This document shows, piece after piece, positions 1 through 44,563 of a DNA stretch of 44,563 nucleotides. This stretch comes from Alloascoidea hylecoeti (Eukaryota). The stretch covers positions 348,478 to 393,040 of the forward strand of contig BCKZ01000013.1 of the NCBI GenBank assembly GCA_001600815.1, written 5' to 3'. The position numbers and the translations under genes are program-made. Below the pieces are notes generated by a model. That model had not been told where the DNA came from and made no database searches. It was given only the letters and a program-made list of their open reading frames with translations. How positions within the stretch are numbered: position 1 is the stretch's first letter; each line of letters begins with the position of its first letter.

Positions 1-3000
1 AACATGATAATAAGCCTAATAAAATATAACGAAAAGTAACAATACATTAAATGTGTTAAGCTGGGTATATAACAAATATAGTTATGATGTTAATTCTGGG
101 TTCTAAAACGCTCTTATTTCCACCTTATAATCGAAAGAAACCTATACTCTCCGGTTCCTCAAATTATCCGGAGCATGCAAATAACGGTTGCAATGGGTAT
201 GGTTGTTGCGTTGCTTCTGACATCAGCTGTTGCAAAAATATTACTGCTATATGTTGGAGCAGTCCACACACGATACATTCATGAGACCTGAAACTTTCGA
301 AATCTAATATTAACATTTGATCAGATAACTCCAACTTCGTACATATTTTTCTTTGTCTCAATTCTACATTTGAAATTTCTCCGAAGGCAGTTGTCAATTT
401 GAGGCTTGAAGGATATTTAAATTTTTAATGGCTACTGTTGTTGTTCATGAAAATTCAAATTCAAGACAATGGTGTTGCATCTGCATATCTGTATTCGCCA
501 TCTGTTTGTTCAATTGCAACGACAAAATATAGATCATAATGTCAATTGATCAACTCTATTAAGCTCCAGTGTTAAATGATCGATGGTTATATAATTAACA
601 CTGAAAATGGGTTGTACCAATATATACAATACGCGGGTGAGATTAAGTATAAGCTTTTAAAGTTATATAACGCTACACTTGAAATTACTGGTCAATTAGA
701 CATATACATAGATACATATATGAATATTATCAGTTTTACCCAAGCTATTATTTACTTAGTACTCATGTGAGTTCATACATCGCGAACACTATTTTTGAAT
801 TCATATTTCCATATAAGCTTAACATTGAGTGAAATATAGCTAGCGCTCTAGAGCCTTACATGTTACAATAAAGACAATAATAGTCACAATATATATCTGA
901 AGCTTATAATAAAGTTGAATATAATCAACCATTGAAATTTTGAGATCATTTTATGTATAGATTTATATGTTAATATTCTTATATAGCGTATCTATATCAC
1001 ATTATTTTTTCATTAATAATAGTTAAAACTTTCCATTATAGTACGTGATTACATACAACGCTCAGTACAATTGCGATCGAAATATATTTATTTTAAGCAT
1101 AAAATAATAAAATATTTGCAATACAATTGCAATAAGGAACATTTCTTTAAACTACCTGTAATAGGTTTCGTTCTATAATCTTCATATGGGCTTAAAAAAC
1201 AGTGTCAAATATTGTAGGTCTTTGAAAATGATGATCCCTTAAAATATGAAGAATTGAAACAAATGTACCATGATAGTTTCAAATTTAAAAATATTAATAG
1301 CTATAGGTATAAGTTTCAAAAAAATACTTTTACGGAAACAATTCAATGTGATGATTAAATTTAAAAGATCAAACAATTGCAAGCTTAAGTTTAGAAAGAC
1401 CAGCGTTATATAATCTACTTTTGATATATTCTGTAGCTAAAAGTAAATAAGGTATACGCGTATAGTAGGTATAGTAATAACCATTGAAAAATAATTATAT
1501 AAGTTACATAACCATACAATACTTGTCAAGTTCTCATATATATCCTTACAATACTAGTGTTAAAATCTATCAATATTATATAAAGATATATAGTGTTAAT
1601 CAAACTAAGGTTATAGGTTATACTAGCTTGTGTGATTTAGTTTTAATTGCAATATTGGCATGTTTACTTGCAATTGAAATCAGCATTAGGATACTAAAGA
1701 CGATTTCGTAGCTAGTTATATAAAGCAGCAGTGCTTCTACTTGAAGAATTGGGAGATATTAGACCATCTATCTTACTAAAACTATAACAATTCATGTAAG
1801 AGTATGATTTTTGATTAATTGCTTTTTGATGATGATCATGATATTTGAAGTATTAAATTATGTTCCCAACTACTATAGAGCTAGCTATCCTTACTCCTTT
1901 TTTCAATTTTTTCTATTTTGAAGGTAAACCAAGACTGAGTTTGTTGGCAAATTTGATCCGCAAGGCAATTCGCTCAATTATAATGATAATTACATCGGTT
2001 CACGATCAGAAATTCATATATTCGGAACAAAATATTTCCGACGTTAAAATCCTCTATAACACTATGGTTTACTATAGTTGTATCAATTGCAATTACAAAA
2101 TTAACTTTATGATAATATAAATCGGCTTTAAACCTAAAGTTGAATTCAAACCTCCGATTTTAATAATATGACTTTAAACGGTACATCAGCTATATAGTTA
2201 TAGCTAAAATATAAACGTTACTGATATTAACACTTGATTGAAAGGAAAAGACTCCTCTGGGCGACATCTACATTGATGTATTATTAATATTATTAAAACT
2301 ATATATATAATAATAATGAGAACTTTGTACCAGTATTAACCCTGATTGATAATTCGATATATTAATATTTATATTGAACATTTATTGCGATTTTTACACT
2401 TGTACAATTAGTATACAAATTCAAATATATTCAAATTATTTTCCTCTATACAATTAACATTATTTTTATAATTGCAATTAGCATAGCTATACATCAATTT
2501 ATAGAATATAATAGAGCTTTGAAATACCCACTGCAATTAGATATGTTATAATTAAAATGACTGTAAGCGCTGATTCAATATAACTATTGGTTATAACTAT
2601 ATATATAATTTGATCATCAGGCTTAAAGGTTTTATCCAAATATATATAATTAATGATATTTGATTAATATTGATAAATGTATTATCTCTTTTATCAATTA
2701 TAATTTTTAGAATTCGTAAATAGCCAAGATACCATACAAATTGCAGTGCCAGATTAAACGTTTATATCTTGATCTGGAGCCGTTCTTAAAATATATATGG
2801 TTGACCTTCTAAATGTAATTGTAATTGCAATTAGCTTAACTAAATGCTTTACTATAGTATTACACTTAATCTGAGACTTAGCGGGAAGTTCAATAATTAT
2901 AAGCCGTTCATTCAGCCTTGGAACTTTAAAGTGAAGATAATGAAGTTAAATAGGAAATTTGTATCTTTCGATTAAATAAAAATGTAAAAAGTGAAATTTG

Positions 3001-3519
3001 CGAAATCTGCGCCTGGTTTTCCTTACATTTTGTCACAGATCTAATATATGCGCATCTCATTAATTTACTCAAATTCAGCATTTAATCTTATAACCTGATT
3101 TAACTTCCACATAATAATAAATTTTCGCCCTATACACCAATATCTAGATCTGTTTATTCCTGCATGCACGCTAGATGTCTTTCGAAATAGAGGACAACGT
3201 CGGGCTTTTTACCAAGCTTCCAGAAATAAATAATTTATTCTTAAAATAATATTATTTTTCACATCGTATAATATTGACTGTTGTAGGAGGTGGTCTGTTT
3301 TTTATCTTATGGATATGAAATAATCGCGATTTTGAATGAATATAATATTTAGCTTAAGGTGTTTACATTATATATATATTAAAATGCAATACATATATAA
3401 GCCAAGGAAATACCATTTTTTTAAAAAATCCAATTTGCAAGTTTCATTCCTCTGTATACTGTCATTTCATTTCTTATTTACTATACTATTCCTGTCTATT
3501 CTCATTGATAATTTTAATC

Positions 3520-5489
3520 ATGTTTAATTTAAAGTTAGACTTGATAAGACATGCAAGTGTTAGTGGATTGTTCAAAAATTTCAGCGGAAGCTTTTATACT
3601 AAGGGAAGGTACGTTTATTTTAAAGAATACAATGTATTGATGAATTAGTAATCAGTTAACAATATTGTGATTAGTGAAAAATCAAAGGATGGGCTTATTA
3701 ATGATGATATTGTTCCACTTCCTCCAAGCAGAAGAACTTGGGATCAATGGTCTTACTTGGGTTTTTGGAATACTGATAAGTAAGTGCTCATAAACCATGT
3801 AGATTTGGGTAGTTTAATGATATAGATGCGCATGCATATATGTTATACCATAAGCATATTTATTGACATTTAATTTGAAAACATTTTAGTTTCAACACAA
3901 GTGCATGGGCAACAGGCTCTTCTTTACTCTCTTTGGGCTTGACAGTTGGAGAGACTATGGGCATTGTAATCATTGGAAGAGTTTTTACCACACTCATTTG
4001 CTTACTTAACCAACATATAGGGTCCAAGTGGCATATTGGTTATACAGTTTACCAACGTCAAATATTTGGAATATATGGATCAATTGTTAGTATTGTTATG
4101 AGAATTTTACTTTCAATTGTCTGGTATGGATCAAGTGCTTGGCTAGGAGGAAGACTAGTAACGTGCATTTTGTCAAGTTGGAGTTACAAGTACTTAACAA
4201 TGGATAATACATTGAGTAGCAATGTTAATATGACAACCAGGGAATTGATTGGATTTCTGGTTTTCCAATTAATGTCTATGCCATTACTTGTAAGTTATTT
4301 ATGCTTAAAATTAGGCATCTAATATGCAGATGTGCTATATTTTGAATATCTGTGATAATCTATTCTGCTTACATTTACTAATAATAATTTATGATAGTGT
4401 GTGAAACCTGAAAAGGTCAGCAGAGCATTATTTATAACCAATATTTACTGTTTCTTTGTCATGTTGGCGCTGGCTATTTGGGCCAGATGCACAGCTGGAA
4501 GTGCTGGACCACTTGTTCATATAAAATCTTCTGTACCTTCTTCTGGCGCTGGTTGGGTCTGGCTATATGGTATAACATCAATATATGGTGGAGTAGCAAG
4601 CGGATTAGCAAATAGTCCTGACTATTCTCGTTTTGCAAGACATAAAAATGATCCAGTCTTAGGCACAATTTTTGCATATGTGGTGTTAGGTACCTTAATA
4701 CCTTTGATGGGGATCATGTCAACTTCATCTCTAAGAGCAAAATATGGAACTAACTACTGGAATCCTGTTGATATTTTAGACATGTGGATGACAGATTATA
4801 ATTATAGTGCCGTTAATAGAGCTGCAGTTTTCTTTGTTGCATTGGGGTTTCTAGGTGGTCAAACGACTCTTAATTTAGTAGGAAATGGATTTGCGGGAGG
4901 TATTGATATAGCTGGTTTACTTCCTAAATTTTTTGATGTTAAGAGAGGTTCTTTATTAGTTGCACTATTGTCTTGGGCGGTTCAACCATGGAATTTTTAT
5001 AATTCAGATAGCACTTTTGTTACTGTCATGGGCTCATTTTCTACATTCATGTCTCCTTTAATAGGGGTAATGTTATGTGACTTTTACATCATCAGAAAGA
5101 GGAATATTAAGCTCGGTGACTTATACACAATTTCTCCTGCTGGGGCCTATTATTATTTCCATGGGTTCAATATTCGAGCATTGTTTGTATGGCTAGTTAC
5201 TTCAGCTATAGGCCTTCCAGGTTTAATCAATAACGCAAATTCTAATATTAAGATCGGTACAGGTTTAAGCAATTATTATACTGGAAATGCATTTTTTGGA
5301 TTAGTCATTGCTGGCGTCTGGTATTATCTGACGCATTTGGCTTGGCCAATAAAAGAAGCTGGCGAGAAGGACGATAAAGATGAATTTGGAACCTTTACCC
5401 CTGAAGAAGCTTTGAAACTTGGAGTCGCTACCTATATCCCAAATTCAGAGGATAATATTAATGTTAGTGATCAGAGTGTATATGTTTAG
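3520..5489 (+). CDS. NCS1-family (nucleobase:cation symporter-1; Fur4/Dal4/Thi7-like) permease; 4 exons: 3520-3608, 3675-3779, 3890-4289, 4398-5489
   Basis: Manual splicing at GTACGT/GTAAGT...TAG gives a continuous frame. It includes the NCS1 N-terminal motif LINDDIVPLPPSRRTWDQWSYLGFW, then GLTVGE, NSPDYSRFA, AGGIDIAGLLPK, QPWNFY and DFYIIRKRNI. It joins ORF-track pieces 3933-4322 and 4401-5489. Substrate cannot be determined. Confidence 0.9.
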
Positions 5490-6255
5490 CCACATCTACA
5501 CGTACAGTACATTGGATACTATGTCGTAGCAAATAGTATCATTATATGGTGTGTTCTCACATATTATAGCTGATGCCTTCAGCTGTTATTTATTTATGAT
5601 GAATGAAATGAAATGAAAATTTATATGTTTAATGGGTTTGAGATGATTAGTAGAAAGGAAACTATACCGGTAGATCTTTGCACATCGAAAGATATTAGAA
5701 AATCTTACTAATAAGAATGATGCGAAGGGAAGGATCCAATATAGTAGGGCCAATATGGTTTAGTATTATTTATAAGTATCTACAAATAGTAATATAATAT
5801 ATAAAGCTTGAGTTACTATAGCTAACCAAGTAGGATCGTGGTAAAATGCAAAATTGAATTGTTTCGAGGGGAAAAATAATCGAGTATTTTTGTTATTGTT
5901 ATCAGCACGTTCTAAAACCTCTTATAAAGCAATATGAAAAGTAAATCTTGTAAAAGTCAAATTACACTGGTAATATCAATCTTAGATTATAACAATTCGT
6001 TGTAACAAATACTCAACAAATTCGAGTAATTGGAGAAACAAATTAGTTAAATGTGAAACTGATCTCATTATGCAAATTACTTTGTCAAATTATACAAAGT
6101 GTTATTATTACTCTAGTTTGTTTAAACCTATCAAAATAAATCGTTCAACATTTTCCATGGTCATATACAGTGAGCGAAGTACCGGGTATTGCAAAAATAA
6201 AAACTGACTTACAATATGATTCGCTACGTAACGTTTCTTGTTAACTAACTAGGTA

Positions 6256-6495
6256 AAGTGGTCCAATATTAATTTGAAGAAGTGGCCGAATACTTAATTT
6301 AGGAAGTGGCCGAATTTGTAGGCATATGCATGATGTGACCGAATAATTCAAAGGAATAGTTTTTCTGTAATGTAGTCTAATATTTATTGTATAATGTGGT
6401 CAAATGTCATTACATCACGTGCCCTAATTATTGACTTTACATGAGGGTTAATATTTACTCAAAATTAGGTGAATATAGGTCAACAAGTGGTCGAT
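6256..6495 (+). repeat. Degenerate array of a 12-bp motif (consensus about AWGTGGYCRAAT), partly on a 24-bp period
   Basis: Copies at 6256, 6280, 6304, 6333, 6370, 6394 and 6485. The 6280 and 6304 copies are identical (AAGTGGCCGAAT). Confidence 0.6.
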
Positions 6496-7181
6496 ATTAA
6501 ACAGATTCATAGCCATTAGTGGTGGCTCACAAGTCATGAATAATTCTTACAAGAACTATTCAATTTATTTCATATCCACTAAGTGAAAATTAATTCAAAT
6601 CTAAGCAGATATAAGGTTCAACTGATGATCTATGTTTAAATGATCTCTTTATGATATGTGTTTTAATGATCATGATCCGTATGACTGAGAAAATAATAAT
6701 GTATTTAAAATTTCAATCCATTAATTTTGCGTTCAGATTCTTGAATATTCTTGTGTATTAATTATATGTAAATCACTAATTATAATGAAACTTTCAACTC
6801 ACCTTGAGCTCGAGTATTCTAGTATCAATAGAAAGAGGTATAAGGTTTACAAATATATAATCTGTTTGCTTACAATGACATTTCTAGCGCTAGACTAATT
6901 TCATATATCTACAATCATGATAGTTTACAAATGTTCTGGAAATTCAATGAAATTTTAAAACTTTTAAGTCTATATCTAGATCTATTGTCTATAAAAATAA
7001 CGTAACTAATTAAATAAGAGCCCAAGCAGCATATATCTTTTGCAAACAAAACTTAAAGCAAATAAACATATGCATGGTATGAATAAGGAGGTAATAAAAA
7101 AAGAAAAATCCAATATACATCATCATTATACGTAAACATTTGAGCTTGAACATTTTTTGCTGAATATCTTCACTCTACAAC

Positions 7182-8381
7182 TTACATAGCAGCAGCAAAT
7201 ATTTCTTTAACTTGTTCCTTTGTTGGTTGAATTGGATTAGTGATTGCACATGCATCTTTCATAGCATGCTCAGCTAAGATATCAAAATCCTCTTCCTTTA
7301 CACCCAATTCTCTAAGACCACCTGGAATATTGATGGAAGCTGAAAGTTTTCTTATTGCTGCAATGGCGGCATCGGCTGTAGCTTCGGGGGCCTTCAAATG
7401 TTCAGCAACAATAGATAGTCTCTCGGAGACAACTTGAGAGTTAAAAGTTTGAACATGGGGAAGTAATACAGCATTACAGATACCGTGGGGCAAATGGTAA
7501 AACCCACCTAATTGATGAGCCATAGCATGAACATAACCTAGAGAGGCATTATTGAAAGCCATACCACCCAGATATTCAGCATAACACATAGCTTCTCTTG
7601 CAGCATGATTCTTGCCATCCTCAACAGCAGTATAAAGATTATCTGTTATGAGGTCGATAGCTTTTAAAGCACAAGCGTCAGTGATTGGAGTAGCAGCAGT
7701 GGATACAAATGCTTCAATAGCATGTGTCAAGGCATCCATACCAGTGGCAGCGGTCAAGCCTTTTGGCATTCCATACATAGTCTCGGGGTCATTAACAGCA
7801 ATTGTGGGTGTGACATTTGAATCGACAATGGCCATTTTTACTTTTCTAACTGGATCGGTAATGATGGTGAACTTGGTGATTTCTGAAGCAGTTCCAGCTG
7901 TTGTGTTGATTGCAATTAAAGGAATCTGTGGATTTTTAGACTTATCAACACCTTCATAGTCCTGGATCTTACCACCGTTAGCAGCCACTAACGCTAGACC
8001 TTTTGCACAATCGTGTGCTGAGCCACCACCAATTGAAATCACACAATCACAATTATTTTTTTGGAGCTGTTTTAAACCGATCTCAACCATCTCAATTGAA
8101 GGATTTGGAGCAACATCTCCATATAAGCTTGGCGTAATACCTCTGTCTTTCAAAAAATTAGTAACTTTATCTGCTAATCCGACTTTAATAATGCCAGGAT
8201 CAGTAACAATTAAAGGATGAGTAAATCCTTTCTTTTTGATCAAATTCATAGCTTCTTCAACAGCACCAACACCAAAAAGGGAGATGGGTGCACTATAGAA
8301 GCCATTGACTCTAGTTGGAAGAGTTGTCGAAAAGCGTCTCGCTTGTGTAAATAGGTTGGGTTTCACAATTCTAGAGAGCAT
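7182..8381 (-). CDS. ADH4: Iron-containing (family III) alcohol dehydrogenase, Adh4-like, with a probable mitochondrial presequence; intronless
   Basis: 399-aa ORF with [32 protein letters not shown] and [13 protein letters not shown]...[12 protein letters not shown] (Fe-binding Asp/His residues). The N-terminus [20 protein letters not shown] is Arg/Ser/Thr-rich with no acidic residues. Confidence 0.92.
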
Positions 8382-9812
8382 AATAACTTTTGATTTTTTA
8401 ATTGATATTAGGATAGATATGATTATAAGATAAACGAAAAGAAAAAAAAATAAATAAGTGTGACAAAAGACTCTCTATTTATATGACATTTAATTGTTTA
8501 GAACTAAATTTGAATAACCATGACTCCTTTCAAAATTACCAGATCGGAAATAGTCGTAACATTATATTATGATTTGAGAATTTATTATTATATTACGCCT
8601 AGGCATTAAATATGAAATGTTAATGTACTCATCGCAGGTTTTATATAACTGAATTCAATAAAGCATTAATATTAACTACTATGATACAGCTAATTTGTTA
8701 ATTATTTCTTCCAATCACAGTTCTCTCAGGTAATTTCGAATTTTCTCTTATTTATCTATAGCTAGTAGCCTAGTACAATATGATATTTTTATTCTCAACT
8801 TTTGCTGTCTCAATTGGAGAAGTAAAATATAGTTTTAGTGCTATAATTAATACTTCAAGTTTTTAATTGCATTTATTCATATCTTTCATTGCAGATCTAT
8901 CTGACCAATCAAATATACTGTATTAGTATTATTGACAATATAGATACCATTATAAACTTTTATATACTTAAATAGGAAACTTTGTAGAGCAATATTTTTA
9001 TACGTGTATGTTTATAATTACCTGCATCTCCATATTATAATTATAATACTCAATATTACTCATATTCATACAAAAGACTATAATATGAGAGCTACAATAA
9101 TATGCGACTATAAGATATACAATAAATTCACAACAAATGATTATAAGTATATATCAGCTCTTCCGAGACTAAAATAATTCGCGAACTTTTGAAACATAAT
9201 TCGTTAGAATATTTAGTTTACTGTCAAACACATTATCTCTAAACCTTATTGAATAATGTATAGTTACTACTTTCTAGTACTTTCTAGCTGTTAAAAATTT
9301 AAGTTTTATCTTATTCCATTAATATTAGAGTACTCATTTACTTCTAAGCTTATGTAATAACTAGCTCCACCCAGCGAATAAATTTCTGAAAAAGCGCGAA
9401 TTGTATGAAGAAACCCCCTTAATCGGTGATTTGAGTGTATAACTATGCATATCACATGTTTAGCTACAAAAACGCGCGCCAAAATTTTATATATCCGAGC
9501 AAGATTATAATAATAGTATATTAATATTACTGTTGACTTAGCTATAGGCTGTGGCTAATTATAACATTTCATTTAGAGAAATTGAATGAATGTTTGCCGT
9601 TCAAACCTTAATGTTAATATAGGGTGACTTCCATATAGTTATAACATGGGGTACGGAGAGAGAGAAATAGTATATTAAGTATATTAGCTATTTGAGTTAT
9701 AAGAAATTTGTCTTCGAATTAACTCCGTAAGCGAGGATCAGAATCTCCAGTCTTGCGGTTGGTAAATTTATAATTAAATGGCACGCACCAAAAAAAACAC
9801 AAAAGGAAGTTA

Positions 9813-10799
9813 AAACATTGTTTAAAATTTAAGGAAATTATTTATTATCTATGTAAAATGTACCAAATATCTTTAATGAGACACGAGAGAATCTGGCAGT
9901 TTTTTTAATGTATTATTTGGTGTCGCTCCCCATGTGGAATATACCGTTAATGGGGGCATGTTCTCCGCATAATTCACCATTCGACGACTTCATCGATGTT
10001 AAGAATATGTGATACAAACATTGAAATCCCTCTTACAACTGCACTAACTCTAGAAAATGGCCCATTCAAGTTTTTCAATGANTTGAATGCTTTTTGTGGN
10101 TCNGNNNNNTNNNTNNNNTNGNNNANNNNNNNNNAANATANNNAAGNNANNNNNGNNNNNNNTNNNNNNNANANNNCNNTNNCNNNNNNNNNANNTCNNN
10201 NAANNANNTNNNANNTNNNTNNNCNNNNNNTNNANNNNNNNNNANTNNTNNNNTNNNNNNNNNNNCANNTNNNTNNNNNNTGNTTNNNNNNNNANNNNNN
10301 TTNNAANNNNNNTNNNNNNNNAANCANNNNNNANNNANNTGNNNNNNNNNNNANNNNANNANTNNNNNNNNNTNNANNNNNNGNNNANNNANNTNNNANN
10401 TNNTTNNNNGANNTNNNNNNNNNGNNANNGNNNTNTNNNNNNNANNNNNNNCNNNNNTNNCTTNNNTATNTTNNNNNNNNNTNNNCNANNNNANNNANNN
10501 NNCNGANCCACAAAAAGCATTCAANTCATTGAAAAACTTGAATGGGCCATTTTCTAGAGTTAGTGCAGTTGTAAGAGGGATTTCAATGTTTGTATCACAT
10601 ATTCTTAACAACGATGAAGTCGTCGAATGGTGAATTATGCGGAGAACATGCCCCCATTAACGGTATATTCCACATGGGGAGCGACACCAAATAATACATT
10701 AAAAAAACTGCCAGATTCTCTCGTGTCTCATTAAAGATATTTGGTACATTTTTTTAAACATAGATAATAAATAATTTCCTTAAATTTTAAACAATGTTT
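9813..10799. repeat. Inverted repeat (arms ~9813-10099 and ~10508-10799) flanking a 408-bp N-rich core (10100-10507)
   Basis: The arms are reverse complements except for a substitution (9996/10611), a 5-nt indel (~9854/~10755) and a mirrored N pair (10082/10525). Called bases in the core are mirror-symmetric about 10303/10304. Confidence 0.9.
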
Positions 10800-11213
10800 A
10801 AGTTTTTTTGTTTCTTTTAGCGCACGGCTGGTCTGAACTTCACACAATATATTCGTAACCTTAACCGTAACCTTACTTCGTCCTTGCATTACCGTGCATA
10901 TCCAACAGAAGGTATAAGCTTCTCTGTCTAATTCACCAAACACAACCATCACAAATCCAAAATTATGATGGACAAAGAATATCTTCCGACAAACAAACTT
11001 GGGGAGTAAATAGACAATAAAAAGCAAGTTGAAAATCTTAATGTCAGTGTACACTGTACGACACCGTTGAGAGTATTCTAAACACTTTTTGTAACCCTCT
11101 GTCTTATACATCAAAAGATCATTACAGTGTTATATCTTAGGTGGCATATCTAATCAAGTTCAAATTTAATTTAATCATTAGCGATATGTTGCTATAATGG
11201 ATGATAGCGGGTG

Positions 11214-11252
11214 AATCCCTAAGACAAATCCCTAAGACAAATCCCCTAAACA
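11214..11252. repeat. 13-bp tandem repeat, (AATCCCTAAGACA)x2 plus one degenerate unit
   Basis: Units at 11214-11226, 11227-11239 and 11240-11252 (AATCCCCTAAACA). Confidence 0.7.
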
Positions 11253-11920
11253 GATTTTAGTTGAATTACTAATTAGTGAATATGTAGCTAATTAAAATTT
11301 AGGTTAATCGCCTATTATTCTAGGGTTAGATAACGATATTTCTATTAAAACACTAAATTATTATATGGTCATAATCGCCAAATGAAGTGATGTCGACTGA
11401 GATATCAATAAATTATTATCTTACCATTCAATAACCTTGTATTATTGTAGCGCTATAAATATCACTAAATGATTTGATGAATCATACTACATTTATCGTT
11501 AGTTTATTTCCTAAAAATATGTGTGAAACCTGTATGTTAAATTTTTATAGATAGTTACCAATTATCATACGTACTCATTCTTTAAATTTATGAAATAACT
11601 GCTACACATATCCATAATAAGGCCTTATATATATATATAATACACGTACAACTTATGATTAATAATTATAACCGTAATTTCAATTAAAAGTCTACTAAAA
11701 TTAAAATGAATGAAAATGTATATAATTATAAGCAACATAATATTAATTATATGTTTCCGTGATCATTCAATTTAGTTAAACATTAACTTACCTTATTTTA
11801 TTAAAATGAATACATATAAGATTTTCTTCCAGTATCGATTTATGCTTATATTTATAATTATTAAAGTTAATTATAAAGCATTTTATTCTTATGAATTCTC
11901 AATTGCGAATTATGTTACCT

Positions 11921-13660
11921 CTATGCTTGCGTTTCTTCGTTAGTAGTTAGTGATGCAGACCGCTGCTCATCATCTACAGTTAGTTGTGGAACTTCTTCGT
12001 CCTCATTATCTACAATGCCCCATGATCTAATATATCCGTAGACACTTACAATAGCCAGTGTCCACCACGTTATCTCAACACAATTATGCTTCTGGCTATA
12101 TGCCATTATGAATCCCCAAAAGATTGGGCCTACTGATCTAGCAAATGCAGAAGCGACTTGCACAACACCATTAACAGTACCCAAAAACTTCTTTGATGCT
12201 GATCTATTAGTTAGACATGAAAGTTCAGGAAACGCCATTGCATTAAGCATTGTTTTCCAAAACACAATAATAAAAATATAAAAGTATTGAACATCATGTG
12301 GTTTATTTCCTGCTAAAATGATGTAAGGCATTATGAAATATAAAAATGGAAATTGTAACAAAACCATTCTAAATGGTATTAAAGTTCCGTATTCTCTATC
12401 AACCCAAGGTGTTATCGTTAACATTGTTAAAATTCCAACAACCCCATTGCATGATAGAATAAACCCAACCTCAACCGAACTAAAACCCATACCACCGACC
12501 AAATAAAATGGAAAGCGGGATTTTAATGAACTACCATTTGGATCGTCGGGGTTTAAATAAGCAATACTGGTTGATAATACAACTGGTAATAATTGCTCAA
12601 ACACGGTACAACATAATGAAAGTAATGCAGACTGTAAAATCATATGATTTACCTTTGGGGTTAAAATCTCACCCCAATTTTCTTTATATTCTTCCTTTTC
12701 AATGCGTATTAGTTGCTGTTCCTCGTCATCAAGATCTGAACTAGAAGAGGAAGAAGATATTGCGCCATATGAAGTCTCCTCACACTGGAACTGACGCTCA
12801 CTAACTCCTGTGCTAGCGTTTTTTGAATGTTTTGATAGTAAAGCCGTAGTCGCATTTGAATCTAAATTTGAGTACGCCATTTTATATTTTTTGTAGTTTC
12901 TTACAGGAACAGTTAAACCAAAGAATCGTCTAATTTTATCACCAATTTCACAACCATAATCTCTTTCATCTTTTACACTTTCCAGAGTTTCCTCAATGAA
13001 AAAGAATGCAAAAATTAAACTTAAAACAATAATCCCAGATACAACTAGATTTGGCAATGCATATGGATATTTTTTAAAAAAGATTGAATCCCCAAACCAT
13101 TGCGGCAGATTTTCAACAGGATTTGCTAAATATCCACCTAAAGTGGGTCCAATGACACAACCAATTTGCCATAATAAGGGCATGACAGTAAATGCTAGTG
13201 CCTGATGCTTTCTTTCCGTAGCTATTTCTCCTAACATGGTTCTTAATACCCCCACATTTCCATTTAACAAACCGGTTACCGATCTGGCTGCAATAGCCAT
13301 GTAAATATTTGTGGAGAAACCTAGCATTATCATTCCAAGAATCGATCCTATCATGCTTATTAATATAATCGGTTTTCTACCATATTTGTCAGACATTCGT
13401 CCCCAGTGAATACCGGAAATAACTTGGCACATTGCGAATGATCCGGTAATATACCCAGCATACTGTGCTATTTCACCTTCTGATTTGGCAATTCCGAAGT
13501 CCTTTACCATAAAAAAGAGGTAAGGAAAGACAGAAGTAAAGGCAATGGGTTCGGCAAACCTAACCAGAGCAACTATTAGAATCTGACCGAATGGGAATCC
13601 ATCCAACTGTTCCCTCATTGTCATTTTCCGTAGTGGTTGTTTTGTCGTTGATCTTGACAT
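11921..13660 (-). CDS. MFS transporter, YCR023C-like (DHA1/TetA-related); intronless
   Basis: 579-aa ORF with RFAEPIAFTSVFPY, MFS motif A (WGRMSDKYGRKPIIL), GLLNGNVGVLRTMLGEI and GTVNGV...ARSVGP. About 12 hydrophobic segments with a large central loop. Confidence 0.9.
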   Translation of the reverse strand: MSRSTTKQPLRKMTMREQLDGFPFGQILIVALVRFAEPIAFTSVFPYLFFMVKDFGIAKSEGEIAQYAGYITGSFAMCQVISGIHWGRMSDKYGRKPIILISMIGSILGMIMLGFSTNIYMAIAARSVTGLLNGNVGVLRTMLGEIATERKHQALAFTVMPLLWQIGCVIGPTLGGYLANPVENLPQWFGDSIFFKKYPYALPNLVVSGIIVLSLIFAFFFIEETLESVKDERDYGCEIGDKIRRFFGLTVPVRNYKKYKMAYSNLDSNATTALLSKHSKNASTGVSERQFQCEETSYGAISSSSSSSDLDDEEQQLIRIEKEEYKENWGEILTPKVNHMILQSALLSLCCTVFEQLLPVVLSTSIAYLNPDDPNGSSLKSRFPFYLVGGMGFSSVEVGFILSCNGVVGILTMLTITPWVDREYGTLIPFRMVLLQFPFLYFIMPYIILAGNKPHDVQYFYIFIIVFWKTMLNAMAFPELSCLTNRSASKKFLGTVNGVVQVASAFARSVGPIFWGFIMAYSQKHNCVEITWWTLAIVSVYGYIRSWGIVDNEDEEVPQLTVDDEQRSASLTTNEETQA

Positions 13661-14866
13661 TTCTGATCATGTATTGTAAATTTAAAAAATTTAAGTGGGT
13701 GATAAAGGCCTTATAAATATAAAAAATTTAAAATTAAATTTGAAAAAAGAGAGCTTAAGCTTGCATATTAAGATTCGACTACCTACAGATCTACTGATAG
13801 TCATTAACTATTAATTAATATTTCATCTACTGTTCTTTAATATATTAATGAAATCCAAGGATTTTGTTAAAACTTGGTGTTACCAAGTGGGCAGATGCTT
13901 CTTATGATTATAAGTTCAAACTTTTCAGTGACCTTGAATCAAATTTTTTTAAAAATTAATCTCGCCCGTTTATATCCTGAAATTCTGTTAAACAATATTT
14001 TCTGGATCTAAGAAATAACTCAATTCAAGCTCGGTTTAATTATTAGATCTATAGATATAGTTCTGATATACACAATTTCAAATTGAGGAATTAATTGTAA
14101 TAGATATCGTAAGATTGAATTTAAAACAATACAACCTTAAGCTTATAAGACACTGCAGAATGTTTGATGAACAAAAACCTATATTAGCTAAATTTTTTGC
14201 TACTGAATTTATAAATCTGAGTTTGATGAGATGGCTGAAAATTTTAACGTCCGGTCATGGAACACAGAAAACCTGGAGAAGCCTAATAGTATTTAAATAG
14301 ATTACTATATAATATTCATTGCAATTGTGGTTATGAATCTTATGATTATAAATATATTATATTGCGTGCTAATATCGTGTTGCATTTAAAAAAGAGGTCT
14401 GCAGACTCTGCACCAGTAATTCATGCTCGTTTTATAATTATAATTAGTGAAACAGTATTTAAATTTGTTTGTATATTGCTTTTAAGTTTAATAAGTAATT
14501 TATTTCACGCAGACTACGTTTTGTTGAGGAGGTTGGAACTGTACACATACAATCGATATCACTATCGGGAACATATCTTAAGAAGGTAAGAGGTTCTATT
14601 AAAATGTATGATGTTTCACCTTTTTCAGCACTTGCTTTTTGCGTTACCCTTTAGGTTTAGCAACTAAGAGAAATGGGCCGTTATAGTAACTATTTGGGAT
14701 GGTTAGATGAGGATGAATAGCAAGAGCTCAAACCCTCAAAGATAAGCTTAATGTCCGCTAATGTCCGAGCATTATGAAGATCATGACCAATAATTATAAA
14801 CTACTATATATTATTATTTCTTCAAGTCATTTCTGCTGATCCTTTTCCAACATCTCAAATGATATC

Positions 14867-16524
14867 GATGTTGTCTCTTCAACTGGTACTCCATTTTGGT
14901 ATCACCAACTCCCTCAATTTTTGATATAAATAACCAATGTCACTTTTTATAGTTGATGGAGTCTTTAATTCTTGAATTGATGCAACAAATGAAAAAAAAA
15001 CTTGTAATTATATAAATATAAAATAAAGGAGTTCTAAATACGTTGTTAACTCCATCATTTTCACCAAACGCTGGTGTTAAAACTCAAGCTAATGAATTAT
15101 AATCCTGATATAGTAGTTGATTTTGTTTAAAATAAAATTGAAAATTTAATTATAATTAATTCAACTCCTTACACAAAAAAATTAAACCTAGATTCGCAAA
15201 AAGTCACACGACCCTTTGTCGACTTACAGTCTTACACTTATAGGCCTATATGTGGTAGGTGTTGCTCCCGAGGGAAAATAACAACAGTATACTTAGTTCC
15301 GCCGCAATCGCAGAGAGGGCCACTTCTTTCAACTTGAATCCTGTTGATGATTCAAATTATCATATAAACTCCGCATCAAAAAAAAAAAAAAGAAGAGTGT
15401 TACATTATTATAGTTACTGCTGATAAAAAGAGACAAAAAATTTATGCCAAGGAGAATTATTCGAGTAATTATATCCACAACAAAACTTAATACAGGTCTT
15501 ATTTGATTTAGATTCCAAGTTAAAGTAATGTAGTTATAACATCTTAACTTATAGACAAAAATAAATTTAGTACCTAAACAGGGTGGCAAACAAACATAGT
15601 CAATGATAAAAGATTCCCATCGCGACAAGGTAGCGAAAATGATGGTGTTGAGTAGCGCTTTTTACATCCGTAAATCACAGTTAATGAAATCTCAGAATAT
15701 AGTCATTTAATCATTAGAAGCTATTTATTGATAATTTATCATTAAAATTAGTTCTGGGCATGATCTTTTAAAATCTTTCCAGAATACTAATAAAACGATG
15801 ATAATAATTAACAAACAAATAAATTAAAGACAAATCATGATTGATAATAAGATTCACAATAGTAATATTCTCCAAGGGTACATAAACACACAAAACTACT
15901 TCTCTGTTTACTTTACAAAAACCTGAAATGAGTACACGAAAGAAATTTGAATGGAATTGGTTTATGATTAAATATGGTTCTAGGAACAACATATTTGCAA
16001 GCTCCAAATTTTTAATATTAATCTAAAAAAAAATCTAAAAATAATAAAAAAAAATAGACCGAAATGGTTCCCTTTCTGTTCGAGTTCATATTAATATTAC
16101 ATGTACAAGTGTACCATTGGTGACAGTAGAAAAAATACTAAGGTCTATATATGGGTTTGTTTGTTTTTTGCATCTTCTGAACCAGTTAAATCAACTGATC
16201 CTAGATATGATAAAAAAAATCATTTGAGTAGCAATTTAAATTTGTTGTAATATAGTATGAGAAGATTCAAAAAAAAAAGGAATAAATTTCAACGCTTTCA
16301 TATGTTTTTTCATTATTATACATGTATACCGGCATATGCTTCATTGTTCCCACTGAAGAAACAAAAAGACATTTAAAAATTGCTGATGTAATTAAATCAC
16401 TTGCCAAAACCTTAATTCCAATATATGATCAAATACTAAAACTTTAGAACTCGAGATCTATCCTGAAAATGAAGATGAGGAGGATGCAGAAGTCCCTTAT
16501 GTTGTTGTTTGCTTGAATAAATAG
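14867..16524 (+). pseudogene. UBA1: Decayed 3' part of ubiquitin-activating enzyme E1, in two blocks (~14867-15190 and ~16100-16524) separated by ~0.9 kb of unrelated DNA
   Basis: Cross-frame translation gives DVVSSTGTPFW..SPTPSIFDINNQCHF..IVDG, KGVLNTLLTPSFSPNAGVKTQANE, FFASSEPVKSTDPRYDKK, STLSYVFSLLY..ASLFPLKKQK and TLELEIYPENEDEEDAEVPYVVVCLNK*. These are colinear with Uba1 motifs (GEPFWSG-KR-PTPLEFDI, PEFTPNANLKIQVND, FFGFSEP, MLSYGVSLLYASFFP, ILEICADDKEGEDVEVPFI; recalled). Multiple frameshifts, deletions and stops. Confidence 0.8.
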
Positions 16525-16602
16525 ATACATCTTTATATAGGTACCTGTTTGAACCAGATGATAATTATACTGTAGAATCTGTTGCTCTCATGGGATAAGT
16601 TA

Positions 16603-16653
16603 CACGCGCGCTACACTGACAGAGCCAGCGAGTCTTAACCTTGGCCGAGAGGT
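16603..16653 (+). rRNA. Isolated 51-bp fragment of nuclear 18S rRNA (non-functional insertion)
   Basis: CACGCGCGCTACACTGACAGAGCCAGCGAGTCTTAACCTTGGCCGAGAGGT closely matches the conserved fungal 18S 3'-region sequence (..GCACGCGCGCTACACTGACGGAGCCAGCGAGTCTAACCTTGGCCGAGAGGT.., recalled). The flanks are not rRNA. Confidence 0.85.
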
Positions 16654-17477
16654 ACCCAAGCGATGTTAAAAACATACAAGAGGTCGCACGACCTCTTGGT
16701 GTAAATGGTTTTAACAATTAATTAAGTCATGATGTCATGCCAAAAAATACAATGGATTCCTTCAGTATGGACCATAGAGGATGGCATAGACCAATGTTAA
16801 ATATATATTCCAAAATGCTATCGATATTTCGTAGGTAACTTATTTCAACTAATTACCATTAATATTTTTAAATGAATACCTTGAGATCAAGTAAAAATAA
16901 TTTCTAAAATATTAGCTAATTTATTACTGTTTAAACCACTAATAATTTTCTAATACTTTAGCTAAGGATATACTTTTTTAATTTGGTGTGCAACGTGCAT
17001 AGGTTAAGCAAAGGATTTATACTAATTAGAATAATGTAAGATCTTATACTGAGGCTGATTAACATAGTTTACAATACTGTAAAATTATTAATAACTAGAT
17101 ATTAATGGTTCAACGGGCATCTACATGACTTCGAATATGATGAACATAGATCTATAAACTTATTCTTCTCATGAAAACTTGATGTCAGATAAGCATTATA
17201 AAAGATCTAATGAATAAACTAAGCTATTCTATCACTTTACCCAAAATAGTGAAAAGAATGGTATGATGCTTTGAAGCACCTTAGACGGTACAAACTAAAT
17301 CACTTGCCTTATCACACACTCATCAGCGTTCTGAGGTTATCATTTGGATTCTGTTGTATTTGGAAATTCAATTATATCTTCAAGCAGACCTATTATATCC
17401 TTTGTGAGTCTCTTTAACGTAGCCAACTCCTTGAACTTCCCAAGTAAAACAAAACAAAAAATGATTTAGGTCATCAG

Positions 17478-17546
17478 CTTATCGTAATACTAATGCCAGA
17501 AAGATCACGTGCCGCTTATCTCGTCATTTCCCGTCATTTCGTCATT
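17478..17546 (+). promoter_or_regulatory. Motif cluster upstream of ATG9: two GATA sites (CTTATC 17478, 17515), an E-box TCACGTG (17505) and three CGTCATT (17522, 17532, 17540)
   Basis: The motifs are packed within 70 bp, ~220-290 bp upstream of the ATG and just before a T-rich tract. Factor identity is inferred. Confidence 0.5.
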
Positions 17547-17765
17547 CCTTTATTTTTACAAAGACTTTAGGGTAAAATATTTATAATATTTTTATACCTT
17601 TTTTCTTCTTTTTAAAAATATATCGATTTATCTCATTTTTTGTGGTTTTTGTAACTACTGATTTTTGCTGTTTTGTTGAAGGTGTAATATTTTTCTTGCT
17701 TGTATTAATATTAATATCGCCACCACCAACCTCTTTTTTCGCAATCATTTTTAAAGCCTGGATTC

Positions 17766-20549
17766 ATGACAAGCAATAACACTTTTTTATCTCGGGTTTT
17801 CGGTGCAGACTCCTCCACTCTTTTTCCCGATGAGACAGAAAGTACAGAGTTGCTTCAGTTAGGAAATAACAGAGAGGAATCCTCTGATGGTACTAATAGT
17901 ACTTCTACAAATAGACAATCTACGCAAAGGCAGACACAATACCATGACTTATTGAGCTCTTTAAGGGAACAACGTGGATATACTGTTAATCCTCGACCAT
18001 CTCTACTTGACTCTGAACAAGAAGAAGAGGAAGAAGATGAGGATGATGTTGAAAATGAAGATGAAGACGAAGACCTTAATAAAAGCAACAAACACATCGA
18101 TGAACACCCTCTTGCATATCATGGATCCGAATCAAACAACAAACCTATAAGCCTCCTTAATAACCATCATACTCCCCTAGGCAGAGGGCTTAATTCACAC
18201 ATTGGTAGATTAAGTGAAATAGATGAAGAAGAAGATGAGGGTGTTCCAGAATCCTTATTGGTAGAGCAAACCCCATCTCTAACCCACACAAAATTATTAA
18301 GATCAAATTTAAAACATGCACATCAAAATACCATCCCCACACGATATCAACCACCTGCTATTAATCAGACATGGTCTGCTCATTCTGGTGGTAGACAACC
18401 CCCAAATACTGATGCATTTCAACCAGGTATTGGCCATCAGCCTTATAATCCTAGCTTTATGAATCAACCAACAGAAGTAACACATAATTTTTTTCATAAC
18501 AAAAATACAGAAGTTGAGAATGATGATGAAAGAAATAGAAGAGAAAAATTAGGAAATTTAAATGGTAAAGAAAGAGCATTATGGAAATGGGCAAATGTTG
18601 AAAATCTTGATACTTTTTTACAAGATGTTTACATGTTTTATATTGGGAATGGTTTATCATGTATTTTATTAGCAAGAGTATTAGATTTATTAACTTTGAT
18701 ATTTATTGCACAATTTTCAACATATTTAACAATGTGTATTGATTATTCTAAACTAACTTCAAGTTCAAATTTAAATGATATTCGTGTTGAACAATGTAGA
18801 GCAAACATGAATGGATTTATTAAATTTTTACTTTGGATTTTTACATTTTATGTTATATCAAGATTTATTAAATTAATTTTGGATATTAAAAAATTATTAG
18901 ATTTAAAAAAATTTTATTTTTATCTATTAGGTTTTACTGATAAAGAATTGCAAACTGTTTCATGGCCAATTATTGTACAAAGAATAATATTACTAAAAGA
19001 TCAAAATGCAATTACAGCAAATACATCAGATATGAAATCAAAATCAAGAATAAGTGCTCATGATATTGCAAATCGAATAATGAGAAAAGAAAATTATATG
19101 ATTGCAATTTTTAATAAAGATATACTTGATTTATCATTACATTTACCTTTTCTAAATGGGAAACAAATTTTAACAAAAACTTTAGAATGGAATTTAAGTC
19201 TTTGTATATTAGGATTTGTTTTTAATGAACAAGGTCAATTACGTCCTCATATTTTAAAGGAATCATATCGAAAATCATTATCTGAAGAATTAAGAAGAAG
19301 ATTTATAATTGCTGGTATTTTAAATATTATTTTATCTCCATTTATTGTTACTTATTTTTGTTTATATTATTTCTTTGAATATTTCAATGAATATAGGAAA
19401 AATCCTGGTTCTATTGGTTCTCGACAATATACTCCATTAGCTGAATGGAAATTACGTGAATTTAATGAATTATATCATCTTTTTGGTAAAAGATTAAATT
19501 TAAGTACAGATGCTGCAACAAAATATATTGATCAATTCCCAAAGGAGAAAACCGTTTTATTATTAAAATTTACTGCTTTTATAGCTGGTTCGTTTGCTGC
19601 TGTTCTTGGTGTTGCAACAATCCTTGATCCAGAATTATTAATGGGATTTGAAATTACAAAAGATCGATCTGTTTTATTTTATATTACTATATTTGGTACA
19701 ATTTGGGCTGTAGCAAGAGGTGCTATTCCTAGTGATAACTCGGTATTTGATCCAGAAGCAAGCCTAAGACATGTTGCCAGATTTACTCATTATCTTCCTA
19801 TAGAATGGGATGGTAAATATCATACAGAAGAAGTTAAAAAAGAATTCTCTAGACTTTATGATTTAAAAGTTACAATTATTATAAAAGAAATATTAAGTAT
19901 TGTCTTAACCCCTTTCTTATTATGGTTCTCTTTACCCAATTCAAGTGAAAAAATAATTGATTTTTTTAGAGAATTCTCTGTTCATGTCGATGGATTAGGT
20001 TACGTTTGTACATTTGCAATGTTTAATTTTGAAAAAAATGATCAACGAGGTAAAATAGATGGAGGAATACGTGAAGATTATTATGCTTCAAAAGATGGAA
20101 AAATGCTTAAATCATATTTATATTTCTTGGATAGTTATGCAAATGGTCAAAAAACATACCCAACTACAAATTCAAATAGTGCAGACATTGGCACAGGTGA
20201 AAGTAGTATGTATAATACAAATAAATGGCAACCAAATTCAGAAGTGATGGATCCTCAATCAACATCATTTTATTCTGATAGAAAAGATCTTACAGTTGGG
20301 GCAAGTACTTCTGCCCATAATAGAAGATCAAAAAGAAGCCGAATTCCTTCAATGACATCAAGAGGACTGGAAGATAAAATGCAATATAGTTCAATGTTGG
20401 CGGACTCTTTCCAATCTGCTATTCCTAGAGTGGATGATTCAATATATATGAAAAATGTTGATGAAGATGATGAAACAGAAGGTGGGGGTGTGCTCGGCCT
20501 TTTAAATCAATTCTACAAACATGATGGGAGGAAAAATTCTATAGTATAA
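17766..20549 (+). CDS. ATG9: Autophagy protein Atg9 (lipid scramblase)
   Basis: 927-aa ORF with KERALWKWANVENLDTFLQDVY, AHDIANRIMRKENYMIA, LTKTLEWNL, WKLREFNELYHLF and IIDFFREFSVHVDGLGYVCTFAMF. Acidic, disordered N-terminus. Confidence 0.96.
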   Translation: MTSNNTFLSRVFGADSSTLFPDETESTELLQLGNNREESSDGTNSTSTNRQSTQRQTQYHDLLSSLREQRGYTVNPRPSLLDSEQEEEEEDEDDVENEDEDEDLNKSNKHIDEHPLAYHGSESNNKPISLLNNHHTPLGRGLNSHIGRLSEIDEEEDEGVPESLLVEQTPSLTHTKLLRSNLKHAHQNTIPTRYQPPAINQTWSAHSGGRQPPNTDAFQPGIGHQPYNPSFMNQPTEVTHNFFHNKNTEVENDDERNRREKLGNLNGKERALWKWANVENLDTFLQDVYMFYIGNGLSCILLARVLDLLTLIFIAQFSTYLTMCIDYSKLTSSSNLNDIRVEQCRANMNGFIKFLLWIFTFYVISRFIKLILDIKKLLDLKKFYFYLLGFTDKELQTVSWPIIVQRIILLKDQNAITANTSDMKSKSRISAHDIANRIMRKENYMIAIFNKDILDLSLHLPFLNGKQILTKTLEWNLSLCILGFVFNEQGQLRPHILKESYRKSLSEELRRRFIIAGILNIILSPFIVTYFCLYYFFEYFNEYRKNPGSIGSRQYTPLAEWKLREFNELYHLFGKRLNLSTDAATKYIDQFPKEKTVLLLKFTAFIAGSFAAVLGVATILDPELLMGFEITKDRSVLFYITIFGTIWAVARGAIPSDNSVFDPEASLRHVARFTHYLPIEWDGKYHTEEVKKEFSRLYDLKVTIIIKEILSIVLTPFLLWFSLPNSSEKIIDFFREFSVHVDGLGYVCTFAMFNFEKNDQRGKIDGGIREDYYASKDGKMLKSYLYFLDSYANGQKTYPTTNSNSADIGTGESSMYNTNKWQPNSEVMDPQSTSFYSDRKDLTVGASTSAHNRRSKRSRIPSMTSRGLEDKMQYSSMLADSFQSAIPRVDDSIYMKNVDEDDETEGGGVLGLLNQFYKHDGRKNSIV

Positions 20550-22286
20550 TGATGATATATAACATTAAGTATAACATTAATTTTAATCAACTAACGTTTC
20601 CAAGCGCTTATAACTTGCTACCGTCATTGACTCGATACTTGGCTTTCCGTAGGCTACATATGTGTTCCTTTTGTGTTCAGCTTTTTCACATATTTAACTT
20701 GAAGGAATTCATGACCATGCTATCCGATACTTCTATTTGCTTTATGGGTTCTAACATTTTTTACTATCCCTTAAAATGGATCAATTATTGACTTCCGCTC
20801 TCATTTCCTTGTCAAAGTCCATACTGTAACTTGACTTAGCCGTCATCTAAAATCAACTTTTAGTAAGAAGTTCCGGGAAAGGGGTACACTCTAAAGTCGA
20901 ATTAGTGTTGCGAAGTATTTCTTCAATATTATGCATGCAACTTTACATATTACTACATAAGGAAATATCACATCATGCATATATATTCACTCATTTGGAT
21001 AAGGGTAGTTTTATTGTACGCATATGCAAAATCTTAAAATTTGATGATCTTAACTATTTGTATAGCGAAATCGGGGGACTCCTTAATAATTAAGAATTAA
21101 GGACAAAAAAATTGACAAAGGAGTGCAATAATTAATTTGAAGCAAACATTTACATATCTACCTTTTGTCATCTTTAATATAAGCGATTTTGGTGTTGTGC
21201 GATTATAAGCCATCTAGGTAAATGTGGAGTACTGATCTCTACCTGTTTATGAGTAAACTCTACTTTTATTTATAGTATCCAGAGATATTGGTAACCTTTG
21301 GGCAGACTGCTTAATACTGTAGAAACAATACTTTCAGGAGGATTGAAAGCACAATAATCAATAACTTAATCAATCATGAAAAATTGTCTACAATCATGGC
21401 TCTTCTTTCTTCTTTGCTTTACATGAAAACTTGCTGTCGTAATCTAGTAATAAACTATAATAGGGGAAACTATAACTTATATTAGGTAATTCCATTTACT
21501 GTATACGCTACAGTTTGTTTGACTTTTATCTTATCTCACAGAGAAATTCTGTCCCTCATTCTTCTCCATTTTCCTTCGTCTACGTTTGTTTGAAAGTCAC
21601 AAATAACTTAAGATATATTAACCAACCACTCGCTATCTCCAATAATATAATCATATATAGCTAACTAAATAGTTATATAATTAATGTATTATTAGCTTTT
21701 CCATTCTTATAGAACTAATAAACATTTGCTGAAGATTAAATATTTGACTTGTATAAATCCAAAACTTGAATTCTCTGTTCAGAATTTACAAACGAGTTAA
21801 AATAATATCTTCCGATCAAAACTATATAAACTGTACCTATATATTCTGTATGTTTTCACCTTAATTTGAGTCTCTCCTCCGAAATCAACTGGCTTTGTAG
21901 GCCAAGGAACAATGGAAAAGGAAAATAATACAGTATTAGTTGTAGTTAAAGGTATATTGAGTGCATATGATAAGGAAATTTCCGTATCTGAAGTCTGAAA
22001 ATATGCTACTAGTTATATCAATGTTGTTATAAGTAATATTACTTTTGGTAGATTCACAGATTTTGGGATACAACCGTATACATGTAAGGCTTATACATAG
22101 GTAGGTTTTGTAATTAAATAAAAAGAAAAACTCCCCATACTAAAGATTATAAAGAATTTGAAGGTGCTTTATGACGACGATAACATTAAACAGAATCAGG
22201 TTAAATTATATTAATATTAAGACACTCGAAATTTATTTAAGCAAAGATGTTTATTTACAATTTTCTATAGATTATAAATATTTTAA

Positions 22287-23664
22287 TTATTTTTTCCTTA
22301 AATTTTCAGTAAAATCATAAATAACACCATCATCCATAGTGAAAGTAACTAGTCTTTTCGAATCAGCACCAATTGAAAAAGCAGGTTGTATCTTCTTATT
22401 AAATCTTTCATGTTCTAAAATTTTAAATTCTGTAAATAATTTTAGATCATTTATATTCCAAATTTTAATAGAAGAATCGCTATTATCAGAAATGATTTTA
22501 TTATCAACTGAGAATAATTTATATACTCCTTCATTTGAAAAAGTATTTATTGTTTTGTTTGTTTGTAAATCCAGAACCCCTAGCTGGTCATATATTTACC
22601 AACAAATAAGTTTTGATCCCTTACTGTGATGCATCCTCTATGACCATATATATATATAATTCTTGGATTATTTGACCAGTTTCAATATTCCAGGATTTCA
22701 CATTATCAGAATCTGCACAATAAATAATACCATTATGAATGTTGGATATATTACACTCTTAGAACAGTTCACTAAAGAGTCGATTGGCGCCGCTACCATG
22801 TTAAAGTTCAAAGTGCCTGTTCTCCCAGTTGCGCCAAAAAGCCAATCGACTCTTTAGTGAACTGTTCTAAGAGTGTAATATATCCAACAATGAACGCAAA
22901 GATCATGAAAGGAATATTTTTCTTCAAAATAGTGTTGTAAATTATATTGTAGTTGCTGTTCTAGATTATCAGAACTTGTTTTCTAAGCCTCTATATCATC
23001 ACCACTACAATATACAATGTAATCATTGTATAAAGTAACACCTTTTATAGCTGTATTAGAAAGTCTTTCTAGTACCAGACGACCTACTTGTTATTTCTGG
23101 TAGTTTCCACACTAAACAAGAACCATCTTATGAACCAGAAACTAAATATTTGTCATTAATATCCAAAAAAAAAAAACAGCAAAAATAAAAATTGAGATTC
23201 GGATTAATTGCATCAAGCATTTCCATTCTTGAAAGATATTCCAATAAAATCGGAGGATTTGGGTCACCCAATACTTTTAAACATTAAAAAGTTTCTTTAT
23301 CCCAAATTCTTATTGTACAATCTGCTGACCAGTTATAATCCAATTTTTAAAGTATTTAACAGAATGTGTTTCCTTAGAATGACCACTTAATTTATGGTGA
23401 GTAAATTTATCATTTTTTCAATTCAAATCCAAAAGATGACGTTCCCTATACAATTCGTATCATGAATCCGTTTCCGAATCATCATTACATTATTTCCATG
23501 ATATTTAAGCTTGAAACTTTAATTTCCATATAATCATCATTATCAACCATTTGTTTCCATGATTAAGAAACCCTTCTACAATTAAGTAAAGTTTTTAGTG
23601 GCAAATCTAAGAATATTATTTCTAATACTTCATCAGGGAGATCGGAAACAGAATCTAATGTCAT
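22287..23664 (-). pseudogene. F-box/WD40-repeat protein pseudogene, interrupted by a 150-bp insertion
   Basis: From the ATG at 23664: MTLDSVSDLPDEVLEIIFLDLPLKTLLNCRRVS*SWKQMVDNDD (F-box). Then DS*YELYRERHLLDLN*KNDKF..LSGHSKETHSVKYFKNWIITG/ADCTIRIWDKETF*CLKVLG and further WD repeats (KSWNIETGQIIQEL; DSSIKIWNINDLK). It ends ...GADSKRLVTFTMDDGVIYDFTENLRKK* at 22287. In-frame stops at 23563, 23460, 23418 and 23284, plus several frameshifts. Confidence 0.88.
22740..22889. mobile_element. 150-bp non-autonomous element (MITE-like): perfect 49-bp TIRs, TGTTG...CAACA termini, 5-bp TSD ATGAA
   Basis: 22740-22788 is the exact reverse complement of 22841-22889, with a 52-bp spacer. ATGAA lies at 22735-22739 and 22890-22894. 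Removing the element plus one TSD restores the host frame FHDLCVH|NGIIYCADSDNVKSW. Confidence 0.92.
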
Positions 23665-23949
23665 TCTAAGTTTTTTGTGTAAGACATATTGTAATTGTTT
23701 AAAGGTGTGTTTACGTACTCGTGGTTATCAATCATTATAATATGACAATATGGCTCTTTAGCAACTCAAATACCAAAAATGTGGGAAACCAAGATGCTTT
23801 CTAGGATCGGTTTTTTCTCACTAGCAATCTTCTTTGATGATGTACTATTGAGTCGATTGCAAACGGTAGTTCGAGGAAAAAATATGATATGTATTTTACT
23901 TATTATTAAATAATTATAACTATATTAATTATATATTACAACGTTAACC

Positions 23950-26406
23950 TTAATGTTTACCCAGACGTTTTTCACGAATGTATTTATTCTTTTCAGTACC
24001 TTCTTCTGTAGTAAGAGAATTGAGAACTCTTGCCATCTTCTCATTATAAGCATCATCTCTTTCTTTCTTCTCTTCAAGTTTAGTAGCAGCAAGAAATTTA
24101 TTTTCTGATCTAATTTCACGAAGATTGGATTTCTTTGCTTTCTTAATCAAAGCATTTAATTTAGTCAACTCACGTTGTTCATCATTCAAATCTCCCTTAC
24201 TTTCTGGATTAGAATTCATATTAAACTTAGGTTCTTTTGTCTGAATAGCTTCTGGTTTCAATTTTTGTAATGCTAATGGTGTTCTAGCCTTTTGACTGAC
24301 TATTCTTAAATTTGTTAATTTATTTTGAAGATCAGAAAATTCAGTAATATCTATAGATGATGATGACAGTTGTTTAGAAATAACTGAGAAATAAGTCATT
24401 AATGGTTCAGTAATTTCTAAAAATGCTAAAGATTCTTTCCGGTGTGAAAGGAATATATCAATTACTTCAATTAACCTGTAGAATAATCTTGCTGGTAGTT
24501 TTGAATCCTTTTTACTTTCTTTCGGATAATATGATGCTGATAAACTAATTAGTTTAGAAGTTTTCTTACTTAATTTCTTAGGAGTTAATTTAAAATCAGA
24601 TTTTTGAAACTCATTTGGTAAACTAATTAATGACTTATCTAAATCATCAGAATTTGTTATGAATGTAAAAAGAGCCTTTTGTAAAAACAATTGTACTTCA
24701 GGAACATATCTTTTTGAGATTCTTTGATATTGATGAAATATTTGACATAAATAAAGACCAGCAAGTAAAGATGAAGAATCTGTAACGTGAATTTGTGTTA
24801 AAAATTGTCCCATGGCTAATTGAGCACCAAGTGTAACGAAATGTTCTTTATCTGATGTTGAAAATACCATTCCTATTAAAGAAAATAATATTAAATCCGA
24901 TTTTTTTAAAGGTTTGCTATTAAATATTCGTTTTTCTGTCTTTAATAGTTGTGTTTTGAAAGCTTTAGCTATAAGCTCAACATATTCTTGACTTAATTCA
25001 ATAAATTTATTAATAATTGATTGGCGAACAGAAGTTTCATCTTCCGATTTATCTAATTCCCTGTTTGAGAATTTTAAAATATGCTCTAAAAGAACGGTTG
25101 TAAATATACCAATTTTTTCTTTATTCCCGGCTCTCAGACTAGGCTTATGGGTAGTCAATATTCGTTCAATTATTATAGGATGTTTTGAACATGGGTATTT
25201 TTCAAAAATTGAGTTAAATTCTTTATAATCTGAAGGGATAGGGAAAACATAAGGGATATTATGTTCATCTGTGGATATTGTTTCTTCTTTACTCACTTTC
25301 TTAGAATCTGTATGATCCCCTGAAGCTTCTTTATCGTTTAATTCTGCTTCATCATTTGAATCCATTCCATCATCTTTATCAGCTAAATCTTCCCAAAAGT
25401 CAACTCCTAGATCGTCCCCATGTAAATCATCTAAATCTTCACCATTCATTCTTGCTAATCTTGCCTTTTCAAGACGAGCGAGCTTTTCAGCTTCTTCCTG
25501 TTCTAACTCTTCTTTACTCTTAGTCCTTTCACTCGGTTTAGCTCTCTTATCAAAACCCAATTCTTTTACTAATACATCATATTCTTTATCTTTTTCTGTA
25601 AATTCTGGCTTTTGAACGGGTCCCTTTTGTGTAGGTTGAAGACTACTTAATAAGTCACCTAAGTCGTCATCAAGCTTTTGTGTTTTCTCTAAATCGTCTT
25701 CCTTTAATTGTTGTCTTGCAGCTTTATATTTTTTCGATTTTGCAATGACTTCTTTCATAACTTCAGCTTTTGTCTTTTTTCTTTCTGGTTCATCATTAAC
25801 TTCATCATCTCTCTCTTCAACTAGTCTTCTCTTTTTATTCGACAATTCAGTATCGGATTCATCTCGCATCATATCATCTTCATTAAAATCATCATCTTCT
25901 AATGCTAAAGTTTGACCATAATGCGTAAAATTATGTACCTCATCATCATCATCATCATCATCATCTAAATTAAATATTGATCTTTTAGAAGCTCTATTCA
26001 TTTTCTCCTTTCTAAAACGTTCCAATTGTTTTTCTTCTGGTGCTAAAGTAGGATCATTTTCACCAAAACGTCTATCACGAATACCACCAGTTTTATTTTT
26101 TCTTGATTTTTCTTCTAAATAAGCAGCTTTTCTAGCATCCATATCCATTTGTTTGCTTTGAGTTGGATTTCCATATGTACCCAAAGAAGCTTTTGGATTG
26201 AAATCTGCTCTTTTGTGTCTATTTTGTTTTTTGTCAAATTGATTTATATTTCTTTCAATTGATTTTAATAATTCACTTCTATCAACACGATTATACTCTC
26301 TTGGAGTTTTACCTCTTTGTTTCTTCTTTTGTTGAGGTGCTCCAATAAGTCCATGAGACTTTAATGTCTCTTTTAATTTTCTCAAATGAGAACCTCCACC
26401 TGCCAT
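23950..26406 (-). CDS. NOP14: Nucleolar protein Nop14 (40S biogenesis)
   Basis: 818-aa ORF with GGIRDRRFGENDPTLAPEEKQLERF, FTHYGQTL, KKTKAEVMKEVIAKSK, FDKRAKPSERTK, LKPEAIQTKEPKF and the C-terminal EGTEKNKYIREK. Confidence 0.95.
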   Translation of the reverse strand: MAGGGSHLRKLKETLKSHGLIGAPQQKKKQRGKTPREYNRVDRSELLKSIERNINQFDKKQNRHKRADFNPKASLGTYGNPTQSKQMDMDARKAAYLEEKSRKNKTGGIRDRRFGENDPTLAPEEKQLERFRKEKMNRASKRSIFNLDDDDDDDDEVHNFTHYGQTLALEDDDFNEDDMMRDESDTELSNKKRRLVEERDDEVNDEPERKKTKAEVMKEVIAKSKKYKAARQQLKEDDLEKTQKLDDDLGDLLSSLQPTQKGPVQKPEFTEKDKEYDVLVKELGFDKRAKPSERTKSKEELEQEEAEKLARLEKARLARMNGEDLDDLHGDDLGVDFWEDLADKDDGMDSNDEAELNDKEASGDHTDSKKVSKEETISTDEHNIPYVFPIPSDYKEFNSIFEKYPCSKHPIIIERILTTHKPSLRAGNKEKIGIFTTVLLEHILKFSNRELDKSEDETSVRQSIINKFIELSQEYVELIAKAFKTQLLKTEKRIFNSKPLKKSDLILFSLIGMVFSTSDKEHFVTLGAQLAMGQFLTQIHVTDSSSLLAGLYLCQIFHQYQRISKRYVPEVQLFLQKALFTFITNSDDLDKSLISLPNEFQKSDFKLTPKKLSKKTSKLISLSASYYPKESKKDSKLPARLFYRLIEVIDIFLSHRKESLAFLEITEPLMTYFSVISKQLSSSSIDITEFSDLQNKLTNLRIVSQKARTPLALQKLKPEAIQTKEPKFNMNSNPESKGDLNDEQRELTKLNALIKKAKKSNLREIRSENKFLAATKLEEKKERDDAYNEKMARVLNSLTTEEGTEKNKYIREKRLGKH

Positions 26407-26650
26407 TTTGTTTTTATTATTATATGAAAGGTATCAATTATTCCCAAGTTAAAAAAAGTTTTTTAATTTTTCCAATGTCATTAGACACGTGATGTGGTGT
26501 ACAAACAACCAATGCCACACTTATGCCTATTGTTCACGTGATATACATCAGACCTCCTTTCCAGAAGAGCGCCACTCTCAAGATCTTTTAAAAACTTCAG
26601 ATTTTACTTGATAATTTTAGAAGATAAAAATAAAAGAATTCATTTAAAAA
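26407..26650. promoter_or_regulatory. Divergent NOP14/RPN5 promoter with two CACGTG E-boxes (26486, 26535) and two GCCAC cores (26514, 26571; PACE/Rpn4-like)
   Basis: 244-bp region between divergent ATGs. GTGGC is the core of the Rpn4 site found at proteasome genes, but these are not the full GGTGGCAAA. Confidence 0.45.
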
Positions 26651-28198
26651 ATGTCAAGGGATACTCCTATTAAAGCTGAAAAAGATTTTACAGAAATTTT
26701 AGAGGCTGAATTGCCCGAAATTGAGATTCTCAGTAAGGTATGTTTATTTTATAATTGAAATTGAAATTGGTGAATAATATAGAAATAAACTAACATTAAA
26801 CTAAAATTAATAGAATGATGCTAAAGCAGCCTTTGAAAAATTGTTAGTTTTGGAGAAACAAACACGACAGGTAAGTTTTTTAATGTTGATGATGATGATA
26901 ATACATAGATAGAGTCTAACAACGTTTCAATTTTAATTAGGCATCAGATTTGGCATCGTCCAAAAAGGTTTTAAATAGAATAGTTCATTTAGCAAAAGAT
27001 ACAAATGATTGGAAATTATTAAATGAACAATTGATTTTATTATCTAAAAAACATGGTCAACTGAAAGCTGCTGTTGCTTCAATGGTTCAAGAAGTTTCAA
27101 CTTTTTTGGACGATACTCCAAATCTTGATATTAAGATTCAAACCATTGAAACAATTAGAACTGTTACTGAGAGTAAAGTAAGTAATTATACAATCATTTG
27201 TGTTTTTTTACTACCTCTAATATCAATGTTTTTTATAGATCTTTGTGGAAGTAGAAAGAGCAAGAGTTACAAGAATTTTGGCAAAAATTAAAGAATCACA
27301 AGGTGATATTGATACAGCAACAGAACTTTTATGTGAATTACAAGTTGAAACATATGGATCAATGGAACTTCAAGAAAAAATTGAATTTATTTTAGAACAA
27401 ATGGAATTATGTGTTAAAAGAGGAGATTTTAATCAAGCAGCAATTTTAAGTCGAAAGATTTTGGTTAGATCTTTCAAAGACGGGAAATTTGAAGAATTAA
27501 AATTACGATATTATGATTTAATGATTAGAATTGCTTCTCATGATTCTAAATATTTGGATATTTGTCAATATTATCAAGCAGTTTATGAAACAGAATCAAT
27601 TAATACTGATGAAACTAAATGGAAATTGGCTTTAACAAATATTGTCTTTTTCATTGTATTATCTCCTTATGATAATTTACAATCTGATTTAATTCATAAA
27701 ATTTCATTAGATTCTAATCTGGATTCATTACCATTAGCAAAGGACATTATTAAAAGTTTCACCACTCCTGAATTAATGCGATGGCCTATAATTGAAAAAG
27801 TTTATGGAGAAAAGTTGAAACAGACTGAAGTTTTCTCATTAACAGGAGAGAAAAGTAAAGAAAGATGGGAGGATTTAAGAAAACGAGTAATTGAACATAA
27901 TCTACGTGTTATTTCCAAATATTATACACGTATTAGATGTTCAAGATTAAATACCCTGTTGGATTTAACAGAACAAGAAGCAGAGAGTTTCATCAGTAAT
28001 TTGGTTACTCAAGGAACTATTTATGCTAAAATCAATCGTCCTCAAAGAATCATTTCATTTGCTAAACCAAAAGATTCCAATGATGTTTTGAATGAGTGGA
28101 GTAGCAGTATCACCGATCTTTTGAATCACATTGAGACTATTGAGCATCTAATAACCAAAGAAGAAATGATGAATGGAATAAAACCATTAAAAGCATAA
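26651..28198 (+). CDS. RPN5: 26S proteasome lid subunit Rpn5; 4 exons: 26651-26737, 26814-26870, 26941-27177, 27239-28198
   Basis: Spliced protein MSRDTPIKAEKDFTEIL...LEKQTRQ|ASDLASSKK...SKKHGQLK...RTVTESK|IFVEVERARVT...LQVETYGSM...RVIEHNLRVISKYYTRI. All three introns are GT(A)(T/A)GT...TAG and in phase 0. Confidence 0.95.
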
Positions 28199-28629
28199 CT
28201 ATATATAGTTTAAAATATATAAAATATCTATAGAAAATATATATTAGTTGTTATATTATTTCAACCGTTACTCAAAAGAATATCACATGACATTGTATCA
28301 CCTAATATATTACTAATAAAACAAGCTTAAAGTTATAATTAGAAGGCTTCCGGCACTAACCTCTTTGGAATCAACTTCACACTTTCGTTATCTCCCACAT
28401 CTTATTTTCACTCTTCTTTTTATAGCTGATTTCACTGTTTTCGCTATTAATTTATTTTATTTCCGCGGTTTGTTTGCTTTTCTCGTTCAAACATCTTATA
28501 ATTCTTCGTTAAGCTTTCATCCGTTCCGAAGGTTCTTTGTTGGGTTATAGTTATAACTGATTACCATTTAATTTTTAATTTTGGCTTTATCCTCGTCACA
28601 ATATCTTAGTTTGTCTTTATTTATCTTTA

Positions 28630-30109
28630 ATGGATACTTGGAGTTGCGAAGTTGAAACTGCTGAACAATTCTGGGCTAGTAAGTATAACCTACTTTTAAA
28701 TTAAATCTCCACAATTTAACGACGCTAACAATTTATTCATATAGGAGTGCACGACATAGTCACTTGTGGAAATTACGAAAATGATCAGGTAGTCAAAGAC
28801 TCACTATTGACTTATATCAAATTTGTCGCTGCTTATCTAGGTAGGTGACCCTCTTATCATTGAAGAGATCTTAAACAAATCGAAAATTAACTTTGTTTTT
28901 TAGATCAATTTGTCACAAATGAAGATGATTTAGCAAGGTGTGGTGTTTCATTCGTTAAATCAGGTCTGTTTGTTACAAGACAAGCATTATGTATTGAGTT
29001 ATTAATAGAAATTTTATTAAAGGTAAGTTCCCTTCATATAACTTCTTATATATCTAACTAACCACGTATATTTTTAGAAAAACCTTCATAATGATTATAA
29101 ATTATTAATTGGTTTAATATTTTCATTAAGTGGTAGATTAAATCCACTTTCATTAATGATTATGAACAATCTTGGTGCGTTTCCAGGAATTTTAAAAGTT
29201 GTTTGGAAAGAAAGAAAATTAATTACAAAAAAAGTTTATAGATTATATCTTGAATTTTTATTTCAATTATTACAAACTCAAACTTTAGATTTTAATGATT
29301 TATTAACCATAAAAACATCATTTGTAAAAGAACTATTAAATGCTTTAGATGATAATATTTATGATGATCCAACAACTTATCCAATTTTAAAAGTTTTATT
29401 TGCAATTAATGAACAATATATGATTATTCCAAAAAATAATAAATCAAATGATACACAATTTGAAAATACAATTATTAAAGAATTAAAAAATGGAAGTTAT
29501 AGAAATTTTGGAGAATTTACAATTTTATGTTTTAATAGAGAAACTGATCGAACTATTCGTATATTAATTTTAAAATTATTATATCTTATATTTACAACAA
29601 AAGGAATGGGTGAATTTTTTTATTTAAATGATTTACATGTACTTGTTGATGTTTTCATTCGTGAACTTTATGATTTTTCAGAAGATGATGAAGAATTAAG
29701 AGATACTTATTTAAGAGTTTTATACCCTTTATTATTAAAAACTCAATTATCAAATCATGGCTATAAAACAAAAGAATTGGTTTCTTTAATTCGATCTTTT
29801 CAAGGTTCATCATTTATACATGTTAATCCAGTAACAAAACGTTTATCAGATAGATGTTTAACCGTTCCTTGGATAAAATCATTTTTAGAAGAAAAGCAAT
29901 CTAGATCATTACCATTACCACCACCGGCTAGACGTCAAACTTCACCATCTATTTTTGTTACAGAGCATAATAATTTAAAGCCAAAAGAATCTCCACCCTT
30001 GCCAAATAAAGCTAAAAGATCAACTCCACCACCACTTCCTCCTGCTAGGAAACTGGGCATGTCTTTAAGGGCCTCAAAATCAGTGATGGATTTGAATTTA
30101 CCCTGCTGA
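28630..30109 (+). CDS. LDB17: Ldb17/Dip1 (WISH/DIP/SPIN90-family Arp2/3 activator); 4 exons: 28630-28678, 28745-28840, 28904-29022, 29078-30109
   Basis: The spliced frame starts MDTWSCEVETAEQFWA. Conserved NEQYM, FGEFTILCFNRE, LILKLLYLIFTT, FFYLNDLHVLVDVFIREL and LRDTYLRVLYPLL, with a proline-rich C-tail. Confidence 0.87.
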
Positions 30110-30493
30110 ATCATAACGAAGTATACGTATAATATAGTTAAATATATAAGTTCTTTAATTTATATTTTTTCATTCGTTTAAATTTTAAGATTTTTACATA
30201 ATTGGATCGGTATTTAGTTGTAGGTTAGTGGGTTTACAATATCTAGATATAGGCGTTTATAACTAACCAATCATAATTATTATAAAATAGAAATGAACAA
30301 TCGGTATTGTTCAGCTTATGAAAAATTAATATTTGTAGGTATAGATATCAGGAGGTGTTGCATGGAATAACATTTTGTCTCATGTTGCCATACTACTCGT
30401 GATGGTGAGTCAACCTTAAATAACTGTAAAAACTTGAGTTTCATTTCATTTGTTATAAGTCTATTCTTTTCCTTCATTCTTTCATCAATTGCA

Positions 30494-32013
30494 ATGAATA
30501 AGTATATAAATGTGTTGGGAAAGCTTAAAAATAATAGTGCGATTTCAATCACAAATTCAAGATCTGTACTAGGCATCAATAATATATTTAGAAGCCATAA
30601 CTCCACGACCTTAAGGTTAAGTTACCTACAAAAAAGATCTAGTTCAACATTCCAAAACAACAATAGAAATGAATTAGATTATGAAGTCATTAAATCGGAA
30701 ATTGAGACAGATTATCTTCAAGTAAGTTTATGCTGTTGATTTGGTTTAACTCAAAGAGTCATTGGTAACATTTATTTTTCATTTAGTTTGCTCGACGGCC
30801 TTTTCAAAGGTATGTTTATTCCTGTTAAATCTCGTTGAATTTTTTAAACTGACAGATGAAAAAGGTTAACGATGAATTATTTGACTCGTTTCGGCTCAGG
30901 TAAACCAACAGAGGAACAAATAATTCAAAACGCTCAAGATACAGTAAAAGAATTAAAAGTGGTATGCATATTTCATATAACAACTACGTGTAGATTCAAG
31001 ATAATGAAAATTAATTGCAATTGATATATATATATATAGCATTTTGCTCACAGACTCCGAGCATTAAGAAAACTTCCATATTTGGTTGTACTTAACCCAA
31101 GTATATCATTCATATATGGTCTTTATTTATCATCTTATAAAACAATATCATCATGTCCTATCCCAACAAATTTGGAAGAAAATAAACAACTTTTAATTTG
31201 TTTACAAAATATTTTAGATTCTCATACAGATACATTACCACAAATTTCAAAAGGTTTTTCAGAAGTTCAAAAATATATGAAACCAGCAGAAATTTCATTT
31301 TTTTTAAATAAACATTTAAAAGAAAGAATTGCAACAAGAACATTATCAAAACATCATATTTCTTTATGTAAAATTAGAGATGAAAATGATCATTCAATTG
31401 GAATGGTTAATCCAAATTTAAAAATAAGTGAAATTTTAAATCATTGTAATGAATTTGTTGGTAATATGTGTGAGATTAAATATGGTACATCAATATCAGT
31501 TAAAATTGATAAAGGAGAAGATGTTACAACTTGTTATATTCCTACACATCTTGAATATGTTTTAACTGAATTATTAAAAAATTCTTCAAGAGCATCAATT
31601 GAAAATGATAGATCAGATAGTATTTTAGCAACGATTGTTAAAACTGATACAGGTGCTGTAATAAGATTAAGAGATAGAGGTGGTGGTATTCCTTCTGATT
31701 ATGTTCCAAAGGTTTTTGATTATTCTTTTACATCTGTTGAAAGCCATGAAGGGGATGCATATTCTACAGTTAACTCAGCTTTGCCGGGTCTAGGTGGTGG
31801 TGATATGGTAGCAGGAATGGGTTACGGCTTGCCATTATCTAGGGCATATCTTCAAATGTTTGGTGGGAATCTTGATATTCAAAGTTATTATGGTTGGGGA
31901 GTAAGTACTTCTTTTATCAATTTAATTTATTCCTACTAACAATTATTTTATGATAGACCGATGCTTATATACAACTTAAATGCCCTAATCTTACTACGAG
32001 TACTAGTAGTTAA
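30494..32013 (+). CDS. PKP1: Mitochondrial pyruvate dehydrogenase/BCKD kinase (Pkp1-like); 5 exons: 30494-30721, 30787-30809, 30865-30961, 31040-31900, 31957-32013
   Basis: HFAHRLRALRKLPYLVVLNP, FLNKHLKERI, N-box LEYVLTELLKNSSRA, IRLRDRGGGI, AGMGYGLPLSRAY and GWG|TDAYIQLK. Basic presequence-like N-terminus. The last intron has a TACTAAC branch point. The exon 2/3 boundaries are less certain. Confidence 0.87.
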
Positions 32014-32100
32014 TTAAAAAAGATATTTATTTATAAACTAGAATGGATTTTATATTGTAATAGACTATTTACACTCACTAGTTTCGTAAACAATATCAAT

Positions 32101-32775
32101 TTATACTCCGTGAATTGTTTTACTATCTATAAGAGTTCTAACATCTTTATGAACAGTTGAAAGAAACCCAATATGTTGAGCACGTTTAATAGCTTTTGTA
32201 ACTTTTCTTTGTGTACGACCTTTACAGCCAGTAACTCTTCTATTTAAAATTTGACCAGCAGAATTCATATAATTTGATAAAATTTGAGGATAAATATAAA
32301 GAGTTAAAGGATTTTTATGAAGATCATCTAATGGATTTGAAATTTTTGATCTCCATTTTTTTTCTAATCTTAATTTTGATAATGAAAAATCAAATGGATC
32401 ATATCTTTTTCGATGTTCAAAATTATACATAAAAAATGGTGAAATTATTTCATCTGAATATTTTGATTGGTTTTCTTTAGTTTCTTTTGCTTTATCAATT
32501 GTTTCTAAGGAACCAGTTAATGCACCATTAGTTTTAGTTATTCCAAATGTTCTTGCTGATTCAACTGATTTTGATAATAATGATCTTGGAGAATTTCCAG
32601 ATTTTTTTTGTCTTGAATGTGATTGTGATTGTGATGATTTTGATGGTGACTTTCCAAAACTTGGAAACATGGGTTTTTTCTTTTCAGCCATGATAGTTGA
32701 ATAACTAGAAAATGCCCTGGATCCAGTGAATCCCTTTAAAACCTGCCCATATTGTCTTAAAGATGGTTTCAACAT
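32101..32775 (-). CDS. RSM18: Mitochondrial ribosomal small-subunit protein bS18m
   Basis: YDPFDFS and NPLTLYIYPQILSNYMNSAGQILNRRVTGCKGRTQRKVTKAIKRAQHIGFL (S18 domain). Start placed at ATG 32775 (MLKPSLRQYG.., presequence-like) rather than the ORF-track start at 32988. Confidence 0.87.
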   Translation of the reverse strand: MLKPSLRQYGQVLKGFTGSRAFSSYSTIMAEKKKPMFPSFGKSPSKSSQSQSHSRQKKSGNSPRSLLSKSVESARTFGITKTNGALTGSLETIDKAKETKENQSKYSDEIISPFFMYNFEHRKRYDPFDFSLSKLRLEKKWRSKISNPLDDLHKNPLTLYIYPQILSNYMNSAGQILNRRVTGCKGRTQRKVTKAIKRAQHIGFLSTVHKDVRTLIDSKTIHGV

Positions 32776-32905
32776 ATTTGTGGATTTGATTATAAGATTC
32801 CTGAAAGATTTCTGGTGGTGTAAAAGAAATCTCTGCGTAAACGCAACAACGGTTGTATCAGTTACGGCAAATAAATTATGGATTTCACTAACCGCAAACA
32901 TCACC

Positions 32906-34381
32906 ATGGCACATAAAAGAAACCGAGAAAACCAAACCCCGAAGCTTAAGGAAGAAGCAATACCAAAAGAAGAAATTGACTGGAGCAATTATAAATGTTC
33001 ATTATGTTTAAATTCTAATGAAATAAATTCAAAATATACTCTTGATTGGATTCAATGTGATATTTGTGATGAATGGTATCATAATCTTTGTGTAGAAATA
33101 TCAAAATCACAAGCTAATAATTATATATCATATCATTGTTTTAAATGTCGGATTGAACATGGGCCATCGGAATTGAAAAGAAAATCACGTAGGAAAAAAT
33201 TAAAAATTGATTATAATGCTTTAAATGAAGGAAATAAAAATATTACATGTGATAAACATCCATATTGGAAATATATTGAAGCTGATAGTTTCAATTATTA
33301 TACATCCAAGCAGGTTCAAACAGTAACTGGGAGTCAATTAACATCTTTTGTCAATGATATCAAGAAGATCGAAACACCATTGTATATTCCCTCTAAAGAT
33401 ACAGAAGGTATAGATATGGTGATGCCCGGAGACTTATCTGTAGCAAAAGTTGCAGAATTAATTGGACCAGATACAAGTGTAGAAGTTATGGACGTTCTTA
33501 CACAAAACAATTCACCAGGATGGGAGCTAGGGAAATGGAAAGAGTATTATAACTCTGACCCGATAGATAGAGATAGAGTGTTAAATGTCATCAGTTTAGA
33601 ATTTGGGAAAACTCCAATGGAAAAGTTAGTAACTCGACCGTATTTCGTACGACATTTGGATCTAGTTGATAAAGTATGGGGATCTTTAGAACAAAATTTA
33701 AACAATTTCAAACCACCTGAAAAACCTGCAACTTCATTATATTGTTTAATGTCAGTTTCAAATTCTTATACAGATTTTCATATTGATTTCGGTGGTTCAT
33801 CAGTTTATTATCATGTTATTTATGGACATAAAATATTTATATTTGCACCTCCAACAAAATCAAATTTATCACAATATGAAAAATGGTGTTTAAGAAGTGA
33901 TCAAAATACATGTTTTTTAGGTGATTTTTTAAAATTTTCATTTCGTGTTGATTTATATTCTGGTGATTCATTAATAATACCATCTGGTTATATTCATTCT
34001 GTTTATACAGTTGTTGATAGTTTAGTTATTGGTGGGAATTTTTTAACAACAATTGATTTATCAATGCAATTAAAAATTTCAGAAATTGAAATAAATACAA
34101 AAGTTCCAAAAAAATTTACATTTCCTTACTTTGATAAAGTATTATGGTTAACTGCTTTTAATTTTTTAAATTATTCAAATCAAGTATTAAATGTTGAATT
34201 AGAAGGAATTAAATCACTTTATAATTATTTAAAAAAACAAGTGAATATAATGAATCAAGATTCAATGAATAAAGAAAAGAAAAATGCAAAGGCTGGATTT
34301 CCTAATGATCTGATATCTAATTCGGATATTTTTTTAAATGATTTTAAACAATGGTTGATTGAGAAAGGAATTGATACTTAG
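32906..34381 (+). CDS. JHD1: PHD + JmjC histone H3K36 demethylase Jhd1
   Basis: PHD finger (CSLC..WIQCDICDEWYHNLC..YHCFKC) and JmjC domain (YTDFHIDFGGSSVYYH..K..IPSGYIHSVYT..SLVIGGNFL). Start placed at ATG 32906 (ACCATGG context). Confidence 0.92.
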   Translation: MAHKRNRENQTPKLKEEAIPKEEIDWSNYKCSLCLNSNEINSKYTLDWIQCDICDEWYHNLCVEISKSQANNYISYHCFKCRIEHGPSELKRKSRRKKLKIDYNALNEGNKNITCDKHPYWKYIEADSFNYYTSKQVQTVTGSQLTSFVNDIKKIETPLYIPSKDTEGIDMVMPGDLSVAKVAELIGPDTSVEVMDVLTQNNSPGWELGKWKEYYNSDPIDRDRVLNVISLEFGKTPMEKLVTRPYFVRHLDLVDKVWGSLEQNLNNFKPPEKPATSLYCLMSVSNSYTDFHIDFGGSSVYYHVIYGHKIFIFAPPTKSNLSQYEKWCLRSDQNTCFLGDFLKFSFRVDLYSGDSLIIPSGYIHSVYTVVDSLVIGGNFLTTIDLSMQLKISEIEINTKVPKKFTFPYFDKVLWLTAFNFLNYSNQVLNVELEGIKSLYNYLKKQVNIMNQDSMNKEKKNAKAGFPNDLISNSDIFLNDFKQWLIEKGIDT

Positions 34382-34794
34382 GTATTATACGGTTTCCTTT
34401 TAAGATTCATTTTTATGTATTTTTGATTAAATCAGGTATGATTTGTATTTTAGTTATGAAAACAATGTATAATACTAGTTAATAGGAATATTAACTATGA
34501 TGTGTATCGAAAGATGATTAAGAACTCGGTGTTAATGTCATACATCTCAAATAAAGATTTGCTTTAATCCACTTTCTAGTTCGAGATGATTAATACAATT
34601 CATCACTGTAGTATGAGATTATCTCATTACATATAGTACTACTAAAATTAATGTAAAGACTTGAGTTGATGTTACTACAATATATTAGGATAATATGGTT
34701 GAATAAATTTTAAATTAGATTGTACAAAGAAAAAATAGACCAATTTCATTAACAAATAACAAACACTAATCTATCATCCCAGATGTAAGTTTAC

Positions 34795-35157
34795 TTAATA
34801 AGCGGCCTTAGCAGCATCTGTTGGGTTGACTTTTTTTCCATCTCTATTGAATCTAACACGAGGAGGTGGTGTTCTAACTTTTCTTCCTTCTCTTGAACGA
34901 ACTCTAACAACTTTGCTGTGAATAGCACAAGAAATGCAATAATGAATCTTAACATATAATTTTGGAATGGCATATTCTGGATAAACAGAAGCTTCACTTA
35001 AATCACGGACAGCAGCGGCTTCAACCATATTTCTGATGTTGAAACGCTTGATGGCTTTATCTTTTGGAACCATACGGGCACAGTTGACACATCTGACACC
35101 GGTGGTGTGTCCTCTACCTTTCTTGTTACGTCCGTTGGAAGCTCTCTTTTTTGGCAT
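34795..35157 (-). CDS. RPS26: 40S ribosomal protein eS26
   Basis: [43 protein letters not shown]. Confidence 0.98.
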
Positions 35158-35160
35158 TTT

Positions 35161-35538
35161 CTAAATTAAGAAGATAAAATGTTAGAGCTATTATAATTCA
35201 ATATTTTAAGATGGTGTTTAACGATATGGAAATTATGAGGAACAGTAAGATAAGTCAATCTTTCGGGTTAAATTTTGATTTAAGACACAGAAAAACAGTT
35301 TAACCAGAACATAAGTTGTATCATAGTTGAATTTACCAATTGATGCTACTTTTATAATGTATTTCCCAAGTTGTTTAAATCATTCATTCATTATTCAAAT
35401 TTTAGTACTTAATCTGTCATTTCAATCTTAACAATTATCGAAACCCACAAAAAATAATTTGAAATCAAATATTCAAATCACAGTTCCTCATAATAAATAA
35501 CCATAGGTTTATTCGTTTACTTCATTAATTGTACATAC
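35161..35538 (-). other. 5'-UTR intron of RPS26 (378 nt)
   Basis: On the minus strand: GTATGT donor at 35538, CTAAC branch at ~35181-35185, and TTAG acceptor ending at 35161, 3 nt before the ATG. S. cerevisiae RPS26 genes also have 5'-UTR introns. Confidence 0.8.
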
Positions 35539-35683
35539 GATTTTTTGCTTTGTTGAAGTTTAGTCGTCAAAGTTCAATATTCAGATCCAGTCAAACATGT
35601 TATGTGCTGAAATATACCACTGGTTGCTGTTTTAGCGTAGTATGTATCACTGGATACTGAAACGGGAAATATCGGTCAACATG

Positions 35684-35696
35684 AGGGTTTAGCCCT
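35684..35696. promoter_or_regulatory. Quasi-palindromic AGGGTTTAGCCCT upstream of RPS26 (Tbf1-type ribosomal-protein promoter element)
   Basis: Resembles the AGGGCTA/TAGCCCT palindromic Tbf1 element of Candida-type RP promoters. It lies ~150 bp upstream of the intron donor. Confidence 0.55.
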
Positions 35697-37232
35697 ATGC
35701 ATATTAACTGCATACTTAGGTAAGCGCAAACAACCAAACATCGCAGGGCCCCAAACAATATCGCATTTGAAGTTAAGAACACGCAAAATCAAAAAAAAAA
35801 GTGAAAATACAATATCAGGAAAGTCTGAGGGATAACAAACACAATAATCAACAACTTGACTTAATTTTAAGAAAGCCTCCCCAATATCTACAATTACGAC
35901 TCCCTGTTTTTAGTGCCAATGGTACTTTAATACTAGTAATGTAGATCTAAGATTTCACTTATATAGGCCAAAGGATTAATATTTATATATTAAATTTTCT
36001 ATTCAAAAATGTACTAACACAACTACTATAGTTTAGAATTAGAATTTTTCGATATAAACGGTATATCCCGTAAGTTTTGTTCGTTTTCACCCGGGTTTGT
36101 GTTGCAACATTATATTTGCAACATGTTCTTCGAGGAGTGTAGGTTCGCAAATCGTGATTATTTTAGAAGACTCCATATAGTTGTTAAATTTCATTAGATA
36201 CAGATTTATTAGTTTCTGAAAAAAAATTTCAAGAGTTAAAGAGTTTTGACTGCTTTATTAATTACTAAAGTTTGCAAATTATTGGGGCTTGAAGTGCCAA
36301 TTAAAATTGTATAGGTGGTTGAATTGTGTTGTAATTTAAAGACCAAAATAATTAGTATTGTGTAATGAGGACAAAATTAAGACTTATTTTAATCCCATTA
36401 TTATAGTAATTGATATAACTAAGCAGCGATAGCTATAATAAGTTCAATAGTAATAATTTCTAGCCATTTTTTTTTTTTTTTTTGGCTTTCATATGTAAAC
36501 AAAACGTGAGATTACAGAACTTTGTTTACTTTTTCTCTTACAATATTAACTTTGAACTTTTGTTGATTCGCATATGAACACAGTGATCTAGATCTTTATA
36601 TATATACAATTTGTATTACATCATCAATGAAGAACAATTCTCTGCATATAAGTTATATCAATATTATCAGAAACCCAAACATATAACAATTCTTAGATAA
36701 ATTAAATAAAATTAACTTGAAATATTTCAGATTAATCTATAACATTTGTCGGAAAAACAATCAAATAGGGTAATAGTATTTCAATTGAATATAAATTAGG
36801 CTTTAATTTTTGAATCTGGATTGGGTCTAAAACCAATAAAAGATTTAAATGATTATATAATGATTGAATTATTGGTCTAGATATAACCAAATAGTGTGTG
36901 AATATAATCAGTTGAAGAATGCATACAAATGCAAATGGTAGCTCATCGAGCGCACCATTGCCATGCATAACTATGCAAATATAGTAAATGAAAGTTAAAG
37001 GTCCCATTTTTTGATAACATTGACGAATAGAAATCTTTTGTGAAAATATATTGAGTGAAAATTACAATTAGAAAGTGTTATGAAATGCGTGTCAAAAAAA
37101 AAAAAAAAAAAACACTGTTTACATTATTATAAAGATCGATATATAAATACTTCATCGCGCTAGAATTATTGATACCTTAATTTTCCATTATTACCTTTTT
37201 GAATATTATATTTATCAGCTAAAACAATCAGA

Positions 37233-38036
37233 ATGGCAACCGCTCTTTCCAGAATAATCCTCGACAAATTTGTCATATTTGGAGATTCAATCACTGAATT
37301 TAGTTCCTTAGAACCACATGGAATTTTCACGCCACAATTAGTCAACTTATATGTTCGAAAATTAGATGTTGTTTGTCGTGGATTTGGAGGTTATAACACA
37401 GATATGATGAGATTATTACTTCCAGAAATAATTAAAGCAGAAAATAGTGGTTATGGTAAAATTAAATTAATGACAATTTTTTTAGGAACAAATGATGCAG
37501 GAGATGAATTTCATGATGTTCCAATTGAAAGATATGAAGAAAATTTAAAATTTGGCATTAAATTATGTATTGAAAATGGAATTAAATTAATTTTATTAAC
37601 TCCTTCAATACATGGTAAAAAACAATGGGGGAAATTTGAACAATCAGGTTCAAAAGATACAAAGAGATCAAATTCAATGAATAAAAAATATGGTGATATT
37701 ATTAAAAAATTAGGTTTAAAATTTAATATACCAGTCGTTGATTTATTTACATTATTTTGTGAAAATATTGATTATTCTTTAATTGATAAACCATATGAAG
37801 AAATTGATGATAATATACTAAATTCAGATTTACTTTTATCTGATGGAATTCATTTTACACCAAGAGGTTATAATATAATGTTAAAAGGTATTATTGATAA
37901 AATTGATTCATGTTATCCTGAATATTCACCTTCTAAAATGGAAAAGAAAACTAATCATTGGTATGATATTGATAAAAATAAATTAGAGGAAACATTATTT
38001 CGTCCAACCATGAGGACCAGTGCTCCAAGTTCTTAG
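37233..38036 (+). CDS. IAH1: SGNH/GDSL hydrolase, isoamyl-acetate-hydrolysing esterase Iah1-like
   Basis: SGNH blocks FGDSITE, RGFGGYNT, IFLGTNDA and LSDGIHF. Confidence 0.9.
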   Translation: MATALSRIILDKFVIFGDSITEFSSLEPHGIFTPQLVNLYVRKLDVVCRGFGGYNTDMMRLLLPEIIKAENSGYGKIKLMTIFLGTNDAGDEFHDVPIERYEENLKFGIKLCIENGIKLILLTPSIHGKKQWGKFEQSGSKDTKRSNSMNKKYGDIIKKLGLKFNIPVVDLFTLFCENIDYSLIDKPYEEIDDNILNSDLLLSDGIHFTPRGYNIMLKGIIDKIDSCYPEYSPSKMEKKTNHWYDIDKNKLEETLFRPTMRTSAPSS

Positions 38037-38265
38037 ATTTTTAGTTTTTAGTTTTTTGCTTTTAGTTTTTGGTTTCTATAGTTTTTTAGCTTATATTTCA
38101 TTTAATCATATTTATTCATATTTATTAGTATAATTGATACATGTAATTACATCCAATTTTCTAATAATTATTCGTTGGTTGCTTGTAACCTGTCAGCCGG
38201 GTAATTTCAAGGAAGTTGTGTGTTGGCAAACTTCACTTCAGATTCATTCGTCAACCATCACCAAA

Positions 38266-41200
38266 ATGAAGATGCTAACAAAGGTACGCCAATTATCCCA
38301 AATATTCCATTTATCAACTATTAACAACTTTCGTTTAGTTTGAATCCAAGTCTTCTCGTGCGAAGGGAATCGCCTTCCACCCCAAAAGGTTCGTTTTTTC
38401 AAATCTAATTCCTTAGAATACCTCCGCTAACTGTTTATTGTTCATTTTAAAAATAGACCTTGGATTTTAGTCTCTTTACACTCGTCAATTATCCAATTAT
38501 GGGACTACAGAATGGGAACTTTGATTGATCGTTTTGAAGATCATGATGGTCCAGTTCGTGGTGTTGATTTTCATCCAACTCAACCAATCTTTGTGTCCGG
38601 TGGTGATGATGCAACAATTCGTGTTTGGTCTCTAGTTACCAGAAAATGTCTCTTTGTATTAAATGGTCATCTAGATTATGTTAGAACTGTTTTTTTCCAT
38701 AACGAATTACCTTGGATTATTTCTGCATCTGATGATCAAACAATAAGAATTTGGAATTGGCAAAATAGACAAGAAATCGCCTGTCTTGCTGGTCATAATA
38801 ATTATGTTATGTGTGCTCAATTTCATCCAACTGAAGATTTAATTGTTTCTGCTTCATTAGATGCTTCTGTACGTGTTTGGGATATTTCTGGGTTACGTAA
38901 AAAACATTCAGCTCCATCTTCAACAATTCATTCATTTGAAGATCAAATGAATAGAGGTAATTCAATCCCTCAACAGGATATTTTTGGTAATACTGATGCA
39001 ATTGTTAAATATGTTTTGGAAGGTCATGATAGAGGTGTCAATTGGGCTGCTTTTCATCCAAGATTACCACTTGTTGTTAGTGGCGGTGATGATCGAGTTT
39101 TGAAAATTTGGAGAATGACTGAAACAAAGGCATGGGAAGTTGATACATGTAGAGGACATACAAATAATATTTCTTGTTGTTTATTTGATCCGCATCAAGA
39201 TTTAATCATATCAGTAGGCGAAGATAAAACAATTCGAACTTGGGATTTAAATAAAAGAACACCTGTTCAATTATTTAAAAGAGAATCTGATAGATTTTGG
39301 TTATTAGCTTCACATCCAAATATTAATTTATTTGGTTCTTGTCATGATTCTGGTGTAATGGTTTTTAAATTAAATAGAGAAAGACCTGCTTCATCAATTT
39401 TTCAAAATACTTTATTTTATGTTAATAAAGAAAAACAAGTTAAATTATACAATTTTAATAATGATGAAGATAGTTTACCAATTTTATCATTAAAAAAAAT
39501 TGGTTCAACTTGGAATCCAATTAGATCATTATCTTATAATCCTGCTGAAAGATCAATTTTAATTATTAATAATAATGAATATGGTAATGAATATAGTATT
39601 GCAACTTTACCACAAGAATCAAATGGTCCATTAGAACCATCTGATTTAAGTAAAGGTTCTGGTGATGCTGCTGTTTTCATTGCAAGAAATAGATTTGCTG
39701 TTTTTAATAAAACAAATCAAACAATTGATATTAAAGATTTATCAAATGCTGTTACTAAAACAATTAAATTAACTGATCAAATTAATGATATTGCTTATGC
39801 AGGTCCTGGTACTTTATTATTATTAGGTACTTCAACAGTTACATTATATGATGTTCAACAAAAAAAATCAATTGCTGAAACTGCTTTAAATGGTATTAAA
39901 TATACTGTTTGGTCATTTGATGGACAATATTTGGCTTTATTAGGTAAACATACAATTACAATTACAAATAAAAAATTACAAACAATATGTTCATTACATG
40001 AAACAATTAGAATTAAATCTGCTATATTTGATGATACAGGTGTATTATTATATTCAACATTAAATCATATTAAATATACTTTATTAAACGGTGATTCAGG
40101 AATTATTAAAACTTTAAAAGAAACTGTTTATTTAACAAAAGTTAAAAGTAATAAAGTTTATTGTTTAACAAGAGAAGGTACAATTGAATTAATTATAATT
40201 GATCCAACTGAATATAGATTTAAAAAAGCATTAATTAATAAAAATTTTATTGAAGTTTTAAGAATTATTAAAAATTCAAATCTTGTTGGTAAAAATATTA
40301 TTTCATATTTGGAAAAAAAAGGTTATCCAGAAATTGCTTTACAATTTGTTGAAGATCCATTAACAAGATTTGAATTGGCATTAGAATGTGGTAATTTGGA
40401 TGTTGCTTTAGAAGAAGCAACAAAATTAAATACTGATTTATCTTATGAAAAATTAGGTAAAGCTGCTTTAATTCAGGGTAATACAAGTATTGTTGAATTA
40501 GTTTATCAACATCGAAAACAATTTACCAAATTATCTTTCTTATATTTAATTAATGGTGAAGAAGAAAAATTAAAGAAAATGGAAAAAATTGCTGATTTTA
40601 GAGGTGATCTCTCTTCAATTATACAAAATAGTATTTATTTAAATAATCATGAAACACGTATTGATGCTTTAATAAAAGCTGGTCAACCAGCTTTAGCATA
40701 TTCATTGGCTAAAACAAATGGATTAGATGAAAGAGCTGCTAAAATTTTGGAAGATGAAGGAATTAATGAAGAAGATATTAATTTACCTACTTTAGGTGGA
40801 GCTTTTACTACACCTACCATTAAAATACCATCTCCTGTTATAAACTGGCCATTAAAACCATCAGCATTATCATTTTTCGAACAAGCTGTTTTAGGACAAG
40901 TTGATGATTTAACATTATCAGAAGCACCAAAAAAAGAAGAAAAAGAAATAGTTGAAGATACTACTGGATTCTTTGGTGATGAAATGGCCGATGCTGAAGA
41001 AGCAGAAATTGATGAATCCGGTTGGGACCTTGATGAAGATCTTGAAATTGAAAATGAAGGTGGTGAAGATCAAGAAGATGATGCTTTTGATGAAGCAACT
41101 GGAGCTGCTGGTGAAATAGGCCATTGGTTAAGAAATTCAAAAACTGCCGCTGGTCATGTTGCTGCTGGATCATTTGATACTGCTGCTCAACTGTTGAATA

Positions 41201-42018
41201 GGCAGTTAGGAATTGTTAATTTTGAACCATTAAGGAAAAGATTCTTGGAAGTATATGAAGCATCTAGGGTTTATCTACCTGCTACTGAAGGACTACCTCC
41301 TTTAAATGCTTATATTAGAGCTAATAGAGATACAAATGATGTTAATCAAATACTGCCGGTTATACCTGGTTATGAATCATTACCTAGATTGGTTCATGAA
41401 GGTTTAAAATTGTTTAGAAAGAATAATTTGGTTGAAGCCATTGAAGTTTTCAGACAATTAATTTATACAATTGCAGTTATTTCTGTTTCAACCCAAGAAG
41501 AAGTCGATGATTGTAAATCTAAATTACAATTAGCAAAAGAATATATTTTAGGTTTATCGATTGAACTTGAACGTCGTGGATTAGGACCAGATGATGTCAA
41601 AAGAAATCTTGAATTAGCTGCATATTTTACAAAAGTTAAATTACAACCAGAGCATAGACAACTCAGTTTACAAACAGCAATGCAACAATCATATAAACAA
41701 AAGAATTATGCATCGGCATCATATTTTGCAAATGAACTTTTAAAATCTGGTGCAAGTAAACAAAGACATGAACAAGCTCAAAAAATTAAACAAAAATCTG
41801 ATCGTACAGCAAGAGATACTATTGAAATTGATTTTGATCCTTATGGAGAATTTGATATTTGTGCTTCAACTCATACTCCAATTTATAAAGGTGATCAATT
41901 TGTTTCAGATGCTTTAACGGGTGCAAAATATTTACCAAGTGAAAAAGGTAAATTATGTAGTATTACAAAGATTACTGCCATTGGTGCACCAGCATCGGGT
42001 CTTAGAATTCTTGATTAA
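38266..42018 (+). CDS. COP1: Coatomer alpha subunit (alpha-COP); 3 exons: 38266-38283, 38339-38388, 38457-42018
   Basis: Splicing restores the conserved N-terminus MKMLTK|FESKSSRAKGIAFHPKR|PWILVSLHSSIIQLWDYRMGTLIDRFEDHDGPVRG. WD40 repeats, then the C-terminal IGAPASGLRI. Confidence 0.97.
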
Positions 42019-44193
42019 TTGTTTGCTTTTTTATATTACCCTGAAAACATTACATGTAGTTGTTTCTCTGTATTAATTTGTTTAATAAAATTTGAATATT
42101 AAATTAGATTTGATGTCTCTGATTTTATAACTAATTATGGTAACCCTTTATATGAAGATGATTATCAATGCTATTCTAAGGATTTTTGGTGATACATGTA
42201 TTTACATATTAATATTTTGGAAAGTGCTGAAGAATGGCGGACTGATTATATAGAGAATATAATATTTATAATTACGATAGCCATAATATCCAAACTAAAC
42301 AAATATACAGGTGAAATGATAGAACAGGAGGTATTATCAATTAACCACACGAAACTACGTATAACTGAGAATATGCGTAGACTATCACATATCTCATAAC
42401 ATAAAATCTAATTAATGTTAGTTTATTGTAAAAGTTAATTAGGAAAAATTCAATTTTTGTTCACTCTCATATAGCAAATACGAGAAAACGAGCTTGTCCG
42501 TTAACAATGTTAACAATTGATCTCCCCTCAATTGTGGTATATTTTGTGATGTGCTTTACTTTAGAACTTATTTCGAGACATCCTAGTATAAATGTTCCTT
42601 AATGTTTCTGCTTTGAATTAGTATCTTTTGACTACATTCTCTATTAAGAGGTTGTTTGTAATTAAAGGTTATTCAAATTTGATAATATCACTATGTTTGG
42701 TATTGAACACCCATTTTGTGAAGAAGGCTCATATTGATGATGATTTACTTATGAACACTGGATTTTATTCACAGCTTTTTATAGGAAAATGAATTAGTTA
42801 AAAGATTTGTTTGTTTAATAATCTTAAGTAAAAAAAATGTTCATTTGAATTCTAAAATATTTTATGGTGCTAGTCCCTATTGCCATACTTTTTTCTGATG
42901 GGTAAAAACGGGCGATATTCTACAATGCAACATATATCTACATTATATCACATATATTACGAATTGAAATCATGCAATTGTGGGGCATTTCCTTAGGTTT
43001 AATACGATTACTAATTATATATTTTTTTCATAGTAACAAAAGCTCTCTACCTGTTGATGATTGTTAACGTTATTATCAGAATTTCGCTAAGCGGGATTTC
43101 AACTACCAGGAATTCTACAAAGCAATCAAAACCAGATAAGTATATTGAATTTCGCCAATTAAGAAGCAGAAGGGTAATATTCCACGTACAACTGTGTGGT
43201 TTACGGTAAAGAATTAACCCTAGCAACTCTTCTAGATTAATATCTTCTCAAATAAGAATGCCTATAACACTTACTAAAAGCGTGGTAAATCAAATTCTGA
43301 GAGTTGTAAAAAATCTTTCTTAACGAGAAAAAGTAAAGGAAAGGAACAGAAAGATATGTGCTATAACTTCTAAATATTTATAACATAATTAAGCCTGTGT
43401 TTGTAAGTCGTACGGCAAGGGCTGGAATTTGAAAAGTAGTTTGGAAAGGAGGTCGTACTAAATTGTATAGAGTAGTGGTGGTGTAGTAACCTATAAGGGC
43501 GCTAACACTAATTACCTAATTATATAATTTGTAAACCGCTTAACTATGGTGTTCATGCTATCGTAGTTGCTCCACCAATCCAGTTTTGATGTTTCATTAA
43601 CAATTGGAAACTTATAATTAAGCCTGGATTAAAATACTGGTACCATTTGTAGGATTTGGTACCTATCAAATATTTTGAGTTACACATACATTTGTGTGGT
43701 CATTACATTATCCATGTGCCCTTGCCTGGTCGTATATATAAGGCAGCTAATCTGGAAGATTTACGTGAAAGACCTTCTCTGAAATCTGAATCGGTCAAAA
43801 TTAATTCACCAAACCAGAAGAATAAAAAATGATTATCATTAAGAGAAAACATAGTATTCTTAAGCTTACNATCAAGNTATTTTATCATGNTATCCTTATA
43901 TACATATATTTATGGTATTTTAGGGCGCGTGGGCCAATAATATCTTGANTGATAATAATTATAAGCTTAACTAAATAACTAAATAAAATGTAATTAGCAG
44001 TTTTTAAAAAATATTAAAGAGAATAAAAAAGTGCTGGCGATACAATAATAACAATAAAATTTCATTCCAAATGTGATTTTCGATCGATATGAAGAATATA
44101 TTTCAAAGATATAGANAAGAGCTTTCTCCAAAAGAGCTCTAAATGTTACAAAAAGAATTATAGCAAAAGAAGAAAACAAAATTAATGGGATCT

Positions 44194-44563
44194 CTATGTT
44201 CCCATCCAATTTAAGACACATCGATTGAATAAAGCGGGGGAAGAAATAATTTGAGGTGAAGAATTATTTTCAGGAGTATCCATTGTGAAAATAACATGAA
44301 TATTTTGAACAATTTGTTGGGTAAACCATCTGTATAGCTCTTCCTGAGATTCAAGTAAAAGACCTTGAGCTTGTGCCTCATCTTTACAAGCGTTTATCAA
44401 TGCTACATATTCATCTCCTTCGAATAAGCCAGGGATTTCTGCATTAGCAAGAAGGGTGGTATTCATTCTTTCAATAAAAGCTGTATCCATGATGTTTAAC
44501 TCATCAATTATAAAACAAATTCGTTCACCATGTATGCCAGATCGCTTTAAAATATCTCTCAAC
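44194..44563 (-). pseudogene. DYN1: Cytoplasmic dynein heavy-chain segment (AAA4 region) ending abruptly in a stop; runs in from the window edge
   Basis: [74 protein letters not shown] is a dynein AAA4 signature. It is followed by T-stop with no GT donor and no downstream dynein ORF. Identity is confident; pseudogene status versus misassembly is not. Confidence 0.75.

Follow-up and report, generated by a model that had tools for sequence, protein, structure and literature searches.

The palindromic DNA segment described here lies within a decayed gene of the yeast Alloascoidea hylecoeti and raises the question of whether it is a DNA transposon, as its ends suggest, or a product of reverse transcription. 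It is located in a stretch of 44,563 bp (contig BCKZ01000013.1; hereafter the window) which contains the genes for ATG9, an MFS transporter, an iron-type alcohol dehydrogenase, RPN5, COPI alpha and others. The Nop14 protein of the window shows only 37–38% identity to its best named homologues (Pachysolen, Wickerhamomyces), and the organism is therefore a deep-branching budding yeast.

The palindrome consists of two 49-nt arms (22740–22788 and 22841–22889) which are 100% complementary and enclose a spacer of 52 nt; its outer ends read TGTTGG...CCAACA. The initial annotation had described perfect 49-bp terminal inverted repeats (TIRs), a 52-bp spacer and a flanking ATGAA on both sides, and positions as well as complementarity are borne out. 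A 28-nt word of the arm has two matches in the window, one in each arm, versus none in each of 100 shuffles. Folded as single-stranded DNA, the 150-nt element reaches a predicted −59 kcal/mol (z = −16.7), a value equalled by none of 200 shuffles, and its GC content amounts to 40.7% compared with 29.8% for the window. With a perfect 49-bp TIR, TGTTG ends and a 5-bp target site duplication (TSD), the outer features of a MITE (a non-autonomous DNA transposon moved by cut and paste) from a Ginger2/TDD-like or another TGTNR-ended family are all present. The TIRs of Ginger2 are 50–180 bp long with TGTNR ends, its TSD measures 4 bp, and the TSD of TDD-4 and TDD-5 is 5 bp according to the sections consulted of PMC2836005.

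The host gene documents the event itself. As already stated for this locus, it is heavily decayed: stops and frameshifts are found and the coding sequence is broken over three frames, with the F-box piece at 23563–23724. An exhaustive protein search with the 102-aa C-terminal piece of the host gave 2172 WD40-type matches with E <= 0.001; when longer proteins were searched by a word-based method with the 102-aa WD40 piece, there was no match. An intact relative of 446 aa (P0214) possesses both an F-box and WD40 domains. The host piece upstream of the element aligns to residues 270–300 of P0214 and the downstream piece to residues 299–326, and the two alignments overlap by two residues because the target site was duplicated. 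After removal of 22740–22894 in silico the minus-strand frame is open across the joint (...HDLCVH/NGIIYC...). The insertion point is free of gaps in 21 of 21 aligned F-box/WD40 relatives, namely P0214, its 19 close relatives and the fragment P0141, which can serve as paralogous empty sites. The earlier claim that precise excision restores the F-box/WD40 frame (DLCVH/NGIIYC) is thereby upheld. Because removal restores the frame and all 21 relatives are uninterrupted at the site, the palindrome is proven to be an insertion in an F-box/WD40 gene. It is located in a pseudogene and probably has no function.

The host is a member of an F-box/WD40 family that has expanded in a lineage-specific manner. 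For P0214 there are 19 relatives (P0272–P0290) of 321–517 aa and 44–62% identity, all on short contigs, and the next match falls to 23%. Further copies of the family are present as short ORF fragments, and many contigs of 85–95% likeness overlie the host locus. An F-box/WD40 expansion of this kind is unusual for a budding yeast.

Table 1 The palindromic element and its host gene, with positions in the 44,563-bp window
Feature	Position	Strand	Evidence
Decayed F-box/WD40 pseudogene (host)	22287–23724	-	F-box PF00646, E 9.4e-7; family relatives
Left TSD copy, ATGAA	22735–22739	.	Single unbroken sequence in relatives
Inverted partial LTR copy, corresponding to LTR nt 1–49	22740–22788	+	100% complementary to 22841–22889; blastn of the 91-nt unit
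PBS-like tract of 13 nt, complement of a tRNA 3' end ...ACCA	22786–22798	-	Directly adjoins the ...AACA end of the LTR unit
Complete 91-bp LTR-like repeat unit TGTTGGA...TTTAACA, dispersed	22799–22889	-	Loose ends of contigs with unrelated flanks
Right TSD copy, ATGAA	22890–22894	.	Contigs starting at 22862/22864 cross the junction into the flank in 4/4 runs

To see which part of the inserted DNA is dispersed, Logan contigs from four public runs (X1 and X2, both of one sample; X3; and X4, a wood-decay metagenome) were aligned to 22000–23700 at a likeness of at least 85%; 556, 585, 498 and 498 contigs, respectively, were placed. Among the contigs listed, loose ends with a foreign flank occur before 22798/22799 (5 + 9 contigs in X1, 3 + 11 in X3 and 7 in X4) as well as behind 22889 (4 in X1, 3 in X3 and 3 in X4). 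The flanks before 22798/22799 are AT-rich and mutually unlike (agreement 0.53–0.60). Since the flanks are unrelated at both 22798/22799 and 22889, the dispersed unit is the 91-bp segment and not the 150-bp palindrome. The ends of this unit fit the motif TGTTRNR...YNYAACA, which is given as an integrase-recognition motif in the part of PMC3601003 consulted, and we infer that the unit is an LTR. At a single X2 contig a 19-nt loose end is found at window position 22748, which we take to be a Nextera-type library adapter and hence a library artefact.

At the 91-bp unit the summed word depth is hundreds to more than 1000 times that of the single-copy flanks, which is not a copy number: a summed contig depth of 1,200–1,900 times the flank predicts about five copies per window, versus one present, and is thus unusable for this purpose. 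Within the unit the depth is uneven. Over 22798–22854, the PBS-proximal nt 36–91, it is about five times that of the neighbouring bins 22741–22797 and 22855–22911 in all four runs; the summed depth of X1 is 109,177 in this bin versus 19,516 and 19,856 in its neighbours, with about 60 in the single-copy flank. Subfamilies which have this part in common, truncated copies or over-counting are possible sources of the raised depth. Exact-word scans with two words of the unit gave no match in the metagenome, viral and genome contig collections. An identity with an Rfam family was rejected as well; the matches of the element to miRNA precursors are below threshold (the best one scores 48.2 bits, with a gathering score of 140) and are hairpin look-alikes.

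The contig data also bear on the idea of a propagating family with the 150-bp palindrome as one of its copies, in which fold-back LTR mini-elements would be made and inserted repeatedly by the machinery of a retrotransposon. Arms and interior are indeed highly repeated, and 53 of the 556 contigs of X1 fit two places. However, the common edges at 22799 and 22889 mark the 91-bp unit, and a foreign flank before 22740 is found in only one contig (X2) among those listed. To our knowledge there is no mechanism by which a fold-back LTR mini-element could be copied, which likewise counts against a family of this kind. We regard it as quite improbable.

The second component of the insertion is the PBS-like tract. 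Its first 8 nt, TGGTAGCG (or CGCTACCA on the other strand; 22791–22798), have their sole occurrence on either strand of the window at this position. These 8 nt are presumably identical to the start of the Ty1 PBS. The A1:U72 acceptor pair is a hallmark of eukaryotic initiator tRNAs. The Ty1 PBS is described as 10 nt long and complementary to the acceptor end of the initiator tRNA-Met (PMC3592414, in part), and here the tRNA-complementary tract measures 10–13 nt, depending on the assignment of three overlapping nucleotides. Ty1-like LTRs have TGTTG...CAACA ends with TSDs of mostly 5 bp, and elements of the gypsy class often have a gap of 2–10 bp between LTR and PBS, as summarised in the pertinent sections of PMC4139406. 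ARAGORN found no tRNA gene within the 44.5-kb window, and the insertion is therefore not tRNA-adjacent.

Some contigs match the window down to 22786 and then diverge (one in X2, two in X3 and one in X4 among those listed), and this divergence past the 13-nt tract would look like the pattern of an LTR–PBS–internal region. In the X2 and X4 contigs that diverge before 22786, a tRNA B-box-like motif, GGTTCGAGTCC, follows the 13-nt tract, and in X3 a TGTTG motif is located only 16 nt past the tract. These observations, made on one or two contigs and a consensus of 30 nt, hint at a very small internal region and a TRIM-like element.

Read on the minus strand, the order of the parts is LTR(1–91), the PBS-like tract and the reverse complement of LTR nt 46–1. 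A 3-nt overlap GCC/GGC joins the PBS-like tract to the inverted LTR piece: GGC at 22786–22788 forms the last three nucleotides of the inverted arm and is common to the PBS, so that 46 nt are unambiguously new. The outer end on both sides of the element is LTR nt 1. This three-part anatomy, the borders of the unit, the abutment of the PBS-like tract, the TSD and the uninterrupted site in the relatives are direct observations. They separate the locus copy from a solo LTR, since the TSD flanks 22740–22889 and not 22799–22889, and from a TRIM, since the second LTR copy is inverted and comprises nt 1–49 only and a PPT is missing.

The same anatomy speaks against the transposon reading. The TIR-bounded unit is not the repeated unit, and the interior of the palindrome is the rest of the LTR-like unit with its own TGTT...AACA ends, which a complement of a tRNA 3' end abuts exactly. 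In a MITE, both the LTR-like interior and the abutting tRNA complement would be coincidences. Furthermore, the target differs from RTATAY, the one reported for Ginger2 (PMC2836005), and the distribution of Ginger in the sections of that source at hand covers protists, fungi (one vestige in the basidiomycete Malassezia globosa) and animals, with no budding yeast named. A MITE of the Ginger2/TDD or a related type is thus considered highly improbable. Of the two origins offered in the initial annotation, the Ginger/TDD-like one accounts for the outer features (TIR, TGTNR ends and 5-bp TSD) but not for the interior, which is the 91-bp unit plus a tRNA complement. The other one, inverted LTR ends moved by an integrase, was essentially right, except that it is not two LTR ends that are combined but a whole LTR, a PBS and the inverted start of an LTR.

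A further possibility is that a normal element was inserted and rearranged later, with inversion of one LTR and an internal deletion. Recombination between LTRs is common, and nothing more specific favours this course of events. However, the inversion would have to coincide exactly with the LTR borders and a subsequent deletion would have to stop at nt 46, with perfect arms and the TSD retained, and this course is regarded as extremely improbable.

The window contains a second palindrome, with zero spacer, at 9794–10818 (core 9855–10752), bounded by perfect 227-bp inverted repeats at 9855–10081 and 10526–10752. Its 444-bp centre contains 306 N in an exactly mirror-symmetric arrangement, and 31% of the positions are called. 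This centre looks like a consensus of both orientations of the segment between the inverted repeats; possible reasons are an invertible segment, an unresolved one, or masking. The ORFs listed in 9794–10818 are artefacts. Five isolated N positions are found at 43870–44116.

With a suspicious palindrome and its mirror-symmetric Ns in the same window, an assembly artefact has to be considered for the 150-bp palindrome too, in which a mis-join through a high-copy short repeat would have made the inverted arrangement. The high repetition of the unit and the breaks of the Logan contigs all around it would fit a mis-join; among the contigs listed for the four runs none spans the junction of arm and PBS or the left junction. 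However, an identical LTR end adjoins an identical 5-bp sequence at both outer junctions, and the frame restored by their removal is unbroken in all 21 relatives. Only three nucleotides are common to the arm and the PBS side, too few for an assembler to join them. The right junction is found in all four runs, and X1 contains 0.96 of the sampled words of 22000–23700. The 150-bp palindrome is confirmed to be real, and a mis-join as its source is very unlikely.

How could an LTR, a PBS and an inverted LTR piece have been joined? Plus-strand strong-stop DNA (+sssDNA) is by definition composed of the LTR and a short copy of the tRNA primer. LTR(1–91) together with the PBS part matches exactly this content. 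The element is most likely a one-off, inert insertion of an aberrant cDNA of an LTR retrotransposon or TRIM family with a 91-bp LTR. More specifically, we consider it fairly probable that +sssDNA (LTR plus PBS) folded back or was mutually primed, that it was extended up to its 5' end, and that its integration produced the customary 5-bp duplication. The priming tRNA, the origin from +sssDNA, the making of the second strand and the action of the integrase are parts of this course that we infer.

In this sequence of events, the +sssDNA would fail to undergo second strand transfer. The 3' end of the stalled molecule could then pair via GCC/GGC (2–3 nt) with nt 47–49 of its own or of a second plus strand, and reverse transcriptase would extend the paired 3' end to the 5' end of the template, that is to LTR nt 1. 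The product would carry the same integrase-recognised LTR end (TGTTGG...) at both termini, and the integrase of the element would insert its duplex form with a 5-bp staggered cut (ATGAA) into an F-box/WD40 paralogue that was already non-essential. In a variant with mutual priming, a nascent plus strand paused at nt 49, before a run of five T, would pair 3'-to-3' with a finished +sssDNA, which would directly yield a blunt 150-bp duplex; this variant is speculation.

Several single steps have counterparts in other systems. The Ty1 integrase inserts blunt fragments which share only TG...CA with Ty1, with a 5-bp TSD, and "composite" Ty1 insertions arise where the template is switched, or priming is erroneous, on replication intermediates that have paused (both in the sections consulted of PMC2939329). 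The same source, citing Lauermann and Boeke 1997, states in a passage on replication that +sssDNA ending in a 12-nt tRNA complement piles up as a dead-end product; the length of 10–13 nt of the present tract includes the 12 nt of Ty1. Self-priming of strong-stop DNA that leads to fold-back dead-end products in vitro is described for the minus strand of HIV-1 (PMC6088434, in part).

Other results argue against the snap-back reading. In the predicted fold of the LTR plus 13 nt, the 3' GCGCC pairs with LTR nt 55–59 and not with nt 47–49. Pairing at nt 55–59 would give an arm 8 nt longer than that seen, and the junction therefore needs a microhomology of 2–3 nt or a slip. The predicted fold is no more stable than its shuffles (z = −0.18). 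In addition, a simple fold-back hairpin has one duplex end only, and a two-ended duplex made via mutual priming is a guess. The locus copy, which is without a PPT, is the single example to which the snap-back reading refers. Self-priming of the Tf1 type was rejected, as the LTR is without a complement of the 13-nt tract. In the literature covered, to which subscription journals mostly do not belong, no published description of an integrated palindromic or inverted LTR–PBS(–inverted-LTR) product was found.

Regarding the age of the insertion, contigs starting at 22862/22864 run from the right arm through the TSD into the flank in four of four runs. The right-junction contig of X3 and X4 differs from the window by three letters and two gaps; at 23094–23095, which is among these differences, the entire depth in X3 and X4 supports another reading. 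Because all four runs carry the right junction and the flank of X3 and X4 differs, the insertion is common to two genotypes. The view that it is probably recent, expressed when the unmutated arms were first noted, is thus not supported: a recent insertion is not demonstrable, and at that level of divergence the perfection of the arms is hardly informative about age. None of the 15 joints listed (of 78) skips 22740–22894, which is no evidence either way regarding an empty-site allele.

If the origin from +sssDNA is true, the locus is a natural fossil of a side product of reverse transcription. It would then record the exact 5' end of the +sssDNA (LTR nt 1) and the run of this molecule into the tRNA primer over 10–13 nt, in a yeast remote from S. 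cerevisiae, and it would show that an integrase accepts a molecule with the same LTR end twice. For annotation the locus is a trap, as the combination of TIRs, TG...CA ends and 5-bp TSD may pass for a MITE or a transposon of the Ginger type. In a more far-reaching version, snap-back strong-stop DNAs would be made and integrated repeatedly in this yeast, and the palindrome would belong to a MITE-like family that descends from an LTR retrotransposon and is propagated by its integrase, with no RNA genome of its own. This version appears very unlikely; if true, it would be a route from a retroelement to a palindromic "DNA-type" repeat. On the whole, the element is rated as belonging with the known insertions of aberrant retroelement cDNA and not as a new element class.

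Among these, the composite and non-Ty fragment insertions made by the Ty1 integrase in S. cerevisiae are comparable, with a 5-bp TSD and blunt ends of the form TG...CA as in the present element (Friedl et al. 2010, PMC2939329, citing Kiechle et al. 2000; sections consulted). Like the composites described there, the element, as proposed here, would have been built by erroneous priming or template switching on PBS-ended intermediates. However, the Ty1 composites are laboratory events which join Ty1 pieces to transformed DNA (PMC2939329, same sections), whereas the present element is a natural, retained insertion in a distant yeast, composed of its own LTR only, in folded-back form. The dead-end +sssDNA of Ty1 has the same make-up of an LTR and a tRNA-complementary tail (12 nt in Ty1 versus 10–13 nt here), but it is treated as an unintegrated by-product in the passage concerned (PMC2939329), whereas the element appears to have been extended to a palindrome and integrated. 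The self-priming that minus-strand strong-stop DNA undergoes in HIV-1 likewise involves a 3' fold-back and extension by reverse transcriptase to a dead-end hairpin. It differs in that it concerns the minus strand, is driven by the cTAR hairpin and takes place in vitro, and integration is not reported in the parts of PMC6088434 that deal with it.

Long TIRs, TGTNR ends and a TSD of 4–5 bp are features which the element has in common with Ginger2/TDD transposons and MITEs as characterised in the consulted parts of PMC2836005. In contrast to these, an LTR plus PBS makes up its interior, and what is dispersed is a 91-bp unit, not the 150 bp enclosed by the TIRs. Solo LTRs and TRIMs resemble it in the short LTR-like unit, the 5-bp TSD and the PBS beside the LTR (PMC4139406 and PMC10886601, each in part). 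However, in the present element the TSD flanks a composite, and the second LTR copy is inverted and partial. With 91 bp the unit is also shorter than the LTRs of all 34 C. albicans families, for which 127–780 bp are given in the portion of PMC4139406 consulted.
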